DNA from: Klebsiella phage KP182
Strand: one strand, 5' to 3'
Sequence record: OM337876.1
DNA: 64,000 bases
Position 1 is the stretch's first letter. Each line of letters opens with the position of its first letter. This document shows positions 1-64,000 of this stretch, in pieces. The notes beneath the pieces were generated by a model. That model did not search any database. It saw nothing but the letters and a program-made list of their open reading frames with translations, and had not been told where the DNA came from. The translations under genes and the position numbers were made by a program.

Positions 1-76
1 CACCTCCCTTAAATACATCTTTAGCAAATAAGGGATAGCGTCTAGGTCTTGCACATCTTCTAAAAACCCGTCGAGG

Positions 77-643
77 TTAATCTTCAGCCTCATATAAAAA
101 TTCCAGATTAGGTCCATCGCTTGTAGGTTCGCTCTTTTTAGCAGACCCTGGCGCCTTATAAGCAGTGGATTCATACTGCGTCATTTTATCGTAGATGTCC
201 TGAATAAAGGTTTCATCTGCTAACGCAACCATATCATCGTCCCGTGAATCATACACGTTGTGGACAAAATAGCTGTATTTCTTTGCCATTTCTTTGCGTT
301 CTTTTTTGATACGCTGAACGAATGCATTGAAACAAGCTTGGGTTATATACGCATGCGGGTTATCATACTTAGTTTCATCGAAGTTGATTAAGCCTTTAAT
401 TGCGGCTTCAATCCCGTCTGAAATCATTTCTTGCTTCCAAGATTGGGTGTATCCTGAAAAGTTGAAACGCTTACTCAGACCTTCTGCGATCAGCATAATA
501 GCAAGGCCGATCGTATCGTTCTGTTTTACTACTCGAGGACCGCCAGCAGCTTCAGACTCCCGACACTTCTCTTTCCATGAACAGATTGATTTATACAACT
601 CCTTGTTATTTACATAATTACTCATATTGCCTCTTCGCTTCAA
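77..643 (-). CDS. 55: late-transcription sigma factor gp55
   Basis: 188-aa ORF with near-identity to T4 gp55 blocks ([35 protein letters not shown]; [20 protein letters not shown]; LEFLYEA). The true start is probably the internal Met ([10 protein letters not shown]) near 625. Confidence 0.9.
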
Positions 644-691
644 TTAATAATATCTATTATAACAAATTTGGGAAGCGAGAGGATTAAAGCA

Positions 692-937
692 TTACTTAAT
701 CAATTCAGCGCATGCAATTAATTTCATCATGATACGATAAAAATCGTTATATGTGAAATCTGATGGAACTTCAATTACGCATTCAAAATCTTCAAATACA
801 CGTTCCATTCCATAGTCAGCGATACTGTCGGTTTCAGCATACCAGTACGTTCCGTCTTGCGCAAATGTAATTTGGCTATTTTCAAGGCAGAACACACCTT
901 TAATATTTTCATGTGTAAGAGTCAACTGAATTTTCAT
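692..937 (-). CDS. hypothetical early protein (55.x-like position)
   Basis: 81-aa ORF on the transcribed strand, packed against its neighbours. No recognisable motif. Confidence 0.45.
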   Translation of the reverse strand: MKIQLTLTHENIKGVFCLENSQITFAQDGTYWYAETDSIADYGMERVFEDFECVIEVPSDFTYNDFYRIMMKLIACAELIK

Positions 938-1212
938 AGTTCACCCTTCATAATACGATAGCATTGGAACAGCTGTTCCATGATACGTTTGAACTCAACC
1001 AAACTAAGTTCAAACCAATCAGATTCGTCTTCTTCACGCATCATTTCCATGAATGAAGAGTATAAACTTTCATAATGAGTTTCATTTAACATAGAGGCAT
1101 GCGTTTCCCAATACATACCCTCTTCATTGTCAAACCAAACACCCATATAAGAATCTATAGTAAATCCGCCAATGCCTTCTACTACAATCATAATTTGGTT
1201 TACTTTAGCCAT
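934..1212 (-). CDS. hypothetical early protein
   Basis: 92-aa acidic ORF with 4-nt overlap coupling to neighbours. Confidence 0.45.
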   Translation of the reverse strand: MAKVNQIMIVVEGIGGFTIDSYMGVWFDNEEGMYWETHASMLNETHYESLYSSFMEMMREEDESDWFELSLVEFKRIMEQLFQCYRIMKGEL

Positions 1213-1424
1213 GCCTTCACCATGTTAATAGCATCTTCAAATTTAGAGAAAGCATCCACGGATGTGTATTCATTCTCTCCAGAGCGTTCATAAATCCAAA
1301 ACGCATCAAAATCTTCTTCAATGATGAATTCCCCGTTAGGAGTTTCAATCGTGTTTCTGCCATCAGGCGTTTTAGATATGAACCATCCAAGAAAACCAAC
1401 TTCTGCAATCTGTTCTTCAGTCAT
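1200..1424 (-). CDS. hypothetical early protein
   Basis: 74-aa ORF in the same orientation as its neighbours. Confidence 0.4.
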   Translation of the reverse strand: MTEEQIAEVGFLGWFISKTPDGRNTIETPNGEFIIEEDFDAFWIYERSGENEYTSVDAFSKFEDAINMVKAWLK

Positions 1425-1480
1425 TTAAAATTTCCACCAATTGATTATAGTTTAATGCTTTTCCAGAAGAAATCATAACC

Positions 1481-1738
1481 TTACGCATCAAGGTATTCTC
1501 GCAGTTCTTGCTCATTTAAACCTTCTTGCCACATCTCTGACGGAGACGGAAGTTGGCTGTCTAGAGTGGATGAATCAATTGGAAATACTCTGATAATTAC
1601 GCTAGTATCTTCATCCCATTGATTTGCGAGTATCCGTTTAGCCTGACTAATATCAGGCTCAGAATGAGCCCGGATATACTTAATCCTTCTATGCCATACA
1701 CCGGTAGGAATAGATGCGCATACGATATATGAAATCAT
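1481..1738 (-). CDS. hypothetical protein
   Basis: 85-aa ORF whose stop overlaps the next start. Confidence 0.4.
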   Translation of the reverse strand: MISYIVCASIPTGVWHRRIKYIRAHSEPDISQAKRILANQWDEDTSVIIRVFPIDSSTLDSQLPSPSEMWQEGLNEQELREYLDA

Positions 1739-2067
1739 TTCGCCGCCTTAACCGCTTTAACATCGCGGAAGCCTTTCTTACGTTGATTCTTCATCTTACG
1801 AATAGTGCTTTCAGAAATTTCACCGATACCCGGCGTGATTGGTTCTACACCAAAGGCTTTAATACCAAATTCAGACAGAAGATAAGCAACCACTAATTCA
1901 CGGATGCGGGCTTTACCAATTTTTTGGCCTTCTTCCTTCATAGTTCCATGAAGTTCAACTTCCCACTGGTCAAGCAAAGACGGAGTTACACAACGTCCTT
2001 CTTCCAGCATTGCAGATACTTTATCATAAGCAAAAGAGTTCAGTACGTTTTTGATTGCTTGGGACAT
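1735..2067 (-). CDS. hypothetical protein
   Basis: 110-aa ORF with a basic C-terminus. Confidence 0.45.
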   Translation of the reverse strand: MSQAIKNVLNSFAYDKVSAMLEEGRCVTPSLLDQWEVELHGTMKEEGQKIGKARIRELVVAYLLSEFGIKAFGVEPITPGIGEISESTIRKMKNQRKKGFRDVKAVKAAK

Positions 2068-2131
2068 ATTAATTTCCTCAGTAACGATTGTTTTGACAGA
2101 GGAGATTTTAAATCAAATCTCCTGTAGCAAA

Positions 2132-2401
2132 TCAATCTTTGAGAGATTTTAACTCTTCGAGCATATCGTAGTATTCTTTACTAGCAACCGGAGCTACAGT
2201 ACAGTGGTAGCTATTGAATTCATGATATTTCACGAAGCGTTCAAGATGCCACTTAATCAGATTGTTAATTCTGTGAAGCAGAACCCCATCTGAACCGACG
2301 TAGACAACTACTTCAAATTGAAGCCCATCCCAAATTCTGGTACGGACGATATCACCTACAGCAAAAGTTTTCATGCGATGTACCAATGTTCGTTTTGCCA
2401 A
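2132..2401 (-). CDS. hypothetical protein
   Basis: 89-aa ORF downstream of early promoter P1. Confidence 0.4.
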   Translation of the reverse strand: MAKRTLVHRMKTFAVGDIVRTRIWDGLQFEVVVYVGSDGVLLHRINNLIKWHLERFVKYHEFNSYHCTVAPVASKEYYDMLEELKSLKD

Positions 2402-2559
2402 GACTCACCCTTGTACCAGCGAGTCATATCATATCCATTTTCGTCACAGATGACTTTGTTCTTCATCAAGAAGTATTCATCATCAGTAAAATGCACATGC
2501 TTTACTTTACAGCCTTTACTCATAGCTTCTAGAGCTTCTTGCCAATTTAACCAGTTCAT
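2371..2559 (-). CDS. hypothetical protein
   Basis: 62-aa ORF that is the first gene after early promoter P1. Confidence 0.4.
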   Translation of the reverse strand: MNWLNWQEALEAMSKGCKVKHVHFTDDEYFLMKNKVICDENGYDMTRWYKGESWQNEHWYIA

Positions 2560-2605
2560 ATTTTCCTCTCGAGTTAAACGGTATGCTGTTATCCGTTGAT
2601 AGGAC

Positions 2606-2636
2606 TATGGTATCACTCATCAACTAGCTTGTAAAC
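2606..2636 (-). promoter_or_regulatory. T4-type early promoter (-35 GTTTAC, extended -10 TGaTACcAT)
   Basis: Minus-strand reading is TTTCACAAAGTTGTTTAC, 15 nt, TGATACCATA. The same architecture recurs at least nine more times in the window. Confidence 0.7.
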
Positions 2637-2654
2637 AACTTTGTGAAATGAATT

Positions 2655-2690
2655 TAAAATAAAAGAGAGGTCCCATAGGAACCTCTAAAT
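2655..2690 (-). terminator. rho-independent terminator after nrdH-like gene
   Basis: Minus strand has an AGAGGTTCC/GGGACCTCT hairpin followed by CTTTTATTTT. Confidence 0.65.
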
Positions 2691-2744
2691 GAAGGGTATA
2701 GAAATATACAGAAGGTGGTCAAGATGACCTTAGAAAGGAACCGG

Positions 2745-3047
2745 TTAATCTTCTATGATATCTGGGTCATGCCCAGCAGCAATAAGATTGGTTTTGAATG
2801 TTGGAATGTCATACTGCTTAACGTTATCCATAAAAATGACAGGATACCGAATAGCAAGCGATGGATAGCACCCGATGCGTTTAGCAAGTGACTCAATCAA
2901 CGGACGGTCATAAACTGGTTGACCGTCTACCTCATTGATTACGTTATAGAACTCATACGGAAGCTGCAGCTTATCGAGCAAGTCACGAACTGCTTTACAT
3001 CCAGGGCATCTCCAAACTTCTTCAGGGATGCCATAGATTTCTATCAT
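2745..3047 (-). CDS. nrdH: glutaredoxin/NrdH-like redoxin
   Basis: 100-aa ORF with a CPGC redox motif near the N-terminus. Its position between 55 and nrdG matches T4 nrdH. Confidence 0.7.
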   Translation of the reverse strand: MIEIYGIPEEVWRCPGCKAVRDLLDKLQLPYEFYNVINEVDGQPVYDRPLIESLAKRIGCYPSLAIRYPVIFMDNVKQYDIPTFKTNLIAAGHDPDIIED

Positions 3048-3256
3048 TTCATGACCTGTTGGAGTTTAGCAGTCAGAGTGTTAACTCGTTTCTGAAATTC
3101 TTCATTAGATAACTTTTCATCTTTCTTGGTAGGATTAATCCAATCTGCGATGATAATAAGTACAATGAACGGAATTGCTACGAAAGCACCTGCCGTTAAT
3201 GCAACCAAAGCGATAACGTTAGAAATAAATTTACGAATAGCATTAATAAATTTCAT
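3044..3256 (-). CDS. small membrane protein
   Basis: 70-aa ORF with a long hydrophobic stretch (ALVALTAGAFVAIPFIVLIIIA). Confidence 0.45.
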   Translation of the reverse strand: MKFINAIRKFISNVIALVALTAGAFVAIPFIVLIIIADWINPTKKDEKLSNEEFQKRVNTLTAKLQQVMK

Positions 3257-3373
3257 AATTTTCCTTAAATAGTAAAGATGAACGCTGTCATAGCCAGAAA
3301 TTCCGGTCCAAACAGTTCAGTAGCCATGTGGTTCAGGGTAAACATAATTTTGTAAGTCAGCATATCTATTTCC

Positions 3374-3844
3374 TCAATCGTGTGTCCAGGTAGAACCATT
3401 TCTTACCCAGAGTCTTTGGTTGTCAGAACCACGCCAGTTTTTAGTAGTTGGCAGTGATTTCTCATATTTCCCATCAATTATAACATCGATGTGTTGTAGC
3501 AAATCTAAATCTTTGATATCTTCAAACTTATATCCTGTCCACATCCAGATATCTTTCTCCGGAAATCTTGCTTTAACCCAAGAAACTAAATTTGAAATCT
3601 CTTCCCGGTTCTGTGGATAAAGTGGGTCACCACCGGTTAAGGTAAGGCCTTGGATATACGATTTGCTTAAGTGAGATGCAATTTCTTTAACGGTATTCAT
3701 AGTGAATAGCTGTCCGTTACGAGCATTCCACGTACTACGATTATAACACCCTTCACATTTATGCAAACACCCTGTGACAAAAAGAACAGTCCTGCATCCT
3801 GGCCCATTAACAAAATCAGAAGGGTAGATTCTGTCGAAATTCAT
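3374..3844 (-). CDS. nrdG: anaerobic ribonucleotide reductase activating protein (radical SAM)
   Basis: 156-aa ORF with a CLHKCEGCYN CxxxCxxC radical-SAM motif, located next to nrdD. Confidence 0.9.
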   Translation of the reverse strand: MNFDRIYPSDFVNGPGCRTVLFVTGCLHKCEGCYNRSTWNARNGQLFTMNTVKEIASHLSKSYIQGLTLTGGDPLYPQNREEISNLVSWVKARFPEKDIWMWTGYKFEDIKDLDLLQHIDVIIDGKYEKSLPTTKNWRGSDNQRLWVRNGSTWTHD

Positions 3845-4049
3845 TAAACCTTACCTCATTACGTGCTTCTACTTCTGCATCATATTTCCAGGGCTCATCA
3901 GTTTGAATAGCCCCAGCCGATAATCCACTTTCGGGGTCACGGGTTATAGCAATTCCAAGCGGGTGCAGAACCTCTTTGTTGATTTTCCAAATCAATCCCC
4001 ATTCGCTAAGTTGGTTCCAATCAACTTGCTTCATTGGTTTCTCTAACAT
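3816..4049 (-). CDS. hypothetical small protein between nrdG and nrdD
   Basis: 77-aa ORF that overlaps both neighbours by a few codons. Confidence 0.35.
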   Translation of the reverse strand: MLEKPMKQVDWNQLSEWGLIWKINKEVLHPLGIAITRDPESGLSAGAIQTDEPWKYDAEVEARNEVRFNEFRQNLPF

Positions 4050-5859
4050 GTTTTACCCTATGCATAATTTCTTTGTTCTTACCAAGATTGAACCCACGCT
4101 CAGAAGGATTACCAAGATAGCCGCAAGTCCTACGAATTGTATTCATTTTCTTTGGATCAGTTTCACCGCAAATTGAGCATGTGAATCCGTTTTCAGTAGG
4201 TGTCATCTCATGGGTAGAACCACAAGAAAGGCATTTATCTACTGGCATATTAACACCAAAATAATCCAACTTCTCGATAGCATAGTCCCATACCGCTTCA
4301 AGACCTTCAAGGTTGCGCTTCATGTCAGGAAGTTCAACATAAGAAATATGACCACCTTTAGCAATGGAATGATATGGTGCTTCACGGTCAATCTTTTCAA
4401 AAGGTGACAGGTTTTCTTCTACTGACACATGGAAACTATTAGTGTACCAGCCTTTATCAGTTACGCCCTTTACATCTCCAAATTTGGCTTGGTCAATCTT
4501 ACAAAAACGATAGCACAGACTTTCAGCCGGAGTAGAATACAAACTAAAGGCATACCCGGTTTCTTCCGTCCATTTATTAAGTTTAGTGTTGATATACTTC
4601 AGGACGAGTTTACCACTTCCTTTAAAAGTAAGCATATCAAATTCGTGGATGCCAATATATCCTAATGAAATTGAACTACGTCCATTTTTGAATAGCTCAA
4701 GAATTTCATCATCGGGTTTCATACGCACACCAAAAGCACCTTCCTGATAAAGAATAGGAGCAACCGATGCAGTAACACCTTCAAGTGATTTAATTCTAGT
4801 TAAAAGAGCTTCTTTACAAATATCAAGACGTTCATCCAGTAATTTGAATAGTTTATTACTATCATCTGAACATTTATAATTGGCATCTAAAGCTATCCTA
4901 GGGAGGTTCAGTGTTACTACCCCTAGATTATTACGGCCATCAAGAACGGGTTTGCCAGAAGAGTCTCTCCAAGCACCAAGGAAACTTCTACAGCCCATTG
5001 GAGATACAGGAGTTTCTGAACCTGTAATTGCTCTATTATTTCTAGCACTGATGATATCAGGATACATACGCTTAGCTGCGCATTCTAATGCAAGCTGCTT
5101 AATATCATAGTTCGGGTCTTCTTTGCGTAGATTAATGCCTTCTTCTACAAACATCACAAGCTTTGGAAAGATTGGAGTAATTCCATCGCGTCCTAATCCA
5201 CGAATACGATTATCAAGAATAGCTCGTTGAATTAATTTTTCTTCCCATGACGTGCCCATACCAAATGTGATAGTCACAAACGGAGTTTGGCCATTTGAAC
5301 TGAACAAAGTATTCACTTCATATTCATACGCCTGGAAAGCATCAAATACATCTTTTTCTGTTTTTGAAATAGCATAATCTTTTACTAATGCTACCTGATA
5401 TTTGCGAGCATCACGTACGTGTTTAGCGAATGTCTTCTCTACATAAGGAGCCAGAACTAAATCAACATTAGCAAAGGTAGTTCCACCATATTGGTGAGAT
5501 GCTACCTGTGCAGTGATTTGCGCCATAATAGCAGTAGCTACTCCAATACTCTTAGGAGTTTCAATTTGAGCGTTACCAAGTTTAAAGCCATTCTGCAACA
5601 TACCTTTCAAATCTACCAAACAGCAGTTGGTGAAAGGCAAAGCTGGACTGTAGTCCATATCATGAAAATGGATAACACCTTCTTTGTGCGCTTCCATTAC
5701 AGAGAAAGGAATGACCTGATTGGCGATATGTTTAGATACGATACCAGCCATCAGGTCACGTTGGGTAGGAAAAACACGAGAATCTTTGTTAGCATTCTCG
5801 TTTAAGAGGTCCTTGTTGGTTTTATTAATAAGTCCCTGGATTTCTAATTCGATATTCAT
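4021..5859 (-). CDS. nrdD: anaerobic ribonucleoside-triphosphate reductase, intron-less
   Basis: 612-aa ORF with T4 NrdD N-terminal identity (KTNKDLLNENANKDSRVFPTQRDLMAGIVSKHIA) and the C-terminal glycyl-radical motif RRTCGYLG. It is a single uninterrupted ORF. Confidence 0.95.
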   Translation of the reverse strand: MNIELEIQGLINKTNKDLLNENANKDSRVFPTQRDLMAGIVSKHIANQVIPFSVMEAHKEGVIHFHDMDYSPALPFTNCCLVDLKGMLQNGFKLGNAQIETPKSIGVATAIMAQITAQVASHQYGGTTFANVDLVLAPYVEKTFAKHVRDARKYQVALVKDYAISKTEKDVFDAFQAYEYEVNTLFSSNGQTPFVTITFGMGTSWEEKLIQRAILDNRIRGLGRDGITPIFPKLVMFVEEGINLRKEDPNYDIKQLALECAAKRMYPDIISARNNRAITGSETPVSPMGCRSFLGAWRDSSGKPVLDGRNNLGVVTLNLPRIALDANYKCSDDSNKLFKLLDERLDICKEALLTRIKSLEGVTASVAPILYQEGAFGVRMKPDDEILELFKNGRSSISLGYIGIHEFDMLTFKGSGKLVLKYINTKLNKWTEETGYAFSLYSTPAESLCYRFCKIDQAKFGDVKGVTDKGWYTNSFHVSVEENLSPFEKIDREAPYHSIAKGGHISYVELPDMKRNLEGLEAVWDYAIEKLDYFGVNMPVDKCLSCGSTHEMTPTENGFTCSICGETDPKKMNTIRRTCGYLGNPSERGFNLGKNKEIMHRVKHVRETNEAS

Positions 5860-6329
5860 TTTAAACTCTTACGAAGCTGCTTCTTGTATTTTGAAGCAAG
5901 TTGTGATTTTCCATCACTTTCCTCGTATGTAAACCCATGCAATTCCATTTCAGCAATCATCTCAGGCTTACCAAGACGTGAAAAGCGTTTAGCCATATCG
6001 GCAACATATTGCGGGTGAATATTATTGTCTTTACGATTCTGGCGGAGATAGACCAGCAAATTCTCTAACCATTCGAGGTAGTCAATATCTTGACCTTTTA
6101 AACCAGAGCGGTTGAACTTATGCTTCATTTGGCCTTCTGCCGCATTACACAGGTTACAGAGCAAGCCTCTGACCTTTCCTGCATTGTCACCTTCTAACGC
6201 ATGGTCATGGTCGAGGTGGTTCTTTTGAATATCCTCATCTAAAGGACGTTTGCAGCAAGGACATAATCCGTTCTGTGCCTGATATAGTTTTTCTTTTTCT
6301 TCTTTATATAACTTACCGGTTAATAACAT
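5856..6329 (-). CDS. 49: endonuclease VII (Holliday junction resolvase)
   Basis: 157-aa ORF nearly identical to T4 gp49 (MLLTGKLYKEEK...KVRGLLCNLCNAAEGQMKHKFNRSGLKGQ...KKQLRKSLK). Confidence 0.95.
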   Translation of the reverse strand: MLLTGKLYKEEKEKLYQAQNGLCPCCKRPLDEDIQKNHLDHDHALEGDNAGKVRGLLCNLCNAAEGQMKHKFNRSGLKGQDIDYLEWLENLLVYLRQNRKDNNIHPQYVADMAKRFSRLGKPEMIAEMELHGFTYEESDGKSQLASKYKKQLRKSLK

Positions 6330-6365
6330 ACTCTTACCTCAGCGATTAGATAAGAGTATTTATAG

Positions 6366-6698
6366 CTAAATTAACGAGTAACTACTATACATATTTTTAG
6401 ATGATTCTTTAATACAGTATGAGGTGCAGAACGCAAAAATTCCAGTGATATTATCTGCATGATAACTGTAGACTTCGTTGCTATTCGCATCTACAAGTTT
6501 GACGCTTTTCCATGCCATGGCATCGATATCATCTTCATAATAGCCATCTGAAAATTCAATGATATCTCCAACTTTAATTCCATGGTCTTTAAAGACGCTT
6601 TTAATCTGGCGATGCAGCTCAGACAGGTCTAGGAGTTTAACCTTAATTGATTTAGAAATGCAAGTATTAGACATGATGAACTCCAAGACGCTGTTCAA
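6366..6698 (-). CDS. hypothetical protein (49.x/pin region)
   Basis: 110-aa ORF. Confidence 0.4.
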   Translation of the reverse strand: MNSVLEFIMSNTCISKSIKVKLLDLSELHRQIKSVFKDHGIKVGDIIEFSDGYYEDDIDAMAWKSVKLVDANSNEVYSYHADNITGIFAFCTSYCIKESSKNMYSSYSLI

Positions 6699-7119
6699 GG
6701 GCGACGATGTAATCCGCGGCTTTTTGCATTAAAGCATACTCTTCTGAATCACAATTTTCCTGTCCAGCAAAGGCATAAAGAGCTCTGGTAATTGGAACGA
6801 TTGCACCTTGGAAATGGTTAAGTTTAATTTCAGAAATCAGAGGAACATCTTCACCTTGACCAATTTCTTTAATTTGGTGCATCGTATCTTCGCTGTAGAA
6901 ACACCAGAACCAAGATTCGCCGTGTGGAGTTGGGTCGTTAATAGTAATGATTTTGTTTGTCAGCAAATCAATTACAGCAGTAATTCCACACATTTCAAGG
7001 TCATCTTCGTTGGCCACAGAAATGACTTGGAACTTAAATCCCGGAATGAACATAGGAAATTGTTCGCTCAGTTCATCATCATTCTCAATAACTTCAAACT
7101 GCTTACCAATAAGTCCCAT
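6667..7119 (-). CDS. hypothetical protein (pin-like position)
   Basis: 150-aa acidic ORF. Its position corresponds to T4 pin, but the sequence was not recognised. Confidence 0.4.
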   Translation of the reverse strand: MGLIGKQFEVIENDDELSEQFPMFIPGFKFQVISVANEDDLEMCGITAVIDLLTNKIITINDPTPHGESWFWCFYSEDTMHQIKEIGQGEDVPLISEIKLNHFQGAIVPITRALYAFAGQENCDSEEYALMQKAADYIVALEQRLGVHHV

Positions 7120-7239
7120 TCACTTTGTCCTCATAATCAAGCAATTCATTTATAGTGGGTTCAGAGGTATTATAATCCTCTTCAGGAATAGCATCTTCCT
7201 CTGGCTCGACAGTTTCCCAGCGAGCCGCATACCAGGGTT

Positions 7240-7653
7240 TTAGACCTTTGCTACTTTGCATGGTGTTGGTTCAGAATCATGTTCAATACGCCATTCAACT
7301 TCAGTGCGAGTAACCACTTTTTCATGGCGAGAAACGATATCTACTTCAGGAGGACTATAATACCAATCAGTATGATATGAACCTGAACGAGATTCTGATA
7401 CCATGAAATGAACGCCGCGTGCTGGATAATACCAAATTTGAGTGCGGTCTTGATACTTGTGCTCTTGTGTCCAATCTCCATCTTCTACTAAAACAAAGAT
7501 TTCTTCTGCATCATCGTCTGGTGCATTAGGCGGATATTCGAAATCGTAGTTGTCGTCCCAACCACCAGTGACGCCAGCGATATGCTTGATTTCTTTTACT
7601 AATTCAGCGTTAGTCATTTTAGCCTCGCAGTTTTTGTAGGTCTTCATCATCAA
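7240..7653 (-). CDS. hypothetical protein
   Basis: 137-aa ORF. Confidence 0.4.
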   Translation of the reverse strand: MMMKTYKNCEAKMTNAELVKEIKHIAGVTGGWDDNYDFEYPPNAPDDDAEEIFVLVEDGDWTQEHKYQDRTQIWYYPARGVHFMVSESRSGSYHTDWYYSPPEVDIVSRHEKVVTRTEVEWRIEHDSEPTPCKVAKV

Positions 7654-7807
7654 TCCAGCTTTCTAAACCGGATGGAAGCGCACATTCAATTTCCCATAAC
7701 AGTTCTTCAATTGCTTGCAAGCGTTCAAGCTCTTCTGCTGAAATAGTTACCATGCGTGGAGCTTTTAAATCGCCAATATCATAACTCATAGTTCTTCCTC
7801 ATGTTAA

Positions 7808-8053
7808 TCATAATTTAACCATGCACTCGCCGTATTTCCATTTAGACATAACTTTAACTCCATTAGAGTAAGTTACCTCTACCTTTGCTCGATGATTTTT
7901 GATTTGTTTAATCTCACCGGTTTCTAATCCACCATAGCCATAATAAAGGGCTACAATATCACCCTCCCGAAGGAGGGTTCCACGATAATCATGCATTGAA
8001 TTTGAATTTACGGAGTTCATCAAAACCGCCGATATGTGTACCGTCAGGAGCAA
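7808..8053 (-). CDS. hypothetical protein
   Basis: 81-aa ORF overlapping the nrdC stop. Confidence 0.4.
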   Translation of the reverse strand: MLLTVHISAVLMNSVNSNSMHDYRGTLLREGDIVALYYGYGGLETGEIKQIKNHRAKVEVTYSNGVKVMSKWKYGECMVKL

Positions 8054-8258
8054 AAATCTGAGGCATAGTTAATCCAACCTGTGATTCACGACCTAAACGG
8101 CGAAGCAAATCACTGATAACCACTTCATCAAATACGCCTTTTTCTGGCATTACATTGATGAATGCATATTCTTGCTTCTTAACGTCGAGCAGGCGTTTTG
8201 CGTTATCGCAAAATACACACTTATGGATGTTGCTGTCGTAACCAAAAACCGTGAACAT
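7989..8258 (-). CDS. nrdC: thioredoxin (phage T4 NrdC type)
   Basis: 89-aa ORF (MFTVFGYDSNIHKCVFCDNAKRLLDVKKQ...GLTMPQIFAPDGTHIGGFDELR) matching T4 thioredoxin. Confidence 0.9.
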   Translation of the reverse strand: MFTVFGYDSNIHKCVFCDNAKRLLDVKKQEYAFINVMPEKGVFDEVVISDLLRRLGRESQVGLTMPQIFAPDGTHIGGFDELRKFKFNA

Positions 8259-8511
8259 CTTCTTCTATTTCCTTAAATACTTGTGCTTGAACTGTTTTCC
8301 AATCTGGGTGGAGTACTGCTTTAACATAGTTTGTCATACCAAGACGCTTCATTACTTCGCCATCAATAGCTGCTTGAGCAAAATTTCTTCCGCGGGTCAT
8401 AGCTCCTTTTAGATTAGAGTTATCCGCGATTTGTCCAGTCTCATTATAATAAACCGAATACATGAGTAGCATTACTCGTTCAGCTTCTTCCATATAACGT
8501 TTGCGTGCCAT
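8221..8511 (-). CDS. hypothetical protein
   Basis: 96-aa ORF. Confidence 0.4.
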   Translation of the reverse strand: MARKRYMEEAERVMLLMYSVYYNETGQIADNSNLKGAMTRGRNFAQAAIDGEVMKRLGMTNYVKAVLHPDWKTVQAQVFKEIEEDVHGFWLRQQHP

Positions 8512-8662
8512 TATTCCGCCTTAGATTTAGATTCTTCACGTAATGCTGCCAGTGCATCTTTAATAATATCGCCTGGTATAGGTTGAACACTAATTAGTTC
8601 TTTAGAGATGTGCTCAGAAATTGCTTGCCGTGGCACTTTTAGTTTGCTGAAATCAATTTTAT

Positions 8663-9172
8663 TCATTTTGCTTTTACCGGAAAGTGTTCTTCTAGTTTAG
8701 CTGCGATGGCAGCATTGATTTGGTCAGCAAAGTTTTTATTCATTGCTTGGACGATGATTTCCTGAATTCTGTGATTAGCGCTTTCGATTGTCATTTTAAT
8801 ACGGTCTTCTGCTGCTTTAGCTGCATCTTCAATAGTCTGACGAACCATTTCATCAATAGCTTCTTTAGCACTGGCTTGAGCAGCGTTTCGCATCTTCTGA
8901 GACATTTCAGGTTTAGCAGATGTATCATTCCAACCACGCGTATGGAATAATTCATTGAGTTGCTTACGGACTTCTGCTCGTACATCAGGAACATCAATAG
9001 CAGCAATAGCAATTTCGGATTGTACTGCTTGCTTCAGCTTATTCTGGGAATCTTTTAACACCATTTCTTTAACGATGTTATTGATTACTGACTGCTGCAG
9101 TTGAGCACGGGCTGCTGTACCTTCTGGGAATAGCTGGCGTACTGCATAAGTATCTAATTTAATGTCAATCAT
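8663..9172 (-). CDS. hypothetical coiled-coil protein
   Basis: 169-aa ORF that is Ala/Gln/Glu-rich and helical. Confidence 0.4.
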   Translation of the reverse strand: MIDIKLDTYAVRQLFPEGTAARAQLQQSVINNIVKEMVLKDSQNKLKQAVQSEIAIAAIDVPDVRAEVRKQLNELFHTRGWNDTSAKPEMSQKMRNAAQASAKEAIDEMVRQTIEDAAKAAEDRIKMTIESANHRIQEIIVQAMNKNFADQINAAIAAKLEEHFPVKAK

Positions 9173-9504
9173 TTTACCTTTTTCACTCCAGGAATATTAG
9201 AGATAGTTTCAAATACTTTGGCGAAGTCATCTTTATCAACAGTGACTACCATAGTGCGAGTGGTCTGTTTCTTTTTCCAACGTTTAAAGAAAGTTTCAAG
9301 ACTCAAATCATGGGAAGTGAAGGAATCATCATCGGTTTTGTAAACATATCCGCTTTCAATTTTTACTACCGCATCAGGCGAAGGGTCTTCATATTCTTCT
9401 ACTTCAACATCATCAAAGAGTATTAAAGTGTCATCATGATAATAGCCTTCCCAGAAGGCTTCATCGTTATAAAATTCTTTCCAAAGCGCGCCAGTTGTTT
9501 TCAT
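9169..9504 (-). CDS. hypothetical protein
   Basis: 111-aa ORF. Confidence 0.4.
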   Translation of the reverse strand: MKTTGALWKEFYNDEAFWEGYYHDDTLILFDDVEVEEYEDPSPDAVVKIESGYVYKTDDDSFTSHDLSLETFFKRWKKKQTTRTMVVTVDKDDFAKVFETISNIPGVKKVK

Positions 9505-9815
9505 TTAATCACCTTCTTCCAAGCTTCGTGAGCAGCGCATGCTAATACTTCATCATCAGTCAAATTGAACTTGCCTTCATTACGCAGAGCAATCATTTCA
9601 TTGAATTCAGTATCAGTTCTAAGCATCATGTTAAGAACTGTAAAATCCATTGTCGCTCGAAGATATTCTTTAAGCTGCATAGGGTCGATGCCACTTTCGT
9701 ATGCGTCAAGAATCATATCTGCAATGATGTTATCAAAGTTTTTGTCTTTTATGAGGTTATTAGCATACTCGACAAAAAACTTAGTATTAGCACCAGTAAT
9801 AGTTTTAGTAATCAT
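9501..9815 (-). CDS. hypothetical protein
   Basis: 104-aa ORF. Confidence 0.4.
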   Translation of the reverse strand: MITKTITGANTKFFVEYANNLIKDKNFDNIIADMILDAYESGIDPMQLKEYLRATMDFTVLNMMLRTDTEFNEMIALRNEGKFNLTDDEVLACAAHEAWKKVIK

Positions 9816-10072
9816 TTTAATTTTCTCTCAAATTTATGCTTACAAGTCCGACATTTCATTTTCAGAATATCGGTTGTCCAATCGACAAGCTGTACTTGAA
9901 TACTACCACATTTTTCACAAGGCACAACTTGTTTAGCTGCAGCTTCTCGGCGGTCTACCATTTCAAGACAGGCATCCCAGTCAATTTTAAATTCAGGTAC
10001 AGGTGGATACTCAAACTCAATTTCAAGGTCGTTATCATCAACGACCATGTCTTCTTTTAATTGATTTTTCAC
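9812..10072 (-). CDS. zinc-ribbon protein
   Basis: 86-aa ORF with CEKCGS...CRTCKHKF four-Cys spacing. Confidence 0.45.
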   Translation of the reverse strand: MKNQLKEDMVVDDNDLEIEFEYPPVPEFKIDWDACLEMVDRREAAAKQVVPCEKCGSIQVQLVDWTTDILKMKCRTCKHKFERKLK

Positions 10073-11043
10073 AGTAAGCTCCGGGCATACTCGAGAGATT
10101 CATAACGCTCTTTGTATTCGTTAAGCGATTTAACTAAATCTGCCATCATCAATTCATGCTTAGCCAATTCAGCTTCTTTTGTGTCAATAAATCGCTTAAC
10201 CGATTCCATTTCGGCAGTAATACTATTCTTAGCGATTTCAATATGATTTACTGGTGTTAACGGAAGAGGCTTAACAACATTGAGATACATATGTGCTACA
10301 TCTTCATCAATAACTGAGGTGGTGCTCAATGTTTTAGGAAAAATCTTAAATGGGTCCAAATGTACTTCAAGAACAGATGAGTTTTCACCTTGCTGTTTAC
10401 AGCATGATTTTTTAACTACATCCATATGTTCTAATGCAGTACGAACTTGCGCTAAAAGCGCCCGAGCCGGATACTTTCCGCTGGACAAATGGCTATTAAT
10501 ATGAATTCGTACAGTTACATTGTCAAGCTCTTCGGCACGAATAAATGAAACACCCTTAGGATTTCTAGAACTAGTAGAAGATGCCTGGTATTTCACGCGG
10601 TCATCGCCTTTAAGCAAGCAAATTGAACGATTAAGAATACGGCGCAGGTTTGCATTAAATTCAGAACAGAAGATTTGAGCAGCGCTACGGTCATGTCTTT
10701 CTTCAGTTTTAAACACCCCTGCCGCAAAGCTATAACGCTGACCGTAAATTTTAGCATTGCCGATAGCAAACTTTTTGAGCTGTTTCTCTGCTGACATTGC
10801 ACCTAACCAGCGAGAACGACGAATGTTTTCTACAACAAAACTAACATAGTTGGCTTCATGTGCTGCCATGCTATTTAGAACACGACAAGCTACATTACCA
10901 GCAATTGCTACATTATAAGCAGCTGGATTTAAATCATGTAAAGCTGCCAAAACCTTTACGTGCTTCTCACGCTTTGACAGTCCTTTTCTGCTATGTTTAT
11001 CAAATTCACCGGCTACAAACATCTTTAATTCATTCTTATTCAT
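10069..11043 (-). CDS. hypothetical protein, nrdC-tk hypervariable region
   Basis: 324-aa ORF with a C-terminal coiled coil. No motif recognised. Confidence 0.45.
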   Translation of the reverse strand: MNKNELKMFVAGEFDKHSRKGLSKREKHVKVLAALHDLNPAAYNVAIAGNVACRVLNSMAAHEANYVSFVVENIRRSRWLGAMSAEKQLKKFAIGNAKIYGQRYSFAAGVFKTEERHDRSAAQIFCSEFNANLRRILNRSICLLKGDDRVKYQASSTSSRNPKGVSFIRAEELDNVTVRIHINSHLSSGKYPARALLAQVRTALEHMDVVKKSCCKQQGENSSVLEVHLDPFKIFPKTLSTTSVIDEDVAHMYLNVVKPLPLTPVNHIEIAKNSITAEMESVKRFIDTKEAELAKHELMMADLVKSLNEYKERYESLEYARSLL

Positions 11044-11113
11044 TATCTTTTCCTCTATTTTGGACTGGGCTCAAAGAGTATCTCAAAATCTCCCTGAACC
11101 CATTATACAACAA

Positions 11114-11902
11114 TTATTCCTCAAGCATTATAACTTTGCTTGGGCGCTTATAGAAAGCATGAGTTTTATCATCTTTCGCTAATTCAAATGTAGCAGTAAA
11201 CTGTACTTTGCCTCTGTATTCAAACGGAATACTTTTTGGAAGGGAGCCGTAAACCGTAGCTCCATTCTCAAGCACAACCATCATCTTACATTGTACGCCG
11301 TAATAGTCTTCATAAACTTTTACTGACGTTACGGTACCAGAGACAGTCACTCGTCCTTCCGGTGCATCCCCTTTATTCTTATTCAGCTCATTGAATATAT
11401 TATCAAAGACCTCTTTTGAATGTTCCTGGATAGCCTCTAAGATGCTCTTATGAGCTCTAACTTCTGCTATAACAACATCTGTGCCATCTTGCAATTTCCA
11501 CTCTTTATATGGAATGCGTACTTCAAGAGGATAACCATACTCCCGAAGTTCTTTGTACTCTTCTTGAGTTAAGCGGATTTTCCACCAGCCGTGGTCACTG
11601 GTATACTCAGGCTTATCCAGTGAATCCAATTCTGTAACATATGGCAAGTAACTACCTGCGTGATAAGCTTCAACTTCACCTAATTCATTTTCCCAAAGAT
11701 AACCATCAAAGGGAGCATGAGGACGATCGTCTTTGCCCCAAGTAGGAGCTACCACTTTATCAAAGTATTCACGACCGAAGCGGGTCTTCGCCCATCCAGC
11801 ATTCAACTCCTCGGCGCGTTTTTCAACTTTCGCTCGGTGTGCTTGGCGGGCTACACGATTTTCTTCAACAAGTGCAGAGATAATCTCGGTTAAAGTTTTC
11901 AT
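11114..11902 (-). CDS. hypothetical protein
   Basis: ORF called 11114..11932. The start is probably the internal MKTLTEII at 11902, preceded by GGAGAATAAA. The longer version would overlap promoter P2. Confidence 0.45.
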   Translation of the reverse strand: MKTLTEIISALVEENRVARQAHRAKVEKRAEELNAGWAKTRFGREYFDKVVAPTWGKDDRPHAPFDGYLWENELGEVEAYHAGSYLPYVTELDSLDKPEYTSDHGWWKIRLTQEEYKELREYGYPLEVRIPYKEWKLQDGTDVVIAEVRAHKSILEAIQEHSKEVFDNIFNELNKNKGDAPEGRVTVSGTVTSVKVYEDYYGVQCKMMVVLENGATVYGSLPKSIPFEYRGKVQFTATFELAKDDKTHAFYKRPSKVIMLEE

Positions 11903-11930
11903 TTTATTCTCCAGTTTGGTTGACGAGACC

Positions 11931-11960
11931 ATCTTATCAACAGCCTCGCCGAAAGTAAAC
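11931..11960 (-). promoter_or_regulatory. T4-type early promoter
   Basis: GTTTAC (rc 11955-11960), 15 nt, TGATAAGAT. Confidence 0.6.
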
Positions 11961-12226
11961 TACTTTGTGAAAAATTTTCTCCACAGCAGAACCGCCTCTC
12001 TACGAGATACTTCTACCGCTCCTAGAGATACTGCATCTTTACGACGGCAATCACGCAAATCATAGTGTGGAACTCGCTTATCCTGGAACCAAGAACGTTT
12101 CATTCCGATGGCTTCTGCCATAGCGTGTAACTCATCAAGGTTGTCGCTAAACATATGACAGTTCTTTACTTGATGACCTCTCATTTTCCAACCATGATTC
12201 ATCAAGACATCTACGTATACTGTCAT
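11960..12226 (-). CDS. DUF4031-like phage protein
   Basis: 88-aa ORF (MTVYVDVLMNHGWKMRGHQVKNCHMFSD...LHAMAEAIGMKRSWFQ), a conserved phage family. Confidence 0.5.
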   Translation of the reverse strand: MTVYVDVLMNHGWKMRGHQVKNCHMFSDNLDELHAMAEAIGMKRSWFQDKRVPHYDLRDCRRKDAVSLGAVEVSRREAVLLWRKFFTK

Positions 12227-12415
12227 TTCTGATTATCGATGTAGGTTTCAATGATGAACTGTGCTAAACACAGAAGATTATCTTCTGAAGGAGAATCTAC
12301 TAAATTCTCAACCATTTCAGAAATAGTTCCAAAAGCTTCTTCAGTATTGAACATTTCTTGAAGTTCGTTCCAAGTAGGTGCTTTCATTTCAATCTCCTCA
12401 TTAGTTAACGGAAGC

Positions 12416-12446
12416 TATCTTATCATGGCTTTTCTAAGATGTAAAC
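12416..12446 (-). promoter_or_regulatory. T4-type early promoter
   Basis: GTTTAC, 15 nt, TGATAAGATA. It drives a 55-aa ORF at 12223..12387. Confidence 0.6.
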
Positions 12447-12470
12447 AACAAAAGGGCCCGAAGGCCCTTA
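12441..12470 (-). terminator. UUCG-tetraloop terminator
   Basis: Minus strand has GGGCC-TTCG-GGCCC followed by TTTTGTTGTTT. Confidence 0.7.
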
Positions 12471-12755
12471 AAAAGATCGGAAATCACTGTTAAACCACGG
12501 AGACTGGTGCTCTCGCTGCTTAAGCAATTTCAGTTGGTGTTTCCTATTGTCTTCTATAATCATCTTAGAGGCTTTTAGCTCTTCAGCCAATGAGACCTGT
12601 TTACGGTCCATCAAGATGAGGTTCTGGGTCTTCTGGGCAAACGTCTGAATACCTTTGAGACACACAGTAGACTGTATCATCTTTCGCTCGTACTTATTCC
12701 GAGCTTGCGCCAACTGTTCGTTAAAGTAAGCGTGCATCTCAATCAGAGTATTCAT
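12468..12755 (-). CDS. hypothetical protein
   Basis: 95-aa ORF. Confidence 0.4.
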   Translation of the reverse strand: MNTLIEMHAYFNEQLAQARNKYERKMIQSTVCLKGIQTFAQKTQNLILMDRKQVSLAEELKASKMIIEDNRKHQLKLLKQREHQSPWFNSDFRSF

Positions 12756-12955
12756 ACCTTAACTACCTCACGGATAATGTCTTCAACGTTTTGCTCTGGA
12801 AACGCTACGCCATTCGTCTGCCCATGATGAAAAACCGCTTGGTATTCATTTGGAGCGCTTATCAACGTGTAATGAAGTGCATCACCTGGACGGCATTCGC
12901 CATCAATAAAGCGAGAAAAAATAATTTTGTATGTGTTCATATTAGGTCTTTGCAT
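12752..12955 (-). CDS. hypothetical protein
   Basis: 67-aa ORF. Confidence 0.35.
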   Translation of the reverse strand: MQRPNMNTYKIIFSRFIDGECRPGDALHYTLISAPNEYQAVFHHGQTNGVAFPEQNVEDIIREVVKV

Positions 12956-13241
12956 ATTTTACAATTTCTTCACGGTCAGGTTTCCAACTTAAGTCGGACG
13001 CTTTCTTACGAGACCATGCGATATTTTGTTCAGCCCAATGAAGTTTATATGATACATCCTTTTGAGCTTCACGAACGATATTCATAAGATGAAGTCCTAA
13101 ATCCCGTGGATTAGTACAATCATTACGAAATGCTTCATACAATATCATTGTCGCGACGTCTTTGAATCGCTGCTCTACTTCTGGAGAAATATGCTCAGCA
13201 TAATCTTCAAAAGGATATCCAAATTTATCTACTGGTTTCAT
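12942..13241 (-). CDS. hypothetical protein
   Basis: 99-aa ORF. Confidence 0.4.
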   Translation of the reverse strand: MKPVDKFGYPFEDYAEHISPEVEQRFKDVATMILYEAFRNDCTNPRDLGLHLMNIVREAQKDVSYKLHWAEQNIAWSRKKASDLSWKPDREEIVKYAKT

Positions 13242-13585
13242 AGTGAAAGCGCCTTCTTCTCATCAGGAGTTAATTTTGACAAAGCACTTTCACGCAGACG
13301 TACCATACGTGCTTTATATTGTTCAGGACTTTCGGTTTTAATTTCAACCGCAGCAGTCTTAGGAAAAGTCCAGCTTTCACCGTTTTCATTAGTGAAAGTA
13401 ATTAACTCCACAGGATTACGGTTTACTGTGCCGTTAGAGCCATACCAGGACTTCCCAGCGACCGATTCCATAGCAAGGCTGTGGGAATTATAATACCCAA
13501 AAAGAACGCTCTTACGATCGTCTGGAGAGACATAAGCAGCGTACGCAGATTGTTCAGTCATTACATAAGTTTTCATTGTACCCAC
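13238..13585 (-). CDS. hypothetical protein
   Basis: 115-aa ORF. Confidence 0.4.
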   Translation of the reverse strand: MGTMKTYVMTEQSAYAAYVSPDDRKSVLFGYYNSHSLAMESVAGKSWYGSNGTVNRNPVELITFTNENGESWTFPKTAAVEIKTESPEQYKARMVRLRESALSKLTPDEKKALSL

Positions 13586-13761
13586 GCTCCGTTTTCATCA
13601 ATGTAATTAATCCACTCGTTAATAGTCCAGGAAGAGGTATCACCTTTAGGAGTATCAACGATATACATTCCGCCTTTAAACAAAACACGTTTTACATCAT
13701 TAGAAATTAAAGTAGCCATTATATTTTCCTCAGTTAGGGAGGATTTCTCCTCCCGTTTAAA

Positions 13762-14739
13762 TTATTTCAGCATTGTTACTTCAGCAATTGTCCGCCAATT
13801 TTTACGGTCAGTCGCGACGAAATCACCAATATAAAGAGCAGTACGGAGAGATACATTACGCAGACGATTTACGTTATCTTTCATAAATTCCAAAACTTCA
13901 ATAACTTCAGAATTTCTTAACCCACGGTTCTGTAACATAGAAGTGGTCATTATTACATCTTGAACACGAACCATAATCTCTTCATTAGTGTGAACACCAA
14001 GGTCAAGATAAACCGAACGTGATACCAGAGCTTGAAGATGCGGAGCAAGTTTAGAACCGCGCTCTAATTCACGGTCAATATCAACGTTAGTGATAAAGAC
14101 CACAGTACCTTCAAACTCAAACTCATTAGGAATTCCTTTATCTTCCAAGAAAGAAGATGCAGTGCTCCAACATACTTTACGTTTCTCCCCTGAATCCAAA
14201 GCAGCTTTCAGAAGGTTAAGAATGTCCATATCAGAGAATACATCCACATCATCAATAAGCAGAACTGAATTTGCTTCACGTGATTCCCAGAGACGGCAGT
14301 ATAAACCAATTCCTGAGATTTTACCGTTCACTGATTTGTAATCAATAGCGTTAGTATCATGAGCATGTTGTAATGCTTTATCCAAAGAGTAAGTCTTACC
14401 GATACCTGCTGCTCCGGAGATAATCAGAGAACGAATGTTCCCGTGGATTAAACCGTTAGTCATTAATCCCATAACGTTAAAGCGTTTCTTGATACGCTCT
14501 TTCATTTCATCAACGGATTCAACAACTTCAATTTTAGACGCTACACCGTCAACTGTAATATCATCTTTGAATACCCAAACACCACGCTTTTTACCATTAA
14601 GTTCAACAAAGACTTTACCATCACCCTGGCGAGAATCTTCAGCACTTAAGCTATCCGGGAACCACTCACCGAGTAACTCATAAGTACCTGAAATCTCTTT
14701 GCCGAAGTAAATCCCTTTCTTGATGGTGATAGTTGACAT
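13762..14739 (-). CDS. P-loop ATPase (AAA-like)
   Basis: Walker A GAAGIGKT and Walker B LLIDDVD. The real start is MSTITIKK at 14739, preceded by GGAGAATAAA. The called ORF extends to 14799 through the leader. Confidence 0.6.
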   Translation of the reverse strand: MSTITIKKGIYFGKEISGTYELLGEWFPDSLSAEDSRQGDGKVFVELNGKKRGVWVFKDDITVDGVASKIEVVESVDEMKERIKKRFNVMGLMTNGLIHGNIRSLIISGAAGIGKTYSLDKALQHAHDTNAIDYKSVNGKISGIGLYCRLWESREANSVLLIDDVDVFSDMDILNLLKAALDSGEKRKVCWSTASSFLEDKGIPNEFEFEGTVVFITNVDIDRELERGSKLAPHLQALVSRSVYLDLGVHTNEEIMVRVQDVIMTTSMLQNRGLRNSEVIEVLEFMKDNVNRLRNVSLRTALYIGDFVATDRKNWRTIAEVTMLK

Positions 14740-14775
14740 TTTATTCTCCGTTACTCTGTTTTGTTTTGATGGAGC

Positions 14776-14806
14776 TATAGTATCATTATACAGCTCCAAA
14801 GTAAAC
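14776..14806 (-). promoter_or_regulatory. T4-type early promoter plus conserved leader
   Basis: GTTTAC, 15 nt, TGATACTATA. The 45-nt promoter/leader is identical to the one at 31071-31115. Confidence 0.7.
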
Positions 14807-14816
14807 TACTTTTTAA

Positions 14817-15032
14817 TTATTTTTCTAAAATTTCATTGATGTAGTAAGGACGAACCTTTGAACCGAGATAGAAGTCATCCACAAAATCAATCAAGTTGTC
14901 AGTTTCACCACGGATGATAGCAAGCTTAGAGAATGCTTCTCCTACCATCATTGGTTCAAATTCTACACCGTGAGCTTCAGCAGCTTTAAAGGCTTTATCA
15001 ATGTTGTTTACGACGATTTCTAAAGTTTTCAT
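14817..15032 (-). CDS. hypothetical protein
   Basis: Start at MKTLEIVVNN, preceded by GGAGAATAAAATG. Confidence 0.4.
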   Translation of the reverse strand: MKTLEIVVNNIDKAFKAAEAHGVEFEPMMVGEAFSKLAIIRGETDNLIDFVDDFYLGSKVRPYYINEILEK

Positions 15033-15068
15033 TTTATTCTCCATTGTATCTGTTTGGGTGGTACATGT

Positions 15069-15099
15069 CTATAGTATCATCAGCTAACGAGCTTGTATA
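15069..15099 (-). promoter_or_regulatory. T4-type early promoter (-35 variant GTATAC)
   Basis: GTATAC, 15 nt, TGATACTATA. Confidence 0.55.
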
Positions 15100-15118
15100 C
15101 TACTTTATGCATTCTTTT

Positions 15119-15150
15119 GAAACAAAAAGAGGAGCCCGAAGGCTCCTCAG
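15119..15150 (-). terminator. UUCG-tetraloop terminator
   Basis: Minus strand has GAGGAGCC-TTCG-GGCTCCTC followed by TTTTTGTTT. Confidence 0.7.
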
Positions 15151-15390
15151 TTATGCGTGCTTGTTGATAGCGTTTTCTGCGATACGCTTTGGAAGTTTAC
15201 CTGCCCAGAGGAAGAACATGATAATCGCTCCAACAATAAAAGCAGGGAACCAAAAGATGAGATAGAACCAATACTCTCCTACCTTCTCAATAGTTCCGTT
15301 TTTGATTAGATGCTTACAGACAGACCAACCCACGACAAAGTAAATTATTGCAACAACGATTGGCACTACTACGCTCCAAAGTAAAATCAT
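15151..15390 (-). CDS. small membrane protein
   Basis: 79-aa ORF with two hydrophobic segments. Confidence 0.45.
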   Translation of the reverse strand: MILLWSVVVPIVVAIIYFVVGWSVCKHLIKNGTIEKVGEYWFYLIFWFPAFIVGAIIMFFLWAGKLPKRIAENAINKHA

Positions 15391-15608
15391 ATTTCAGCCC
15401 AATAAAGTGAGAACCGGAGCTCTTCTCCGGCCCATGACATAAATTGGTGGATTTGTTTTCGAGTTGGTCGAGCAGAGAATTTAGCATTTTCTCTACGACC
15501 AGTCTCTCTGCAAACTGCTTCCAAATACCACCGTCTACCTTTATGAGGTCTTCCATAATTCAAGAAGACCTTCATTGTATCATTTGTAGTAAGAATTGTG
15601 GTTTTCAA
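15387..15608 (-). CDS. hypothetical protein
   Basis: 73-aa basic ORF. Confidence 0.35.
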   Translation of the reverse strand: MKTTILTTNDTMKVFLNYGRPHKGRRWYLEAVCRETGRRENAKFSARPTRKQIHQFMSWAGEELRFSLYWAEI

Positions 15609-16590
15609 GATAAACCTTCTCGACGAAATCGTCCCAGAACTTCATGTCTACTTTCTTAGGCATTCCGTTCTTTTCAGCAGTATGAGCTAGAATTTCTACT
15701 TCATCTACTACAGACTCGAGAAGCTCCTGTACTTCTTTGAACGGTAACTCACCTGCTTTGACCATCTTGACCATTTTAGCATGGGTCAGAGGGAATTGAA
15801 GGTCACCAGTCATATAGATTTCCTGAAGCTGCAGACCTGCACGAAGAGCATGACTCAGTGCTTTCCAGTCAACGCCTTCGTTAGCTTCTGCCTTACGAGC
15901 ACGTTCACCATATTCAGCATCAAGTTTCTCAAGAGAATACTTCATCTCTTTGATAGTGATAGTCGTCTGGAATTTACGACCCAGAACGTTATAAAACTTC
16001 TGCTCGCCTGATTTGTGGTCAACGAAGGTGGTCCATTCGAGGAATTCACCGAGAGGAAGTTTCTCTGCGATATCCTGTACTTTCCAACGCTCATTGATAC
16101 CCTTCTGCTGAGGACGATCGTCATATTTCCATTCAGGAACATCTCTGATAACATCCAGGACTTTATGCAGGTCAGCTAAACGAGAACCCTTAACACCATA
16201 CTTACCTGCTTGCTTACGGACATATCCAAGATAAGCCTTCATGTCAGTAGTATAAAAACGAGCTCGGTTGTCTTGAATGAATTTCCATACTTCAGGAAGG
16301 TCAGATGCAACTACCAATTCCGGTGGAGTATGCAGCATATCCAACGCGACAGTTTCACCGTCAGCAGCGAGCTTGAAGAAATACTTTAAGCTGAACAGCT
16401 CATGATCAATGTCGTCTTTGGTATTTTTGGTTGCACTGTTATTCGTATTACGGTTAGTATGATTCATCGCTTGACACATCAGAATATCACGCGGATGAGG
16501 AACAAAGATTTCTTTGAAATCCACATCTGATTCAGGAGTTGAAGTACCGTATAGATGCGAACCAAAATAAGATTTTACGATTGTTTTCAT
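15580..16590 (-). CDS. predicted nucleotidyltransferase (minimal Pol-beta-like NTase fold)
   Basis: 336-aa ORF with an N-terminal GSHLYGTSTPESDVD motif, matching the GS-x9-13-DxD nucleotidyltransferase signature. Confidence 0.5.
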   Translation of the reverse strand: MKTIVKSYFGSHLYGTSTPESDVDFKEIFVPHPRDILMCQAMNHTNRNTNNSATKNTKDDIDHELFSLKYFFKLAADGETVALDMLHTPPELVVASDLPEVWKFIQDNRARFYTTDMKAYLGYVRKQAGKYGVKGSRLADLHKVLDVIRDVPEWKYDDRPQQKGINERWKVQDIAEKLPLGEFLEWTTFVDHKSGEQKFYNVLGRKFQTTITIKEMKYSLEKLDAEYGERARKAEANEGVDWKALSHALRAGLQLQEIYMTGDLQFPLTHAKMVKMVKAGELPFKEVQELLESVVDEVEILAHTAEKNGMPKKVDMKFWDDFVEKVYLENHNSYYK

Positions 16591-17009
16591 AAGTAAATAT
16601 GATTCCCTTTAGCGAATTTAACTAATGCATTAGAACGCTTGACGGCTTCTTCTGCTCGAGTTTTATCTGTAGTTCTTTTTGATGTACGGTAAACATTACC
16701 AATTTTTTGACTGGTGTAATAATACACTACCTCATGAGTATGATACTCTTGTCCATCAGGATGCTGCTCACGACAAGTTTCTTCACGTAATGTGGTTTCA
16801 TACATAGGAACTAATGCCCAATCAATTCCTGTGCTAATGATTGCCACCTGGATGTCAAGTCTGTTCCAGCGAAACGCATTGATATATCCTAGGACCCGTG
16901 ATTCCGGGTCCATCATTGCGAATTTAATGTTTTCGGCTGAAGCTAATGGCATCTGTTTCACAATGCTCATACTAAGTTTTTTCTTAGTAGTTACGATTTC
17001 AATTTCCAT
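16587..17009 (-). CDS. hypothetical protein
   Basis: 140-aa ORF. Confidence 0.4.
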   Translation of the reverse strand: MEIEIVTTKKKLSMSIVKQMPLASAENIKFAMMDPESRVLGYINAFRWNRLDIQVAIISTGIDWALVPMYETTLREETCREQHPDGQEYHTHEVVYYYTSQKIGNVYRTSKRTTDKTRAEEAVKRSNALVKFAKGNHIYL

Positions 17010-17212
17010 GACCCGCCCTCATAATGTATGTCTAAATCAATGTTATCTTTGCCGCTGTACTTGCCAGTCAAAGGAATAAATTTAACCGTAACCTTTTCGC
17101 CGTCATCAAAAGTAAATTCGGCAATAGGGTATGTAGAAATTATACCACGTTCGGTTTTAGCACGAAATACGGCCCGAAGGCCGTTCACAATATAAACTTG
17201 ATCATTCTTCAC
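16991..17212 (-). CDS. hypothetical protein
   Basis: 73-aa ORF. Confidence 0.35.
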   Translation of the reverse strand: MKNDQVYIVNGLRAVFRAKTERGIISTYPIAEFTFDDGEKVTVKFIPLTGKYSGKDNIDLDIHYEGGSWKLKS

Positions 17213-17702
17213 TAGTTTTACCTTCTACATAATCAATCATTGGGCAGACTTTCCGCTTACGGGCTTTTAAATACTGGACAAATACCGATGGTTCGGCTTC
17301 TGCAGGAAGACCCGCTTTTACTCGAGCAAGTTTTTTGGTATACTGTTTCTGATTGCGGTAGTGTTTAAATTTTTCTAAACCAAAAATAAATCCAAACGCT
17401 ATAGCTGCAAATAAAAGCACAAATGCTGCTATAACCACTGCGCCAACTGGTACTGCTATAACATTTAACCAAAGCGCAGATAAACTAATACCCATCCAAG
17501 CGAGAATTCCTGTCTCTGCCACAATCGGCCAACCGAACATCCATGCAACAGAACCGATGAATGTGATAATCGCTGAAGAGAATAGAACATGAAGTACTGT
17601 TGTCCAGAAGTATCCACATAGAGTTTTTGGCATTTTCCACATGTTGTCAGATTTAAACCACAGGTTCATTTTGAAATGCCAAGAGTTTTTATTAATATTC
17701 AT
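17202..17702 (-). CDS. membrane protein
   Basis: 166-aa ORF with about four transmembrane segments. Confidence 0.45.
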   Translation of the reverse strand: MNINKNSWHFKMNLWFKSDNMWKMPKTLCGYFWTTVLHVLFSSAIITFIGSVAWMFGWPIVAETGILAWMGISLSALWLNVIAVPVGAVVIAAFVLLFAAIAFGFIFGLEKFKHYRNQKQYTKKLARVKAGLPAEAEPSVFVQYLKARKRKVCPMIDYVEGKTSEE

Positions 17703-17932
17703 TAGTTATCCTGTTTCATAGTTGGAATCATTGCGGTAAGATATTTGACCAGTTCAATAGCGTCGCTTTTATCAATAGCTACACAATCTCCGTCACGTTC
17801 AATTTCGATGATAGTATTATGTTCATACGTGTGGAATACCGTAAGATACAAATCAATAACATGCGGGCTTTCATCTTCAATTACTGCATCGCCTTTACGG
17901 GATTTTCCGTCCCATACTAATTTACTCGCCAT
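17702..17932 (-). CDS. hypothetical protein
   Basis: 76-aa ORF. Confidence 0.35.
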   Translation of the reverse strand: MASKLVWDGKSRKGDAVIEDESPHVIDLYLTVFHTYEHNTIIEIERDGDCVAIDKSDAIELVKYLTAMIPTMKQDN

Positions 17933-18115
17933 CTTTTGCCTCTATCAAGAATTGAATTAATGAATCAATTTGTTTAGTATCAAGATGAATTATATCATTG
18001 CCTTGTTTTAGCACGATACGACTCAACTTTTTAGTGAAATACGAATTCACAACCTTTACATGCACATCGCTGTACGGATTATCTAAATTGGTACTATCAA
18101 GAATACTTTCCATAA

Positions 18116-18382
18116 TTACCTCAATTGTGAATCTTTTGAACCGCGACGATTATAGGCAGAAGTCATTACTGTATCCCACTTTCCTTGACATTCTACACAC
18201 CGTTGACAGCCTTTAACCAACAGACGACGAGCTACTGGGATTTCCTCATCACAATCAACACAGAACTCTTCGGATTCCCGCTGTTCTTGGAGTTGTTTCT
18301 GAAGACGGGCCCATTCAATCCCGTCTGCTATTGTAGCTTCGCGAGTTGCAAATCCGTCATCTGATGGGCCCCATCCATTCAT
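18116..18382 (-). CDS. DksA/TraR-family C4 zinc-finger protein
   Basis: 88-aa ORF with CVDCDEEIPVARRLLVKGCQRCVECQ. Confidence 0.55.
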   Translation of the reverse strand: MNGWGPSDDGFATREATIADGIEWARLQKQLQEQRESEEFCVDCDEEIPVARRLLVKGCQRCVECQGKWDTVMTSAYNRRGSKDSQLR

Positions 18383-18473
18383 TTCAAACTCTCCAGAATC
18401 ATTTGCACCAAATTATATGTAAACATCGGATGCTGGTATTGTACCACAATATAGATGATAAGTAAAACGTTTC

Positions 18474-18962
18474 TCATTCTTCGCCATCATCAAAGTCGTA
18501 GTAATCATAATCACAACTGTCAAGATAAGAATCCATAAATTCTTGTTGACGGCGGAAATCTTCAGAAGGCGTCAGTCTGTCTGCATATGCTTGATCATCT
18601 GGATCGCTGAACTTATTTTCTTGGAGCTCTTTGATGAACTGTTCAGCTTCTTCACGAGTCCAAAAACCACGATTAAGATTATGAACAGAACGCTTTTCAC
18701 CTGGCTTGAATACACCCATATCATGGGCAGACCGTTCAGTTGAATAACTTTCAGTTTTTCCATGATAATTTTCATATTCACAAATCACTTGGAAGAAAGG
18801 AGATTTACGTGAATATACACCACGAAGACCAAGTTCTACATCATATGTGCCTGAAGCAACAATGTAACGCGTTATTTCGCCGGTTTTAGTTTCTGTGCGA
18901 TTAACACCACACACGTGATAAAAGATTTTTCCGGGTTGAAGCTCAGTGGTTAACTTAATCAT
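18474..18962 (-). CDS. hypothetical protein
   Basis: 162-aa ORF with an acidic C-terminus. Confidence 0.4.
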   Translation of the reverse strand: MIKLTTELQPGKIFYHVCGVNRTETKTGEITRYIVASGTYDVELGLRGVYSRKSPFFQVICEYENYHGKTESYSTERSAHDMGVFKPGEKRSVHNLNRGFWTREEAEQFIKELQENKFSDPDDQAYADRLTPSEDFRRQQEFMDSYLDSCDYDYYDFDDGEE

Positions 18963-18993
18963 AATGTTTTTCTCGTTTGGTTGTTGATATGTC

Positions 18994-19023
18994 TATAGTA
19001 TCATGTAATGAAGGGAAGTAAAC
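18994..19023 (-). promoter_or_regulatory. T4-type early promoter
   Basis: GTTTAC, 14 nt, TGATACTATA. Confidence 0.65.
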
Positions 19024-19039
19024 AACTTTTTGAAAAGAA

Positions 19040-19066
19040 AATGCCTCCCGAAGGAGGCGGAGGGTA
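19040..19066 (-). terminator. UUCG-tetraloop terminator
   Basis: Minus strand has CCTCC-TTCG-GGAGG followed by CATTTTCTTTTC. Confidence 0.6.
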
Positions 19067-19453
19067 TTACTGCAATGATAACAAATACTTAGTCTTGTAG
19101 CATAGACCTGTAATGTCATCCAGAACACTTTGGAGGGCGGCAGGAACGGACTTGTAGATACCATCGGCCTTAGCCAGAATGAAGTCTAGCATTTCAATGG
19201 TGTCCTTTGGCAGCTCTTTCTGCGATGGTAAAGCCGGTGTATAACTCTTACCTGAGAATCCTAACCACTGCTCACCAAAAGCATCTATCAAATCTGGAAT
19301 CTCGTTAAAGAAAACTTCATACGCTTTATGTCTGGCATACGATTTGGTATCAAAATGCGCTGAATGAAAATACGCTTGAGACACCATAAGTAAACCGATG
19401 AATTCATCTTGCGGAGTAAGTTTACCGTCCTTTACAAAATCATTGAACTTCAT
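19067..19453 (-). CDS. hypothetical protein
   Basis: 128-aa ORF. Confidence 0.4.
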   Translation of the reverse strand: MKFNDFVKDGKLTPQDEFIGLLMVSQAYFHSAHFDTKSYARHKAYEVFFNEIPDLIDAFGEQWLGFSGKSYTPALPSQKELPKDTIEMLDFILAKADGIYKSVPAALQSVLDDITGLCYKTKYLLSLQ

Positions 19454-19727
19454 TATCGAGTTGTATCCTCATACGGTTAGCGTATTCTTCACCTGCTGAA
19501 CGTCCTAAAGAATCGCAATCTTTAGAACAAGACTCGCTCTTCCATTTACTTTGTATGAAAGAATAGAACTGTTCAGACTCTTGCTTACTAGGCTCCTTAA
19601 ATTTAGCATAAACTTGTAGAGCTCCCTCAACATACGAATTATAATCTGAAATGTCGTCGTGTGATGCAGCTGGGAATGAAATCCCGCAGCCCAACACCAG
19701 GGCTAAGCAAATGTGATTAAAGGCCAT
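19440..19727 (-). CDS. rI: lysis-inhibition regulator RI
   Basis: 95-aa ORF with an N-terminal signal anchor and an SEQFYSFI block matching T4 RI. It lies in the nrdC-tk region as in T4. Confidence 0.7.
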   Translation of the reverse strand: MAFNHICLALVLGCGISFPAASHDDISDYNSYVEGALQVYAKFKEPSKQESEQFYSFIQSKWKSESCSKDCDSLGRSAGEEYANRMRIQLDNEVQ

Positions 19728-19738
19728 ACAGCCTCCTA

Positions 19739-19957
19739 TTATTTTTGTCCAGTATTACGTTTGTGCTGAAGTACAGCCTTAACTTCTTTGAGGTATTTTT
19801 CCAGCTTACGTTTACGGGTATAATCTGCTTTTGAACTATGTTGACGAATTTCTTCCTGAAGGTGCGAAATACCATGCCCAATCTCACGACGAAGTTCGTC
19901 CAGCTGCTCTACAGTAAGATTACGAAGTTGCTTTTCACTTAAATGCTGCATATACAC
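19739..19957 (-). CDS. hypothetical protein
   Basis: 72-aa ORF. Confidence 0.35.
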
Positions 19958-19997
19958 CTCATCAGTTAGTAATAGTATTTATATAAGTATGTGTTAC

Positions 19998-20381
19998 TTA
20001 ATCCCAAAGCCATTCGCAGATGCCTTGCTCAATGGTTCTAGCACCAGCTTCGTCCCAGTTATATTCTTCATCATACTTCAATGCACGCTTAATTTCGGCT
20101 TTATGAAATAAACGCGGAACTGGCATTGCATAGCGCGTCCAGCGCAGAGTTTTCCAGAATCCATCACGCTTTGATTTAGCGGTCAGTTTCTTGGCCTCTA
20201 ACGGTCTTTCCCTGTTTTCAGAAATACGCAATTCTACATATTTCTGTTGAGTTTCTTTATCTTTCTGAGTTTTAACGTATTCGTTATAGCTTTTAATATA
20301 AGCAAATTCGTTATTATTCTGATCGTTCCATTTGGAAGATTTTACTACATGCCAGCCTTTACGGCGAATTGTTCTAGACAT
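19998..20381 (-). CDS. hypothetical protein
   Basis: 127-aa ORF. Confidence 0.4.
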   Translation of the reverse strand: MSRTIRRKGWHVVKSSKWNDQNNNEFAYIKSYNEYVKTQKDKETQQKYVELRISENRERPLEAKKLTAKSKRDGFWKTLRWTRYAMPVPRLFHKAEIKRALKYDEEYNWDEAGARTIEQGICEWLWD

Positions 20382-20665
20382 TATTACCTCGTTAAGTTAA
20401 ATTACCTCAACGATAGTAAAATCCTGATTTGAAAAATTTAATATTCATGAATAGATGACCTTGCATTTACATTTTGGACATTCAGGTTCTTTGGTTTTAA
20501 GACGCTTGGTAGCAGTCTTTGGAGCAGTGTTGTAATCATATACATGAAGACAACGATAGCACATCACATATTTTTTCATATTAAACCAATAACGAAAGCA
20601 ATATTACGTATAGTAAAAACCCAATCACGAGTACTAGTACTATACCACCCGCTATAGCAAATAGG

Positions 20666-20869
20666 CTACTCATGTTTAATATAACACCCATTCGTATTAG
20701 CAATAAAGTCTTTACCCTGTGCCAATACTTTACATTCGGAATTAAGACGATTTTGAAGTTCTTCTCGTCTATCGCTTTGAATAGATGCTGCTACACCCAT
20801 CCAAATGAATAACATACTTAAAACTAGCATCAGGAGAGTATTATACGTTCTTGGCTTCATCATAAGCAC
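20666..20869 (-). CDS. small membrane protein
   Basis: 67-aa ORF with one transmembrane segment. Confidence 0.4.
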   Translation of the reverse strand: MLMMKPRTYNTLLMLVLSMLFIWMGVAASIQSDRREELQNRLNSECKVLAQGKDFIANTNGCYIKHE

Positions 20870-21440
20870 CTACCAGTTCGCACCAGTGTTTACGACAAAG
20901 AGAAACGTATTTGTCTTCACCACCAAGTTCTACTACTTCACCATCGGTAATAGCATTTCCGTTTTCGTCAATACGAGCTACCATTGTAGCCTTACGTCCA
21001 CAGTGGCAAACGCCCTTGAGCTCAACAAGTTTATCGGCTACAGAAAGAAGAGCTTTAGAACCTTCGAATAACTCGCCGCGAAAATCAGTGCGAAGCCCAT
21101 ATGCCATTACTGGAACATCATACAAGTCAACGATTTTACATAGCTGAAGAACATGTTCAGCAGTCAAGAATTGTGCTTCATCTACAAATACACAATGAAT
21201 ATCACGTTGTGTTTGTGCCCACTTGAAAAATTCAAGTATGTCAATAGATTCGTCTACTGTATTAGCTTCATGACGTAGACCAATACGAGAAGTAACTTCC
21301 GTTGCCGAATCCCGAGTATCAATAGCAGGTTTCAGAATGAGAGTTCCCATTCCTCGTTCTTTATAGTTATGAGCTGCTGTAAGAAGGTTAGCTGATTTGC
21401 CTGCATTCATACTCGCGTAGTTGAAATAAAGCTGAGCCAT
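20841..21440 (-). CDS. tk: thymidine kinase
   Basis: 199-aa ORF (MNAGKSANLL P-loop; CxxC...CRKHW zinc site) with high identity to T4 tk. Confidence 0.95.
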   Translation of the reverse strand: MAQLYFNYASMNAGKSANLLTAAHNYKERGMGTLILKPAIDTRDSATEVTSRIGLRHEANTVDESIDILEFFKWAQTQRDIHCVFVDEAQFLTAEHVLQLCKIVDLYDVPVMAYGLRTDFRGELFEGSKALLSVADKLVELKGVCHCGRKATMVARIDENGNAITDGEVVELGGEDKYVSLCRKHWCELVGAYDEAKNV

Positions 21441-21631
21441 TAAAGAGTCTCCATAAAATCAGAAATAGCTTTCTTAGAACGGATGAGTTCATCGTATTCT
21501 TCTGGTAGTCCATTTCCGTAAATGGAACTAATAGCTACTACTTGCTCAGCACCTGCATAATCATCAATCAACTGCCACAGTTTAGTTTTTTGCTCTTTAG
21601 TAATCATCTATTTACCTCTAACAAAACAGAT

Positions 21632-22099
21632 TTAGCATTTAGCCTCTTCATATTCTACCACCGTAATGTCAATATCAGGGGTTGCTAAATTAATAAGTTT
21701 CTCAATTAGTTCCCAATCACCGCCAGCAATACCAGCTCCAATTTTTGGAATGTATAGAGGACGATTATAAACAACACGACCAGAATTTAGCTCATGGAAT
21801 GCATTAAAAATTGCGCCGTAATCAACATTTGGACCTGGCGCATACTGGGTGTATAGATTATAGCAATATGCAGTGCCGTTCTTGTGGGTAGCTCGTGTAT
21901 GAGTTCCAAGCTTAGCTAAATTGTTGTCATAATAACGGTCTTCATCGATGTCAATATTTAAAATCGGCGGATATGCTTTAGCAAGCTGTCCAGCTACACC
22001 GGCACCCATTGTAGTAAAGCAATTACATCCATGAGCAATATCACATTCATTCTTCATGAATAGTTCTACAATATTACCCTTGATATATCCAGTAATCAT
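21632..22099 (-). CDS. macro-domain-like protein (putative ADP-ribose binding/hydrolase)
   Basis: 155-aa ORF with HGCNCFTTMGAGVAGQL and IGAGIAGGDWE blocks resembling macro/Appr-1-p processing folds. Confidence 0.45.
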   Translation of the reverse strand: MITGYIKGNIVELFMKNECDIAHGCNCFTTMGAGVAGQLAKAYPPILNIDIDEDRYYDNNLAKLGTHTRATHKNGTAYCYNLYTQYAPGPNVDYGAIFNAFHELNSGRVVYNRPLYIPKIGAGIAGGDWELIEKLINLATPDIDITVVEYEEAKC

Positions 22100-22107
22100 T
22101 TATTCAC

Positions 22108-22500
22108 CTACGGAATTTTATAAGTTGCATATTCATTAAGATTATTGTATACTCTTAAAAATATAGCATTGTTACAGTTAAGGATAGGGTTTAACACGCC
22201 TTGTTCTTTAGGGTGCATTACTCCGTCAATAGAAACGCCATCGCTCTGCATTCCACATCCACGAGCATTATATTCGACAAGTGGAACTATCACCTGGTCA
22301 TCTTTATCTTGATAATTATAAAATGACATTAGCAATTTTCTGCTGCTAGGAACAAATGCTATTTCAATGTTGTTCTTGAATGGGCCATTGCTTTCTATTT
22401 TAGTACCCTGTGCTGCAAGTACAGTTTCAGGATAGCCTGGGAGCTTTTCCCAGGCATTAACTGAAAATGCGCAGCATAATAAAATAGCCGCTTTTTTCAT
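22108..22500 (-). CDS. secreted/periplasmic protein
   Basis: 130-aa ORF with an N-terminal signal peptide (MKKAAILLCCAFSVNA). Confidence 0.45.
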   Translation of the reverse strand: MKKAAILLCCAFSVNAWEKLPGYPETVLAAQGTKIESNGPFKNNIEIAFVPSSRKLLMSFYNYQDKDDQVIVPLVEYNARGCGMQSDGVSIDGVMHPKEQGVLNPILNCNNAIFLRVYNNLNEYATYKIP

Positions 22501-22817
22501 TTTGACGATAGTCCTGACATATAACGAGCCATTAATTGGTCACGATACATTAAACATATATTTTCGTTAGGAGCATTGACACATAAATCTTTCATGCTCT
22601 TAGCCTTACGATTTATTAGTGTTGTCCACTGGGCCGGGCTACGTGAATCTTTTACTCCATCGCTGAATGCTGAATCTAATTCAAGCGCTAATATATCAAC
22701 GCATTCAGAGTTCGTATTGCAAAATGTTTTAGCGATACGAAGTGAATCTGTCATTGAATTTTCAGCATTAGCAGAGAATGCCAATACCAATCCAAGAAGC
22801 GCGGCGTACTTTACCAT
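22497..22817 (-). CDS. secreted/periplasmic protein
   Basis: 106-aa ORF with a signal peptide (MVKYAALLGLVLAFSANA). Confidence 0.45.
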   Translation of the reverse strand: MVKYAALLGLVLAFSANAENSMTDSLRIAKTFCNTNSECVDILALELDSAFSDGVKDSRSPAQWTTLINRKAKSMKDLCVNAPNENICLMYRDQLMARYMSGLSSK

Positions 22818-23362
22818 TATTCCACCTTTATATGTAGCATTTTATGTTTTTTTAAGAAATTAGCTTTCTCTAGGACATCTGATGCATAAGAGTTTCCTCT
22901 TTTGACATTCCATCCTGCGTTATAACTAGCAAGAGCTTTTCGCATATTGCCGTTATGTATATTTAACCAATATGAAAGCTCAATATATGCCCATTCCGCG
23001 GAATTCTGTCTAGATTTAAGCATTTTTCTTATTTCAGAATCACTAAGGTTTTTGCCCTCTAATTTAGCTCTGGCTTTAACCGTAGGCAAGTAATTTTGAA
23101 ATACCCCATAAGAATGATGCCCCTTTCCTGCTTTTAAATTGGCTCCTGCCGAAGATTCTTTCCATGATATAGCAGCCATTATATATCCTAAGCCGTTATT
23201 ATCATATCGGTTATGCGGAGATTTTTCCTTTCCGGATTTTTGATATTGCTCACCAAAATTATATGCGTAATGCAAGTTGTCAAGTTGAACATTACTGAAA
23301 GTTGGCTCAGACCCAAAGGCCGTTGAACACAAGGCCATTAGACCGATAAGCGCTTTTTTCAT
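22817..23362 (-). CDS. secreted protein with lytic-transglycosylase-like motif
   Basis: 181-aa ORF with a signal peptide. An ES-x-AGANL-x-GKGHHSYGVFQ block resembles the SLT family. Confidence 0.4.
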   Translation of the reverse strand: MKKALIGLMALCSTAFGSEPTFSNVQLDNLHYAYNFGEQYQKSGKEKSPHNRYDNNGLGYIMAAISWKESSAGANLKAGKGHHSYGVFQNYLPTVKARAKLEGKNLSDSEIRKMLKSRQNSAEWAYIELSYWLNIHNGNMRKALASYNAGWNVKRGNSYASDVLEKANFLKKHKMLHIKVE

Positions 23363-23369
23363 GTTTACC

Positions 23370-23828
23370 TCAATTAATGTGTATAACTTTTGTGCTGATT
23401 TTACCTTTCAAACGTTTATCATTAACGAATGCCATACGACACTTTATACTAGGTCCTTTTCCCGGTCTTGGAACATCCATAGTAAACCCTAGCCACAGAT
23501 TTCCATCCGTAATTTCTAACCGCATTGGCTTATACTCGATGTTTTCATCAATGTCTTTTGGGTCAATTGGAAGCCAAGGCATTGCTAAGAATTCATTAAT
23601 TTCTTTAAGATGATTAGGAATTTTGGAAAGAACAGAGAATACATACTCTTCATCAATTTCACGTTGGATAGCACGGTCCAACAAATGATCAGAGTACTTA
23701 GTGAAGAAAGGCTCTTTGCCCTCAGCCTTAGCTCGGGCACGAACTGATAAATTCAAAGAGCGAAAAGCTTCCTCAAACTTACGGCGCAGTTTAGTTCTGC
23801 GAATGAATACTTCTGGGTTAGTTGACAT
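23370..23828 (-). CDS. regB: RegB endoribonuclease
   Basis: 152-aa ORF matching T4 RegB (EVFIRR.KLRR.FE...HLLDRAIQREIDE.YVF...EITDGNLWLGFT). A GGAG Shine-Dalgarno sits upstream. Confidence 0.9.
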   Translation of the reverse strand: MSTNPEVFIRRTKLRRKFEEAFRSLNLSVRARAKAEGKEPFFTKYSDHLLDRAIQREIDEEYVFSVLSKIPNHLKEINEFLAMPWLPIDPKDIDENIEYKPMRLEITDGNLWLGFTMDVPRPGKGPSIKCRMAFVNDKRLKGKISTKVIHIN

Positions 23829-23854
23829 AGTTCATTCTCCTTTGTTTGTAGGGC

Positions 23855-23885
23855 CATAGTATCATGGCCCGTAAGGAAAGTAAAC
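23855..23885 (-). promoter_or_regulatory. T4-type early promoter with -10 inside a 7-bp perfect palindrome
   Basis: GTTTAC, 15 nt, TGATACTATG. The flanking GGGCCAT/ATGGCCC inverted repeat is at 23851-23870. Confidence 0.6.
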
Positions 23886-23891
23886 TACTTT

Positions 23892-24173
23892 TTAATATTT
23901 TTCTTCTGGCTGAAACACTGAACGACACGCCCACATAGAAGCTTCCTTCAAGTGTTGAATCGCGTTGCGAATTTGAGTAATACGCTCATGTGCTAAATCA
24001 AATTCTTTGTCGCTCATTGTGCTAACATCTAAATTCATGTATTTTTCAACATGCTCTTCTTCCAATGCTTTAAAAATTAATCCAAGACGAATTTCCGCGT
24101 CTTTGATAGCATTTACTTTACCAATCTTTTCATCGGTATGTGGCTTATATCCTTTGATATCTTCAATTGCCAT
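23892..24173 (-). CDS. hypothetical 93-aa protein (vs.x position; candidate Acb2/Vs.4-like)
   Basis: Size and position (between regB and ipIII in the vs region) are compatible with T4 Vs.4. No sequence comparison was possible. Confidence 0.3.
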   Translation of the reverse strand: MAIEDIKGYKPHTDEKIGKVNAIKDAEIRLGLIFKALEEEHVEKYMNLDVSTMSDKEFDLAHERITQIRNAIQHLKEASMWACRSVFQPEEKY

Positions 24174-24535
24174 TATAGTGCCTCTGTGAAAGTACGGGCG
24201 ATAACGTCGCGCTGCTGTTCTGGTGTCAGGGAGTTAAAGCGCACCGCGTAGCCGGAAACACGAATGGTAAGCTGCGGGTATTTTTCCGGATGCTCAACCG
24301 CGTCCAGCAGAGTTTCGCGACGCAGCACGTTAACGTTCAGGTGCTGACCGCCTTCAATTTTTACCGTTGGCTGGTATTCAATTTCTACTTCACGAGCCTT
24401 GTAGCCATAAAAAGTTTCAGCATCCGTAATAGTATCTTCTTTAAGAACTTTTGAAACGATTACTCGTGCGTCATCACCATCTTCGATGTAAATGGTGCCT
24501 TTAAGTTCACCTTCAAGAATTTGATATGCTTTCAT
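24173..24535 (-). CDS. grcA-like: autonomous glycyl radical cofactor (GrcA/YfiD-like)
   Basis: The C-terminal 60 aa are essentially identical to E. coli GrcA ([57 protein letters not shown]). Confidence 0.9.
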
Positions 24536-24543
24536 ATTTCCTC

Positions 24544-24888
24544 TTAATTAGATTCTTTATTCCAACCGTGCATATATGCAGTAACTACACTCATTTTATT
24601 CCATTCGTCTGAATGAAACTTCGCAGCTGCTTCTAGATAAGTTATTTTATCTTCGTGATAAGTAACTTCTTCATCAGTTTCTTTATCGTATTCCACAATT
24701 TCAATAGGCTCGTCAACTCCATATCCGCGAGTGCCTATATACGTTGTGGCTTCTTCCCACTGTTTGGTTGTTTCATTCCAAGTTCCATTCTGGTGAGCTT
24801 CATAAAAATCTTGCTCACCAGAATTACTGAACCATTCACAGAAGCTCTCGACTAGGTGTGGAGGACACCTTATAACAATTTCAGCCAT
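24544..24888 (-). CDS. hypothetical protein
   Basis: 114-aa acidic, Trp-rich ORF. Confidence 0.4.
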
Positions 24889-25181
24889 TGCATTGTTTTC
24901 TCTTGAATGCGTTGGTCATATGTGATTAAGCTTGAACTAATCACGCCTTTGAGCTTGCCAGATATAAACTCAATTCTAAAATTAGGATAGCGATTCATCC
25001 ACTTCGTGTTAGGAGCATTAGAAATGAATTCTGCGCCTTTGAACGGACCAGACAGAAACTTGTAGCGCTTGTACTCAAGCAGGTTGCCAGCCGTAACCAT
25101 TGTTATTAATTGCTTCATATCGGCAAATCCTGTATTTTCCATTACTGTAATCATATCAACAATTTCTGTCTGTGTCATCAT
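24870..25181 (-). CDS. hypothetical protein
   Basis: 103-aa ORF. Confidence 0.4.
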   Translation of the reverse strand: MMTQTEIVDMITVMENTGFADMKQLITMVTAGNLLEYKRYKFLSGPFKGAEFISNAPNTKWMNRYPNFRIEFISGKLKGVISSSLITYDQRIQEKTMQWLKLL

Positions 25182-25711
25182 TGCATTCCTATCACGAAAA
25201 ATAAAGGTAAGGTATCATTAGGCATAGACCATCTGATAGCTTCCTGGTACATATCATAGAACTTCATCATATCGGGAACTTTCATTGGTTCTTCAATGAT
25301 AATTAATGCTCTTCCAAACTTTCTTCCTCTAAACTTATAAGAGGAATCATTGGATAGAAATTCCCTGATTGTCATCGGAACAATTGATTTAGCTATCTCG
25401 TTAGCCGGTAATTTATTAATTAAATGCGATGAATTATATTCTCGTAGAATACCTTCCATCAGTTCAGATGATTGTGTGTATCGAGTAGATAAGATTATAA
25501 CCGAACCATCTTCAAGCAACCAATCTGTAGCAAATTGGCATAAGGCTGTGGTCTTTCCGGTTTGTCTTCCACCGTCTAGACGAAGGGTACCGTACTCTCG
25601 CATAAGGCAAGACGGTTCATAAAAACTGTAGTTGGGATTATTCAATCGTCTGTCTGCAGCGTCTCTGAAAGCATGCATCAGGGTCAAATAAATGGGAGTT
25701 AAGTGTTTCAT
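25178..25711 (-). CDS. small P-loop NTPase
   Basis: 177-aa ORF with Walker A GGRQTGKTT and Walker-B-like LIIIEEP. Confidence 0.5.
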   Translation of the reverse strand: MKHLTPIYLTLMHAFRDAADRRLNNPNYSFYEPSCLMREYGTLRLDGGRQTGKTTALCQFATDWLLEDGSVIILSTRYTQSSELMEGILREYNSSHLINKLPANEIAKSIVPMTIREFLSNDSSYKFRGRKFGRALIIIEEPMKVPDMMKFYDMYQEAIRWSMPNDTLPLFFVIGMQ

Positions 25712-25889
25712 TTTAGATTCCAGTTAAAGGGGCCATTCCTTGGCACATGTTTAATCCATCGACACACTATGTAAACCCCTTACCGCACTTGGGCTCGACC
25801 TTATTACAGGTAGGAAAAGCTACTTCACTCAGAGGACTCGACGTTCATGAGGAGAGGTCGTGTTCAGCTTTATTAGGAATTAGTTTGAA

Positions 25890-26459
25890 TTAACGGGCTG
25901 CATTAGCAACGGCGTAAGCGTACTGAACATTAGCGTCTTTAAACGTACCTTTAGAGGTATCTAAATCTGCCTTAAATCCGCCTTTAGTCATAATCTCGGC
26001 GAATTCTTTACGGAAGGCCATGGCGTCAAGATTTTTCCATGTTGATTTGTGCTTGGCAAATTCACGACCAGCGAAGTTGACAGCCTTAGCCAATTTATTA
26101 TCAATAACCCATTTACCAGCTTTAGGCACAAACACCGGGCCTTTCTGCTTAGAGAATAGTTTTAAATTCCAGCGCCGAAGGTCTCCATCAGCTTTAACAA
26201 AATCTGGGTCCAAGTTACTAGCAACAACATCTTGAATATGGCCAAATTTAAGTCCATCAACTTCAATATTTAGGTCGTTACGCCAGCGAAGTCCTTCCCA
26301 GGCGAAGGCTTTAAAGTCTGAAGCCTTTGTAGCTAAATACCGCTCAATAGGAGCTGTTTTAGGGTCAAAGCCGTTTCCTCGGTAGGTCCACTCATCTTTA
26401 TTAATGCCATTGACCTTTCCTGCATAAGCTTCAGTAATAAATTCTTTATATGTTTTCAT
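25890..26459 (-). CDS. ipIII: internal protein (IPIII/IPII-like) with capsid targeting sequence
   Basis: 189-aa ORF whose N-terminus MKTYKEFITEA matches the T4 internal-protein capsid-targeting leader. It lies adjacent to e as in T4. Confidence 0.75.
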   Translation of the reverse strand: MKTYKEFITEAYAGKVNGINKDEWTYRGNGFDPKTAPIERYLATKASDFKAFAWEGLRWRNDLNIEVDGLKFGHIQDVVASNLDPDFVKADGDLRRWNLKLFSKQKGPVFVPKAGKWVIDNKLAKAVNFAGREFAKHKSTWKNLDAMAFRKEFAEIMTKGGFKADLDTSKGTFKDANVQYAYAVANAAR

Positions 26460-26510
26460 TTTATATCCTTTAAGTTAATACGTGTCATAGTAGCCTCCAT
26501 TTAATAAGGC

Positions 26511-26541
26511 TACTATACCACATTACCGTCTCAATGTAAAC
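26511..26541 (-). promoter_or_regulatory. T4-type early promoter
   Basis: GTTTAC, 15 nt, TGGTATAGT. The -10 overlaps an 8-bp inverted repeat (TAGTAGCC...GGCTACTA, 26486-26513). Confidence 0.55.
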
Positions 26542-27020
26542 TACTTAATTGATTTAGCGTAACGAATAGCGCCGCGATCGTTTACGAACGCAATTTTACC
26601 ATTACGCATGTACATTGTAACAGTACGCTGGTAACCGTTAGAAGTTTTGCCAGACTGATAACCTACTAATGCAAAGTTATCTTCACCAGGTTTGTTCTGC
26701 TTAGACTTAATACGCTCATGACCATGCGCCATTAAGGTGCGTGCATCGCCAGATGCTACTGCTTTGCGAGAAGACTCATCTTCAATAGAAGAGGTGAAAT
26801 CATCAAATGAATCAAACTTGGCATGGCTCTTATTGTATAACTTGCCGTCTACTACGTAGTTATATCCAACAACGTCCATTTCAATTTCTGTACCATCTTC
26901 TAGCGTGGCGGTCATCTTCTGACCTTTTTTAAATTTCAGAAGATTGCTTCCAACAGATTCAGTCATTACGCCAACTGTTGCTAAACGGGATTCATTTAAA
27001 AATTCTTGATAGGTTTTCAT
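26541..27020 (-). CDS. ipII: internal protein paralog with capsid targeting sequence
   Basis: 159-aa ORF with an MKTYQEFLNES N-terminus. Confidence 0.7.
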   Translation of the reverse strand: MKTYQEFLNESRLATVGVMTESVGSNLLKFKKGQKMTATLEDGTEIEMDVVGYNYVVDGKLYNKSHAKFDSFDDFTSSIEDESSRKAVASGDARTLMAHGHERIKSKQNKPGEDNFALVGYQSGKTSNGYQRTVTMYMRNGKIAFVNDRGAIRYAKSIK

Positions 27021-27515
27021 TTATTTTCCTTGATAAGCAGACCAAGTTCCGGTCCGCATTGTTTCAATTACACGACGAGCACGATTAGGCGTCTGACGAT
27101 ACCAACGTGAATTTGCCAGTTCTTTGGCAGCAGCATCCCATTTTTTAGCAGCTAAGAGCTTCATGGAAGCAGGGAATCCAGCGACACCACCTACACCCAT
27201 TTGGAATACCATGTTAATTAGAGCTGCTCTACGAACATCATCTAATATATTATATACCGGGCTTAATGTAGCATTAGCTACAATGCCCTTAATTGCTTTT
27301 TCAACATCCTTTGCAAAAATTACTTCTGCCTCGGCCTGAGTAATTTGACCACCAGTAGAACGACCTACCAGTTTGTCCAGATTAGAAATAGCCAAAGATT
27401 TTGACGGGTCTTTAGTCAGTAAGTGACCAATACCGATAGTCCAATACCCTTCGCTATCTTTATAAATTTTGCTGTCGTATCCTTCATCAATACGCAACAT
27501 GCCAAAAATATCCAT
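27021..27515 (-). CDS. e: lysozyme (endolysin)
   Basis: 164-aa ORF highly similar to T4 lysozyme (MLRIDEG...[17 protein letters not shown]; [12 protein letters not shown]; NRA.RVI.T.RTGTW.AY). Confidence 0.97.
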
Positions 27516-27521
27516 AAGGAC

Positions 27522-27541
27522 CTCCTATTAATTTATAGGAG
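27522..27541 (-). promoter_or_regulatory. SD-sequestering hairpin with embedded late promoter (TATAAATT) for e
   Basis: Minus strand reads ACTCCTATAAATTAATAGGAGG. The 7-bp stem pairs the AGGAGG Shine-Dalgarno, and TATAAATT lies in the loop/stem. This is the classic T4 e arrangement. Confidence 0.7.
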
Positions 27542-27544
27542 TAT

Positions 27545-27853
27545 TTATTTGGCCCTGCACTTGGCTATGAATAATTCAAGGCTGCACTTCTCGTATGGTG
27601 TCCATTTATCTTTCCACCACACATAATCTCTTCTATCGTCCTCTGGAATTTCATTAAATCCGGGATACAGCTTTTCTGCTATGTAATATGTTGATTTTGT
27701 ATACTCGCCGTCACCGAAGACGTATCGTGATTTCAATAGTATACGCGACATTTTATCTCTAGGATGAAATATGCTAACCCATTTTCCATCGTGAATAAAT
27801 CGTAGCTCATGCTTATAAATGTGTGGAATGCCTAATTCAACGGCTTCTTCCAT
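27545..27853 (-). CDS. hypothetical protein
   Basis: 102-aa ORF between nudE and e. Confidence 0.4.
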   Translation of the reverse strand: MEEAVELGIPHIYKHELRFIHDGKWVSIFHPRDKMSRILLKSRYVFGDGEYTKSTYYIAEKLYPGFNEIPEDDRRDYVWWKDKWTPYEKCSLELFIAKCRAK

Positions 27854-27860
27854 AATAACC

Positions 27861-28322
27861 TCACTGAGCTGTGCTATACATTTGTGTCATGATTTTGTAT
27901 AAACTTGGACCCATTACATATTTCCACTGGCTTGGTTTAATTAAAGCAAATGCATCGATTTCAGGAAAATTAATTCCATTTTCATCTTTATGGTAAGCTG
28001 TACAACGGCAATTTCTAAACATTTCTGGGCTCACAGGGAGCATATATCCAAACAGATGGATATCCTTATTGCTGGCATAATCATGTCGTCCAAGGTCATA
28101 TAAGAGGTCTTGGTCAAACTCGGTAAATCCAGTCTCTTCCTTGCATTCGCGAATAGCAGCTTCTTTTGGTGTTTCACCAGTCTCAACATGTCCTTTTGGA
28201 ATATCCCATCTAGAGCCTCTACCTTGGACATAGGTATTTGTCATACGACCCATGAAAAGCCGTTTGTCATCGGTAAAGAATAAAATTCCTGCACTGAGCT
28301 CTTTCATTGGCATTCGTTCCAA
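27861..28322 (-). CDS. nudE: Nudix hydrolase
   Basis: 153-aa ORF with the Nudix box GHVETGETPKEAAIRECKEETGF. Confidence 0.85.
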   Translation of the reverse strand: MERMPMKELSAGILFFTDDKRLFMGRMTNTYVQGRGSRWDIPKGHVETGETPKEAAIRECKEETGFTEFDQDLLYDLGRHDYASNKDIHLFGYMLPVSPEMFRNCRCTAYHKDENGINFPEIDAFALIKPSQWKYVMGPSLYKIMTQMYSTAQ

Positions 28323-28540
28323 CTTTCTTCAAGAATATCTTCCATGGCAGTATAGACCATAGACTCTAGTACACCATCACAGTTATATGAACCTTCTACC
28401 GAGAAATCACAGATAGGTCCATTAATTCCCAGTAGTTCTTCTTTAAGGTCAATCTCAATAACACTTAGTGATTCATTATCACTATAACACAGAAGGCGTG
28501 TATCACCATTTTCAAATTTTACATGCACTGCAACAGCCAT
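28304..28540 (-). CDS. hypothetical protein
   Basis: 78-aa ORF. Confidence 0.35.
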   Translation of the reverse strand: MAVAVHVKFENGDTRLLCYSDNESLSVIEIDLKEELLGINGPICDFSVEGSYNCDGVLESMVYTAMEDILEESWNECQ

Positions 28541-28866
28541 TATTTCATCTCCTTAATCCAGGATAAAGTTTCACTACGAGAGTCATCTTTAGATTTTTCT
28601 TTCTTTACTTTGGGCTTATCGAATACACCCCTCTGCCGCTGGGAAACGAATTGCAACCACCGGGCAAGTATTGCAAACCAAGTTCCAACACCTGACATCC
28701 AGCCTATGTAATATAACGCATCGCCAAATACTGGAGAAAAGAAGTAGAACCCCCAGAATGTTCCAAATCCAACAAAGGCTGATAATGAAAACCAAATAAG
28801 CAGAAATAGGAAAAAATACCCAGGCTCATCACATTTAATCATTCCACGGTAACAAGTCTTAATCAT
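28540..28866 (-). CDS. small membrane protein
   Basis: 108-aa ORF with two or three transmembrane segments. Confidence 0.45.
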   Translation of the reverse strand: MIKTCYRGMIKCDEPGYFFLFLLIWFSLSAFVGFGTFWGFYFFSPVFGDALYYIGWMSGVGTWFAILARWLQFVSQRQRGVFDKPKVKKEKSKDDSRSETLSWIKEMK

Positions 28867-29159
28867 TTGCGGCAGCTCCTAATCCAGGCATTGAAGTCTT
28901 CTTTTTCTTTCCACTTCTTGTATTTCATTCGGTAAACTAAAAATGTGCAGCAATTAATCAACGCGATAATCAGCGTCCACATAAGACTAAATATGAATAC
29001 GCCTAAAAATAAAAGCATAATCATAAACTCTGAGACGTTCAATCCAAAGAATGTCCCTCCAACAATTACGAAAGCACAATATAAAAGCCATGTCACAATT
29101 CCAAAACCTGGCGCGAGCCCGTCTTGGTTCCAAAATCCATCAGGTTTGCATTCATTCAT
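28863..29159 (-). CDS. small membrane protein
   Basis: 98-aa ORF with transmembrane segments. Confidence 0.45.
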   Translation of the reverse strand: MNECKPDGFWNQDGLAPGFGIVTWLLYCAFVIVGGTFFGLNVSEFMIMLLFLGVFIFSLMWTLIIALINCCTFLVYRMKYKKWKEKEDFNAWIRSCRK

Positions 29160-29515
29160 TTTCTTCTCACCTCTTTAACAAACTCAAGCGACTTTTTGCG
29201 ATTCCATTCAAGGGTTAAATTCTTGCATTGCTCTTTCCATTCGGCCTTTCGTTCATAATTATGCTTAACATACTTTACCCAACGAAATAGCTCAATTAAT
29301 CCCATGATGAGCAAACTAGTTCCCCACCATGCAAGCAGAATTCCGAATAACACTGCCGGTGTAATATCAGTTAACTGCATGATACCAATCGCGGTAAAGG
29401 TACACATTGCGCCGACAGTTGCACCAATACCAGGAACAAGGGCATAATCAATCTGATCAAATTTATAGACATAATTATAAACGGGAGGTTCACTTGGCAG
29501 ATATAAGTTACTCAT
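29156..29515 (-). CDS. small membrane protein
   Basis: 119-aa ORF with transmembrane segments. Confidence 0.45.
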   Translation of the reverse strand: MSNLYLPSEPPVYNYVYKFDQIDYALVPGIGATVGAMCTFTAIGIMQLTDITPAVLFGILLAWWGTSLLIMGLIELFRWVKYVKHNYERKAEWKEQCKNLTLEWNRKKSLEFVKEVRRK

Positions 29516-30114
29516 TTCTGCACCCTCTCACGGCAGTATTTGATAAATTCATCAATGATTAATTGTTTGCCTACCATGTTGTTAGAGTCAAACATACTCA
29601 TAACCTTTGATGGCAATTCATTAATGCAGTAATTTAAATAATTGCTATAATCATCCTGAGATGTCACATATTTAACTAGGTTAATGCCAAGACGATAGCT
29701 ATTTTTATTATGAATAATCTCAATAACTACTGTGTACGTTGTTGAACTAGAGGTAGAATATTCATCGGCATTAGTACGGGCTGATTTTAAATTTGATGGA
29801 GAATCGTTAAAAGAGTAGATTCCGTACCGAAGTGCAAAAATATCCACAAGCTTAACTCCGTCGGAAATAGACGAAATGCTAGAAATTAAGTTTTTCAGCT
29901 TGGAATAATCTTTAAGAACGATAGCCCGCGGCAAAACTGTAGTGTTATACCCATTATAACGAGTTTTCCAATTCTCAGGCCGAGTATCAATATAAGCAAA
30001 TTTCTCAAGAATATCAGTGATTTCTTTTGGAAATCCTGCTGCAATTAATTCTTTAATTTGAGGTGTTGCCATTGGAATATCTCCAGCACATTCGTATAAC
30101 ATTTTATTATCCAA
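29512..30114 (-). CDS. hypothetical protein
   Basis: 200-aa ORF. Confidence 0.4.
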   Translation of the reverse strand: MDNKMLYECAGDIPMATPQIKELIAAGFPKEITDILEKFAYIDTRPENWKTRYNGYNTTVLPRAIVLKDYSKLKNLISSISSISDGVKLVDIFALRYGIYSFNDSPSNLKSARTNADEYSTSSSTTYTVVIEIIHNKNSYRLGINLVKYVTSQDDYSNYLNYCINELPSKVMSMFDSNNMVGKQLIIDEFIKYCRERVQK

Positions 30115-30138
30115 ATAGGGGCCCGAAGGCCCCGGTAG
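30115..30138 (-). terminator. UUCG-tetraloop hairpin
   Basis: Minus strand has GGGGCC-TTCG-GGCCCC followed by TATTTGG. Confidence 0.5.
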
Positions 30139-30139
30139 A

Positions 30140-30733
30140 TTATTTCAGAGAGTTCAGATATTCCTGAACATCAGCAGAAGTGGTTTCGATACCAGGCTGA
30201 CTGCCATTGAAGGTTTCAACTTTCATCATGATATCTTGGACATCAACCTTAGCGAGTTCAGCGATTTCAATCACGTCATCAGCAGAGGTAATACCCAGAG
30301 CAGAAGCATTGCGAGTTTCACGGATGTATTCAAGTTTAACTGCAAGGTCCAAGCGCTGCTCGTCAAGCTTAACTACCGTCTGCTCAATTTGGGCACGCAT
30401 TTCTTTATATTCACCAGCTTTCTCACGCAGAGCAGTTGCGGTACGGCGATACAGAAGACCAAGCTTAGCCAGAGTTTCAACCGGAGCACCTTCTGCAAGA
30501 AGACGACGAATTTCACGCTCTTTGGAGGCACCAGCCTGGTCTTTTTCGTCAGCGAGTTTCAACAGACGTTTTTCTTCATTTACTGATTTAACATGCGTTG
30601 TACGCAGTTTAGTGATTTCATCAATAATACGGTTTGCTGCCATCGTATACTGGTCTTCAATAGAGGTATTCTGTGCAACAAAGGTACCAAATTTAGAACG
30701 GATGAATTCAACAAGTTTTTTCAGAATAGACAT
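30140..30733 (-). CDS. PspA/IM30-like coiled-coil protein
   Basis: 197-aa ORF with an N-terminal amphipathic helix followed by a long coiled coil. Its size and layout resemble PspA/Vipp1. Confidence 0.35.
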
Positions 30734-30779
30734 TTTATTTCCTCAGTAGGTGGGAGTTCATTATAACTCCCCAAAATTA

Positions 30780-31070
30780 TTAGCAGTTAATTACTGCTTC
30801 AATTCGTTTGGTTAAAGCACTAGCAGTTTTTGCGAATTTAATTTGAACAGTTTCGGTAGGAGCTTCTTCATGGTAAACTCGAACGTAGTACTCTTCAACA
30901 GCAGGCCAATCTTTACGAACATGCTTAATCAAATCTTTAAGTTCACGAGTTTCTGCTACATTGAACACTGCGTGTTCATGTTCACCTTTAATCCAAATCG
31001 CGCGATAACGATCAGGAGTACCATATTGATTATAACCACGTTCAATTTGGATAAAGTTGAATTTAGACAT
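30780..31070 (-). CDS. hypothetical protein
   Basis: Start at MSKFNFIQ (31070), preceded by the conserved leader GGAGAATAAAATG. Confidence 0.4.
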   Translation of the reverse strand: MSKFNFIQIERGYNQYGTPDRYRAIWIKGEHEHAVFNVAETRELKDLIKHVRKDWPAVEEYYVRVYHEEAPTETVQIKFAKTASALTKRIEAVINC

Positions 31071-31106
31071 TTTATTCTCCGTTACTCTGTTTTGTTTTGA
31101 TGGAGC

Positions 31107-31138
31107 TATAGTAACCGAGTTGACTGGCGTTGTAAACA
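31107..31138 (-). promoter_or_regulatory. T4-type early promoter plus duplicated leader
   Basis: GTTTAC, 16 nt, GGTTACTATA. The leader is identical over about 45 nt to the one at 14740-14784. Confidence 0.6.
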
Positions 31139-31544
31139 ACTTTGTGCACAAATTTTCAAATAATTTTAGGGAATTTGGAAGGACTTTCTGGAGGGTAGAA
31201 TGGATTTATACAGCTTGGGATATAGAAATGCCCAGACGACCTCTAGAAGGTATCTGGGCTATAATTGCGGTATTATCGTATACTAAAAAGCCCCGTCCGA
31301 AGACAGGGCTCTGAGAATCGACAGCATCACCTACTGGCAGATGACCTGCGAAATTCATTTCTTTGGACTCGGAGGCATCAGTCTCATCCAAAGAAATATA
31401 GCGTCAGGAGGTTATGCTTGCGACAGTGAACAACCGACTAGCGGCAATGGACGAACCATTCTCTTCTATCTGACGACTCAACGAGGGCATACGCAAGTTT
31501 CCCTTCGAATTTGGTGCCGATTGGACACAGATACGTTAGTGTTA

Positions 31545-32036
31545 TTAATTATTAACATGCTTGTTAATAAATCTTCTAGCTTGAGTGTGGCTAACGTTTA
31601 AAGCTTCTGCAAATTTTCCAAGTGCTCCATTCCTTGAAAAATCTATAGAGTTGTATATTTTTATTCTTTCTTCAATCGTATCAGGTTTTAGTTTGTTCGC
31701 ATTGTTTTTTGATATTAATTTAATAGATTCGGCAGAATGATGTTTTCCTAAAAATCCCGTATGACATTTACCAAATTTTGGGTTTTTACCATTTAACCTA
31801 GCATCACGTGTATTTTGATTGTTAGTAGCACAATAGATATTATCTAGTGAATAAGGACCTATATCTCCTTTGCGGCACATGCAATATTCAGTGCCTTTAC
31901 GCCCACGCAAATGATATTTACCAGTAGCTTTCCACCATTCAATCCACTGTTCAAATGTTAACTCCCAGCTTATGCCACGACGAATAGCAGCATGCCTTTG
32001 CGAATTATATTTTCCAAAATCTATATCGTTTCTCAT
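31545..32036 (-). CDS. free-standing homing endonuclease-like protein (HNH-type N-domain plus NUMOD3)
   Basis: 163-aa ORF with a GKHHSAESIKLIS NUMOD3 motif and a C-terminal HTH-like VSHTQARRFIN. It is a paralog of the ORF at 36986..37465 and abuts tRNA-Arg. Confidence 0.55.
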   Translation of the reverse strand: MRNDIDFGKYNSQRHAAIRRGISWELTFEQWIEWWKATGKYHLRGRKGTEYCMCRKGDIGPYSLDNIYCATNNQNTRDARLNGKNPKFGKCHTGFLGKHHSAESIKLISKNNANKLKPDTIEERIKIYNSIDFSRNGALGKFAEALNVSHTQARRFINKHVNN

Positions 32037-32055
32037 AATTTTATTCTCATAAATT

Positions 32056-32131
32056 TGGTACCCCCACCAGGACTCGAACCCGGACTACCGACCTTAGAAC
32101 GATCGTGTGCTATCCATTACACTATAAGGGC
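32056..32131 (-). tRNA. tRNA-Arg (anticodon UCU)
   Basis: Cloverleaf with a perfect D arm, T arm GGTTCGAGTCC, anticodon loop GTTCTAA and an encoded CCA. The acceptor stem needs three G-U pairs. Confidence 0.6.
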
Positions 32132-32133
32132 TT

Positions 32134-32220
32134 TGGTGCGTCGAACGAGACTCGAACTCGTACGGGTTTAATCCCGGGAGATTTTAAGTCTCCTTTGTCT
32201 ACCAATTCCAACATCGACGC
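32134..32220 (-). tRNA. tRNA-Leu (anticodon UAA), class II
   Basis: GCGTCGA/TCGACGC acceptor, D arm TTGGAATTGGTAGACAA, anticodon loop CTTAAAA, long variable arm and CCA. Confidence 0.85.
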
Positions 32221-32226
32221 AAATAT

Positions 32227-32354
32227 TTGTTCAGGCAGGACTCGAACCTGCACGACTGATTCCGTCAGCGATTTACCACCGTCGCCAGCATATGATGCAA
32301 TATGCGAGCTCAAAAGGTGTCCGTCACCATGTCTACCGATTTCAACACTGAACA
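32227..32354 (-). ncRNA. 128-nt tRNA-like stable RNA (candidate T4 species-2/rnaD-like)
   Basis: A perfect 7-bp acceptor pairing TGTTCAG...CTGAACA spans 128 nt. It has a Leu-like D arm at the 5-prime end, a canonical T arm GCAGGTTCGAGTCCTGC at the 3-prime end and an internal GCATAT/ATATGC hairpin. There is no canonical anticodon arm. Confidence 0.45.
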
Positions 32355-32365
32355 AGATAATTATA

Positions 32366-32842
32366 TTACCGATTATTTATAGCATTTCTTAAACGATAAA
32401 GTTGATTACAGAATTCGCGTTCAGTCAAAATCGTTTCAGAAATTTTATTTTTACCCATACTGTGAGTGAGCGTAGCATTCCTGGTAGCAGCCAAAGCTTT
32501 TCTGAATCCTTCATTTTTACTAAGTGCATCGTATGCTCCTGTCAGTAAATTCTGATACGCTTCTGAAGCACGATGGATTGGCACGCCTTTCCAATAAAGT
32601 GTTTGAGTTGGCCACCACCGTTTCTTTTTACCTTTGAACTTAGCCGATTTACCAACTAATGTACATACATGTGCTTGCATTTCAGGCGAAGAAAATTTGA
32701 GGGACTGCAAGAATCCCTCCATTGAGGCACATTCTACGCCATCATAGATAAATTTATGAGGAGCAAAGTTGCTCAAAGCACATGATGGATATGAACTACC
32801 TGAACCGATATCCATTACTTTTCCTTCACGTATTTCAACCAA
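32366..32842 (-). CDS. NADAR-domain protein (YbiA-like; putative ADP-ribosyl-nucleic-acid hydrolase)
   Basis: 158-aa ORF with GSGSSYPSCALSNFAPHKFIYDGVECASMEGFLQSLKF, matching the NADAR/DUF1768 core (SNF..F..DG.....SEH.FQ..KF). Confidence 0.6.
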   Translation of the reverse strand: MVEIREGKVMDIGSGSSYPSCALSNFAPHKFIYDGVECASMEGFLQSLKFSSPEMQAHVCTLVGKSAKFKGKKKRWWPTQTLYWKGVPIHRASEAYQNLLTGAYDALSKNEGFRKALAATRNATLTHSMGKNKISETILTEREFCNQLYRLRNAINNR

Positions 32843-33369
32843 TCAACTTTTAATGGACTTTCTTTTTGTTTATACGTAATTCCAACATGGAATGCAACCG
32901 GAGCGTCAGGAATACGAATTTCTTCTTTGATGTCAAAGATTTCTACTTTCTCAAATACTCGCATGAAATCATAATCATATTCAATTGGATTACCCAACCA
33001 AGCCTGAATAGCATACATAACTTCATTTGAACAAGAATAGTGGTTATCTAAATAAGCATCAAACTCTTCGTCTGAACAATCATATGCAGGAACATCAACG
33101 CCAAAGAATTTCTTGGAAAATTCAGGAGTTACATACTTTTGTTCAGTGTGAAGCTTTTCAAGAATTGCTTCATGGTTGTAATCATTATTTCCAAGGTATT
33201 CACCACGCCGACCATTAGAAGAGAACCATTCAAGAACATGAATTACTTGATTAATCTCTTCTTTTTCTAAGCCATAAACCATTTGGGTAGAATACCGATC
33301 AGCATCGTTTTCCCAAGTGGTAATTGCCATTGCTAAGCCTTTAGGAATAACTTGTCCAAATTTAATATG
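32815..33369 (-). CDS. hypothetical protein
   Basis: The called ORF extends to 33426 and would overlap the tRNA. The internal start MHIKFGQ at 33369 avoids this. Confidence 0.4.
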   Translation of the reverse strand, partial: HIKFGQVIPKGLAMAITTWENDADRYSTQMVYGLEKEEINQVIHVLEWFSSNGRRGEYLGNNDYNHEAILEKLHTEQKYVTPEFSKKFFGVDVPAYDCSDEEFDAYLDNHYSCSNEVMYAIQAWLGNPIEYDYDFMRVFEKVEIFDIKEEIRIPDAPVAFHVGITYKQKESPLKVDWLKYVKEK

Positions 33370-33395
33370 CATTTCAATTTCCTCTGTTGATAATT

Positions 33396-33472
33396 TGGTG
33401 ACCCTGGCAAAGACTCGAACATGCAACCAATCCCTTATGAGGGGAACGCTCTACCAATTGAGCTACAGGGCC
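33396..33472 (-). tRNA. tRNA-Met/Ile2 (anticodon CAU)
   Basis: GGCCCTG/CAGGGTC acceptor, perfect D arm GCTCAATTGGTAGAGC, anticodon loop CTCATAA and CCA. The T stem has one extra or mismatched nucleotide. Confidence 0.65.
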
Positions 33473-33496
33473 TTTATAGAAATCTTACGACTTTTA

Positions 33497-33525
33497 TAAA
33501 AGCCCTCCGAAGAGGGCGCCTTGTC
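33497..33525 (-). terminator. UUCG-tetraloop terminator
   Basis: Minus strand has GCCCTC-TTCG-GAGGGC followed by TTTTATAAAAG. Confidence 0.65.
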
Positions 33526-33550
33526 GGGCTTATCCACCTGCTAGGCAGAA

Positions 33551-33775
33551 TTACTCACACATAAAATCAGCTACTTCCCAGAAGTCATTTTCAACTGCTA
33601 CTTTAACCACCGGAGAAATTTCAGACGTTTTAATAGAAACAATTACATCACCTGTGACAGTTTCTACCAGACCAACAATTTTCTCGCTACGAGCAACAAA
33701 TTTGCTCACCGGATGAAATTTACCGGTAGCAGCGAACATAGCTTCTTGGTCAACAATCAGTGCGATACGTTTCAT
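33551..33775 (-). CDS. hypothetical protein
   Basis: 74-aa ORF. Confidence 0.4.
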   Translation of the reverse strand: MKRIALIVDQEAMFAATGKFHPVSKFVARSEKIVGLVETVTGDVIVSIKTSEISPVVKVAVENDFWEVADFMCE

Positions 33776-33830
33776 TCTTTTTCCTTGTTTGTTTGGTATG
33801 AATTAATTATATCTGTTTATTTTTGTAGCA

Positions 33831-34064
33831 TTAAATATCAAAGATGGTTCCGTTATCCCACATCGTAGCGAACATAGGAGAAACCTTAACGAATGATTTG
33901 CTTCGCATTGCAACGTAGTCGTTATCTACTTTAGCCAATCCTGAAGCAATATCAGTAATACGGCCACACTTCATAGAACCGCGACCACCTTTATTGTATG
34001 TGCGTTCTCCGTAGAAAACGATATCACCAACTTGTACGTCTCGACCTTTAGAATCTTTCATCAT
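33831..34064 (-). CDS. hypothetical protein
   Basis: 77-aa ORF. Confidence 0.4.
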   Translation of the reverse strand: MMKDSKGRDVQVGDIVFYGERTYNKGGRGSMKCGRITDIASGLAKVDNDYVAMRSKSFVKVSPMFATMWDNGTIFDI

Positions 34065-34413
34065 ATTTCGCCTGATAAATTCGTTTAAAATCAGTAATTA
34101 GCTCTTCTACATTTGAAGCATTAGTAAACGGAATAACTTGACGCAGTTTACTTACTTTACAGCCAGAATGATAAGCAATAACTTCTTGAATATCACGCTC
34201 ACTGAAGTACTCATATTTGATTAATGCTTCGTATCTGCATTTAATCCAGACCCACATACCTTTGCGTTCATCAAAAGTATATGCAAAATCAGCATGAAGC
34301 ATTAAATCACGTTCAGATTTACATAATCCTAAAGCAAAATTAGTTGGACGATTCCATTGTAATTTCACCGTAATAGCATTTACGTCATTTGATACACCAA
34401 TAAAAATATTCAT
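34048..34413 (-). CDS. hypothetical protein
   Basis: 121-aa ORF. Confidence 0.4.
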   Translation of the reverse strand: MNIFIGVSNDVNAITVKLQWNRPTNFALGLCKSERDLMLHADFAYTFDERKGMWVWIKCRYEALIKYEYFSERDIQEVIAYHSGCKVSKLRQVIPFTNASNVEELITDFKRIYQAKYDERF

Positions 34414-34562
34414 TCTATTTCCTTCGCTTGTTTTTGGCCTTCTTGTCGTGCACGAGAACGTCCTGCTTTATGCAGTGATTCGTAATATGCTCGACGTCTA
34501 TCAATGTTTTCTGTACGATATGCTTTCCCGAAATGGGATGTTTTGAAGCCGTAATATTTCAT
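34410..34562 (-). CDS. hypothetical small protein
   Basis: The called ORF extends to 34619 into the tRNA-like RNA. The internal start MKYYGF (about 34562) avoids the overlap. Confidence 0.3.
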   Translation of the reverse strand: MKYYGFKTSHFGKAYRTENIDRRRAYYESLHKAGRSRARQEGQKQAKEIE

Positions 34563-34587
34563 AATATAATTCTCAATGGCAAGTGAT

Positions 34588-34731
34588 TGGACGGTATGCC
34601 CGGTCTCGAACCGAGTCACATTGACTTTGCAGAATCCATGTGTTTAATATATCACCCATACTCGATAGCATATCTGAACGAGACTGCAATCCCGCTACTC
34701 AGCTTACACCATCTTGTATTGTGTCATACCG
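34588..34731 (-). ncRNA. 144-nt tRNA-like stable RNA (candidate T4 species-1/rnaC-like)
   Basis: A 7-bp acceptor pairing CGGTATG...CATACCG-T-CCA (encoded CCA) spans 144 nt. It has a T arm CTCGGTTCGAGACCGGG, a D-like arm ACAC..GTGT and an internal 6-bp TTGCAG/CTGCAA stem enclosing about 55 nt. Confidence 0.45.
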
Positions 34732-34737
34732 TTAATT

Positions 34738-34814
34738 TGGTCTCCATAGAATGACTCGAACATTCGACCTTTCCATCCCAAATGGAACGCTCTACCAGAC
34801 TGAGCTATACGGAG
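34738..34814 (-). tRNA. tRNA-Pro (anticodon UGG)
   Basis: CTCCGTA acceptor, D arm GCTCAGTCTGGTAGAGC, anticodon loop TTTGGGA, T arm GAATGTTCGAGTCATTC and CCA. Confidence 0.85.
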
Positions 34815-34819
34815 TAATT

Positions 34820-34894
34820 TGGAGCATCCAAGGAGAATCGAACTCCTATCTTCTGGGTGGAAGCCAGACATAATATCCGCTATACGATGGATGC
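34820..34894 (-). tRNA. tRNA-Gly (anticodon UCC)
   Basis: GCATCCA/TGGATGC acceptor, anticodon stem TCTGG/CCAGA with loop CTTCCAC, T arm AGGAGTTCGATTCTCCT and CCA. Confidence 0.85.
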
Positions 34895-34899
34895 AAATT

Positions 34900-34975
34900 T
34901 GGCAGGCCCTGAAGGAATCGAACCCTCATCACTGGGTTTGGAGCCCAGCATAATAGCCGTTATACTAAGAACCTG
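34900..34975 (-). tRNA. tRNA-Trp (anticodon CCA)
   Basis: Anticodon stem CTGGG/CCCAG with loop CTCCAAA and T loop TTCGATT. The acceptor needs two G-U pairs and carries one extra nucleotide. Confidence 0.6.
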
Positions 34976-34980
34976 TTATT

Positions 34981-35056
34981 TGGTGGGAGTAACTGGACTC
35001 GAACCAGTCACCGCTCGATTATCGGTCGAGAGCTCTACCAAATGAGCTATACTCCC
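34981..35056 (-). tRNA. tRNA-Ile (anticodon GAU)
   Basis: GGGAGTA/TACTCCC acceptor, perfect D and T arms, anticodon loop CCGATAA and CCA. Confidence 0.85.
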
Positions 35057-35122
35057 ATGGAAAGCTAATCATCTAATTGTTGATGTACCACTGCTATGGG
35101 CAGCGTTTAACTTTCATAAATT

Positions 35123-35207
35123 TGGCGGAGAGTAAAGGAGTTGAACCCTCACCGTTTCCGATGGCCCGGATTTCAAGTCCGGTTTGCTACCACTAGCGCT
35201 ACTCTCC
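35123..35207 (-). tRNA. tRNA-Ser (anticodon UGA), class II
   Basis: GGAGAGT/ACTCTCC acceptor, anticodon stem CCGGA/TCCGG with loop CTTGAAA, long variable arm and CCA. Confidence 0.8.
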
Positions 35208-35303
35208 ATTAATTGGTGAAGGAAGTGCCATATAGACACAATTCGCTTAGCGACAGCCACAGCATTTTGCGGGCCGTGTATTTTTCCACCATTCCTTCAT
35301 TGT

Positions 35304-35379
35304 TGGGGTGACCGATGGGAGTTGAACCCATGACTACGAGAATCACAATCTCGAGTTCTACCAACTGAACTACGGCCAC
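35304..35379 (-). tRNA. tRNA-His (anticodon GUG)
   Basis: GTGGCCG acceptor, D arm GTTCAGTTGGTAGAAC, anticodon stem CGAGA/TCTCG with loop TTGTGAT, T arm ATGGGTTCAACTCCCAT and CCA. Confidence 0.85.
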
Positions 35380-35475
35380 ATCAATATTCACTCCATCCAT
35401 CATGAGGACTTCATACGAAATTAAGAGAAGAATGATCAGTTCAACCCCTGTAGACGCGTTGAATGAATATTAATT

Positions 35476-35550
35476 TGGCTGGACTATCTGGATTCGAACC
35501 AGAGATACCGGAGTCAAAGGCCGGTGACTTAACCGCTTGTCTATAGTCCA
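35476..35550 (-). tRNA. tRNA-Gln (anticodon UUG)
   Basis: TGGACTA/TAGTCCA acceptor, anticodon loop CTTTGAC (T4 Gln-like), T arm TCTGGTTCGAATCCAGA and CCA. Confidence 0.75.
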
Positions 35551-35551
35551 A

Positions 35552-36220
35552 TTATTTATTTACTAATTTTCTTCCTTTATACCATCCTTCTGGTATAGGG
35601 GAATCTTTTGAAATCTTTTTAGCTTCTATTCCATTATTAATCCACATTGTGCCAAATTGTGAATTTTTTGAACCGGATTGAGCTAGTTTCAGTTTATCAG
35701 AAATTTTTCGTTTAGTTTCAGAAGAGTGTGTTTTACCTAAAAACGGATTTCCATTTTTAGCTATATTAGCTTTAACTGCGTCTGCAATGCGAGAACGTGC
35801 ATCTGGTGTAATTCCAGATTTAACCTTATCCGAAAAATTCAGTTTAAATTTAGAATCATTTCTAATTTTATTACTGGTTGAATTTCCTCCAAGTATTCCT
35901 CTTGCTTTCATTTTTGACGGAGTCCAATATGTTGAGTTAACATAGTCAAATCCACCTTCACCACCAAGTTTTAAATTATATACGTTTCCTAATAAAAATT
36001 CTGGTGTAACTATTTCAGATTCCTTTAAATACATCTCCTCAGATGATTCACAATAATGAATAACTTCCTTGGTAAAGTTCTCAATTCCGTATTTTAGAAT
36101 TGCCTTTTTAATTAATACACCTGAACCCATGTAGCCATCATTGATGTCATCAGTTTTATGGGCTCCAACATAATATTTGCCATTTACATTATTGGTTATT
36201 TTATAAATCAAATAGTACAT
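35552..36220 (-). CDS. segB-like: GIY-YIG homing endonuclease (SegB-like, within tRNA cluster)
   Basis: 222-aa ORF with an N-terminal YLIYKITNNVNGKYYVGAHKT GIY-YIG motif. A seg-family endonuclease sits in the same place in the T4 tRNA cluster. Confidence 0.75.
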   Translation of the reverse strand: MYYLIYKITNNVNGKYYVGAHKTDDINDGYMGSGVLIKKAILKYGIENFTKEVIHYCESSEEMYLKESEIVTPEFLLGNVYNLKLGGEGGFDYVNSTYWTPSKMKARGILGGNSTSNKIRNDSKFKLNFSDKVKSGITPDARSRIADAVKANIAKNGNPFLGKTHSSETKRKISDKLKLAQSGSKNSQFGTMWINNGIEAKKISKDSPIPEGWYKGRKLVNK

Positions 36221-36284
36221 AAATTATTCTCCATACCAACTACGTGATAATTATATCACATGGTACGGATAAAGTAAACAAAAG

Positions 36285-36357
36285 AGGCGGAGGCAGGACT
36301 CGAACCTGCGCGTGTCGGGATATGAGCCCAACATTCTACCAACTGAAGTTACTCCGC
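36285..36357 (-). tRNA. tRNA-Met (anticodon CAU), second copy
   Basis: Anticodon stem TTGGG/CCCGA with loop CTCATAT and T arm GCAGGTTCGAGTCCTGC. The acceptor/D pairing is imperfect and no CCA is encoded. Confidence 0.55.
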
Positions 36358-36366
36358 ATTTATCCG

Positions 36367-36506
36367 GGTTCTTGAAGTACTAACAAGTAGCTTGATGTAG
36401 AACACGCTAAAGATATAATCTTCCGAATATAGAGCTTATCCCGTGGGAACAAACAGCTTCGTCCTCGGCATTATCTTATAGGACTCAAACTCATCTTCAA
36501 GAACTG
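36367..36506. ncRNA. structured element closed by 10-bp long-range inverted repeat
   Basis: GTTCTTGAAG (36367-36376) pairs with CTTCAAGAAC (36497-36506) about 120 nt apart. There is no ORF and no tRNA fold. The element lies between tRNA-Met and tRNA-Asp. Confidence 0.35.
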
Positions 36507-36519
36507 CCACGTTCTTATT

Positions 36520-36596
36520 TGGCGGACCTAGCGAGGATCGAACTCGCGCTCTCTCCCGTGACAGGGGAGTATTTTATCCAACTAAACTATAGGTCC
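36520..36596 (-). tRNA. tRNA-Asp (anticodon GUC)
   Basis: GGACCTA/TAGGTCC acceptor, anticodon stem CTCCC/GGGAG with loop CTGTCAC, T arm GCGAGTTCGATCCTCGC and CCA. Confidence 0.85.
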
Positions 36597-36601
36597 ATAA
36601 T

Positions 36602-36718
36602 TCGCTTTCAGAGATACTCTGGCACGATGCCGAAGCAAAGGGGAACAGGACTCTCATCACCTTGGTACCAGATGAATCTTGTTTAGCACTCTGTTCTAAG
36701 ATGTATCCCTGAAAGCGA
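36602..36718. ncRNA. structured element closed by 11-bp long-range inverted repeat
   Basis: TTCGCTTTCAG (36602-36612) pairs with CTGAAAGCGAA (36708-36718) about 95 nt apart. The region is non-coding and lies between tRNA-Asp and tRNA-Asn. Confidence 0.35.
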
Positions 36719-36827
36719 ACTTTCAACGCCGTAAGAAATTATAAGTACGTAGTTATCGTTGAGGGAACTCGTAAACAGGGAATTCTATGCCGACGATTTA
36801 TCAGAACGTCTTCTGACTTCTATATTT

Positions 36828-36911
36828 GGCGGGCCGTGCAGGTATCGAACCTGCCTAGTCATTTCTGACACGGATTAACAGTCCGTCGCTTACCCTCTCA
36901 GCCAACGACCC
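36828..36911 (-). tRNA. tRNA-Asn (anticodon GUU) with class-II-like long variable arm
   Basis: Anticodon stem ACGGA/TCCGT with loop CTGTTAA, a 15-nt variable hairpin GTCAGAAATGACTAG, T arm GCAGGTTCGATACCTGC and CCA. A possible G at -1 is present. Confidence 0.6.
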
Positions 36912-36917
36912 CGAATT

Positions 36918-36995
36918 TGGTAGAACGTGAGGGATTTGAACCCATCGACATCTCGATTAAAAGTCGAGTGCTCTAACCAGATGAGCTAACGTTCT
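36918..36995 (-). tRNA. tRNA-Lys (anticodon UUU)
   Basis: AGAACGT/ACGTTCT acceptor, perfect D arm GCTCATCTGGTTAGAGC, anticodon stem CTCGA/TCGAG with loop CTTTTAA and CCA. The T stem is weak. The 5-prime 10 nt overlap the homing-endonuclease stop. Confidence 0.7.
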
Positions 36996-37465
36996 ATATA
37001 ACTATTTATAAATCTTCGTGCTTGGGTATGCGTAACATTTATGGCTTTAGCATATCTGTTAAGAGCTCCCCATTTTGTCATGTCCATTGAATTATATACT
37101 TCAATTCGTGAAGCAACTTCAGTGTCTGTCAGTTTTGAAGCGCTATTTTCTGAAATCTTTTTACGAGATTCTTCAGTATGATGTTTTCCTTTAAAATTAT
37201 CACACTTGCCGCCATAAGGTTTTACTCCATTTTTAACAGCATCTCGTACATTATCAGCATTTGTAGCACAAAATACATTTGTTGGAGAATAAGGACCTTT
37301 GTCACCTATTCTGCACATGCAGTATTCATGACCTTTACGTCCACGCTCAGATAATTTTCCGGTAGATTTCCACCATTCAATCCAAGTATCATACGTAAAT
37401 TCCCAAGGAATTCCACGATACAATGCATTATATCTTTGTTGTTCGTATTTAATTTTCATAAACAC
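36986..37465 (-). CDS. free-standing homing endonuclease-like protein (paralog of 31545..32036)
   Basis: 159-aa ORF sharing WEFTYDTWIEWWK, EYCMCR.GD.GPYS, GKHHTEESRKKIS (NUMOD3) and VTHTQARRFIN blocks with its paralog. It is flanked by tRNA-Lys and tRNA-Tyr. Confidence 0.55.
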   Translation of the reverse strand: MFMKIKYEQQRYNALYRGIPWEFTYDTWIEWWKSTGKLSERGRKGHEYCMCRIGDKGPYSPTNVFCATNADNVRDAVKNGVKPYGGKCDNFKGKHHTEESRKKISENSASKLTDTEVASRIEVYNSMDMTKWGALNRYAKAINVTHTQARRFINSYIER

Positions 37466-37473
37466 TCTAAATT

Positions 37474-37560
37474 TGGTGGGGAGTGATGGAGTCGAACCAC
37501 CCGAGCCTTTTGAGCAACAGATTTACAGTCTGTCCCGCTACCCCTACGGTCTAACGCCCC
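37474..37560 (-). tRNA. tRNA-Tyr (anticodon GUA), class II
   Basis: Anticodon stem ACAGA/TCTGT with loop CTGTAAA, long variable arm, T arm GGTGGTTCGACTCCATC and CCA. The acceptor has one mismatch. Confidence 0.7.
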
Positions 37561-37642
37561 AATGGATATTTTTATTTATACTGCCCTGAAATTAATCAGA
37601 GCAGTTGATAGATTAATAATAACAAAGAAAACCTAAAGCATA

Positions 37643-37993
37643 TTACACAATCGGTGAGCTCTTTGATTTAACCAGGAATACACTATGTGGTGAATCCATA
37701 TGAGATAGCAATACCCGGTGCTCAGGAATTGGACTTGTATGGAACGGAACCACACGATAACCTTTAGGCGTAAATCCTAGCAAAATACCAACGCTTGCTG
37801 CAGAAAGTGACCCGCCGCAATAGTATGATACCAAATCACCAGGCTGGATTTCATTGTCAAGAGAATCAGTTTTGACATGCTTAGGCGTAACTAAATCATT
37901 AGGAATTGGAACGCCTTGTGCATCATGGTATTCATGGGCAAGAAGCTTATAATTCTCTTGATAGAAAGTATTAAATGCAGCTCTGATATTCAT
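37643..37993 (-). CDS. hypothetical protein
   Basis: The likely start is MNIRAAF. No capsid-targeting leader is present, so it is not obviously ipI. Confidence 0.4.
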   Translation of the reverse strand: MNIRAAFNTFYQENYKLLAHEYHDAQGVPIPNDLVTPKHVKTDSLDNEIQPGDLVSYYCGGSLSAASVGILLGFTPKGYRVVPFHTSPIPEHRVLLSHMDSPHSVFLVKSKSSPIV

Positions 37994-38009
37994 CACAATT
38001 TCCTCACAA

Positions 38010-38195
38010 TTAATCTTTGTATGCTTCAGTTGAACCTTTAGCAACAGTCTCAAACCGAGAGTTCAGTATCTCAAAATAGTCCTGATACGTTCCCTGGAGG
38101 GCTTCATAGCATTCTTCTACTGTAGAGTAGACACCTCTGATTTGGTCAGAGCCAGGAGCAGGATAATAATTAGACCAAGTTAAAAGTGCATACAT
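38010..38195 (-). CDS. hypothetical protein
   Basis: 61-aa ORF. Confidence 0.35.
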   Translation of the reverse strand: MYALLTWSNYYPAPGSDQIRGVYSTVEECYEALQGTYQDYFEILNSRFETVAKGSTEAYKD

Positions 38196-38209
38196 TACTT
38201 ACGTTTCCA

Positions 38210-38383
38210 GCTGTAGTGAGCCAAAATAAGAAGCACTGCAACGGCAAGTAGTGATGAATGCAATGCTGCCAGTAGTGCACCTAGTCCTACACCCAAAGTA
38301 ACATAATCATACTTAGTTACTTCTTCACGGTTTAAATCATAGTTTTTGATGAACCACTGCTTAATCTTTTTCATGCGCTATTT
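38210..38383 (-). CDS. small membrane protein (below ORF-track cutoff)
   Basis: 57-aa ORF MKKIKQWFIKNYDL...LLILAHYSWKRK with a hydrophobic C-terminal half. Confidence 0.35.
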
Positions 38384-38565
38384 TATCCATTATGAAAGAA
38401 ATGATACCCATTAGAAATGCAACACTTAACACTGATACTGTTTCAGGAAGAGACATAAAGGCTGCACCGATAATGCCAAAACCTAACGCTCCCATGCAGA
38501 TAGTTGATGCAACATTTCTAATTAATTCACAACGTTTCATTTTATTCTCCTCAAGTTGATAGGGT

Positions 38566-38596
38566 TATAGTATCACTACTACAACCCGTTGTAAAC
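38566..38596 (-). promoter_or_regulatory. T4-type early promoter
   Basis: TTTCACAAAGTTGTTTAC, 15 nt, TGATACTATA. This is the best consensus match in the window. Confidence 0.7.
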
Positions 38597-38615
38597 AACT
38601 TTGTGAAATAAATTT

Positions 38616-39300
<685 letters not shown>

Positions 39301-39304
<4 letters not shown>

Positions 39305-40038
39305 TTTTGAATTCCTAATATAGTGTTGATTTTTGAATAAAGCTCTTCTAGAGAACCGTCGTTAGTTATTACGATATCGCCTTCGCGAATCGGAAGTCCA
39401 CGCTCTGTGACGTGAGTATCTTTTTTAGAACCTTCTTGCTCAGGACGAACTACATGAATAACTGTAGCACCCATCGCCCTGGCTACATCAAGTTCATGGT
39501 CTTGACGAGTATCTGGTACAATGAAATAATCATAATCACCAAAAGTATCAGCCATAACCAAAGTAAATCGTTTTACCCAATACATGCGATCGAGCTTATC
39601 ACAGACAATGTCAGTCCCAAGGGTCTGCATGAGACGACGAATTGACCATGGCTCAACAGGTTTATTTATTACAACTTTACGGATGACTTCCATCGTATCA
39701 CCGTCAAGTATTTTACGTTTGTTATCATAAACCACGCCAGGTAAAGGCAAATCATGATGAACATATTCAATCGCGTTCGCCATGATACGAATCACGTCTT
39801 TAGTAGACAGATTTAAATCCTGCTCACGATCGTAATCAATGCCCTCAATCATAGACCGAGTGATGCGAGGAAACTCACGAGACGTATCACGATACCACTC
39901 AATAAGCATAGCATCAGCTAGTGCATCTTTAATTGGACCCGCTAACTGATGCTTTGTTGCATTGTAGTTATCCATAATGTAGTCAGCAGTTGTATCTTTG
40001 CCACTGCGTTTTTTACCAATCAAAAATAAAAGCTTCAA
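39301..40038 (-). CDS. 1: deoxynucleoside monophosphate kinase
   Basis: 245-aa ORF with high identity to T4 gp1 (KRSGKDTTAD; QLAGPIKDALA; YFIVPDTRQDHE.D.ARAMGATVIHVVRP; ITNDGSLEEL.SKI). Confidence 0.95.
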
Positions 40039-40042
40039 ATTA

Positions 40043-40645
40043 TTACCTCATAGAAGGATGCATTCCCATGACCTTTTGCTGATACTGAGATTCACGAGTA
40101 TCATTGACAGAAGGTCTACCAGTAATTATTATACCATCTTTTTCAACTTCAATGTATTTGTACTGCAAAGTTGCTACACATACCATTGCTGGGTCGGATT
40201 CTTCGGTTAAAGAATACTCAATTTCAGATAAATCACTCACCCAACCTCCGATGTAGCGGACAGTTAATACTATATCATGTTTATCGTTATCAAGCACATG
40301 CATTAAAACTGCGCCAGGAAATCCTTCACCGCCATTATTCCATCCAGACTTTCCTCGGTCAATGTAATTCTGACAGCTTAACATCCATTTGTACATCTGT
40401 ACCCATGAATCAAGGTTTTCGTCTACTAAAAATCTAACAGGAACAGCGTCAAATTCAAAGGTAGACCCAGGCAATTTAGCACGATGCATGCCTTGTGGAG
40501 AACCCACAGTATCAGTAGCAGGAATATGAACTCCGGGAACTACCGCCGTTTGAAGATTAGCCTTAAAGGCCTGAGTGAGGCCCCCATCGGGGACCTCTAG
40601 TATAAAGTTAGTTGTGTTAGTTTGATTAAACAAGCCAGTAGACAT
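40043..40645 (-). CDS. 3: tail tube terminator/completion protein gp3
   Basis: The start is [22 protein letters not shown] (T4 gp3-like). The called ORF is extended upstream through the gene-2 overlap. Confidence 0.8.
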   Translation of the reverse strand: MSTGLFNQTNTTNFILEVPDGGLTQAFKANLQTAVVPGVHIPATDTVGSPQGMHRAKLPGSTFEFDAVPVRFLVDENLDSWVQMYKWMLSCQNYIDRGKSGWNNGGEGFPGAVLMHVLDNDKHDIVLTVRYIGGWVSDLSEIEYSLTEESDPAMVCVATLQYKYIEVEKDGIIITGRPSVNDTRESQYQQKVMGMHPSMR

Positions 40646-41484
40646 TATGATTTCCATACAGAAGTAGCAGAGTAGCGTTTGCCTTTCGACATGAACTGCT
40701 GCAGTGGTAACATGACTACATTCGCCCAATCAGCCGGTTTTATCTCAATTAAAGCACCCTTTATATTACCAGGAATATATGCTTTAATCATTTTGTCAGC
40801 GCCAGCAAATCCTTTAACCTGGCTCCAGTTTATCTTTAATCTGGTCTTATTAGATATCACTGGCGTATTAGCATACTGTTTCAGAAGTTCTTCTAAAAAC
40901 TGCTGACGAGCCTTTGGCGGAATGTAGTGAAGGTTTAACCCATACATCAATGTGGTTGTACCTTGCTTTCCAAGACCAAGATAAACTATCAAAGGAAATT
41001 TATCCCAGAATGGAAGAGTGTCTTTGTGCTTAGCGTCATACATGTAAGCATATAGCTTTCCAGGTTGAGGCTTGGTTACAGAATGACCACGTATATTTTT
41101 CTTTATAGTTTCTGCAAACCATTTAGCAGATTTATTGTTTACTGCTGCGCCTTCATTACGAATTTTATCTTTGATAGAGCTTCGAAATGAATTTACCATC
41201 ACAAGAGCACGCTCTTGTTTGGTCATTTTGTTAGCAGGTTTTTTCTCAATTTCTGCTACTTTAATTGCCGTTTTAATTCTTGATGCATGACGAGCCATAG
41301 CTTTACTGAACGTAGCAGGATTTATTCCTTTACTTTCAGCAAATGATTTTGATGTCATGCCTTTTTTACGAGCAGCAGAGTATTCAACTCCTAATGCTAC
41401 CCATTGATTTTCACTACGGGATTTAGCTTTAGGCGATTCTGCAGCTTCAGTGATAAATTCAAATATAGCCATCAGCCTTTCCAT
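40645..41484 (-). CDS. 2: DNA end protector protein gp2
   Basis: 279-aa ORF in the T4 1-3-2-4 gene order. Confidence 0.8.
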
Positions 41485-41828
41485 CCTAATTTTTTAAGTG
41501 AATCTTCAGTAATTAACCTAAATTCTATACCCATTTTACTGGCAGTAGCTTGAGCTGCTTTCCACTTATCAACGTTTACAGACCATGTGTAAACTTCATC
41601 AATGTACCGTTTCTTTGCTGAAGTTGTTAGCTTTGTGGGTTTAGCTGGTGGCCGGGTTTCTTTCTTCGGCTTAACTTCAAAAAAGAACTGTTGACCATTA
41701 GAAAATTTAGCCCAGAAATCCATGAAATACCGGCGTTTCTTTCCATCAGCATTACTAAAGTATGGAATGACTACCTCCTCCGAATTCCATTGAACTACAT
41801 CAGGATGGTTATCTAACCATCTCATCAT
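41472..41828 (-). CDS. 4: head completion protein gp4 (main ORF; N-terminus in another frame)
   Basis: 118-aa ORF aligning to T4 gp4 residues ~30-150. The conserved N-terminal 29 aa (MAYSGKFLPTNLAKYKGDPRKITYRSTWE) are encoded at 41836..41922 in the +1 frame. Confidence 0.7.
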
Positions 41829-41911
41829 GAAACTGCTCCCAAGTAGATCGGTACGTGATCTTACGAGGGTCCCCCTTATATTTTGCTAAGTTAGTTGGTA
41901 AAAATTTTCCG

Positions 41912-42607
41912 CTATAAGCCATTTTTGTATACCTTGCAATTAGTTCCGTGCCATCTCTTGAAATTTGCTGAATCCACTTCTTTAGAACAATGAGGACACG
42001 TCAATTTTGGTGCATTTTTGCGCTTTTCAGATAATTTGTTTCTGACTGATTGGGTAATTCCTGCCTTTATTTTATCGGCATGACCTGTCCAATCACGATT
42101 TTTCTGTGAAATACTGATATTATGCTTCCATTCATCAGTTATTTCACGTTTAGACAGATTTTCTCTATGTTTAGACGTAAAAATCCGTCCTTTTAAACTT
42201 TTAGATAAGTTTTCTTTATGCTCATCAGTAAATGAAACCCCAAGACGTTTTCCTTTTAAAGAATTTGATATATTTTTCTTGGTTGTATCTGACCGTTTCA
42301 TTCCAGTATGCAATTTAGCAGAAGCTATTACTGCTTTTCTTCTAATCCAACCAAATTGTTTATTCGTTTTATTGCATGAACCCATTAAAATCTTAAGAGC
42401 TAAAGCTAGTTTAATCTCGTCTGGATAAATTTTTACCAGTAGTTGATGCGCAACAAAATGTTCTTCTGCTGTTAAATCAACCAAGTTTTCCATTTCATCC
42501 GTTCCGCCCATGCATCGAGGAACAATGTGATGACGTTCTTTGTATCCAGAAAGAGTTCTTGATTTTCCTCTTTGTATCAAATCATCATAAATTTTCTTAT
42601 AGTTCAT
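41912..42607 (-). CDS. HNH homing endonuclease (NUMOD3 repeats), inserted between genes 4 and 53
   Basis: 231-aa ORF with ERHHIVPRCMGGTDEMENLVDLTAEEHFVAHQ and repeated NISNSLKGKR/NLSKSLKGR motifs. T4 has no gene here. Confidence 0.75.
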   Translation of the reverse strand: MNYKKIYDDLIQRGKSRTLSGYKERHHIVPRCMGGTDEMENLVDLTAEEHFVAHQLLVKIYPDEIKLALALKILMGSCNKTNKQFGWIRRKAVIASAKLHTGMKRSDTTKKNISNSLKGKRLGVSFTDEHKENLSKSLKGRIFTSKHRENLSKREITDEWKHNISISQKNRDWTGHADKIKAGITQSVRNKLSEKRKNAPKLTCPHCSKEVDSANFKRWHGTNCKVYKNGL

Positions 42608-42674
42608 AGCAGTATCCTCTCAATTATATTTATTGCTATTTTATACTATAAAATCTTTGGAGTAAACAGGTATT

Positions 42675-42682
42675 TATAAATA
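42675..42682 (+). promoter_or_regulatory. T4 late promoter TATAAATA for gene 53
   Basis: Exact TATAAATA about 33 nt upstream of the gp53 ATG. Confidence 0.7.
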
Positions 42683-42714
42683 AATTATATTTAATATTTA
42701 TAAGAGGATAAACT

Positions 42715-43353
42715 ATGCTCTTCTCATTTTTTAGTCCGATAGATTATTCTGCAAAGACCGTAAAAGGTGCTAAGGCAAAAGCTATCCCAACCGCTGATAT
42801 ATTTCGCAACTACCGCAAATATTTTGACACTGTAGCAGAAAACTATCTTTTACAAACATATTACATAAGTGGAGCTCCTAGACCAGAAGAATTAGCACAT
42901 ATTCTTTATGGAAATAGTCAGCTGTACTGGATTCTTTTAATGTGTAATAATGTATATGACCCATTCAGAGATTGGATTAAAACCCAAGATGCATGCTATC
43001 AATTTGCGCAGCAAAAATATGCAGATGTAGGTGGAGACCAAATACTCTATCACGTGGATGCGTATGGCAATCGCTATTACAATCTCGAGCAATATCCTGA
43101 AAATTCAGGTGTTTGGTATGATAAAGGGGACTTTAATCATCAGTATCCTCAATATACTGGTGCTTTGGCTGGTGTTGACATTTATGAAGATTCTATTATA
43201 GAAAATGAAAAACTGCGCCAAATAAACATTATCAATCCTAGTGATATTGAGGCATTTCTTTCTGATATTATACGAGAAATGGAAAAAGCACCTGACAGCG
43301 AATACGAATCAGGCCGATACAAATCCCAGACTACCATCGGAGAAGTTTTATGA
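42715..43353 (+). CDS. 53: baseplate wedge protein gp53
   Basis: 212-aa ORF (MLFSFFSPIDYSAKTV...ADIFRNYRKYF) with high identity to T4 gp53. Confidence 0.9.
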   Translation: MLFSFFSPIDYSAKTVKGAKAKAIPTADIFRNYRKYFDTVAENYLLQTYYISGAPRPEELAHILYGNSQLYWILLMCNNVYDPFRDWIKTQDACYQFAQQKYADVGGDQILYHVDAYGNRYYNLEQYPENSGVWYDKGDFNHQYPQYTGALAGVDIYEDSIIENEKLRQINIINPSDIEAFLSDIIREMEKAPDSEYESGRYKSQTTIGEVL

Positions 43354-45080
43354 TTGAAATGAACGATTCATTAAAATGGTTTACTGGTGTTGTTGAAGAC
43401 AGACAAGACCCGTTAAAGCAAGGAAGAGTGCGAGTACGCGTTTACGGGCTTCATCCGTTTGAAAAGGTGCAAGGAGCTATAACCGGTCTTCCTACCGAAG
43501 ACCTTCCCTGGATGTCAGTGATTCAGCCTACAAACTCAGCTGGAATTTCCGGAGTTGGCTCGTCTATAACTGGAATGGTGGAAGGAACATCTGTATTTGG
43601 ATTATGGCTTGATGAATTCAAAACAGCAGGATTAGTAATAGGAACATATTCTGCGCACAGAAAAACTAAGCCAAACTACACGGAAGGTTTTTCTGACCCC
43701 ACAGGTCAATATCCTAGACAGGTTGGGTCAGATACTAACCCATTAGTTCAAGGCGATGAAACTGGGTATAGTGCTATACCAAACATCATCCAAGATAGAA
43801 ACTTGGATATTGGCATTAATCCTGACGATGCTGACCTAAGCGATATTCCCGAAGACCCAAATCCTGCAATTACAATAACAGATATGCTTAATAGGGATGA
43901 AGGTCTTAGATTGAAAGTCTATTGGGATACGGAAGGATATCCTACTGTAGGTATTGGACACCTTATCATGGCACAAAAAGTACGTGATATGTCTGTCATT
44001 AATAAAACTTTATCTAATCAGGTTGGTCGTACTGTTACAGGAAATCCTGGTATCATTACAATGGACGAAGCTGTCGCGTTATTTAAACAAGACCGCGATA
44101 AAATGCTTTCTGATATTAAAACGAATTCACGTGTAGGACCGGTATATGCTAAAGTCAACAAATCAAGGCAAATGGCTTTAGAAAATATGAGTTTTCAAAT
44201 GGGCGTAGGTGGATTAGCAAAATTTGGTAAAATGCTTGATGCCATGCTCATTGGTGATTGGAAAACAGCCTATACTGAAGCAAGAAACTCTGTTTGGTTT
44301 AATCAGACAAAAGGTCGTGCTTCTCGTGTTTCCATGATTATTCTAACGGGTAATATGGAATCATATGGAGTTCCTGCTCCAAAGCCTGAAGGAAAAACAC
44401 TGTCTGCGGCTTACGTAGAACCGAAGTCTGGTGGTAATCCTGAAGACCCGTGGACTCCAGAAGATTCAAGAATTCTTTTTAAAGAGCCCGAATCTTCATA
44501 TAACGGTCAATATCCATATGTACATACGATGGAAACAGAATCAGGCCATATCCAAGAATTTGATGATACACCTGGCTATGAACGCTATCGTATTGTTCAT
44601 CCAACCGGTTCATATGAAGAAGTTGCTCCTGATGGACGTCGTACCAGAAAAACTGTAGCCGATTTATATGACATGACTCAGGGCGATGGAAATATTTTAA
44701 TCTCTGGGGATAAGAAGGTTAACGTTGGAGGGAACGAGACCTATTATAACATGTATAATCGTCGACAGCAAATTGATGGCGATAACACGCTTTATGTACG
44801 TGGAAATGAAACTAAAACGATTGAAGGTGATGGTACTATTTTTGTCAAGGGTAACATTAAGATAGTCGTTGAAGGAAATGCTGATATACAAGTCAATGGT
44901 GATGCCACTACTAAAGTAGATGGCAACCACGACGTGACCGTCGGTGGTAATTTAACTTGGCAAGTAGCAGGTACTGTGAATTGGAATGTTGGTGGGGCTT
45001 GGACTGAAACAATGGCTTCTATGAGCTCAATCGCCCAAGGTCAATACACTGTTGATGGTTCACGAATTGATGTAGGTTAA
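43350..45080 (+). CDS. 5: baseplate hub and tail lysozyme gp5
   Basis: 576-aa ORF with N-terminal OB domain (RVRVRVYGLHPFEKVQGAI), a lysozyme domain (YWDTEGYPTVGIGHLI) and a C-terminal beta-helix with VxGNxx repeats. Confidence 0.95.
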   Translation: MIEMNDSLKWFTGVVEDRQDPLKQGRVRVRVYGLHPFEKVQGAITGLPTEDLPWMSVIQPTNSAGISGVGSSITGMVEGTSVFGLWLDEFKTAGLVIGTYSAHRKTKPNYTEGFSDPTGQYPRQVGSDTNPLVQGDETGYSAIPNIIQDRNLDIGINPDDADLSDIPEDPNPAITITDMLNRDEGLRLKVYWDTEGYPTVGIGHLIMAQKVRDMSVINKTLSNQVGRTVTGNPGIITMDEAVALFKQDRDKMLSDIKTNSRVGPVYAKVNKSRQMALENMSFQMGVGGLAKFGKMLDAMLIGDWKTAYTEARNSVWFNQTKGRASRVSMIILTGNMESYGVPAPKPEGKTLSAAYVEPKSGGNPEDPWTPEDSRILFKEPESSYNGQYPYVHTMETESGHIQEFDDTPGYERYRIVHPTGSYEEVAPDGRRTRKTVADLYDMTQGDGNILISGDKKVNVGGNETYYNMYNRRQQIDGDNTLYVRGNETKTIEGDGTIFVKGNIKIVVEGNADIQVNGDATTKVDGNHDVTVGGNLTWQVAGTVNWNVGGAWTETMASMSSIAQGQYTVDGSRIDVG

Positions 45081-45082
45081 TC

Positions 45083-45586
45083 ATGGCTGATATACTTCCT
45101 ATTAATACAACGTTACGTGAAGTAATAGAAGGTGAATATGTTGAGCAGTACTTTACTGCTCAATTATCTACTAACGAAACATTAAAATCAATAAATATTA
45201 TCGACTATCAACCAGTATCTGATATCTCTGTGTCTGAAACTCATTATAAAGGTAATTATAACTCGGTTTTTACTTTTGGAAACGATGTGCTTAAATACCG
45301 TGAAGGTGATGAGCTAAAGTCCGCTTCAGCGTGGGAGGATTTACCTAATCCCAAAACTGCTGATTTGTATCTATGGAAAGCCCCCAGAACACTAGAGAAG
45401 ACATTTACCTATACAGTTGAGATAATATATACAGTGACAGAAGAATCGTCTGGAGGTTCATCCGGAGGTTCTAGCGCTCCAATCATAACAGAACATAAAA
45501 AGCAAAAGATTTACTCTCAAACCGTTAAAGGCAACTGGAGTAGATGGGGCGACCAACTTCGTGCTTATGTATATGCGGGGAACTAA
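45083..45586 (+). CDS. 5.1: gp5.1-like protein
   Basis: 167-aa ORF at the position between genes 5 and 5.4. Confidence 0.6.
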   Translation: MADILPINTTLREVIEGEYVEQYFTAQLSTNETLKSINIIDYQPVSDISVSETHYKGNYNSVFTFGNDVLKYREGDELKSASAWEDLPNPKTADLYLWKAPRTLEKTFTYTVEIIYTVTEESSGGSSGGSSAPIITEHKKQKIYSQTVKGNWSRWGDQLRAYVYAGN

Positions 45587-45880
45587 ATGGCTGGACTATC
45601 ATTTAATAAATGCTTAACTGCCGGGCATAGTGCGTATCCTCCGACAGAAGTAAATGCTACACAAAGTAAAGTATTCACTGGTGGAATAGCGGTATTAGTT
45701 GATGGCGACTCAATTACCCCACACACCAAGACGGTTGACCCTCATGATACGCATGGAGGAGTTGTTCAACCTCGCACATCCAAGGTATTTGTAACAGGCA
45801 AAAAAGCTGTTCAAATGGCCGATCCAATTTCTTGTGGCGACACTGTCGCGCAATCAAGCTCAAAGGTATTCATACACTAA
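45587..45880 (+). CDS. 5.4: PAAR-repeat spike tip protein gp5.4
   Basis: 97-aa ORF that caps the gp5 needle in T4. Confidence 0.75.
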
Positions 45881-47838
45881 TGGCTATTAAAGAACCTTTA
45901 AATTATCAGTTAACGCGTACTGCAAACGCTATCCCAGACGCATTTACTGGAGCAACATTCGATGAAATTAAAAATCAGCTTATTAACTGGCTTAGCGGAC
46001 AAAAAGAGTTTCAGGACTTTGATTTTGCTGGTTCGCGTTTAAACGTGCTATTAGACTTATTAGCATATAACACTCTTTACATACAGCAATTTAGTAATAC
46101 TGCTTTATACGAAAGCTTTATTGGAACAGCTAACTTGAGAAGTTCCGTTGTTCAAGCAGCTCAGCAAAACGGGTATTTGCCAAGTTCCAAATCAGCGGCT
46201 ACTGCGTCTATTATGCTTGAGGTAACTCACATGAACCCGAGCAGCACGCTGAGAGTTGTAATTCCACGAGGAACTAAATTTTTAGCATACTCAAAATCCG
46301 ATAAAGCCAACCCATATAACTTCGTTGTTACTGAAAACGTTGTGGCTATTCGTGATAATGACCAAAAATATTGGCCTATTGTCAATTTGGCACAGGGACG
46401 TATTATTCGTACTCAGTTGTCATATGACCCGAAGAAACCTATTGTTATTCGCGACCAATCAATTGACCGCAAGCAGGTTAAGCTGTGGGTGGATGGCGCT
46501 GAATGGACTAACTGGACAGACCGATCAATGGTTCATGCTTCGTCTATTTCAACGATTTATTATATGCGTGAAACCGTCGATGGAAATACAGAATTCTTCT
46601 TTGGTGAAGGTGTGGCAGAAGCATCTGTGGCAGGAGGAGTTCTTGAAAGCAACTTCATTGGTGGATTAAAACCCACTAAAGGCGCGCAAGTCGTTATTGA
46701 ATATATTCGTACTGACGGTGAAGCTGCTAACGGCGCGACTGAATTTAGTTATGCGGATACTCTGCAATATATCGTAGTAAATAGAATCATTGAAAACTGG
46801 TCAGATTCTCCTGATTATGTTGGCGCTGATGGCGGTGGTGAACCTGAAGACATCGAGCGTATTCGTGAGCTCGCCCAGATTAAGCGCGAATCTCAAATGC
46901 GTTGCGTGTCTAAAACTGACTATGAATCATTCGTTAGTTCACGCTTTGGTTCTATCGTACAAGCAGTACAATGCTTTACTGATCAGGACAAACCCGGATA
47001 TGCATTTATCGCAATTAAACCAAAATCTGGGTTGCAGTTAACTGCGGTTCAACGAGAAGACATTCAGGATTATCTAAAACCTTTCTGTCTTGCTCCGATT
47101 ACTCCTTCGGTAATGAGCCCAGATTACTTATTCATTCGTCATAATATTAAAGCTTCTTATGCATTGAATAAGTTGCAAGAATCAGAGCAGTGGTTACAGT
47201 CAAAAATTATAGACTCGATTAATAGATATTACGTTGATGAAGTTGAAATGTTCAACAAAAATTTCAGTAAATCTAAGTTGTTGACTTACATTGATGACAC
47301 TGACCACTCAATCATCGGTTCTTCTGTGGATATTCAGATGGTTCGTGAAATTGTCAACTATTTCACTCTTCCTAGCGCAGGTATTAAATACTATAATACT
47401 ATTACTCCGCGGACGTTACGTTCTGGTGATTTGGTCTTTACTGTTACCCCAACTGCTGAACCGTATTCAGTTAATATCGTTGGAACTGACCCAGATAAAA
47501 ATGGCAAAGGAAATATGGTTATTGGACCATTTAAGCCAGGTGACATTAAAGAGAATACTCATATCCAGCCATATACTGAAAACGATTTTGATAGAACTAC
47601 CGTCGGCGAAAGAACTCGCTGGTATAAAATCGGTGAAGTAGATTATTACGGCGATAACATTTACTGGAGCCTTGGAGCTATTGGAGCCGATCCTCTTCAG
47701 TTTGAAGACCAAAGTATTGAGCTTTATTCTACTCCTACTCAGGATATCGTCTTCGCCCGCGATGGAACACTTATCGTATTTGAGAATGACCTTCGTCCTC
47801 AATACACAACTATTAAATTGGAGCCTATTACAGCTTAA
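45880..47838 (+). CDS. 6: baseplate wedge protein gp6
   Basis: Starts at [11 protein letters not shown] (TAATG overlap with 5.4). About 652 aa against T4 gp6 at 660 aa. Confidence 0.9.
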   Translation: MAIKEPLNYQLTRTANAIPDAFTGATFDEIKNQLINWLSGQKEFQDFDFAGSRLNVLLDLLAYNTLYIQQFSNTALYESFIGTANLRSSVVQAAQQNGYLPSSKSAATASIMLEVTHMNPSSTLRVVIPRGTKFLAYSKSDKANPYNFVVTENVVAIRDNDQKYWPIVNLAQGRIIRTQLSYDPKKPIVIRDQSIDRKQVKLWVDGAEWTNWTDRSMVHASSISTIYYMRETVDGNTEFFFGEGVAEASVAGGVLESNFIGGLKPTKGAQVVIEYIRTDGEAANGATEFSYADTLQYIVVNRIIENWSDSPDYVGADGGGEPEDIERIRELAQIKRESQMRCVSKTDYESFVSSRFGSIVQAVQCFTDQDKPGYAFIAIKPKSGLQLTAVQREDIQDYLKPFCLAPITPSVMSPDYLFIRHNIKASYALNKLQESEQWLQSKIIDSINRYYVDEVEMFNKNFSKSKLLTYIDDTDHSIIGSSVDIQMVREIVNYFTLPSAGIKYYNTITPRTLRSGDLVFTVTPTAEPYSVNIVGTDPDKNGKGNMVIGPFKPGDIKENTHIQPYTENDFDRTTVGERTRWYKIGEVDYYGDNIYWSLGAIGADPLQFEDQSIELYSTPTQDIVFARDGTLIVFENDLRPQYTTIKLEPITA

Positions 47839-48539
47839 TGAAGTATAATGAAATTTATGATAGTTTAATTAAAAGAGGCCTCGAAAGAGGCCTTAATAAA
47901 AAGAAGCTTGATTATCATACAGAAAAACACCACATTATTCCTAAGTGTATGGGAGGAGTTAATAATAATTCTAACTATGTATTGCTAACTCCCAGAGAAC
48001 ATTTTGTAGCTCATCAATTGTTAGTAAAAATATATAAAGATACTAAGTATTTCTATAAGTTAGTTAGAGCTCTCAACGCGATGTCAATGTTTAATGATAA
48101 ATATTCTAGACCCAACGCTAAAGAATATGAATGGGTACGAACTTTATGTTATAATGCTAATAAATTGACTAATGCAGGAAGAAAGCATAAACCTGAAACT
48201 CTGCGTCTGTTCTCGGAGCAACGTACAGGTGCTAATAACCCAATGTATGGAAGAAAGGGCGAATTGTCTCCATCATTTGGTAAAAAGAGGAGTAAAGAAT
48301 CTAATGATAAGATATGGTTAAATCGAAACAGAAATATTAGTCAGAAAGCAAAATATAATATTTCAAAGGGGAAACGAACATCTCCTATATGGAAAGAACC
48401 TATGTATAATGAATTGTTCAATTTATACGTAAGTAATCCGGTAGGAGGATGCGCGTTTAGAACTAAAGCCATGTCTTTAGGATATCCTAATACTTCATAT
48501 CACAGACTAGTACAAGAATTTAAGGAAATTACTCAATGA
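47838..48539 (+). CDS. HNH homing endonuclease inserted between genes 6 and 7
   Basis: 233-aa ORF with TEKHHIIPKCMGG...LLTPREHFVAHQ and GRK/NUMOD3-like motifs. It is a paralog of the ORFs at 41912..42607 and 61029..61616, with start and stop both overlapping its neighbours (TAATG, ATGA). Confidence 0.75.
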   Translation: MKYNEIYDSLIKRGLERGLNKKKLDYHTEKHHIIPKCMGGVNNNSNYVLLTPREHFVAHQLLVKIYKDTKYFYKLVRALNAMSMFNDKYSRPNAKEYEWVRTLCYNANKLTNAGRKHKPETLRLFSEQRTGANNPMYGRKGELSPSFGKKRSKESNDKIWLNRNRNISQKAKYNISKGKRTSPIWKEPMYNELFNLYVSNPVGGCAFRTKAMSLGYPNTSYHRLVQEFKEITQ

Positions 48540-51500
48540 CAATTGCACCGTTCGTCACCAGCTTACGAATTCATAAGCTATCTGCGAATCAGGTCAATAT
48601 TCGTTGGGATGACGTTGGTGCAAACTTCTACTATTTTGTAGAACTGGCCGAAACTCGAAATCAAGCGGGGGAAATCATCCCCGCTGATAATTTGAGTTGG
48701 TCTTCACTGGGTTATACCGCGGATAATGATTGGTTCGAGCAAAATCGTATTGAACCGCTTACCTATTATAAAATGCGTGTTCAAACTACGTCAGCAGGAT
48801 TTGAACCGTCTGAATGGGTTGAAACAGAAGAGTTCCAAACTTTTGAAGAAAACGCGTACACGTTTGAGCATATGCAAGAATTCAGTTTAGTGAAAGAATT
48901 CATTAAGCAGAAGTTTTCTTTAAATAACATGTCGTATGTTAACTTCAACACATCTGCCATGATGGCATCTTTGATGACTGAGTCTTTTCAATTTAGTCCT
49001 GAATATTCTCATTTGTCAGCTATTGAAAACTTCGTAGTAGGTGAATCTGGATATCATGAAATTCAGGGACCTATTGAAGCAGTCTGTGTTGATAAAAATA
49101 GAACCATGCTAGGAGAAATAGACGGAATTTTGTATCTGTTTGAAAGATTCCAACATATGGTTAAAGTATCAAACGATAAAGGACAGAACTGGCAATATGT
49201 TCAGTTATTTAATGACCGTGTAGGAAACCCTGTTTCACGGGTAGTCATTTATCAATCAAGTACCACATCGTATGTTTTAGGATATGATAAAATCTTTTAC
49301 GGAAGAAAATCATCTGACGTACGCTGGTCATCAAATGAGGTTAAATTTAGCGATAACGAAGTCACGTTCGCTAAATTGGGAGACCAGTTAAAATTGGGAT
49401 TTGAAGTAGAGTTATTTGGTACATATGCATCACTACCTGCTGATGTTACCAAATATGCAGAAGCTTTTACATGTAATGATGACCACTTATACGTAGTTGC
49501 AAAAGATACAGTACGCAGAGTTAAATTAAAAGATGCTCCAATAGATACTGACCCTTTAAGCCCTACATTTGGTGAAAAGGTGTTCGAAAAAGAAGCATCT
49601 CATATAACAGGCAATCCTAAATCTGTATGCTTTAAAATGGATTCCGTTGGAGGCAAAATCTTTGCCCTTATTACAGGGGAAGTTAAAACCTTAGGATTAG
49701 ACCCAACAGACCCAAGGAACGTTGTTGATTCTGCAACTAAAGGCGTCTATGTTTATCAAGAAGGCACAAATACATGGAAACGTGTATTCGGTAATACAGA
49801 TGAAGAAAAACGTCGTATAGAGCATTTATTGACATCTATGTCAACTGACGGAAAGGAAATATTCTTTTCATCAGCTAATTTCAAAACAATAGAGTACGCT
49901 CAGGATACTGAACTTGAAGCAAAATACCCAGAACTAATTTCTAGCGCAGTAAAAAACGTTAATCCAATTCAGTATCACTCTGATAAGCATTATCATATGA
50001 TGAGTTTCAGGGCAGATGAATTTTCTGGTTGGGAAACATTTGTTCCTGGTCCTATGAGGTTTTATGCTGAACCTTGGTTTGTATGGATGGCTCGCGAGGG
50101 TAACAGATGTTGGATAAGTACAGCTGACCACGCAGTAGTCATTTATAATGATATTTTTTATCAGAAAAGAATAGACACGGCGGCACAAGGAACTACTGAA
50201 CGTGTTCTTTCGGAAGTGTGGGATAAAGGTGACGCAACGTTTTATTGCCCTCCAGTTTCATTTAATGGATTTTTGCAGTATGCTTCTGGCATCATGTTTC
50301 ACGAACCAGACGGAAAACTGATAGGCTATTACGCATTTGATTATCGTGTTCGTGACCAGGTAACGCTTAACTGGAAACCAACTGATGTAATGTTTAAAGC
50401 GTTTCTGCAGAACCAAACACGGGAAGAAGACTGGACACCTGAACATACTCCAGGCTTACGTGACCCGGATTTACGTCCGTATCTTACTAAAATGATGCCG
50501 GATAGCTACTTATTACAAGATAGTAATTTTGAGCACTTTTGTAAGTACTATCTCCAATTCCTTTCGGATGGAAATGGAACGCATTACAACAGTCTCGTTA
50601 ATCTTGTTAAGAACAAATATCCTCGCGAAGAAAATGCATGGGAATATCTGTGGTCAGAAGTTTATAAACGCAACATTTATCTGAGTAAAGACGCTCGTGA
50701 CGCTGTCGTCCGTTTCTTTGAAGCACGCAAGAATGATTTCTATGCTACCAAAGGAATTGAAGACTCATACAAGTTCTTGTTTAAACTTCTTTATAATGAA
50801 GATGTTGAAATTGATATCGAGTCAAAGAATACGACCGAATATGACATTATTGTAGAGAGTACAAATATTTCTGACGATTTGGTTGGTCGTACGATTTATA
50901 CTGCTTCTGGTCGTAGTAATGTGACTTATATCGAGAGAGAATATCAGGACGGTCGTCTGTTGTGGCGTATTACTATTCACAACTTATCAGGACGATTTAT
51001 TGAAGGACAAGAAATTAAATCGGAACGTACTGACTTCGAAGGTGTCATAATTCAAGGTGTCCGTGGAAAGGATATGTTGAGTAATAACATTGATTATATA
51101 AACCGCAGCCGTTCTTACTATGTTATGAAAATTAAGTCTCAGCTTCCTACTTCTCGGTTCCGCGATGATGTACTGAGATTTGTTCATCCTGTAGGTTTCG
51201 GTTTCATTGGTATAACATTGCTGACAATGTTTATCAATAGCGGTTTAAACATGAAGCATGTTGAGACTATCATAAATAAACTCAAGAACTATAAATGGGA
51301 TGCAGGACTGCCATCAGTTTATCCTGATAGAGTTGCTATTATCGCTTCAGATGATACAATAGAAAGAGACCCAATAACTAATGAGCCTAGGTATTCTTCA
51401 CGTGCTCAAGCTGGTGAACCTTTCCCGTTACCTGCTAACTATAATCAAGAAAATAACAATAGTGTTATCGCTGGACAAAACCCTGGACAACGACGTAAGC

Positions 51501-51634
51501 CGTTGAGCCCTACATTTGACCAATCAGCAGTAACGTTTGCTAATTATCGCGATTTAGTTAACCAACGTCTTAAAGACGATGCAGGTAATCCTCGCGATCC
51601 TGAAAATCCGACACAGGTAAAAATTGATGAGTAA
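48536..51634 (+). CDS. 7: baseplate wedge protein gp7
   Basis: 1032-aa ORF, the same length as T4 gp7, in the collinear position. Confidence 0.9.
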   Translation: MTIAPFVTSLRIHKLSANQVNIRWDDVGANFYYFVELAETRNQAGEIIPADNLSWSSLGYTADNDWFEQNRIEPLTYYKMRVQTTSAGFEPSEWVETEEFQTFEENAYTFEHMQEFSLVKEFIKQKFSLNNMSYVNFNTSAMMASLMTESFQFSPEYSHLSAIENFVVGESGYHEIQGPIEAVCVDKNRTMLGEIDGILYLFERFQHMVKVSNDKGQNWQYVQLFNDRVGNPVSRVVIYQSSTTSYVLGYDKIFYGRKSSDVRWSSNEVKFSDNEVTFAKLGDQLKLGFEVELFGTYASLPADVTKYAEAFTCNDDHLYVVAKDTVRRVKLKDAPIDTDPLSPTFGEKVFEKEASHITGNPKSVCFKMDSVGGKIFALITGEVKTLGLDPTDPRNVVDSATKGVYVYQEGTNTWKRVFGNTDEEKRRIEHLLTSMSTDGKEIFFSSANFKTIEYAQDTELEAKYPELISSAVKNVNPIQYHSDKHYHMMSFRADEFSGWETFVPGPMRFYAEPWFVWMAREGNRCWISTADHAVVIYNDIFYQKRIDTAAQGTTERVLSEVWDKGDATFYCPPVSFNGFLQYASGIMFHEPDGKLIGYYAFDYRVRDQVTLNWKPTDVMFKAFLQNQTREEDWTPEHTPGLRDPDLRPYLTKMMPDSYLLQDSNFEHFCKYYLQFLSDGNGTHYNSLVNLVKNKYPREENAWEYLWSEVYKRNIYLSKDARDAVVRFFEARKNDFYATKGIEDSYKFLFKLLYNEDVEIDIESKNTTEYDIIVESTNISDDLVGRTIYTASGRSNVTYIEREYQDGRLLWRITIHNLSGRFIEGQEIKSERTDFEGVIIQGVRGKDMLSNNIDYINRSRSYYVMKIKSQLPTSRFRDDVLRFVHPVGFGFIGITLLTMFINSGLNMKHVETIINKLKNYKWDAGLPSVYPDRVAIIASDDTIERDPITNEPRYSSRAQAGEPFPLPANYNQENNNSVIAGQNPGQRRKPLSPTFDQSAVTFANYRDLVNQRLKDDAGNPRDPENPTQVKIDE

Positions 51635-52652
51635 TTCAACAAGAGCAAGTTCAACGCGTAGCACGATTTATCGTGCTATCATTACATCTAAGTTCAGAAC
51701 TGAAAAGATGTACACATTTTATAAATCGATTGGTCCGGGAACGGACCAAAACACACTGTATGTTTCATTTGGCAAAAGCACTCCATGGTCAGATAATGAA
51801 TCTGAACCTGGATTTGCACCTCCATATCCCGCTGATAATGGAGATGGGGTAGTTGATGTTTGGACAAATATGATGGGTGCGGTCAAAATTGAATCATCTA
51901 TGCTTGATTGTGTTGTTCCAAGAAGAGACTGGGGTGATACTAGATATCCTAACCCGCGTACATTTTTGATTGGCGACATTGTTGTTGCTAACTCTGCGCC
52001 ATATAACAGAACTGACGCTGGATTTGGGTGGATGGTATATAGATGTATTGATGTTCCAAAAGACGGAATGTGTTCAATTGGAAATCTTACAAGCAAAGAT
52101 GAATGTATTAAGCTTGGAGGTAAATGGACACCATCAGCTATTTCAGGTTCAGCTCCTCGTGGTCGTGGTGATGCAAATGGTACTGTCGATTTAGGTGATG
52201 GATATCTTTGGGAATATCTATATGAAATTCCAGCTGATGTATCAATCAACAGATGCACAAATGAATATATTGTAGTTCCTTGGCCAGAAGAGATTCAAGA
52301 ATCTCCGGCTCGTTGGGGATTTCAAAACAACTTAACATGGCAGCAAAATGACTTTAATTTAATTTATCGCATGAAGTGCAATACGATTAGATTTAAAGCA
52401 TATCTTGACGCAATTTATTTCCCAGAATTTAGTCTTCCAGGAAATACTGGGTTTAGACAGCTGTCAATTATAACTAATCCGCTTGAAGTTAAGCCAATGC
52501 CAAATTCTCCTAACGTTAAGGCTGAAAAAGGCTGGTATAGTGCTTCTGGTCTTGAAAGACAGTCAGGTGAAATGATTTACATGGAAAATCGGCAACCTAT
52601 TATTCGTTCAATGGACCAAACGGAAGAATTAAACTTAATTTTCGAGTTTTAA
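51624..52652 (+). CDS. 8: baseplate wedge protein gp8
   Basis: 342-aa ORF in the collinear position. Confidence 0.85.
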   Translation: MMSNSTRASSTRSTIYRAIITSKFRTEKMYTFYKSIGPGTDQNTLYVSFGKSTPWSDNESEPGFAPPYPADNGDGVVDVWTNMMGAVKIESSMLDCVVPRRDWGDTRYPNPRTFLIGDIVVANSAPYNRTDAGFGWMVYRCIDVPKDGMCSIGNLTSKDECIKLGGKWTPSAISGSAPRGRGDANGTVDLGDGYLWEYLYEIPADVSINRCTNEYIVVPWPEEIQESPARWGFQNNLTWQQNDFNLIYRMKCNTIRFKAYLDAIYFPEFSLPGNTGFRQLSIITNPLEVKPMPNSPNVKAEKGWYSASGLERQSGEMIYMENRQPIIRSMDQTEELNLIFEF

Positions 52653-52682
52653 TTATGGGGAGCCGAAGGCTCCCCATTTTTA
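52653..52682 (+). terminator. hairpin terminator after gene 8
   Basis: GGGGAGCC-GAAG-GCTCCCC followed by ATTTTTAT. Confidence 0.6.
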
Positions 52683-52690
52683 TATAAATA
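52683..52690 (+). promoter_or_regulatory. T4 late promoter TATAAATA for gene 9
   Basis: Exact TATAAATA about 29 nt upstream of the gp9 ATG. Confidence 0.7.
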
Positions 52691-52718
52691 GGACTATACT
52701 TTGATATGAGGTTAACCT

Positions 52719-53630
52719 ATGTATACAGATAAAGGTAAAAAAATAATTGACGTCGGTGAGATTGGTAACGCTTCTACCGGCGACATTCTGTACGATGGTG
52801 GTGTGAAAATTAATGATAACTTCGACGCCATTTACAACGCCTTCGCCGACCAACGATTATTTGCAGCTGGCGGCGGAGCATTGAACCAAAAAATTCATGC
52901 AACAAGCTATTATCAAAAGATAAAATTTGGTGATGCTAACTCTGCAGGGACAGTTCCAATGGGGTCATGCATAGATGCTGATTGTTCAGAAGGTGCAGTT
53001 CAAATACGTCTTTCAAAAGGTAAAGCGGGAGAAGCTGTATTCGTTGTAAATAGTAATGGCTCAGCATCAAAAGCTAGATCCATAAAAATAACAACAAACG
53101 GCGAAGGTGTAGCAGATGCATTTAAAGACGGATCGCGAGAATTGATTATCAACACACCAAGATGTAGAATTGAGCTATGGTGCATTGAAGTCAAAGCTAA
53201 CGGTGCTGCAGTTTGGGATTATTCAATTTCAAGTATGTTTGGCAGCACATATTCGCCGTTAGAAGCTACATATAATTTAACGAGTTCTCCTATTAATATT
53301 CGACTTGGATATAATGATGATTACTCTACTGTTAAATTGCTATTAAGCTTCAGCGCAAATCCAGGTGGTCAAACCATCAAAAGGCAATCATCTGAAGTTA
53401 TGCTTATGATTGACCCGACTATTACTTCGTCAGCACCAAACGGAAGAGTATTTGATACTGAATATGCAGTGTTAAGAAGCGGTGAATCATCTGAAAACGA
53501 AAAGATGTATTCCATTTCATACTCTATTAATGCACAAAAAGATTTAATATGCACAGCTTCAACATCTTATGGAAACGCACGTTTGGCAGTTAAAGTTATT
53601 GCTACACAGACCGTAGGGGTATCTCAATAA
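52719..53630 (+). CDS. 9: baseplate wedge/long-tail-fiber socket protein gp9
   Basis: 303-aa ORF in the collinear position. Confidence 0.85.
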   Translation: MYTDKGKKIIDVGEIGNASTGDILYDGGVKINDNFDAIYNAFADQRLFAAGGGALNQKIHATSYYQKIKFGDANSAGTVPMGSCIDADCSEGAVQIRLSKGKAGEAVFVVNSNGSASKARSIKITTNGEGVADAFKDGSRELIINTPRCRIELWCIEVKANGAAVWDYSISSMFGSTYSPLEATYNLTSSPINIRLGYNDDYSTVKLLLSFSANPGGQTIKRQSSEVMLMIDPTITSSAPNGRVFDTEYAVLRSGESSENEKMYSISYSINAQKDLICTASTSYGNARLAVKVIATQTVGVSQ

Positions 53631-55453
53631 TGAAACAAAATTTGATAGTAGGCCAATCAGTAGATGACGGGTCTGGTGATTACCTCCGTAAAGGTGGTCT
53701 TAAAATTAATAACAACTTTGATGATTTATATTCAGAGTTAGGGGATGGATCAGTTCCATTTGCTGCAGGTGCATGGAAAACTTTTAAAGCTAGCCCTACT
53801 GGAACTACTTTAAATGCTAAGTTTGGTCAGGCTTTTGCTATTAACACACAAGCAGCAAGAGTTAATGTTCAGCTTCCAAAGGGAACAGCTAATGACTATA
53901 ACAAAGTTATTAAACTTCGTGATGTTTGGTCAACCTGGCGATTAAGCCCAATCACAGTTATTCCAGCTCAAGGCGATACATTAAAAGGTTCAGCTTCTCC
54001 TAAAATTTTCAACACTAACTTCCAAGATTTGGAATTAGTTTATTGCGCACCTGGCCGCTGGGAATACATTGAAAATAAAACAGTAGACAAGCTAACTAAT
54101 GGCAACTTAAGTACTGTAGCGAAAAAATCAATTATTGCTACCGCCGGACAGACTGACTTTCTTAACATTTTTGATGGCGTAGATTATAACGAAGACTCAC
54201 TTAACGTATATCGTCGTGGTAATATTTTATATTACGGTGAAACCAGCGTTATGGATAAAGCCAATGCTGATTACGGTTCTCCTGGAACGGTAGCGGGTCA
54301 ATTGGTAGAATTAAACGGTAAAGACATTCGTTTAAAAGTTCCGTGTGTTGAAGGCGAAGTAATAACATTCGAAACCTTCTTAGATGGAATTGGTGTATAT
54401 CGTTCTTCATACAACAAGTTAGCTATCCAGATACGAGATTCAGCCCAGACTACATCCCAGACGATTCCTGGGTCAATTATAGTAGATAACCTTGCTACTC
54501 TCCGCAGAATCACTCTGGATGACATGGGTGTACTTCCAGGCGTAGGGGTAAATCCTAACTCGCTTGAAATTTCATTGAACGGAAAGGAATTACTCGAAGC
54601 TGGAACTGCTGGTCTTCCTTTATTTTATTGCGAAGGCGCAGAAGGCGGATATGCAGAAGACTGTATAAACAACGGTGGTCAATGGGTAAATTCTAACCAA
54701 GATTACAGACTGGAATTTGACTCGACTGGTATTAACGTAGAAGCTATTATTTTTGGTGAAGCGTTCGAGGATAAAGACCTTCTTACTGTTCGTTGGTTCA
54801 ACAACAACATCGGTACTACTATGAATATCGATGATATCATGGCAGAAACTGATCATGTGTATATGAATGCGGAGCAATTAGTAACTCTAAAAAATCGCAT
54901 TGAATACACTAACTATGATGAACCGAATCAGAAAAATATGCGTCCTGTCGCTGATGATGTTATGATTAAAGTCAATAACATTGCAGCATTCTTTGACGTA
55001 ATTTATCCGATTGGTACTATCTACGAAAACGCCCATAACCATGCAAACCCTGCCGATTACATGGGATTTGGTGTATGGAAGCTTTACTCTCAGGGTCGTG
55101 TTACTGCGGGTTGGAATAATGATTCATCTGACCCTTATTTTGCGCGTAACAATAATAACCTAAACGAAAACGGGCAACCATCGTTAACAGCAGGTGGAAC
55201 AGTTGGTGATTTGACATTTACATTAGGAAAAGAACACATTCCTGAGTTAATGTCAAGGGACAAAGTTCTAATTTCAGACCCTGAACATGGCAGCGTAGTT
55301 ATTGGCGGATGTCAATTAGACCCAGACGCGCAGGGACCAGGTTATTCTAAATACCGTGAAGACACTGTTGCAGTAAACAATGGTGTAGTTCCAAATGACA
55401 TCACTAAAATTCAGCCAACAATCACCGTTTATCGTTGGATTAGGGTAGGTTAA
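53630..55453 (+). CDS. 10: baseplate wedge protein gp10
   Basis: 607-aa ORF against T4 gp10 at 602 aa. Confidence 0.85.
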   Translation: MKQNLIVGQSVDDGSGDYLRKGGLKINNNFDDLYSELGDGSVPFAAGAWKTFKASPTGTTLNAKFGQAFAINTQAARVNVQLPKGTANDYNKVIKLRDVWSTWRLSPITVIPAQGDTLKGSASPKIFNTNFQDLELVYCAPGRWEYIENKTVDKLTNGNLSTVAKKSIIATAGQTDFLNIFDGVDYNEDSLNVYRRGNILYYGETSVMDKANADYGSPGTVAGQLVELNGKDIRLKVPCVEGEVITFETFLDGIGVYRSSYNKLAIQIRDSAQTTSQTIPGSIIVDNLATLRRITLDDMGVLPGVGVNPNSLEISLNGKELLEAGTAGLPLFYCEGAEGGYAEDCINNGGQWVNSNQDYRLEFDSTGINVEAIIFGEAFEDKDLLTVRWFNNNIGTTMNIDDIMAETDHVYMNAEQLVTLKNRIEYTNYDEPNQKNMRPVADDVMIKVNNIAAFFDVIYPIGTIYENAHNHANPADYMGFGVWKLYSQGRVTAGWNNDSSDPYFARNNNNLNENGQPSLTAGGTVGDLTFTLGKEHIPELMSRDKVLISDPEHGSVVIGGCQLDPDAQGPGYSKYREDTVAVNNGVVPNDITKIQPTITVYRWIRVG

Positions 55454-55454
55454 A

Positions 55455-56126
55455 ATGACTATTGAAACTAAAACTCGTGAAGGAGCTAAAGTTAATTCAA
55501 AATTAACTGCTTTTTCAGAATATCGTGTAGACCCGCAGAATATCGCTGTGGGAAATAAGGCTCCTATAGGGAGCCTAACCTTTGAACAAATGGATTTAGG
55601 TGTTTGGTATCCAAACGCAGAAGCTGCTATTAATGATTTAATGTCATTACAGTCAGCTGAAATTGGAACTATTATTTGCAATGACACTGGAATATCTCCA
55701 CAGCCAGCACAGCAAATTACTCGTGCTACTTTTTCAGGCGTAGTTTCGTTAGAACCTAAAGAAGACGGTTCTGTTGGTGACCCAGTAATAATTCACATTC
55801 TCGGATTGCCGATTAGAATTGCGAATGGTGATGACTTTGCTGCAGTAGCTACCAGGTGGTATGATAAGGTAAAAGAATTAGAAGCAGTTGGAAAAGTGGT
55901 TCAACAAGTTACTCAATCACCTGCAACTCCTCAGTATGTTGATATTATTCATCTGGATTATCAGAACCATAATTTTGAAACATATAAAAAATATGGTTTA
56001 ACTGTTGAGTTTACTGTTACTTCACCCGCTAAAGCGGGTTATGGACAATGGGACGCTATTGGTAACGAAACTAAAACCTTCGGTGCAAACACATTTACAT
56101 TCCACTATTTTAGAAGGATGGGATAA
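55455..56126 (+). CDS. 11: baseplate wedge protein gp11
   Basis: 223-aa ORF against T4 gp11 at 219 aa. Confidence 0.85.
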   Translation: MTIETKTREGAKVNSKLTAFSEYRVDPQNIAVGNKAPIGSLTFEQMDLGVWYPNAEAAINDLMSLQSAEIGTIICNDTGISPQPAQQITRATFSGVVSLEPKEDGSVGDPVIIHILGLPIRIANGDDFAAVATRWYDKVKELEAVGKVVQQVTQSPATPQYVDIIHLDYQNHNFETYKKYGLTVEFTVTSPAKAGYGQWDAIGNETKTFGANTFTFHYFRRMG

Positions 56127-57466
56127 TGGCCCAGAATAACTATAATCACTACAGTGATTTGGCCAAATATACGATATTTGACCCAGCAAATACGCAATGG
56201 CCAGTTGCTACAAAAGACGTCCAATCAGCGCTAGCGTTGATTGGAAGCTGGGCAAGAACTGACACTGGATTACCTGCAGCATCTCCAACCGTAGCAGGTA
56301 TAATTCGTACAGCTACACAGGCCGAAGTTGAAGCTGGAACTGTAGGTAATGCTGCTGTTACCCCAGCTACATTAAAATCCACAATTACTCGGCCTGAAGC
56401 AACTACCGCAATTCTTGGCTTAACCCGATACGCAACTAATACCGAAGCCGCAGCATTAACCGCAGCAAACAGAACTATTACAGCTGCTGCTCTTGGTCAT
56501 GTGTTTAAAACTGTAAAAGCCCAAGAAAACGTAGATGGAACTGTTAGGTTAACGACTGCAGCTCAAGCTCAAGCAGGAACTGATGAAACCACTGCAGTAA
56601 CTCCTAAGCGTGTTGTAGAAATGATTGGAAAGTTCAGCGTTAATCCTCCTACTTATACTTCTGCAACAGAAAGCAACTTGGGATTAGTTCGTGTCGCAAC
56701 TCAAGCCCAGGTAGCAGCAGGTGTTGTTCATGATGGATACGCAGTAACTCCAAAAACATTCATGGCGTCAAAAGCGTCTGACAGCGTATTTGGTATAGTA
56801 AAATTTGCTAAAGACTCAGATGTTACTACAGCAACAGCTAATAACCTGGCAGTTACTCCAAAAAGTTTGCAAGCGTTAAAATCAACCAAGGATAAATATG
56901 GATTAACCCGATTATCAGGTTCTCCAACATCAGATGCTTCACTTGCTGCAGCTGCGACTGATGCTGTTTTTAAAACCCGCAAAATAAACGGAAAAACTCT
57001 TGATAATGACATAACAATTACCAATAACGATATCAATTGCTATACACGCCCTGAGTCGGATGGAAGATATATGCCAGCTGGAACGCGTGTCGGTAATATT
57101 ACTTGGGTAGAAGGTGGAACTTATATTCCTGCTGGAAACTGGTTTGGGTGTAATTCTCCATATGAAGCCACTTCTAGATTGGCGCTGACTCTCACAATAA
57201 AATTCCAACGTAATAACGATGGCTATGACAATAGAATTTGGAGATTTAGAATAACTGTCAACGGGGAAAATAGAGGAGAACATACACTCAATATAGAGAA
57301 TACCAAGGGTGGTAGAAATGGTCATTCGTGGAGATTTGAAGGATATGCTACAGGCTCATATATTGTAAATGATGTTCCTCCTAATGCCAGAGTTCAAATT
57401 GAGCCATTTGAAAATATCCGTGGCGATAATTATTCAGCGTCATTAACGTTTTGCACCAACCGATAG
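56126..57466 (+). CDS. 12: short tail fiber protein gp12
   Basis: 446-aa ORF with repeated AVTPK/A-x-T-x-A motifs typical of gp12. It is shorter than T4 gp12 (527 aa). Confidence 0.85.
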   Translation: MAQNNYNHYSDLAKYTIFDPANTQWPVATKDVQSALALIGSWARTDTGLPAASPTVAGIIRTATQAEVEAGTVGNAAVTPATLKSTITRPEATTAILGLTRYATNTEAAALTAANRTITAAALGHVFKTVKAQENVDGTVRLTTAAQAQAGTDETTAVTPKRVVEMIGKFSVNPPTYTSATESNLGLVRVATQAQVAAGVVHDGYAVTPKTFMASKASDSVFGIVKFAKDSDVTTATANNLAVTPKSLQALKSTKDKYGLTRLSGSPTSDASLAAAATDAVFKTRKINGKTLDNDITITNNDINCYTRPESDGRYMPAGTRVGNITWVEGGTYIPAGNWFGCNSPYEATSRLALTLTIKFQRNNDGYDNRIWRFRITVNGENRGEHTLNIENTKGGRNGHSWRFEGYATGSYIVNDVPPNARVQIEPFENIRGDNYSASLTFCTNR

Positions 57467-57474
57467 GGAATTAT

Positions 57475-59241
57475 ATGACAAAATTAGTAGACTCGCTTCC
57501 GTTTGTTGACGGAATTCCGGAAGATTTTCAACAGAGAATTAACTGGATAAAAAATACAGAGCCTCTTAATGGGGCTTCAACCCGCTATGGAAATGATGGA
57601 GAACTGAATAGAGCCTCTGTGCAGATTCAGAAAAATGTGGTTCAAGTTCACAATGATTTGAGTAATGTTGGAACTGTTGTAGAAACTATTCAGGTGGATG
57701 TAGACCAAATCAAAAAGTCATTAGAAATCACAGGTTCTTCTGACGCTATTGAGCAGGTTTATATCAATAAAAAGAATATTGAAAAACATGATGGGCAAAT
57801 TCTTAAATTAGAAGAAGACACCACAAAGATTAGAACTGACCTCGATTTTCTTGAAGAGGATGTAGGTGTTTATGATTCTAGTAAAGATGACTATTACAGA
57901 ACTGTTCGCGATAATATAGTTTGGGTTAAACGGGAAATTGGGGCATATCCTGGCCAAGACATTAACGGACAGCCTAAGCAAGACGCTCCAGGTTCTGGTA
58001 TGAAATATCGAATCATCAATAACGCGTCAGCTATAGTAAAACATGATGAGCGTATTCAAGCGCTAGAGGACGCATATAATGATTCGGATGTTGGTTCATT
58101 GACTATTGAAGTAAATGACCTGCGTAAAGAAGTTGGTCCTAAATCCGGAGCCACTTCAGCTTCAATTTATGCAAGGCTCGTGAATAACGCTGATGCTATT
58201 TCCGCAGCTAACAATGAAATCTTTGCTATTAACCAAGCCATTGATTTTACCAATCCAGTAAAAATTGGAGCTCGCACTACTAGATTAGAAAACGATTATC
58301 GTATAGTTGACGCAACACTTAACTCTGCGCAGACCGGATTAGTTCCTCGTGTCAATAATATTGATGCTCGTTTAGGGTCTTCTGATAAGCCTGATACTAT
58401 TGAAGGAAAAATTAGTTCTCTTTCAACTGACCAAAGATACATTTCTGATGTCGTAGGTCAGGATACTTCATCAGGGCTTCAGGGCCAAGTAGCATGGATA
58501 AACCAACAGGTTGGTATTGTTCCTAGCGAGCAGCCGATTCCTCCTGGGTCAATTTTAGCGAGAATGACCAATGTTGAAGGTATGCAAAACTCTCAGCAGT
58601 CTGCTATTCAGGACATTCAAGTAGAACTTGGTAATAACAGTGAAGGCCTAAAGGGTTCTGTATTTACATTGCAGACTCAAATGAACGGTGATTTTTCATC
58701 AGAAAATCCGGTTCAGCGGGATGGTGTGTATGCTACTGTAGTAGAATTACAGGATAAATTTGTTACTGCAGTTACTGACGTAGAACAAGATGGAGCATAC
58801 CTCCGTAAACGGGGCGAATGGTTTAAAAAGCCTTCATCAATAGGTGAATTCAGTAAAGAAGATTTCACTGTTAATTTAAGTTCTGACGCATTGGTAAATC
58901 CTAACTCATTGGTCGCTGCTTCATTCAATGCTGGCATTCGTATTGTCGATGATATTATTGTCGATGACGATGGTGTATTTTGCGTAGAAACTGATACAGT
59001 TATCGAAGCTTCTGATTCAGATAAAGCCGTCCAAATTGTTATTCTCGTCAATAACATTGAGGTGTTTACTTATAGCCTAGGTGTTAAAGCAGTAACCGGC
59101 GAGCAACTGTTGAAAACCAAGAAACTTATTGAGTTTTCGTCTGGCGATGCAATCAAAATTGTGTATAGAGCTGCTTCAGAAGAATCAAAAGTTCCTGTTA
59201 GTATTAAATCATTGGATATTACTATTCATCCAGCAGTATAA
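57475..59241 (+). CDS. wac: fibritin (whisker antigen control) with C-terminal extension
   Basis: N-terminal DSLPFVDGIPE, RDNIVWVKREIGAYPGQDINGQP, SDVGSLTIEVNDLRKEVGPK and a foldon-like GAYLRKRGEWF, followed by about 110 extra residues. It starts at MTKLVDS. Confidence 0.85.
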   Translation: MTKLVDSLPFVDGIPEDFQQRINWIKNTEPLNGASTRYGNDGELNRASVQIQKNVVQVHNDLSNVGTVVETIQVDVDQIKKSLEITGSSDAIEQVYINKKNIEKHDGQILKLEEDTTKIRTDLDFLEEDVGVYDSSKDDYYRTVRDNIVWVKREIGAYPGQDINGQPKQDAPGSGMKYRIINNASAIVKHDERIQALEDAYNDSDVGSLTIEVNDLRKEVGPKSGATSASIYARLVNNADAISAANNEIFAINQAIDFTNPVKIGARTTRLENDYRIVDATLNSAQTGLVPRVNNIDARLGSSDKPDTIEGKISSLSTDQRYISDVVGQDTSSGLQGQVAWINQQVGIVPSEQPIPPGSILARMTNVEGMQNSQQSAIQDIQVELGNNSEGLKGSVFTLQTQMNGDFSSENPVQRDGVYATVVELQDKFVTAVTDVEQDGAYLRKRGEWFKKPSSIGEFSKEDFTVNLSSDALVNPNSLVAASFNAGIRIVDDIIVDDDGVFCVETDTVIEASDSDKAVQIVILVNNIEVFTYSLGVKAVTGEQLLKTKKLIEFSSGDAIKIVYRAASEESKVPVSIKSLDITIHPAV

Positions 59242-59243
59242 TG

Positions 59244-59268
59244 AAAGGGACCTTCGGGTCCCTTTTTC
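59244..59268 (+). terminator. UUCG-tetraloop terminator after wac
   Basis: GGGACC-TTCG-GGTCCC followed by TTTTT. Confidence 0.7.
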
Positions 59269-59269
59269 G

Positions 59270-59277
59270 TATAAATA
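59270..59277 (+). promoter_or_regulatory. T4 late promoter TATAAATA for gene 13
   Basis: Exact TATAAATA about 21 nt upstream of the gp13 ATG. Confidence 0.7.
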
Positions 59278-59297
59278 GAATATAAAGAGGAGCTTAT

Positions 59298-60239
59298 ATG
59301 TCATACAACACATACAACCCAAAAACGCTTAAAGACGCTATACTTCGACGTCTAGGAGCGCCGGTAATTAATGTCGAAGTAACTGAAGACCAAATTTATG
59401 ATTGTATTCAACGAGCATTAGAGTTGTATGGTGAATACCACTTTAACGGATTGAATAAAGGTTATCAAGTTTTTTATATTGGAAAAGACGAAGCTGACAA
59501 CGCAAGATTTTTAAACGGCGTGTTTGATTTGCGCGGCCGTAATGTATTTGCTGTCACCCAAATCGTTAGAACAAATGTAGGTTCATTAACTTCAATGGAT
59601 GGTAATGCTACCTATCCGTGGTTTACTGACTTTTTAATGGGAATGGCCGGAATTAATGGCGGAATGGGGTCAAGCTGTAATAAAAGTTATGGGCCAAATG
59701 CATTTGGTGCTGACCTTGGCTATTTTACTCAATTGATGACTTACTGGTCGATGATGCAAGATTTGCTTGCTCCTCTCCCGGATTATTGGTATAACTCTGA
59801 TAATGAAATGCTTAAAGTAATGGGCAACTTCATGAAGGGTGACATCATTGTCTGTGAATGCTGGACCAAATCATTTATGAATACAGATGTGATGGTAGGC
59901 AATACGGCAGGATACGGATTTGCCGGTCCGCAAACAGATGATAATTGGGGATTAGGAGATAGATACCAAAATCCTAGCCTTCGTAATAATGGTCAATATG
60001 CTGGTGAAGGTAATACAAATAGAGAAGGCGCATATAATAATCGTTGGGTAAAAGATTATGCTACAGCATTAACCAAAAAGCTGTGGGGTGAAATTCTTTT
60101 TAAACATCAGGGTCTGCAATTGGCCGGTGGAGTTACAGTTGATGGTCAAACACTTAAAGTAGAGGCCCAAGAAGAAATCGAGAGGCTCCGAGAGGAACTT
60201 GATTTACTTGACCCGGGTTGTCCTATTCTGTTGGGGTAA
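59298..60239 (+). CDS. 13: neck protein gp13
   Basis: 313-aa ORF ([43 protein letters not shown]) matching T4 gp13. Confidence 0.9.
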
Positions 60240-60242
60240 AAG

Positions 60243-61019
60243 ATGACTACATTTAATTCTAGGCTCTTCGCTAAACTCGAAGATTATCGAGGATATAATA
60301 AAACTAATGAGACTGAAATTCTCAATCCTTATGTGAATTTTTACAATCATAGAAATAGTCAAACGTTAGCAGATGCTTTATCGGCTGAGGCTATTCAAAT
60401 GAGAGGAATTGAGTTTTATTTCCTTCCTCGTGAATATAACAATCCTGATTTGCTTTTTGGAGAAGACCCATCAAGTAAATTCACCAAAGCTTGGAAATTT
60501 GCTGCTTATTTAGATTCATTTGAAGGATATTCTGGCGATAACACATTCTTTAGTAAATTTGGTATGATGGTTAATGATGAAGTCAATTTGACTATTAATC
60601 CCAACCTATTCAAGCATCAAACTAATAATTCTGAACCAAAAGCCGGTGACCTAATTTATTTTCCTATGGATAACTCATTATTCGAAATTAACTGGGTTCA
60701 GCCATACGATCCATTTTATCAGTTAGGTCAAAATGTTCAACGCAAGATTACTGCACAAAAATACATTTATTCTGGTGAGCAGCTTCAGCCAGAATTGCAA
60801 CGTAATGAAGGCATTAATATTCCTGAATTTTCTGAGCTTGATTTAGAACCAATCAAAAATATAGATGCTCTTGCTGATATTTCTGATGTGCAGTACGCAG
60901 AAAGCGACGCAATCAATAAAGAAGCTGCTGAATACGTTCATCCGTATTATGTTAATAACGGAAGAGGACTTGAGTCTCCTCCTAAAGCAGATTCGTTTGA
61001 TGACGGATTTTTCGAATAA
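60243..61019 (+). CDS. 14: neck protein gp14
   Basis: 258-aa ORF against T4 gp14 at 256 aa. Confidence 0.85.
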
Positions 61020-61028
61020 ATAATCTAT

Positions 61029-61616
61029 ATGATATATGATAAAGTAGGAATATGGCTTGGTGATTTAGCGGATGAATATCTGTCGGTGGTCACCAAGCCA
61101 CCTAAGACTAAATACACCGAAAAGCATCATATTCTTCCTAAATCACTATTTCCTGAATATGAAACAGTTCCAGAGAATATTGTTTCTCTTGATATTTTAG
61201 ATCATTTAAATGCTCATGAAATACTAGCGAAAACAAAAGACCCTAAAATGATTATGGCTTTTTGGATTATGTTTAGTAGTTCAAAACGTAGGAAATTAGA
61301 TTTATCTAATGATGAATTGAAGATAAAATATGAAAAAGCTCGCATAGAAATGAAGCGAGTTAAATCCGAATGGGGAAAATCTAGAGTAGGTAAATTAAAT
61401 CCATTCTTTGGCAAACACCATGGAGAATATGCAAAAAGACGTGCTAGTGAAACCCATAAAGGAAAGAAACTTAGCAAAGAGCATGCCAAGTCATTTGGTC
61501 AAGCTCAAAAAGGTGTTCCAAAAAGAAAAGTGGAATGCCCTCACTGCCATCAAATGATTCCTTATAATTTAATTAATAGATGGCATAATGATAACTGTAA
61601 ATTTAAAGAAGATTAA
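61029..61616 (+). CDS. HNH homing endonuclease inserted between genes 14 and 15
   Basis: 195-aa ORF with TEKHHILPKSLF, HLNAHE and a NUMOD3-like GKHHGEYAKRRASETHKGKKLSKEH, plus a C-terminal Zn ribbon CPHCHQ...C. Confidence 0.75.
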   Translation: MIYDKVGIWLGDLADEYLSVVTKPPKTKYTEKHHILPKSLFPEYETVPENIVSLDILDHLNAHEILAKTKDPKMIMAFWIMFSSSKRRKLDLSNDELKIKYEKARIEMKRVKSEWGKSRVGKLNPFFGKHHGEYAKRRASETHKGKKLSKEHAKSFGQAQKGVPKRKVECPHCHQMIPYNLINRWHNDNCKFKED

Positions 61617-61628
61617 TGGGGGTGGTTT

Positions 61629-62449
61629 ATTTTTGGACATTGGTATAATTCGTCCTTACGCCGATACATTGTATTGCTTGGAGATTTATTTTCTCATGTA
61701 CAAATTGCTCGTTGGCGTGAAGACACTGGACTAAAATATATTAAAGTACCTATCACTTATGCTTCAAAGGAAAAGTTCCTTTCTCAGCTTGGAAAATGGA
61801 CTGCTATTCAGTCTACCGAGAATAAAGCAAAAATAGAAACTGTTTTGCCAAGAATGAATTTGCACTTGGTTGATATGCAATACAACGCGATGTATAAAAC
61901 ATCACAACTAAATAGAACCAAGTCATATAAAACTCCTTCAAAAATTACATCTCAATATAATCCTACTCCTATTAAGATGATTTTTGAATTAGGAATTTAT
62001 ACACGCAATCAAGATGATATGTATCAAATCATCGAGCAAATCGTTCCTTATTTTCAGCCTCACTTCAATACGACCATAACTGAGCTTTACGACAAAGACA
62101 CAAGTTTTAATCGTGATGTTAGAATTGTATTACAGTCATTTTCTCAGGATGAAGCTGTTGATGGAGACAATATCACTCGTCGTAGATTAGAATGGTCATT
62201 AATGTTTGAAGTCAATGGCTGGCTGTATCCGCCTGTAGCTGAAATTGACGGCGAAATTAGAACCATTTATTTAGATTTCTTCGCTAACAGCAAAGAGCTA
62301 ACTCCAGAAGGAAACTTTGAATCAGTAGATAGCGAAGTTACTCCACGAGATGTTCAGCAAGAAGACTGGGATGGCTCTAGTAAACAAACTTATTCTCACG
62401 ATATTCCTATTCCGGTAAATCCGGAGGCTCCTGGACCGAGAGGTGAAAA

Positions 62450-62453
<4 letters not shown>
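61629..62453 (+). CDS. 15: tail sheath stabilizer/completion protein gp15 (non-canonical start)
   Basis: The conserved N-terminus [13 protein letters not shown] (T4 MFGYFYNSSFRRY) is in frame but starts at ATT 61629, behind SD GGGGGTGG. The first canonical-like start is TTG 61674. Confidence 0.8.

Positions 62454-64000
<1,547 letters not shown>

Follow-up and report, generated by a model that had tools for sequence, protein, structure and literature searches.

A conserved ATT codon as the probable start of gene 15 downstream of a Mob-like endonuclease gene in Klebsiella phage KP182

Known systems

Natural AUU starts are extremely rare in enterobacteria: Escherichia coli has two AUU-initiated genes, infC (encoding IF3) and pcnB (PMC5499595; PMC3592434). 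In these genes the AUU stands behind a Shine-Dalgarno (SD) sequence, is weak and expression-limiting, and has been conserved without reverting to AUG (PMC5499595; PMC3592434), features that resemble those proposed here for phage gene 15. In contrast to infC and pcnB, which are regulatory genes of the host, gene 15 is a phage virion gene, it shows no evident IF3 autoregulatory logic, and its AUU is tied to a mobile endonuclease cassette, relatives that lack the cassette using ATG or TTG. In vivo, AUU supports about one-sixth to one-eighth as much initiation as AUG, similar to UUG, and A/U-rich enhancers lift AUU-started translation approximately 3-fold in E. coli reporters (PMC3592434). In optimised in vitro systems, AUU initiation reaches 48-74% and AUA equals or beats AUU (PMC5499595).

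A comparable problem of annotation is presented by ebpA of Enterococcus faecalis, where a conserved N-terminal extension begins at a rare ATT and the annotation had taken a downstream canonical codon (PMC4447247). The organism and the gene are different, and the ATT start of ebpA was tested experimentally, whereas that of gp15 is proposed from sequence comparison. The mobA/gene 60 region of phage T4 offers a likeness of another kind: a Mob-type HNH endonuclease is accompanied by a sequence that imposes non-standard translation on an essential neighbour, while the protein is preserved. The 50-nt translational bypass sequence of mobA/gene 60 is described as also guarding its carrier from self-nicking (bioRxiv 10.1101/2022.08.31.505936, citing Bonocora 2011). 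Here, by contrast, a non-canonical start and a replacement SD take the place of ribosome hopping, gene 15 is unsplit, and protection by ATT is only putative.

Among T4-like phages, the type-A junction (Dhakavirus KIT01, ABTNLsp5 and EcoM_005; Enterobacter phage MY742) has a homologous endonuclease (63-82% amino acid identity) at this position as well, with the gp15 SD inside the endonuclease 3' end or next to it. Unlike in KP182, gp15 of type-A phages starts at a canonical ATG that overlaps the endonuclease stop (GAGTAATGTTCGG). The KP182 sequence has 13 extra nucleotides, which put this ATG out of frame, and has ATT at M1.

Organization of the gene 13-15 region

The window, i.e., the whole 64,000-nucleotide stretch of Klebsiella phage KP182 DNA that was analysed (OM337876.1), is at least 99.8% identical to Klebsiella phage KpV477. 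Its features around genes 13-15 are collected in Table 1. The sole T4-type late promoter motif near these genes lies upstream of gene 13, and genes 13 and 14, the endonuclease gene and gene 15 are probably co-transcribed late.

Table 1. Features of the gene 13-15 region (positions in the window).
Feature	Position	Strand	Basis or remark
T4-type late promoter motif TATAAATA	59270..59277	+	upstream of gene 13
Gene 14 (neck protein)	60243..61019	+	ORF; KpV477 annotation neck protein/Hc2
Putative free-standing Mob-like HNH homing endonuclease gene, 195 aa	61029..61616	+	PHROG 655
A/U-rich stretch upstream of the SD, possible S1/enhancer element	61598..61617	+	putative function
Invariant block TTAAAGAAGATTAATGGGGGTGGTTTATTTT, 31 nt, proposed gp15 translation initiation region from the cassette	61603..61633	+	
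Out-of-frame ATG overlapping the endonuclease stop (TAATG), 10-codon ORF	61616..61648	+	
Shine-Dalgarno GGGGGTGG	61618..61625	+	anti-SD duplex energy
ATT, proposed gene 15 initiation codon	61629..61631	+	alignment with relatives' ATG
Gene 15 (tail terminator / sheath stabiliser), 274 aa if ATT-initiated	61629..62453	+	PF16724
TTG (Leu16), GenBank/RefSeq start, 259 aa	61674..61676	+	database annotation

The 195-aa ORF between genes 14 and 15 matches PHROG 655 ('homing endonuclease', E = 1.7e-41), with Pfam HNH (E = 0.17) and NUMOD3 (E = 0.015) matches under the curated cut-offs. Its own ATG has no SD (+0.1 kcal/mol). The identity of gp15 rests on matches to PF16724 (E = 1.1e-102, residues 4-257) and to the solved T4 gp15 (PDB 3j2m/4hud, E = 1.4e-111, residues 1-271), and the T4 alignment runs from residue 1 (MFGYFYNSSFRRYATLMGDLF). 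T4 gp15 is a hexamer, present in six copies per virion, in which R11 forms a salt bridge to gp14 (PMC12929629).

An earlier sequence-only reading of the locus had described the gp15 frame as open from the endonuclease stop (TAA, 61614-61616) and identical to the endonuclease frame, and the sequence is as described. After TAA, the frame continues TGG GGG TGG TTT ATT TTT GGA CAT TGG TAT AAT. The stop is located 12 nt before ATT, with TGG GGG TGG TTT as the intervening codons, and falls within the A/U-rich stretch. No in-frame ATG, GTG or TTG occurs between this stop and TTG 61674. The same reading had overlooked the out-of-frame ATG at 61616-61618 (TAATG), whose 10-codon ORF is not conserved in length among relatives.

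The probable ATT start codon and its Shine-Dalgarno sequence

Gene 15 is in all probability translated from AUU 61629 by SD-directed initiation, which would give the full-length 274-aa gp15. The ATT is preceded by an SD whose duplex with the anti-SD has an energy of -9.7 kcal/mol. This value ranks among the best 0.37% when every 17-mer of the two strands of the window is scored, and the SD is stronger than those of genes 13, 14, and 16. This element was originally placed 5-12 nt upstream of ATT; it actually covers 4-11 nt upstream of the A, leaving a 3-nt spacer, and the G that matches the central G of AAGGAGG is 10 nt from the A of ATT. Among gp15 loci, mean SD energies are -9.27 kcal/mol for the ATT class (n=6), -8.81 for the TTG class (n=9) and -7.46 for the ATG class (n=41). 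No significant RNA structure that would mask or present the start is found over the site (z = +0.46).

Alignment places ATT at gp15 M1, where more than 60 loci have ATG, TTG or GTG. The proposal that gene 15 lacks a canonical start and carries ATT at its conserved N-terminus is upheld: endonuclease-free UTI-K1 and L165 read ...GGAGAAATC ATG TTT GGA CAT TGG... where the window reads ...GGTTT ATT TTT GGA CAT TGG.... The comparison with endonuclease-free relatives, which had been suggested as a check, extends to the whole protein. The gp15 of contig L165 is identical over 274 aa, and the 22 nucleotide differences between the two ORFs comprise 21 synonymous changes and the ATG/ATT exchange itself. 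The further claim that both ATGs of the T4 sequence are replaced, by ATT and TTG, holds for ATT at M1 only, as TTG 61674 aligns with T4 L16 and the counterpart of T4 M17 is CTT 61677.

All 20 sequences compared, which represent three deeply diverged clades, have ATT as codon 1 behind a strong, well-spaced SD. In these sequences the Ile14 codon is variously ATC (8), ATT (5) or ATA (2), all other degenerate codons among codons 2-18 vary synonymously, and no stop or indel is present in codons 2-16. AUA performs at least as well as AUU in vitro, and efficiency alone therefore does not account for a codon 1 that is invariably ATT, with ATA and ATC both absent. Synonymous to non-synonymous changes in codons 2-16 number 22:2, 13:1, and 10:3 within the three clades, which points to strong purifying selection within the ATT-bearing lineages. 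The corresponding dN/dS is 0.02-0.09, lower than for codons 17-60; since the endonuclease moved horizontally, divergence of codons 2-16 between genera may partly predate ATT, a caveat that the within-clade counts lessen and do not remove.

The sequence around the SD is itself unusually constant. In an alignment of gene 14, the endonuclease gene and gene 15 from seven phages of several genera, the 31-nt block is the longest invariant run (the next is 19 nt) and includes synonymous sites of the final endonuclease codons, while the endonuclease body has diverged by 16-26%. Three junctions of different sequence combine an SD with a following ATT at M1: type B (that of the window), that of the RB43 group and that of the Acinetobacter phages. 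Their endonucleases are only about 50% identical.

We infer both initiation at AUU and its efficiency from these comparisons. In the proposed mechanism, a 30S subunit would bind the strong SD (GGGGGUGG) of the polycistronic late mRNA, probably assisted by the upstream A/U-rich stretch and by the absence of local RNA structure. The SD-bound subunit would put AUU in the P site, where initiator tRNA would read it as fMet. Some reinitiation by ribosomes that terminate at the endonuclease stop, 12 nt upstream, may come on top, although this would not be required. The product would be a 274-aa gp15 identical to the protein of endonuclease-free relatives. A weak, UUG-like start would be tolerable, given that a virion needs no more than six copies of gp15 and that gp15 uses TTG at the same codon elsewhere (in 9 distinct endonuclease-free sequence contexts).

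Alternative routes to gp15

Translation might instead begin at ATG 61616, coupled to endonuclease termination at TAATG, and enter the gp15 frame by a +1 shift on UUU_U (61631-61634). Several features would suit this route, which we consider unlikely: the invariant 31-nt block takes in the ATG as well as the G-run and TTTT(T/C); across type-B genomes the out-of-frame ATG 13 nt upstream and the T-run are likewise invariant; the T/C polymorphism at 61634 still permits re-pairing of tRNA-Phe; contig L114 retains the ATG at -13; and in type-A relatives the equivalent ATG is a genuine in-frame gp15 start. However, ATG 61616 has effectively no SD (-1.8 kcal/mol), and the endonuclease ORF that would have to deliver the ribosomes has none either. 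In the 0 frame the A site would hold UGG (CGG in two phages) and not a stop, and 5-8 nt separate the end of the SD-like element from the slip codon UUU, whereas the stimulator of prfB is about 3 nt from its slip codon. The prfB-type combination of slippery codon, stop or slow codon and an SD approximately 3 nt upstream is therefore not present here. UAAUG stop-start coupling with gp15 is likewise confined to type-A relatives, ATG 61616 being out of frame and 13 nt upstream of ATT in the window. RB43-type junctions have no start codon in the frame concerned, which in Acinetobacter phages is the frame of the endonuclease, yet ATT and its SD are conserved in both groups.

The annotated start at TTG 61674 would yield a 259-aa truncated protein, with the 15 codons upstream as an untranslated relic. 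TTG 61674 is the only canonical in-frame start and is used in all database annotations of KpV477 and Merci, and residue 17 is ATG in most other genera, which could suggest a downstream start. Nevertheless, this option, raised earlier as one that would lose 15 conserved residues, appears very unlikely. The TTG has no SD (+0.3 kcal/mol), and Jiaodaviruses have Leu at residue 17 with or without the endonuclease. The selection on codons 2-16 and their freedom from stops and indels in all 20 sequences are those of coding sequence. Moreover, the Pfam domain begins at residue 4 and so takes in most of the 15 N-terminal residues; a downstream start would remove residues of the conserved fold, including R11 with its gp14 contact in the T4 virion.

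It is highly improbable that gp15 arises as an endonuclease-gp15 fusion through readthrough of the TAA, or that it depends strictly on reinitiation after endonuclease translation. The shared frame and the short distance from stop to ATT in the window would allow either, and reinitiation in E. coli is efficient within about 20 nt of a stop (PMC3592434). Yet the endonuclease and gp15 frames differ in ZZ1 and Acj9, and the initiation region of the endonuclease is poor. TAA is generally the least leaky stop codon. Furthermore, the ATT junction persists where the endonuclease gene is missing altogether (L114, L123) or broken by premature termination (W16, Henu6), so coupling, readthrough or frameshifting from the endonuclease is not needed. 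Reinitiation, which the sequence-only reading had listed beside initiation at ATT, may nonetheless contribute a minor share of gp15; of the routes listed there, it is the ATT start that is strongly favoured.

A homopolymer error in the G5 or T5 run that hides an in-frame TAATG start is extremely improbable. KpV477 was sequenced on Ion Torrent at 31x coverage and loss of one G or T would bring ATG 61616 into frame, but the feature is due neither to chance nor to an artefact: seven further phages, each sequenced independently, share the identical junction (AShe-2020a, Merci, HMGUkp2, Biddle_MM4, F48, LC53, and phiR1-RT), with T4C replacing T5 in F48 and phiR1-RT; a variant of it is present in L114; and the two other clades with ATT at M1 lack any ATG that could be restored. 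Transcriptional slippage was also considered and rejected, the G5 and T5 runs being too short and T4C standing in two phages.

The endonuclease cassette

The endonuclease gene is present in 12 close phages and in the RB43 and Acinetobacter groups, and is missing from most relatives, including most Jiaodaviruses. Between genera the endonuclease is 74-84% identical vs. 68-76% for its flanks. Together with its sporadic occurrence at one site between conserved genes, this indicates that it moved horizontally. Close relatives without the endonuclease have ATG in three genera, and those with it have ATT; across the genomes compared, ATT is thus strongly associated with the cassette. This supports the earlier suggestion that the insertion may have created the situation at gene 15.

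The SD-AUU unit may accordingly be viewed as the 3' end of a mobile cassette composed of a Mob-like HNH gene and a replacement initiation region. The cassette would have replaced approximately 40 nt of the resident gene 14-15 spacer, with its hairpin, SD and ATG. As for the retention of ATT, the reason that we would infer, tentatively and as a possibility that is itself rather doubtful, is that ATT is a functional part of the element and not merely tolerated. The target of the Mob-like endonuclease would be the conserved 5' end of gene 15 with its ATG, and the ATT and changed upstream sequence of the cassette would give the carrier immunity from self-cleavage, leaving gp15 unchanged. If this were true, the cassette would do with a start codon what the mobA/gene 60 cassette does with its bypass, and L114 and L123 would represent resistant alleles or footprints of endonuclease pressure. 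It would also explain ATT in 20 of 20 sequences of three clades, with no reversion to ATG and no ATA or ATC.

Annotation, significance and wider occurrence

In every endonuclease-bearing genome examined, gp15 is mis-annotated, for example in KpV477, Merci, HMGUkp2, Biddle_MM4, F48, LC53, phiR1-RT, RB43, Dev_CS701, Miller, KLB25, KKP_3664, ZZ1, Acj9, W16, and Henu6. Some annotations begin 15-16 codons too far downstream (about 28 in RB43), and at the other extreme an upstream TTG within the endonuclease gene has been chosen. Judged by the comparisons above, the correct gp15 is the full-length protein. Outside the T4 genome review and the phiR1-RT/TG1 paper, the literature search found no mention of the gp15 start or of an ATT/AUU start in T4-like phages. 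AUU-initiated genes are already known, and gp15 would add a well-supported case, unusual in being tied to a mobile element.

With its conserved AUU start, this essential virion gene would offer a tractable phage model of near-cognate initiation during infection. The locus further suggests that a free-standing homing endonuclease cassette can bring its own initiation region to the downstream host gene in place of the entire resident one, start codon included, and raises the testable idea that such replacement is part of the self-immunity of the element.

Beyond the genomes compared, a search of IMG/VR for the type-B junction, in which the start triplet was left free, gave 60 matches, all of them unrelated and due to chance. 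A permissive pattern in a metagenome scan matched at least 120 loci, with no gp15 among the matches listed. The pattern ATT TTY GGN NNN TGG TAY AAY in IMG/VR recovered, among the matches listed, six known ATT loci and one false positive. Two contigs (L099 and L100) with an 'HNDN...' tail were at one point taken for another endonuclease type; the tail is the gp14 C-terminus, and both are endonuclease-free relatives of phiR1-RT with ATG.

Organization of the gene 14-15 junction

Across this region the sequence is 99.8-100% identical to that of Klebsiella phage vB_KpnM_KpV477, a T4-like Jiaodavirus. A single T4-type late promoter motif lies in the vicinity, at 59270 and upstream of gene 13, so one late transcript probably carries gene 13 and gene 14 together with the endonuclease gene and gene 15. 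No Shine-Dalgarno (SD) sequence is detectable at the endonuclease's own ATG (61029-61031, +0.1 kcal/mol), in agreement with the generally poor translation signals of free-standing homing endonucleases in T4. Beyond the endonuclease TAA (61614-61616), the same frame reads on as TGG GGG TGG TTT ATT TTT GGA CAT TGG TAT AAT. The conserved N-terminus of gp15, the tail terminator, has no canonical start and carries ATT at its start position (M1), as the sequence-only reading had described. That description was correct in the main, but it put the SD 5-12 nt upstream of the ATT (the actual distance is 4-11 nt) and did not mention an out-of-frame ATG at 61616 that overlaps the endonuclease stop (TAATG). 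This ATG opens a 10-codon ORF (61616-61648) whose length and sequence are not conserved, the ATG itself being invariant across type-B phages (defined below); one possibility is that the ORF diverts ribosomes terminating on the endonuclease gene. The earliest in-frame canonical start is TTG 61674, used by GenBank and RefSeq to give a 259-aa protein. It aligns with T4 L16 rather than M17, to which it had been assigned; M17 corresponds to CTT 61677.

Features of the gene 14-15 region in the window and junctions of other endonuclease-bearing phages
Feature	Position	Description
Gene 14	end at 61019	
Endonuclease ORF, 195 aa	61029-61616	PHROG 655 'homing endonuclease', E = 1.7e-41; annotated Mob-like HNH endonuclease
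SD before gene 15	61618-61625	
M1 codon of gene 15	61629-61631	ATT
RB43 junction		CAGGGGGATTAGAAA ATT TTC GGA
ZZ1 junction		AAGGAGAATTAAA ATT TTT GGT
Acj9 junction		AAGGAGAATCAAA ATT TTC GGT

The endonuclease cassette and the codon at M1

In endonuclease-free Jiaodaviruses (UTI-K1 and the metagenome contig L165) the site reads ...TTCGAATAAATAA AATAAAGATGGGACCTTTGGGTCCCTTAGGAGAAATC ATG TTT GGA CAT TGG..., with ATG at M1. These phages and the window agree on the left through TTCGAATAAATAA and on the right from TTTGGACAT onward; in between, the endonuclease gene and TGGGGGTGGTTTATT take the place, in the window, of ~40 nt of the empty site (hairpin, SD and ATG). If ATT is read as Met, L165 and the window encode the same gp15 (274/274 residues); the 22 nucleotide differences between the two ORFs are 21 synonymous changes and one ATG to ATT. 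The M1 codon is also ATG in the endonuclease-free Tegunavirus locus L099, as opposed to phiR1-RT with its endonuclease, and in the endonuclease-free loci L084 and L086 of the F48/HMGUkp2 group. The comparison with endonuclease-free relatives that the sequence-only reading proposed has therefore returned ATG in close relatives of three genera.

Twelve close phages carry the endonuclease at this site, with two junction types. In type A (Dhakaviruses KIT01, ABTNLsp5 and EcoM_005, plus MY742; junction ...GAGGTGAGTAATGTTCGG...), gp15 starts normally, at an in-frame ATG that overlaps the endonuclease stop. Type B (the window, KpV477, AShe-2020a, Merci, HMGUkp2, Biddle_MM4, F48, LC53 and phiR1-RT) spans Jiaodavirus, Marfavirus, Winklervirus, Tegunavirus and unclassified phages and has 13 extra nucleotides, AAAGAAGATTAATGGGGGTGGTTTATTTT(T/C)GG, with TAATG out of frame and ATT at M1. 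The RB43 group and Acinetobacter T4-like phages have endonucleases only ~50% identical at the same site, and their conserved gp15 N-terminus also starts at ATT after an SD.

Among 80 sampled IMG/VR gp15 loci, the M1 codon is mostly ATG, with TTG in 11, GTG in 1 and ATT in 6, always preceded by an SD; the start codon is evolutionarily labile at this one position. Counted as distinct sequence contexts, ATT occurs in 4/5 endonuclease-bearing vs 2/52 endonuclease-free cases (Fisher p = 2e-4). The two endonuclease-free ATT genomes keep the final 15-20 nt of a junction, of type B in L114 and of the Acinetobacter kind in L123, and resemble footprints of a deletion or else resistant alleles. The distribution, ATT in endonuclease-bearing loci and ATG in close endonuclease-free relatives, bears out the earlier suggestion that the insertion may have created the situation: the putative AUU start came in with the mobile cassette. 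TTG-started loci (L088-L094, L110-L111, L126, L129-L130; position 1501), which represent several endonuclease-free lineages, generally have strong SDs, e.g., GGAGGT.

Probable initiation at AUU and its alternatives

Gene 15 is likely to initiate at AUU, a non-canonical and conserved start in an essential phage structural gene. The SD before ATT 61629 (-9.7 kcal/mol) ranks in the top 0.37% of all window 17-mers and compares with -8.3, -6.0 and -7.1 kcal/mol for genes 13, 14 and 16. The SD-to-ATT distance, both here and at the junctions of the RB43 group and the Acinetobacter phages, is typical for E. coli. Codon 1 is ATT in 20/20 sequences while all other degenerate codons from 2 to 18 vary (Ile14 is ATC in 8, ATT in 5 and ATA in 2; Leu10 has six codons, Ser8 five), and it is therefore unlike an ordinary Ile codon. 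The 31-nt block 61603-61633 is the longest invariant run in ~1.8 kb of seven type-B phages (runner-up 19 nt); from genus to genus, the body of the endonuclease gene diverges by 16-26%. No RNA structure burying the start site was seen at the locus (z = +0.46).

A start at ATG 61616 followed by a +1 shift would fit the invariance of both this ATG and the T-run in type B, but it is improbable: the ATG essentially lacks an SD (-1.8 kcal/mol), the shift site has neither a stop nor a clearly slow codon, the SD spacing is unsuited to a prfB-like stimulator, and the RB43 and Acinetobacter junctions have no equivalent start. Initiation at TTG 61674 or Met17 is very unlikely, since the SD is again essentially absent (+0.3 kcal/mol at the TTG), Jiaodaviruses have Leu at position 17, and codons 2-16 are under purifying selection. 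Within each ATT clade, the minimum synonymous to non-synonymous counts for these codons are 22:2, 13:1 and 10:3, with dN/dS of 0.02-0.09 vs 0.11-0.41 for codons 17-60. The N-terminal 15 residues belong to Pfam PF16724 and to the solved T4 gp15, whose R11 forms a salt bridge with gp14 E227 in the virion (PMC12929629).

Obligatory coupling to, or readthrough from, the endonuclease gene is effectively excluded. L114 and L123 have the ATT junction and no endonuclease, and the endonuclease-gp15 frame relation differs between clades. The SD-ATT junction is intact in W16 and Henu6, whose endonuclease genes are broken by a 12-nt deletion and premature stop (L078, 1349-1363) and by a frameshift (L163, ~612), respectively. 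A sequencing error hiding an in-frame TAATG, worth considering because KpV477 was read on Ion Torrent and one G or T fewer restores the frame, is scarcely credible: the junction is common to eight independent genomes, of which two have T4C where the rest have T5, and ATT recurs in a further two clades with nothing to restore.

Persistence of ATT

In E. coli reporters AUG is 6-8 times stronger than AUU and UUG, and A/U-rich enhancers boost AUU-started expression ~3-fold (PMC3592434). In vitro, with an optimised initiation region, AUU reaches 48-74% of AUG; it is the most IF3-sensitive codon, and AUA performs no worse (PMC5499595). Because gp15 is a hexamer, six copies are needed per virion; as TTG also occupies M1 in 9 distinct endonuclease-free contexts (the 11/80 loci), a weak start is evidently acceptable. 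Efficiency alone does not account for the constant ATT, since AUA is at least as good in vitro. Candidate explanations are dosage control paired with the very strong SD, IF3-sensitive regulation, and self-immunity of the cassette to its own endonuclease, for which the T4 mobA/gene 60 bypass cassette would be the model. Type-A genomes combine ATG with the endonuclease, an argument against ATT being a strict requirement wherever an endonuclease of this family is present. gp15 would join the known class of AUU-initiated genes, its link to a mobile element being unusual; the searchable literature yielded no mention of such a start for this gene.

Annotation and the upstream hairpin

The gp15 start is systematically mis-annotated, with at least four different wrong-looking starts among the gp15 genes of the RB43 group and the Acinetobacter phages. 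In the ZZ1 record (L076, ~1650-1670) the gp15 frame shifts by one base near codon 27 (CAAAGTAATG vs CAAGTTATG in Acj9), so that the annotated gp15 begins in another frame; this is probably a sequencing error, because W16, a close relative, has an annotated gp15 ORF of 293 aa that is not interrupted. In Acj9 (L077, 1546-1606) the endonuclease ORF has CAA in place of its relatives' TAA stop and extends ~20 codons, overlapping the gp15 start in another frame.

A GC-rich hairpin with covarying stems lies directly upstream of the gp15 SD in endonuclease-free T4-like phages of many genera (L080-L111; ~5-30 nt upstream of the gp15 start at position 1501), where the window has 61020-61628 instead; examples are GGGACCtttGGGTCCC, GGGGCttcgGCCCC, GCCCGGgaaaCCGGGC and GGCGCAtggTGCGCC. 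Several Jiaodavirus records (cluster of P0001; L004, 431-461) start gp15 (284 aa) at an ATG within this hairpin, 10 codons before the ATG that follows the SD, probably an over-extended annotation. The type-B cassette removes the hairpin; RB43-type genomes retain a hairpin within the endonuclease 3' coding tail (CTGGACnnGTCCAG; CTGCTtaaaCAGCAG in L135).
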